Notes: a model not told the origin generated them from the sequence alone. Counted from the stretch's first letter, positions 1 to 32,000 are shown. The stretch is 32,000 bases of DNA from Mycoplasma mycoides subsp. capri (GCF_018389705.1 NZ_CP065581.1:270001-302000); one strand, 5' to 3'. Numbers and translations are program-made.

Positions 1-20213: not shown

Positions 20214-20969
20214 ATGAAAACCGGTATTTTATTAAGTTTGTGTTATGATGGTAGTAATTATCATGGTTGAATTAATCAAACTAATGCAATAAGTATTCAA
20301 ACTACTTTAAATAAAGCTATTAAAAAAGTTATTAAAACTGATCAATTTAAAACAATTGGAGCTAGTAAAACTGATACTAATGTTCATGCTTTAGATCAAA
20401 AAGTTTTATTAATTATTTACTTTACTCCAATTTTAGAAAAATTTATTAAAGCTATTAATAAAGCTTTACCTAGTGATATTAAGATTTTAGATGCTAAATT
20501 TGTTGATCCAAATTTTAATATAAGAGAAGTTGAATATAAAATTTATCACTATTATATTAATGACCATCAATTTGATATTTTTACTAATCGGTATGAATAT
20601 TTTTGAAAACATCAAAAAATCGATATTATAAAACTACAAGAAATTTTTAATCTTTTTATTGGTGAACATGAGTTTAAACTATTTTCTGGGTTAAAAGAAA
20701 ATGAGTGAAATCAATATCAAACAAAAAGAACTATTGATGATATTAAAGTTTTAAGAATCAATAATAAAGTAGTAATTGAATTTAAAGCATCTGGTTTTAT
20801 TAGATATCAAATTAGAATTATTATTGCAAATTGTTTAAATGCTTATTTAAATCATAAAATTTCAACTACTAAGTTAGTTGAAATGTTAAAAGGAATTGGA
20901 AAAAAAACTCCTTTTATAATTGATGCTAAAGGTTTAGTATTACAAAAAATTCAATTTAATAAAAATTAA
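20214..20969 (+). CDS. truA: tRNA pseudouridine(38-40) synthase TruA
   Basis: ATG at 20214. 'LCYDGSNYHGWINQ...GASKTDTNVHALDQ' includes the catalytic Asp motif. Several TGA=Trp codons. TAA at 20967-20969 (251 aa). Not in the track because of TGA fragmentation. Confidence 0.88.
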
Positions 20970-20972
20970 ATC

Positions 20973-21009
20973 ACCTGATTTGTTATTGTTACAAAAATGG
21001 TGTTTTTTT
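20973..21009 (+). terminator. Possible interrupted-hairpin terminator after truA
   Basis: CACC...GGTG encloses TTTGT-tattgtt-ACAAA, followed by a T7 run. The stem is weak and interrupted. Confidence 0.35.
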
Positions 21010-21016
21010 ACTATAT

Positions 21017-21025
21017 TGATATAAT
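21017..21025 (+). promoter_or_regulatory. Extended -10 promoter element (TGaTATAAT) upstream of the giant permease gene
   Basis: TGATATAAT at 21017-21025, 30 nt upstream of the first in-frame ATG. There is no good -35. Confidence 0.4.
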
Positions 21026-21054
21026 AAAAAAGAACGGTTATTAGAATAAAAGAA

Positions 21055-24000
21055 ATGATGAGTATGAAAACTAAAAATAAAAAAAATAAATGATTAGGAT
21101 TAATTTTAAAAAACTCTTTAAAAAATTCTTTTAAATATAAATCACAATTGTTTGGTTTAGTTTTATTAGTAATGATTATGAGTTTAATTATGTCTTTAAT
21201 ATCTGCAATTAATTCTAGAGTTTTAGATAAGTATGATGATTTAATTACTAATTCTAATCAACACAATTTAGTTTTAAAACTAGATCCTTATGAAAATGTA
21301 TCAACTAGTTTAATTACTTCTAATAACCAAATTCAAGTTCAACAACAATATATAAATCGCTTAAATGAGAAATTATATTCTAGATATAATTTTAAGTTTG
21401 ACTGATCAAGAACTGAATCTCGCGAATTTAAACAAGTTAAATCTTTAAATAATTTACAAACTTTAAAAGCTGTTTCTAAACAATATTTAACTGATAATAA
21501 AGTTGATCAATTAGTAATTGTTAAAGGTAGAAATATAAATTCTAATAAAGAAGTTTTAATTGATCCAATTTATGCTAAAAAACATAATATTAAAATTAAT
21601 GATATTATTAGATTTCAAAAAGATGTTTTAGGAGATCAATTATTAGTAAATTCATTAGAAAATAAAACTACTACAAAACAACAATTTGAAGATATTAATA
21701 AAATCACAAAGCAAGGACTAACTGATAATAATGGTATTTATCAAATTAAGTACGCAAGTAGTTTTGATTGATATCAAGTTGTTGGTTTTGCAAACTCTGC
21801 TGATTTTATTTTTCCAACAATTAATGCTTATTCACCAATCCCAAACCGTTTAAATGAAGGAATTATTTATGTTGATCCTTTAAGATTTGGTTTAATTAAA
21901 CAAACTGATGGATTTTATAAATATGATTCAACTAGTTCTAAATTAGTTGTAAGTTCAAATAATGAGTGAGAATCTTTTTATTCACTAAAAACTAATCAAA
22001 AATTAAGTGATGAAATTATTGATTGAATGAATCAATATTTTAGTCAACTAATTAATAAAAAAGCTCAAGATAAATGAATTTATAAATTAGAAGATCCAAA
22101 TTATAGATTTAATTCTAGAACTAGTGTTATTAAAAAAACAATCGGTGCTTATAATATTTATTCATTTATTGTTTTATTAGCAGTTATTAGCGTTGTTTTA
22201 TATACTACTTTTTTAATTACTAAAAAACAAATTTTAAACTCTCGTGGTCAAATTGGAACAATGAGAGCTATTGGATATAAAAAACGCCAAATGGTACTTA
22301 ACTATGTGATGATGCCATTTTTTACAAGTATTGTTGGTGGAATTTTAGGATATATTTTATCTTGTTTAATTTCAATAATTATTATTAATAGATTTTCTAA
22401 TTATTTTAGTCTAGATTATGGTGTTTTTAGTTTTGATTGAATTGGGTTATTAAACAATCTAATTTTTATGTGACTAATAATTTCAGCTATTTCATTTTTA
22501 ATTGGTTATTTAATTATGAAAAAAGGAGCTATTAATTTATTAGAAAATAGAAATGCTAAAAAAATCTCAAAATTAGGTAGTTTAATTAAAAGTTTATCTA
22601 ATAAGAGAAAGTTTAATCATCGTTTAAGAGCTGCTTTATTAGTTAATTCTGGATCTAAACTCACTGGAGTTGGATTTGTTGTTTTAATTGCTACAATTTT
22701 ATTTACTATTTCTTTTGTTTCACCAAATTTATTAAAAAATAATAAGATTTATGCTTATAATGGTGTTAAATACAACCAAATTGTTGAATATAGTCAACCA
22801 ACTTATAACAACCCTTTTTCTTTTATAAGAGTTTTTAATCCTGATAAAAAATCAGATGATAAATATAATATTATAAAAAATAATAATAGATATTTAGCAA
22901 CCTCTTTACCTACTAAAGATAATCAATATGATTTACAAACTATTATTAATGATTATTTAAATCAAACTTATAATAATGCTTATTATAGTTTAGCTATTGA
23001 CTTACAAGATAAACAAGAAGTTCAAGCAATTAATTTAGCTTTATCTAATATGAAATTATTACAAGCTCAAGATATTGCTTTAACAAAACAATATTTTAAA
23101 TATATTTCAAGCTTATCTATAACACCTAGTTCAATTCATCATATTTTGTTAAAAAATTGACCTGATTATGATAATTTAATTAATAAGTTAAAAGAAATTA
23201 AAGAAAATGAATTTGAAACTTTATTAAACCAGTTTAAATATTTACAACAATTTTATGCAACTTATACAAATAGTATTGGTTTAGCAATTAATAGATCTTA
23301 TATTAATAGTTTTGATTTAAAAGATAAAAAAGATTTAAGAATTCAAAAATTTAATAATAATAGTTCTGAACAAAACAATTTAAAAACTAAAGCTTATGAT
23401 GATATTTTAAATAGTGATTTATTAGCATTATCTAAATCAAGTTTTTCTTCAAAAGAATTTAAGGATAACATAATTGATCAGTTTAAATTAACTAATAGTG
23501 ATTCTAGTTTAGGTATGTATCATATTTTAGATAATAAGTGAAATAAATCTAATTCTATATCTGATCAATTTTTAGATATTTCTGCTTTTGATTTTATTAA
23601 TAAAAAATATAAATTAGATGATTTAAAAGATTTAGTTGCAAAATTAGTTTTATGATTTAGTGTAATGTTTTATAAAAGAGATGATCAAGCTTTAATTCAA
23701 GCAGCTTATTCACGTGCTCCTTATTTTGTAAAACAAAACTTAAAGATTTCATATAATAGTAATAAAGATTATACTTTAGGATTTAATTTAACTACTTTTA
23801 ATAAAAACTATGAACAATTAGGAACTTTATTAAATGTAAAAACATTAGATAATAAACATACATTTAAGATTTATGGAATTTTAAATAACCATGATTATAT
23901 TAATTTATATGATCAAAATAAAACTGATTTAATTAAAAAGTTGTTTGATTCAGAACAAAATAGTATTATTATTAATCAAACTATAGCAAAAAGATTAAAT

Positions 24001-25209
24001 TTAAAACCTAATGATAAGATTTCATTAAATGTTTTACAAAATGAACTACAACATATAAAAAATAATAAAACTACTGTTTTTAAAACTGATGATTGATCTA
24101 TGAAACAAGATACAAGTTATGATAGTTTTATTCAAAGATCAGATATTAGTACAAATAATTTAAAAGTTAAAACTAATAATAGTGTTTTAGAATTAAATAA
24201 TGGTTTTTCAGATGTTAATAGTTATTATAAAAGTTATTTAGATAATGAATTAAAACTTGGAACTAAAATTCAAAACAAAACATTTAAAATAGTTGGTATT
24301 CATGATGGATATAATGAAAATATGGCTTGAATCAAAGAAAGTGATGCTCAAGAAATTTTAAATTATAAACAAAACAAATCTATTTGATGAAAAGATATTT
24401 TTGCACCTCAATGAAACAAAACTTTTTCATCAATTCAAGCAAAACAAGTTTTAAATGATAGTTTAGATTTAAATAATAAATCTTTAACTGATTATAGTTA
24501 TGAACAATTTGTTAATGAATTTATTAATAATAAAAATCATAAGAATCATAAAATAGCTAAAAAAGTTTTACAAATCTTTGATAATCAATTTCCAATTTTT
24601 AATTACAAATATTCAAAAAGTAATGATATTGGTAATTTAGATACAATAGTTTCAACTTATTCAAAAATTGCTGATTATAATCCTGTTAGTTTAAATGGAC
24701 AGCATTTAGAAAATAAAACTAGTTATGATGGAATTGGACAAGGAGTAATTCAAACTATTACTCCAATTCAAATCACAAAACAAATTCTAGATCAAATCTC
24801 TAATTTAGTAATGTTAGCTTTAGTTTTAGCAATTATTACAATATTAATGATTGCATTTGTAATTATTTTATTAACAACATCATTAATTATTTCAGATAAT
24901 ACTAGGTTTATTGCTACTTTAAAAGTTTTAGGTTATTCAAATAAATACATTACAGAAAATATTTTAGGAATGTATTTTATAGTTATTGCTAATATGTTAG
25001 TAATTGGATTTATTAGTGGTTGGTTTATTTTTGAGTCAACTATTAAGTCATTATATTCAATTATAGTTCTACCAATTATTTTTCCAATTTGATTACCTTT
25101 TGCTGTGATTCTTGCAGTTAGTGGAATATATTTGATTACTTTAATTGTTGGATTTAATTCAATTTATAAAACTGATGCAACTTTAACTTTAAAAGATAAT
25201 GATGTATAA
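21055..25209 (+). CDS. Giant tandem FtsX/MacB-type ABC permease: 8 predicted TM helices, two FtsX domains, two large extracytoplasmic domains; substrate unknown
   Basis: Track ORFs at 21148, 22516, 23665, 24100 and 24811 are all in frame 1. I translated the first gap (21406-22515) codon by codon, and it contains TGA but no TAA/TAG. I read through the other gaps with the same result but did not index them codon by codon. Frame 1 is open from a TAA at 21025-27 to TAA at 25207-09 (1384 aa from ATG 21055; alternative starts at 21058 and 21064). There are two FtsX-like segments: 'GQIGTMRAIGYKKRQMVLNYVMMPF' plus 3 TM, and 'RFIATLKVLGYSNKYITENILGMYF' plus 3 TM. Each is preceded by a single TM and an ectodomain with MacB-like strings (VIVKGRNINSNKEVLIDPIYAKKHNIKINDIIRF; FKIVGIHDGYNENMAWIKESDAQEIL). 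Confidence 0.85.
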
Positions 25210-25248
25210 AAAAAGATGTATGAATCAATTGCATTTTTAGTAGTTATA

Positions 25249-25277
25249 TTGATAAATAGCTTAAGATTATATATAAT
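25249..25277 (+). promoter_or_regulatory. Promoter of rplM-rpsI (TTGATA-17 nt-TATAAT)
   Basis: TTGATA at 25249-54, an exactly 17-nt spacer, and a perfect TATAAT at 25272-77, 62 nt upstream of the rplM ATG. Confidence 0.7.
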
Positions 25278-25295
25278 AAATTAATGCTTATCACA

Positions 25296-25325
25296 CTTTA
25301 AAGACCCCGGACAAGTCAATTAAAG
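25296..25325 (+). promoter_or_regulatory. rplM 5' leader hairpin whose 3' arm runs into the Shine-Dalgarno sequence
   Basis: CTTTAA (25296-301) pairs with TTAAAG (25320-25). An inner GAC/GTC pairing encloses a locally GC-rich loop, CCCGGACAA. The SD AAGGAAG lies at 25323-29. Confidence 0.4.
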
Positions 25326-25338
25326 GAAGTTAGCACAA

Positions 25339-25794
25339 ATGAAACAAACTACAATGATTTCTGCAAAAGACATCAATAAAAAATGATATATTGTTGATGC
25401 AGAAAATAAAACTGTGGGGAGATTAGCAACTCAAGTTGCTCTTGTATTAAGAGGAAAACATAAAGTTGATTTTACTCCACATATTAATAATGGAGATCAC
25501 GTTATTATAATTAATGCTGAAAAAGCAATTTTTTCTGGAAAAAAAGAATCTAATAAATTCTACTATCACCATTCAATGCATCCTGGTGGATTGAAGAAAA
25601 GAAGTGTTGAAGTTCAAAGAGAACTAGATGCTACTAAGATTTTAGAAAGAGCTATTAGATTAATGCTTCCAAAAAACGTTCAAGGTTCAAACCAATACAG
25701 AGCTTTACATGTATTTAAAGGTTCACAACATCCATTTGCTGCACAAAAACCTGAAGTTTTAGAAATTTCAACTAAAAAAGGAGACGTTAAATAA
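25339..25794 (+). CDS. rplM: 50S ribosomal protein L13
   Basis: ATG at 25339. '[34 protein letters not shown]...'. The track ORF 25414 is a GTG-started fragment downstream of the TGA=Trp. 151 aa. Confidence 0.94.
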
Positions 25795-26192
25795 TGTTTA
25801 AAGATAAAGTTATTTACAGAGGAACTGGTAGAAGAAAATCATCAATTGCTCAAGTTATCTTAACTCCTGGATCAGGTTCAATTACAGTAAATGGAAAACC
25901 AGCTTTAGAATTCTTCCCATATGCTACTTTAGTTCAAGATTTAGAACAACCATTAGTAGCAACTAATACTTTAAAAGATTTTGATATTATTGTTAAAGTT
26001 ATTGGTGGGGGATTTACAGGTCAAGCTGGAGCAACTAGATTAGGTATTGCTAGAGCTTTACTACAAGCTAGTGAAGATTATAGAAAACTTTTAAGAGATC
26101 AAGGGTTATTAACTCGTGATGCTCGTATTAAAGAACGTAAAAAATATGGTCTACGTGGAGCACGTAGAGCACCTCAATACTCAAAACGTTAA
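25794..26192 (+). CDS. rpsI: 30S ribosomal protein S9
   Basis: 132-aa ORF ending '...[16 protein letters not shown]'. TAATG junction with rplM. Confidence 0.96.
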
Positions 26193-26199
26193 TCTCCAG

Positions 26200-26225
26200 A
26201 GCAACACATTTTGTGTTGCTTTTTA
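26200..26225 (+). terminator. Rho-independent terminator after rpsI
   Basis: AGCAACACA-ttt-TGTGTTGCT hairpin followed by TTTTATTT. Confidence 0.8.
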
Positions 26226-26308
26226 TTTGTTTAGTATAAAATTAATATGTCATAAAATTTTGTGTCACTTATTAAGCTTGTTGTATTAAAAATAAGATAT
26301 TCTTAATA

Positions 26309-26317
26309 TGTTATAAT
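26309..26317 (+). promoter_or_regulatory. Extended -10 promoter (TGtTATAAT) for the lipoprotein gene
   Basis: TGTTATAAT at 26309-17. A second TATAAT lies at 26321-26. AAAGGAG SD lies at 26339-45 before ATG 26351. Confidence 0.5.
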
Positions 26318-26350
26318 TTTTATAATTGTCATTATTTTAAAGGAGTTTTT

Positions 26351-29143
26351 ATGAAGAAAATACTTGCTATTTTGAGTTCATTAACTTTAGTAAGTACTGG
26401 TGTATTTTCAACTGTTTTAGCTTGTAAAAAAAACCCAACTCCAACAACAAAACCAAATACAAATAATAATAAAGTACTTAAAAATAATTCTTTAGATAAT
26501 ATTAAAACAACTTCAGCTACGCTTTTAAAACAAGCTGTTTTAGCTGATATGTATGGTTATAATTTTGATTTTTTAAAATCTTATTTTAATAATAAAAACT
26601 TAAACGAACAAGCAAAAAAATATAAATTAAATACTGAAATTAAAGATAACATTACTTTATCAACAGATTTTGAAGATGCTTTAACTAATTATTTTTCAAC
26701 TAATTTAGTTATTAAAAAAAATGATAATGTTAATTTAGATGGGATTAAAGGAACTGATATAGATTTTTTAACTTCGGTTTTACCAAAAACAGTATTTGGA
26801 ACTACTAGTAAACAAATTAGTGCTGCTATTTCTATTATTTTAGAAAATATAAGTGGTGCTGGAATAACAGGTTTATTAGATCTTGCAAAAAATATTGATA
26901 TTAATAGTAAGTTTAGTGATTTTGTTAAAAATCTAAAAGTAAGTAAAGAATTAATAACAACACTTTTAAACACAATATTTACTAATGAGAAATTTTTAAA
27001 AGAATTAGAAGAAGAAATAGAAAAATTTGATGCTTTAACTTTATATAAAGATTTTGAATTATCTGAACTAAGTAATTTAGCTCTTTTAAATATATTAGAT
27101 GGTATTAATGGTATTTTAGATAAAGATTATCAGTTAGTATCTAGTGATATTAAAAAAAATAATGGTTTAAGTTTAAATGTAAGATTATGAAACACTTCAA
27201 AAACATTTATTAATAAAGTAGCAAAATTTGATCCAAGTTCAAATGTTGCTACAATTTCATCATTATCTAATAGTACTAGTCCAACAATTCTTCCTGCTAA
27301 TATCAAAAGAAATATCAAAACAGCTGCTAGCTTAATTAGAGGATTAGAGCTATTTCAGTATTTATTTAGTTTATTTGATGAATCTAGAAAAGATGAATTT
27401 AAAATTTCTGATGAAAATATTTTTGATAAAAGCAAAAAAAATAGTCAGTTTTTTAAAGAAACATATAAGTTAAATGACTCAAATGGTGGATCTAATAATG
27501 GTTCTAAAATAGAGAGTCTAAAGAAAAATGGGACTTCAAATGGTTCTACTTCTCAAACAACATTAAATTTAAAATATATAATTGATACTTTACAATACTA
27601 TTTAGGAAATTTAGATAAATCTGATAAAGCTTATCGCTTAAGACAATTTATAGGTATTTTATTTTCTGGAAAGTATACTGAAAATAGTTATAAATCAGAA
27701 AATAATAGCAGCAATAATTCTAATGAATATAAGAGTCTTTTCTTTGAATTTAATGGAAATAGTGGAAATCAAATAAAAGAAATTAAATTAAATGGTTTTC
27801 AAATTTTTCTAACTTCAATTTTATTTGAATCTCTTTCAAATATTAAATTACAAAACATAAAGATTGAAAGTGGTATATTTAGTTTAGCAAAACCATTTAT
27901 AGAAAAAATTAACCTTAAAAATTTCTTTGAAAGTGATGTATTTCTTAAACAAGGCTTGGCAGACTTTCTTATTTCATTAATGAACTTAATTACAGATTCT
28001 TTTGTATATAATCAACCACTAATTAATGATAATTTTGATAAAATACTAGAAAATTTATCTAAAATACTAAAAAATTTAAAAATAGAAGATTTATTAAAAG
28101 GTTTATTTAATGAAAATAATGGATTAGTAGGCTCTCTTAAATCATTAATAGAAAATTATATTAAATTTGATGATATTTCTAAAAAGATAGATGACTTTAT
28201 AAAAAATAAAGAAACATATTCTCTAGTTAAAGCAGGAATTAAGTCATTTATTCCAATTCTTGGTGAAAAGTTTTTTGAATATATTTATGATGGTAAAGTA
28301 GAACAAACATTTGATACACTAGCTAATCTATCAAATGATGTTCTTATAAGAACACTTGTAGAAAAACTAAAAATTCAAATACCAGCAGCATTAAATTTCA
28401 TACTACCTTACTTTAAAAAAATCGCTATGAGTTTGAGAACAATTTTTCCACCTGGTGTTCATTTAAATCTTAAGAATTTATTTACTATAAAATTATCTGA
28501 TTTTATTAAATTAGAAAATAAACCAAATTTTGGTTCTGATTATTTAGATAAATCTATAACCACAATTTTAAATGAACTATCTAATGCAGGAACTTCATCA
28601 TCTAAATTAAAAGAATTGGACAATGCATATGGTTTCAAAATAGACTCATTAAAAGAATTTATTAATAAAATTTTTAAATATGATTATAAATGAAATGGCG
28701 CTAACTCAGAAAACGGAGGAAATCTAATTTCATTACTTTTAAATAACCCTAATAAATTTAAAGAGATTATAGGTTTAACCGAAGAAGGAATGAAAAAAGA
28801 TTCAAATTCATTAATTGATATTTTATCAAACAAATTAATTCCAAATGATAAATCTAAAAATCAAGATAGTTTACAATGATTTGCTAGTGTATTAAATAAA
28901 GTTATTATTAATTTAAACAAAAAACCTAATTTTACAACTAGTTTAGAAAAACATTTTAATGATGATAAATTTAATAATTTTGAATTTAGTGATACAAAAA
29001 CTGAAAAATCTGGTTTAATAACTTCTCAAACTATTTCAACTACAATTAACAATCAAAAATATACATTAGTTATAACTAGAGATCCTAAACAGCCTACATT
29101 TATAGTAGAATCTTTAACAAAACAATTAGTACAAAATAATTAA
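26351..29143 (+). CDS. Large (930 aa) membrane-anchored lipoprotein of unknown function
   Basis: Signal peptide with lipobox 'MKKILAILSSLTLVSTGVFSTVLA|C', then a T/P/N-rich linker. Frame 2 is open from 26351 to TAA at 29141-43 when three TGA (27188, 28691, 28877) are read as Trp. I checked codons 27191-27955 one by one and found no stop. That stretch has no ATG either, which is why the track shows a gap and a TTG-started fragment at 27956. Confidence 0.85.
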
Positions 29144-29215
29144 TTAATATTTGAATAAAATTTAAGATATTATCTTGAATTTATAATAAAAAAAATATAA
29201 TATTATTTTGTTATT

Positions 29216-29292
29216 CGGAATATAGCTCAGCTGGTTAGAGCACTCCGCTGATAACGGAGAGGTCGTTGGTTCAAGTCCAATTATTCCGACCA
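29216..29292 (+). tRNA. tRNA-Ile (anticodon GAT), CCA encoded
   Basis: 77-nt cloverleaf folded by hand. Acceptor stem CGGAATA/TATTCCG. D arm GCTC-AGCTGGTTA-GAGC. Anticodon arm CTCCG-CTGATAA-CGGAG. Variable loop AGGTC. T arm GTTGG-TTCAAGT-CCAAT. Discriminator A followed by CCA. Confidence 0.93.
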
Positions 29293-29308
29293 TATGAATA
29301 TTAATTTT

Positions 29309-29332
29309 GACACCAATTGGTGTCTTTTTTTT
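29309..29332 (+). terminator. Rho-independent terminator after tRNA-Ile
   Basis: GACACC-aatt-GGTGTC perfect hairpin followed by a T8 run. Confidence 0.85.
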
Positions 29333-29430
29333 ATACTTTTTTATATAATTAATTAATAGTTATTCATATTCTTATTTAAATATTTTTTTTACAAAATAAA
29401 AGTTAATTAATTACATTAAGGAGTAATCAT

Positions 29431-32000: not shown

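Follow-up and report, generated by a model that had tools for sequence, protein, structure and literature searches.

A giant tandem FtsX/MacB-type permease at the truA–rplM junction of Mycoplasma mycoides, and its probable distant ATPase

Closest Described Systems

Escherichia coli YbbAP-TesA is a type VII ABC system (PDB 9GE6, 9GE7, and 9GE8) in which YbbP, one chain with two FtsX modules and two outside domains, binds two separate MacB-type ATPases and one extracytoplasmic partner, the hydrolase TesA, and for which extraction of hydrophobic compounds from the membrane has been proposed (PMC12646458). The permease described here likewise has two of each in a single chain, and YbbP was the top structural match of the model of its N-terminal half. 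However, YbbP has 10 transmembrane (TM) helices, a TM5–6 link, and ~800 aa, whereas the present protein, of 1384 aa, has eight TM helices and a linker that lies in the cytoplasm; ybbA adjoins ybbP, whereas the candidate ATPase is here encoded at a distance; and the partner of YbbP is TesA, whereas the candidate partner here is a lipoprotein of the MOLPALP family. The protein is not a YbbP equivalog, its score with the NCBIfam YbbP model, whose cut-off is 999, being 16.1 bits, and the fused YbbP/BceB type of permease (10 TM, TM5–TM6 link) is ruled out by the eight TM helices and cytoplasmic linker.

MacB and LolC/LolE share with the permease the 4-TM module whose periplasmic domain follows TM1 and precedes TM2. 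In both, TM2 and TM3 are connected by a coupling helix, the ATPase is of the MacB/LolD type, and the mode of action is mechanotransmission, with no substrate carried through the bilayer; LolCDE serves to draw lipoproteins out of the outer leaflet. In contrast to the single chain of 1384 aa, they are separate chains of 400–650 aa forming homo- or heterodimers, with the ATPase fused in MacB and lolD adjoining lolC and lolE, and they depend on MacA-TolC, or on LolA and an outer membrane, all absent from Mollicutes. BceB of Bacillus subtilis BceAB is also a single chain with two FtsX modules and two BceA ATPases, but it differs in its 10 TM helices and single outside domain. BceAB senses and detoxifies peptide antibiotics directed against cell-wall precursors and signals to BceS, a role inapplicable in a wall-less organism; Mollicutes have no peptidoglycan. 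FtsX proper (FtsEX cell division; a single 4-TM protein of ~300 aa whose small outside domain binds an activator of peptidoglycan hydrolases) is ruled out by the length and tandem architecture, and FtsX structures ranked low in the fold search of the model (E at least 0.16).

Within M. mycoides, the paralogs MMSYN1_0034, 0399, and 0531 resemble the permease (ortholog of MMSYN1_0639, see below) in having 4+4 TM helices, two huge outside domains, and no adjacent ATPase, and 0034 and 0399, like 0639, have neighbors matching TIGR04547 (0033 partially, 0398 over its full length). They are longer (1795, 1753, and 1482 aa, respectively, vs. 1384 aa), with a larger ectodomain 1 (~510–620 aa), and differ in essentiality, 0034 being nonessential and 0399 quasi-essential, whereas 0639 is essential. 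A word-indexed search with the permease did not retrieve the three paralogs, which are too diverged. Elsewhere in the Mollicutes, M. genitalium and M. pneumoniae have proteins of >1300 aa (MG_064/065 and MG_467/468) annotated as ABC permeases of unknown substrate, with an adjacent ATPase gene as at the M. todarodis loci considered below.

Reading Frame, Identity, and Position

The window analyzed is the whole stretch of 32,000 nucleotides of M. mycoides DNA, and its main features are collected in Table 1. The permease gene is one table-4 reading frame of 1384 codons, uninterrupted by TAA or TAG, in which 17 in-frame TGA codons are read as Trp, in agreement with the single frame claimed in the sequence-only reading; in the public annotation the start is placed at the third ATG (21064), for a product of 1381–1382 aa. 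The product is 99% identical to that of M. mycoides P0001, and the gene is the ortholog of MMSYN1_0639, which was published earlier as an FtsX-like permease, is retained in JCVI-syn3.0, and was called essential in Syn3A by transposon mutagenesis. The family had been described as known but uncharacterized, and this matches the published status of MMSYN1_0639 as FtsX-like and functionally unknown.

Table 1. Features of the permease locus, in window coordinates.
Feature	Position	Strand	Basis
Upstream block ecfA1, ecfA2, ecfT, truA	17062..20969	+	Pfam families on identical M. mycoides locus
ecfA1	17062-18288	+	Pfam on identical M. mycoides locus; Walker B string present
ecfA2	18276-19187	+	Pfam on identical M. 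mycoides locus; Walker B string present
ecfT	19201-20211	+	Pfam on identical M. mycoides locus
truA	20214-20969	+	Pfam on identical M. mycoides locus
Extended -10-like element TGATATAAT	21017..21025	+	Exact string, 30 nt upstream of first ATG
Permease CDS, giant tandem FtsX-type	21055..25209	+	1384 aa from first ATG; ortholog of MMSYN1_0639 / JCVISYN3A_0639
TM1 (~aa 29-51), preceded by K-rich cytoplasmic N-terminus	21139..21207	+	Hydropathy; TMHMM of ortholog
Ectodomain 1 (~aa 52-361), predicted MacB-like periplasmic-domain fold	21208..22137	+	Fold matches of N-half model
First FtsX domain, TM2-TM4 (~aa 362-490)	22138..22524	+	PF02687 at 372-490
TM2-TM3 cytoplasmic loop motif GQIGTMRAIGYKKRQ, presumed coupling helix 1	22246..22290	+	Invariant residues in 20 relatives
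Basic cytoplasmic linker between 4-TM modules	22525..22659	+	Hydropathy; ortholog TMHMM "inside 484-524"
TM5 (~aa 536-555)	22660..22719	+	Hydropathy; TMHMM
Ectodomain 2 (~aa 556-1249), helical insert ~aa 700-885	22720..24801	+	C-half model
Second FtsX domain, TM6-TM8 (~aa 1250-1372)	24802..25170	+	PF02687 at 747-862 of C-half
TM6-TM7 cytoplasmic loop motif RFIATLKVLGYSNKY, presumed coupling helix 2	24904..24948	+	Invariant residues in 20 relatives
rplM-rpsI	25339..26192	+	Table-4 translations; between permease and lipoprotein genes
MOLPALP-family lipoprotein, 930 aa, lipobox ...VLAC, ortholog of MMSYN1_0636	26351..29143	+	TIGR04547

The gene lies, as had been noted, exactly at the junction between truA and rplM (25339-25794), numbered 0640, 0639, and 0638 for truA, permease, and rplM in the published tables. 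It follows ecfA-ecfA'-ecfT-truA in all eight mycoides/Mesoplasma-group loci and in Apis-type Spiroplasma, and lies away from the ecf genes in Citri-type Spiroplasma; its GC content (0.207) and GC3 (0.068) are in line with those of neighboring genes. The insertion at the junction is ancient and the composition of the gene is native, so that a recent arrival, one way to take the insertion described earlier, is not borne out. The order ecfA-ecfA'-ecfT-truA-rplM is general in Firmicutes such as Bacillus, with or without the permease gene.

The extended -10 element proposed for the gene is present as an exact string, TGATATAAT, but a promoter scan of the region gave 35 sites vs. 53 expected from shuffles, that is, no enrichment, and the element is therefore not taken as evidence of function. 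Downstream, rplM-rpsI is apparently a separate transcription unit, with TTGATA-17-TATAAT at 25249-25277 ahead of it and a terminator-like hairpin at 26198-26222 past it.

Topology, FtsX Domains, and Coupling Loops

The protein belongs to the FtsX/MacB-type (type VII ABC) permeases, in a tandem form that carries two large domains outside the membrane. Pfam FtsX (PF02687) matches it twice, at residues 372–490 and in the C-terminal block (whole-protein E 1.2e-27, 96.8 bits vs. a cut-off of 25.5), and is found in each half of all 12 orthologs; furthermore, the two FtsX domains align with each other when the N- and C-terminal halves are compared with hhalign (E 8e-10). Hydropathy indicates eight TM segments (residues ~31–53, 365–388, 417–446, 463–488, 536–555, 1250–1280, 1301–1326, and 1335–1368), and published TMHMM results for the ortholog likewise give eight, with residues 52–361 and 548–1247 outside and the N-terminus, TM2–3 loop, and TM4–5 linker inside. 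The K/R-rich N-terminus and the basic loops and linker are consistent with this N-in orientation. The linker, of ~45 aa, contains no additional TM helices by hydropathy or TMHMM. The permease is thus built as a single-chain pseudo-dimer of two 4-TM FtsX modules joined directly by a basic cytoplasmic linker; in each module, a large outside domain separates the first helix from the second.

Both modules carry a GxxxxxGY-type motif in the cytoplasmic loop, invariant in both halves and positioned as the coupling helices of YbbP. The residues G401, G407, and Y408 in loop 1 and L1292, G1293, and Y1294 in loop 2 (window numbering) are invariant across 20 relatives. The motifs GQIGTMRAIGYKKRQ and RFIATLKVLGYSNKY are presumed to be coupling helices at which a nucleotide-binding domain (NBD) is predicted to dock. 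The sequence-only reading had arrived at the same tandem family assignment, the same FtsX-type loop patterns, and the same 4+4 TM layout, with ectodomains estimated at ~310 and ~690 aa; in the present analysis the two outside domains are of ~310 and ~700 aa.

The Two Outside Domains

Both ectodomains had been described as carrying MacB/LolC-like strings; of the two, ectodomain 1 alone has the backing of modeling and fold search as MacB-like. The model of the N-terminal half (mean pLDDT 70, and 80–90 in parts of ectodomain 1) matches YbbP, MacB, LolC/E, Spr0695, YtrF, HrtB, and BceB, with ~490 columns aligned to the first four, as well as the isolated MacB periplasmic domain 3ftj (E 9e-4), at a sequence identity of ~10% to MacB and LolC/E. 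At this mean pLDDT, ectodomain 1 is predicted to have the MacB-like periplasmic core fold, with Porter and Sabre subdomains. At the profile level, Pfam MacB_PCD (PF12704), proposed earlier as a check, has no match in the permease itself and matches the N-terminal half of one of 12 orthologs (E 0.001).

Ectodomain 2, which makes up half of the protein, has conserved C-terminal motifs (FKIYGI..INQ.LAK.LNL, FKVVGIHDGYG..AWI, and PIFNYKYS). The model of the C-terminal half has a mean pLDDT of 57.7, rising to 80–90 over the helical insert, and its fold matches, of which BceB was the best, are limited to the TM bundle. MacB_PCD matched the C-terminal half of one of 12 orthologs weakly (E 0.55), the alignment of ectodomain 2 to ectodomain 1 with hhalign is also weak (E 0.01, probability 4%), and PDB profiles gave no match to ectodomain 2 at E ≤ 10. 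Only 74 relatives of this domain were found among 1.84 billion representatives.

A Distant MacB-Type ATPase

The only NBD-like ORFs in the 32-kb window are ecfA1 and ecfA2, both of the ECF type, which agrees with the earlier statement that no cognate ATPase is in view. An ABC NBD seen as partial C-terminal sequence ~9.6 kb downstream of the permease, just outside the window, looks from its sequence like that of a small two-gene ABC pair and not of the MacB type; it is missing from the syn3.0 gene list, yet 0639 is still essential. Among relatives in the Spiroplasma/Mesoplasma/mycoides clade, no MacB-type NBD was found within 10 kb of the permease.

A genome-wide view is provided by the published syn3.0 tables, in which one distant NBD of the MacB/LolD/FtsE type appears, MMSYN1_0030 (cd03255, E 8.5e-105; best TIGRFAMs DevA, LolD, and FtsE). 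Among the matches listed, it is the sole K02003/LolD/cd03255 entry in the Syn3A and syn3.0 tables. The orphan status suggested for the permease therefore holds for the neighborhood, where no MacB-type ATPase is adjacent, but not for the genome. Although the permease closest to it, 0034, is nonessential, MMSYN1_0030 itself is essential and must therefore be needed elsewhere. It is present at 377–382 copies per cell, compared with 65–95 for 0639, 47–59 for 0399, and 6–9 for 0034, which suffices to supply each permease with two ATPases.

Outgroup relatives have kept the ATPase next to the permease: in M. todarodis, in M. marinum, and in one Mycoplasmatales MAG, the end of an NBD gene with the Walker B string ILIGDEPTGALD lies 1–2 nt before a homologous permease with 4+4 TM helices and 1255–1398 aa. 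Spiroplasma orthologs of this NBD are 55–58% identical, and their best solved relatives are BceA, MJ0796, MacB, YtrE, and YbbA, with BceA the best. In S. sabaudiense the NBD stands alone, in the order tilS-ftsH-hsp33-NBD...rpsF-ssb-rpsR, at a site syntenic with the 0025–0047 region of M. mycoides. Thus, the missing ATPase of the permease is probably a single distant one, common to the three sister permeases as well.

The MOLPALP Lipoprotein

The protein encoded two genes downstream matches TIGR04547 over the entire model (1–807 of 807; E 3.7e-201, 670.6 bits vs. a cut-off of 65) and carries an LP_plasma signal with the lipobox VLAC. Neighbors matching TIGR04547 occur at three of the four giant-permease loci of M. 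mycoides, with E-values of 1.5e-175 for 0398, which adjoins 0399, and 1.5e-10 for a partial match in the C-terminus of 0033, which adjoins 0034; the pairing is also seen in M. florum, T. multilocale, M. photuris, M. seiffertii, and Spiroplasma TIUS-1. The 26351-29143 lipoprotein may therefore be an extracytoplasmic partner of the permease. At the permease site of M. yeatsii and W. lucivorax, a MOLPALP gene is absent, and in Citri-type Spiroplasma the permease is paired with a different lipoprotein, of 319–331 aa. Parted from 0639 by rplM-rpsI, 0636 seems to be a separate transcription unit. Mollicutes are rich in lipoproteins, and adjacency of one to a permease could be a matter of chance.

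Proposed Mechanism and Alternatives

We consider it fairly likely that, with 0030 supplying power in trans, the permease acts as a type VII ABC mechanotransmitter, probably together with the MOLPALP lipoprotein. Each FtsX module keeps the conserved cytoplasmic loop that docks the ATPase in relatives, and two MacB-type ATPase copies per permease are therefore expected; the best candidate for both is the distantly encoded ortholog of MMSYN1_0030, which we infer to pair physically with 0639 and which would also drive the paralogous permeases 0034, 0399, and 0531. By analogy with MacB, LolCDE, and YbbAP, the outside domains would be set in motion as ATP is bound and hydrolyzed. The least certain step is the target, probably something in or on the outer leaflet of the membrane, with the surface lipoprotein 0636 as the probable co-worker of 0639. 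Given that the system is essential even when rich medium contains no drug, its substrate may be a lipoprotein or a membrane lipid or sterol, and a drug is less likely.

That same essentiality, with no drug selection implied, bears on the database name "efflux ABC transporter permease" and the COG category "Defense mechanisms," under which the protein would be a conventional MacB-type pump expelling drugs or toxins from the membrane or cell surface. Its structural likeness to MacB and Spr0693-0695 fits such a pump, but the organism has no outer membrane, an adaptor protein and an outer-membrane duct are both lacking, and four paralogs whose outside domains are huge and lineage-specific, several of them beside TIGR04547-matching proteins, are unlike generic efflux; we regard this function as decidedly unlikely. 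An ATPase-independent surface or scaffold protein (a receptor, adhesin, or membrane organizer) merely keeping the FtsX fold would account for the lack of adjacent NBDs throughout the Spiroplasma/Mesoplasma/mycoides clade and for very large, fast-diverging outside domains such as ectodomain 2 with its few relatives. It is nevertheless very unlikely, given that neither cytoplasmic loop motif varies between M. mycoides and Spiroplasma, that the NBD-permease operon is kept in the outgroup, and that the solo MacB-type NBD, which has no other plausible clients, is abundant and essential as well as conserved. Power from EcfA/EcfA', encoded just upstream, is extremely improbable: the conserved order of ecfA1-ecfA2-ecfT-truA-permease and the unusual N-terminal extension of EcfA1 (~130 aa) speak for it, but the ecf-truA-rplM order is general in Firmicutes regardless of the permease, the docking site of ECF ATPases is EcfT, the Citri-type permease is apart from the ecf genes, the outgroup operon joins this permease type to a MacB-type NBD, and a dedicated essential NBD of that type is present in the genome.

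A 0030-powered type VII machine could also act alone or with a partner other than MOLPALP, the adjacency of the lipoprotein being coincidental. This seems rather unlikely, although it would agree with the loci of M. yeatsii and W. lucivorax, the different lipoprotein of Citri-type Spiroplasma, the apparently separate transcription of 0636, and the lack of a lipoprotein neighbor of 0531 in the syn3.0 list. Against it, and for the 0030-powered permease working with MOLPALP, stand the recurrence of TIGR04547 neighbors at three of the four loci in M. mycoides and across several genera and the agreement of essentiality classes in two pairs, with 0639 and 0636 both essential in Syn3A and 0399 and 0398 both quasi-essential; the 0033/0034 pair is mismatched (essential vs. 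nonessential). In addition, 0636 is present at ~81–111 copies per cell, close to equimolar with 0639.

Architecture and position of the permease

Translated with table 4, the permease gene is a single reading frame that contains TGA 17 times and neither TAA nor TAG, in Mollicute DNA (26% G+C over the window) in which TGA encodes Trp. The FtsX permease domain of Pfam was matched twice in the protein, the window's ortholog of MMSYN1_0639 (hereafter 0639; whole-protein E 1.2e-27), and hydropathy revealed eight transmembrane (TM) segments arranged 4+4, with spacings of ~310 residues between TM1 and TM2 (ectodomain 1) and ~700 residues between TM5 and TM6 (ectodomain 2). The lysine-rich N-terminus, the TM2-3 and TM6-7 loops, and the 45-residue TM4-TM5 linker are all basic, so both large domains should face outward, and the topology of the ortholog is identical in published TMHMM output. 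Thus, frame, Pfam, hydropathy, and TMHMM agree with the sequence-only reading of a 4.15-kb tandem FtsX gene encoding 4+4 TM segments and two outside domains. The Pfam MacB_PCD check on the permease, by contrast, gave no match. Overall, the observation itself was confirmed and its interpretation was supported in part.

The nearest protein is an M. mycoides 'ABC transporter permease' with 99% identity, at whose locus the gene order is that of the window. In published tables, the gene between truA (MMSYN1_0640) and rplM (MMSYN1_0638) is 0639; these tables hold both the gene and its family assignment, which are thus already public. JCVI-syn3.0 keeps four such proteins, namely 0639, 0034, 0399, and 0531 (PMC6629657), and 0639 is classed as essential in the Syn3A transposon data (PMC6609329, supplementary file 3). 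The protein is almost certainly a pair of type VII ABC permease modules. It differs from characterised members in its direct 8-TM fusion, its huge, lineage-specific ectodomain 2, an ATPase that is unlinked and probably shared, and a recurrent lipoprotein neighbour.

The gene had been described as inserted at the truA/rplM junction. In Bacillus, truA abuts rplM, and relative to that order the M. mycoides gene is indeed extra DNA, but it is not a recent arrival. The order ecfA1-ecfA2-ecfT-truA-permease-...-rplM-rpsI is also seen in M. yeatsii, Mycoplasma sp. HU2014, Tullyiplasma (formerly Acholeplasma) multilocale, Mesoplasma photuris, M. seiffertii, M. grammopterae, another Mesoplasma sp., and Williamsoniiplasma lucivorax; the truA side is retained in M. 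florum, and one or two such permeases lie between truA and rplM in S. diminutum and Apis-type Spiroplasma. Furthermore, the G+C content (0.207) and GC3 (0.068) of the permease gene are those of truA and the downstream lipoprotein gene. A recent horizontal insertion is therefore rejected, with composition native and position conserved; the extra DNA is old.

In some species, the gap between permease and rplM has gained other genes, the cargo in M. seiffertii being a Phn-like importer (two PhnD-like lipoproteins, a PhnC-like ATPase, and an 865-aa fused PhnE-like permease). In S. diminutum, giant permeases of 1461 and 1380 aa lie between truA and rplM. A 670-aa lipoprotein and a multi-TM protein of 232 aa separate the two, and the second is followed by a lipoprotein of 347 aa; a larger ancestral cluster may have occupied this junction.

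Features of the window and of related loci (L numbers, each in its own coordinates)
Feature	Position	Remark
Permease gene	window 21055-25209 (+)	1384 codons
Promoter-like site	window 25249-25277	between permease stop and rplM
Terminator	window 26198-26222	after rpsI
TIGR04547 neighbours, M. mycoides/M. florum/Spiroplasma TIUS-1/T. multilocale	window 26351-29143; L006 7475-9973; L007 4839-9889; L008 7484-9991; L010 15360-23612	
tRNA-Ile (GAT)	window 29216-29292	between MOLPALP gene and leuS; matches JCVISYN3A_0635
EcfA1 gene	window 17062-18288	408 aa
Long antisense ORFs	window 17148-18308 (-); 10670-11407 (-); 5545-6108 (-)	130-390 aa
Citri-type lipoprotein genes (examples)	L021 14132-15091; L025 14064-15059	directly after permease
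Genes gained in the permease-rplM gap	L012 14364-20509; L018 15242-19557	
S. diminutum two-permease region	L003 2636-15190	
MacB-type ATPase genes	L033 7702-8694; L034 7522-8520; L038 10001-10939	basic N-terminal extension
ATPase and FtsX permease, Stenodema calcarata endosymbiont	L037 10001-16853	

Predicted structure of the two halves

The N-terminal half (residues 1-508) was modelled with AlphaFold using 12 orthologs (mean pLDDT 70). In Foldseek searches of the PDB, its top matches were all type VII ABC permeases—E. coli YbbP, MacB, LolC/E, Spr0695, BceB, YtrF, and HrtB—and it also matched the isolated periplasmic domain of MacB (3ftj, E 9e-4). Thus, ectodomain 1, on which Pfam MacB_PCD was nearly silent, is MacB-like at the fold level as predicted by this model. 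The model of the C-terminal half was poor (mean pLDDT 57.7) apart from one confident helical insert at ~residues 700-885, and its TM bundle alone matched known structures. Comparisons of ectodomain 2 with Pfam, with ectodomain 1 (hhalign), and with PDB sequences (profile) gave no tie to ectodomain 1 or to a solved protein. A profile of its conserved C-terminal part retrieved 74 proteins, nearly all of 1200-1700 aa, among 1.84 billion representatives, indicating that ectodomain 2 is lineage-specific at the sequence level.

The closest solved architecture is that of YbbAP-TesA, with a single permease chain of two FtsX modules and two periplasmic domains. This complex contains two ATPases and one periplasmic partner, and its proposed role is the extraction of hydrophobic compounds out of the membrane (PMC12646458). 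YbbP has 10 TM helices, whereas in the 0639-type permease the modules are joined directly, giving eight.

A candidate ATPase encoded in trans

The only nucleotide-binding domains (NBDs) in the window are those of two ECF ATPases, and no MacB-type ATPase was found within 10 kb of the ortholog or paralogs in M. mycoides, M. florum, and the six Spiroplasma loci read. The permease had been called an orphan, which holds for its neighbourhood but not for the genome, since published tables place such an ATPase elsewhere, MMSYN1_0030 (hereafter 0030). This 344-aa protein matches cd03255 (ABC_MJ0796_LolCDE_FtsE; E 8.5e-105, residues 112-326), has DevA, LolD, and FtsE as its top TIGRFAMs, and is the only K02003, LolD, or cd03255 entry among the matches listed in the available parts of the Syn3A and syn3.0 tables. 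Its typing rests on these tables because sequence searches gave no M. mycoides paralog or 0030 entry: a word-indexed search with the 1814-aa M. florum paralog returned no M. mycoides match, and an NBD search listed Spiroplasma orthologs with no M. mycoides entry among the best 120.

Other ABC ATPases near relatives' loci were rejected as partners. Each directly precedes its own membrane-protein gene, forming small two-gene ABC pairs (Walker B FFDEPTANVD or VLDEPTSGLD), and the M. seiffertii cassette is the Phn-like importer. An M. mycoides ABC ATPase ~9.6 kb downstream of the permease, just outside the window, looks from partial sequence like the NBD of such a pair; it is not in the syn3.0 gene list, and yet 0639 remains essential. 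The 0030 ATPase is itself essential. Its nearest permease, 0034, is nonessential, and an essential client of 0030 must therefore lie elsewhere, with 0639 (essential) and 0399 (quasi-essential) as the obvious candidates. The last three columns of the published Syn3A proteomics table appear to be copies per cell, given their ratio to the mole-fraction column (77,000); on that reading, 0030 is present at 377-382 copies per cell, 0639 at 65-95, 0399 at 47-59, and 0034 at 6-9, an abundance that fits two ATPase copies per permease, 0531 included.

Comparative evidence points the same way. A scan of reference genomes found distant relatives of the permease (20-23% identity, 1255-1398 aa, same 4+4 layout) in M. 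todarodis, M. marinum, and a Mycoplasmatales MAG, in each of which the gene for a 318-332-aa ATPase, with Walker B ILIGDEPTGALD and a basic N-terminal extension of ~90 aa, ends 1-2 nt before the permease gene. Spiroplasma orthologs of this ATPase (55-58% identity) have BceA, MJ0796, MacB, YtrE, and YbbA as best solved relatives and DevA, MacB, LolD, YbbA, and FtsE as best NCBIfam models. The S. sabaudiense ortholog stands solo at tilS-ftsH-hsp33-NBD-dus-lysS-...-rpsF-ssb-rpsR, with no FtsX gene within 10 kb, and this neighbourhood is that of M. mycoides 0025-0064, the region of 0030. In addition, neither of the cytoplasmic loop motifs of the permease varies between M. mycoides and Spiroplasma, an argument for a continuing need for ATPase docking. 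On the simplest reading, the Spiroplasma/Mesoplasma/mycoides clade would have exchanged an ancestral ATPase-permease operon for a single solo ATPase together with several permease paralogs at dispersed sites. The permease is thus likely to be driven in trans by a 0030-type ATPase, one ATPase is probably common to the four paralogous permeases, and on balance we favour an ABC machine acting outside the cell, with its ATPase shared and encoded in trans.

In these Mollicutes, the MacB-type ATPases, 0030 included, begin with a strongly basic extension (70-110 aa) not present in typical MacB, LolD, and FtsE ATPases; it might hold a free ATPase at the membrane or link it to several permeases. Downstream of the solo ATPase gene that follows hsp33 in the Spiroplasma endosymbiont of Stenodema calcarata lie four small ORFs and then a shorter FtsX permease of 1115 aa, an arrangement that may be a remnant of the ancestral linkage.

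A recurrent lipoprotein neighbour

The gene after rplM-rpsI, 0636, encodes a full-length MOLPALP lipoprotein (TIGR04547, E 3.7e-201). Likewise, 0398, adjoining 0399, is a MOLPALP protein (E 1.5e-175), and the C-terminal half of 0033, a 'STREFT' protein adjoining 0034, matches TIGR04547 at 1.5e-10; the available parts of the syn3.0 tables list full-length matches for 0636 and 0398 only. In M. florum, a Mollicu_LP-permease-permease-DJ-1 cluster is syntenic with 0398-0399-0400, and a truA-permease-844 aa-829 aa-permease cluster contains a weak Mollicu_LP match (844 aa) and, on the opposite strand, a TIGR04547 match (829 aa, 9e-17). An 835-aa lipoprotein (TIGR04547 7e-10) lies directly upstream of a 1829-aa permease in Spiroplasma TIUS-1, and MOLPALP-like genes follow rpsI in T. 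multilocale, M. photuris, and M. seiffertii. T. multilocale has three tandem TIGR04547 copies there. No MOLPALP gene was found at the rpsI site in M. yeatsii and W. lucivorax. In 13 Citri-type Spiroplasma loci (L021-L032), a different lipoprotein of 319-332 aa directly follows the permease, its gene starting ≤13 nt from the permease stop or overlapping it; this protein is related to the 347-aa S. diminutum protein and is not MOLPALP by HMM.

Within pairs, 0639 and 0636 are both essential, and 0399 and 0398 both quasi-essential; in the published proteomics, copies per cell are 81-111 for 0636 and 65-95 for 0639. However, 0033 and 0034 differ in essentiality, and rplM-rpsI intervenes between 0639 and 0636. 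The rplM-rpsI pair looks like its own transcription unit, flanked by a near-consensus promoter (TTGATA-17-TATAAT, 11/12) and an 11-bp-stem terminator. The extended -10 element upstream of the permease, pointed out in the sequence-only reading, is rejected as evidence of an independent promoter, as the promoter scan gave no excess over shuffles. Sequence comparison gave no solved relative of the MOLPALP protein; no functional study came up in literature searches on MOLPALP, STREFT, FtsX in Mollicutes, and the gene identifiers, nor any mention of an association between MOLPALP and giant FtsX permeases. The MOLPALP lipoprotein may tentatively be regarded as the outside partner of the permease, and a lipid, sterol, or lipoprotein substrate is conceivable, if somewhat unlikely.

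Implications for the minimal cell

A broader proposal, which we consider unlikely as a whole, is that the wall-less Spiroplasma/Mesoplasma/mycoides bacteria possess a small family of essential surface machines for outer-leaflet lipid handling. Each would consist of a giant, single-chain, MacB-like 8-TM permease and a large surface lipoprotein of its own (MOLPALP, STREFT, or others), and all would be driven by one shared, separately encoded ATPase with a basic N-terminal extension. Their joint task in the minimal cell would be sterol/phospholipid acquisition, or lipoprotein extraction and placement, for which wall-less cells still have no assigned proteins. Three function-unassigned essential genes (0639, 0030, and 0636) of JCVI-syn3.0/3A, the smallest free-living genome, are concerned, and grouping them with 0399/0398 and 0034/0033 makes a single testable hypothesis of several separate unknowns. 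If true, one ABC ATPase would serve several unlinked type VII permeases, and the use to which cells without a wall or outer membrane put MacB-type mechanotransmission would become clear. Should the conservative part alone hold, 0639 would be an ordinary, already annotated member of its family whose fused 8-TM architecture is unusual.

Other features of the window

EcfA1 has an N-terminal extension of ~130 aa rich in K, E, Q, and N, which is retained in all relatives seen at the locus (total 396-415 aa). With TGA taken as Trp, long antisense ORFs appear opposite real genes; they are probably artefacts of the scarcity of stop codons in A+T-rich DNA.
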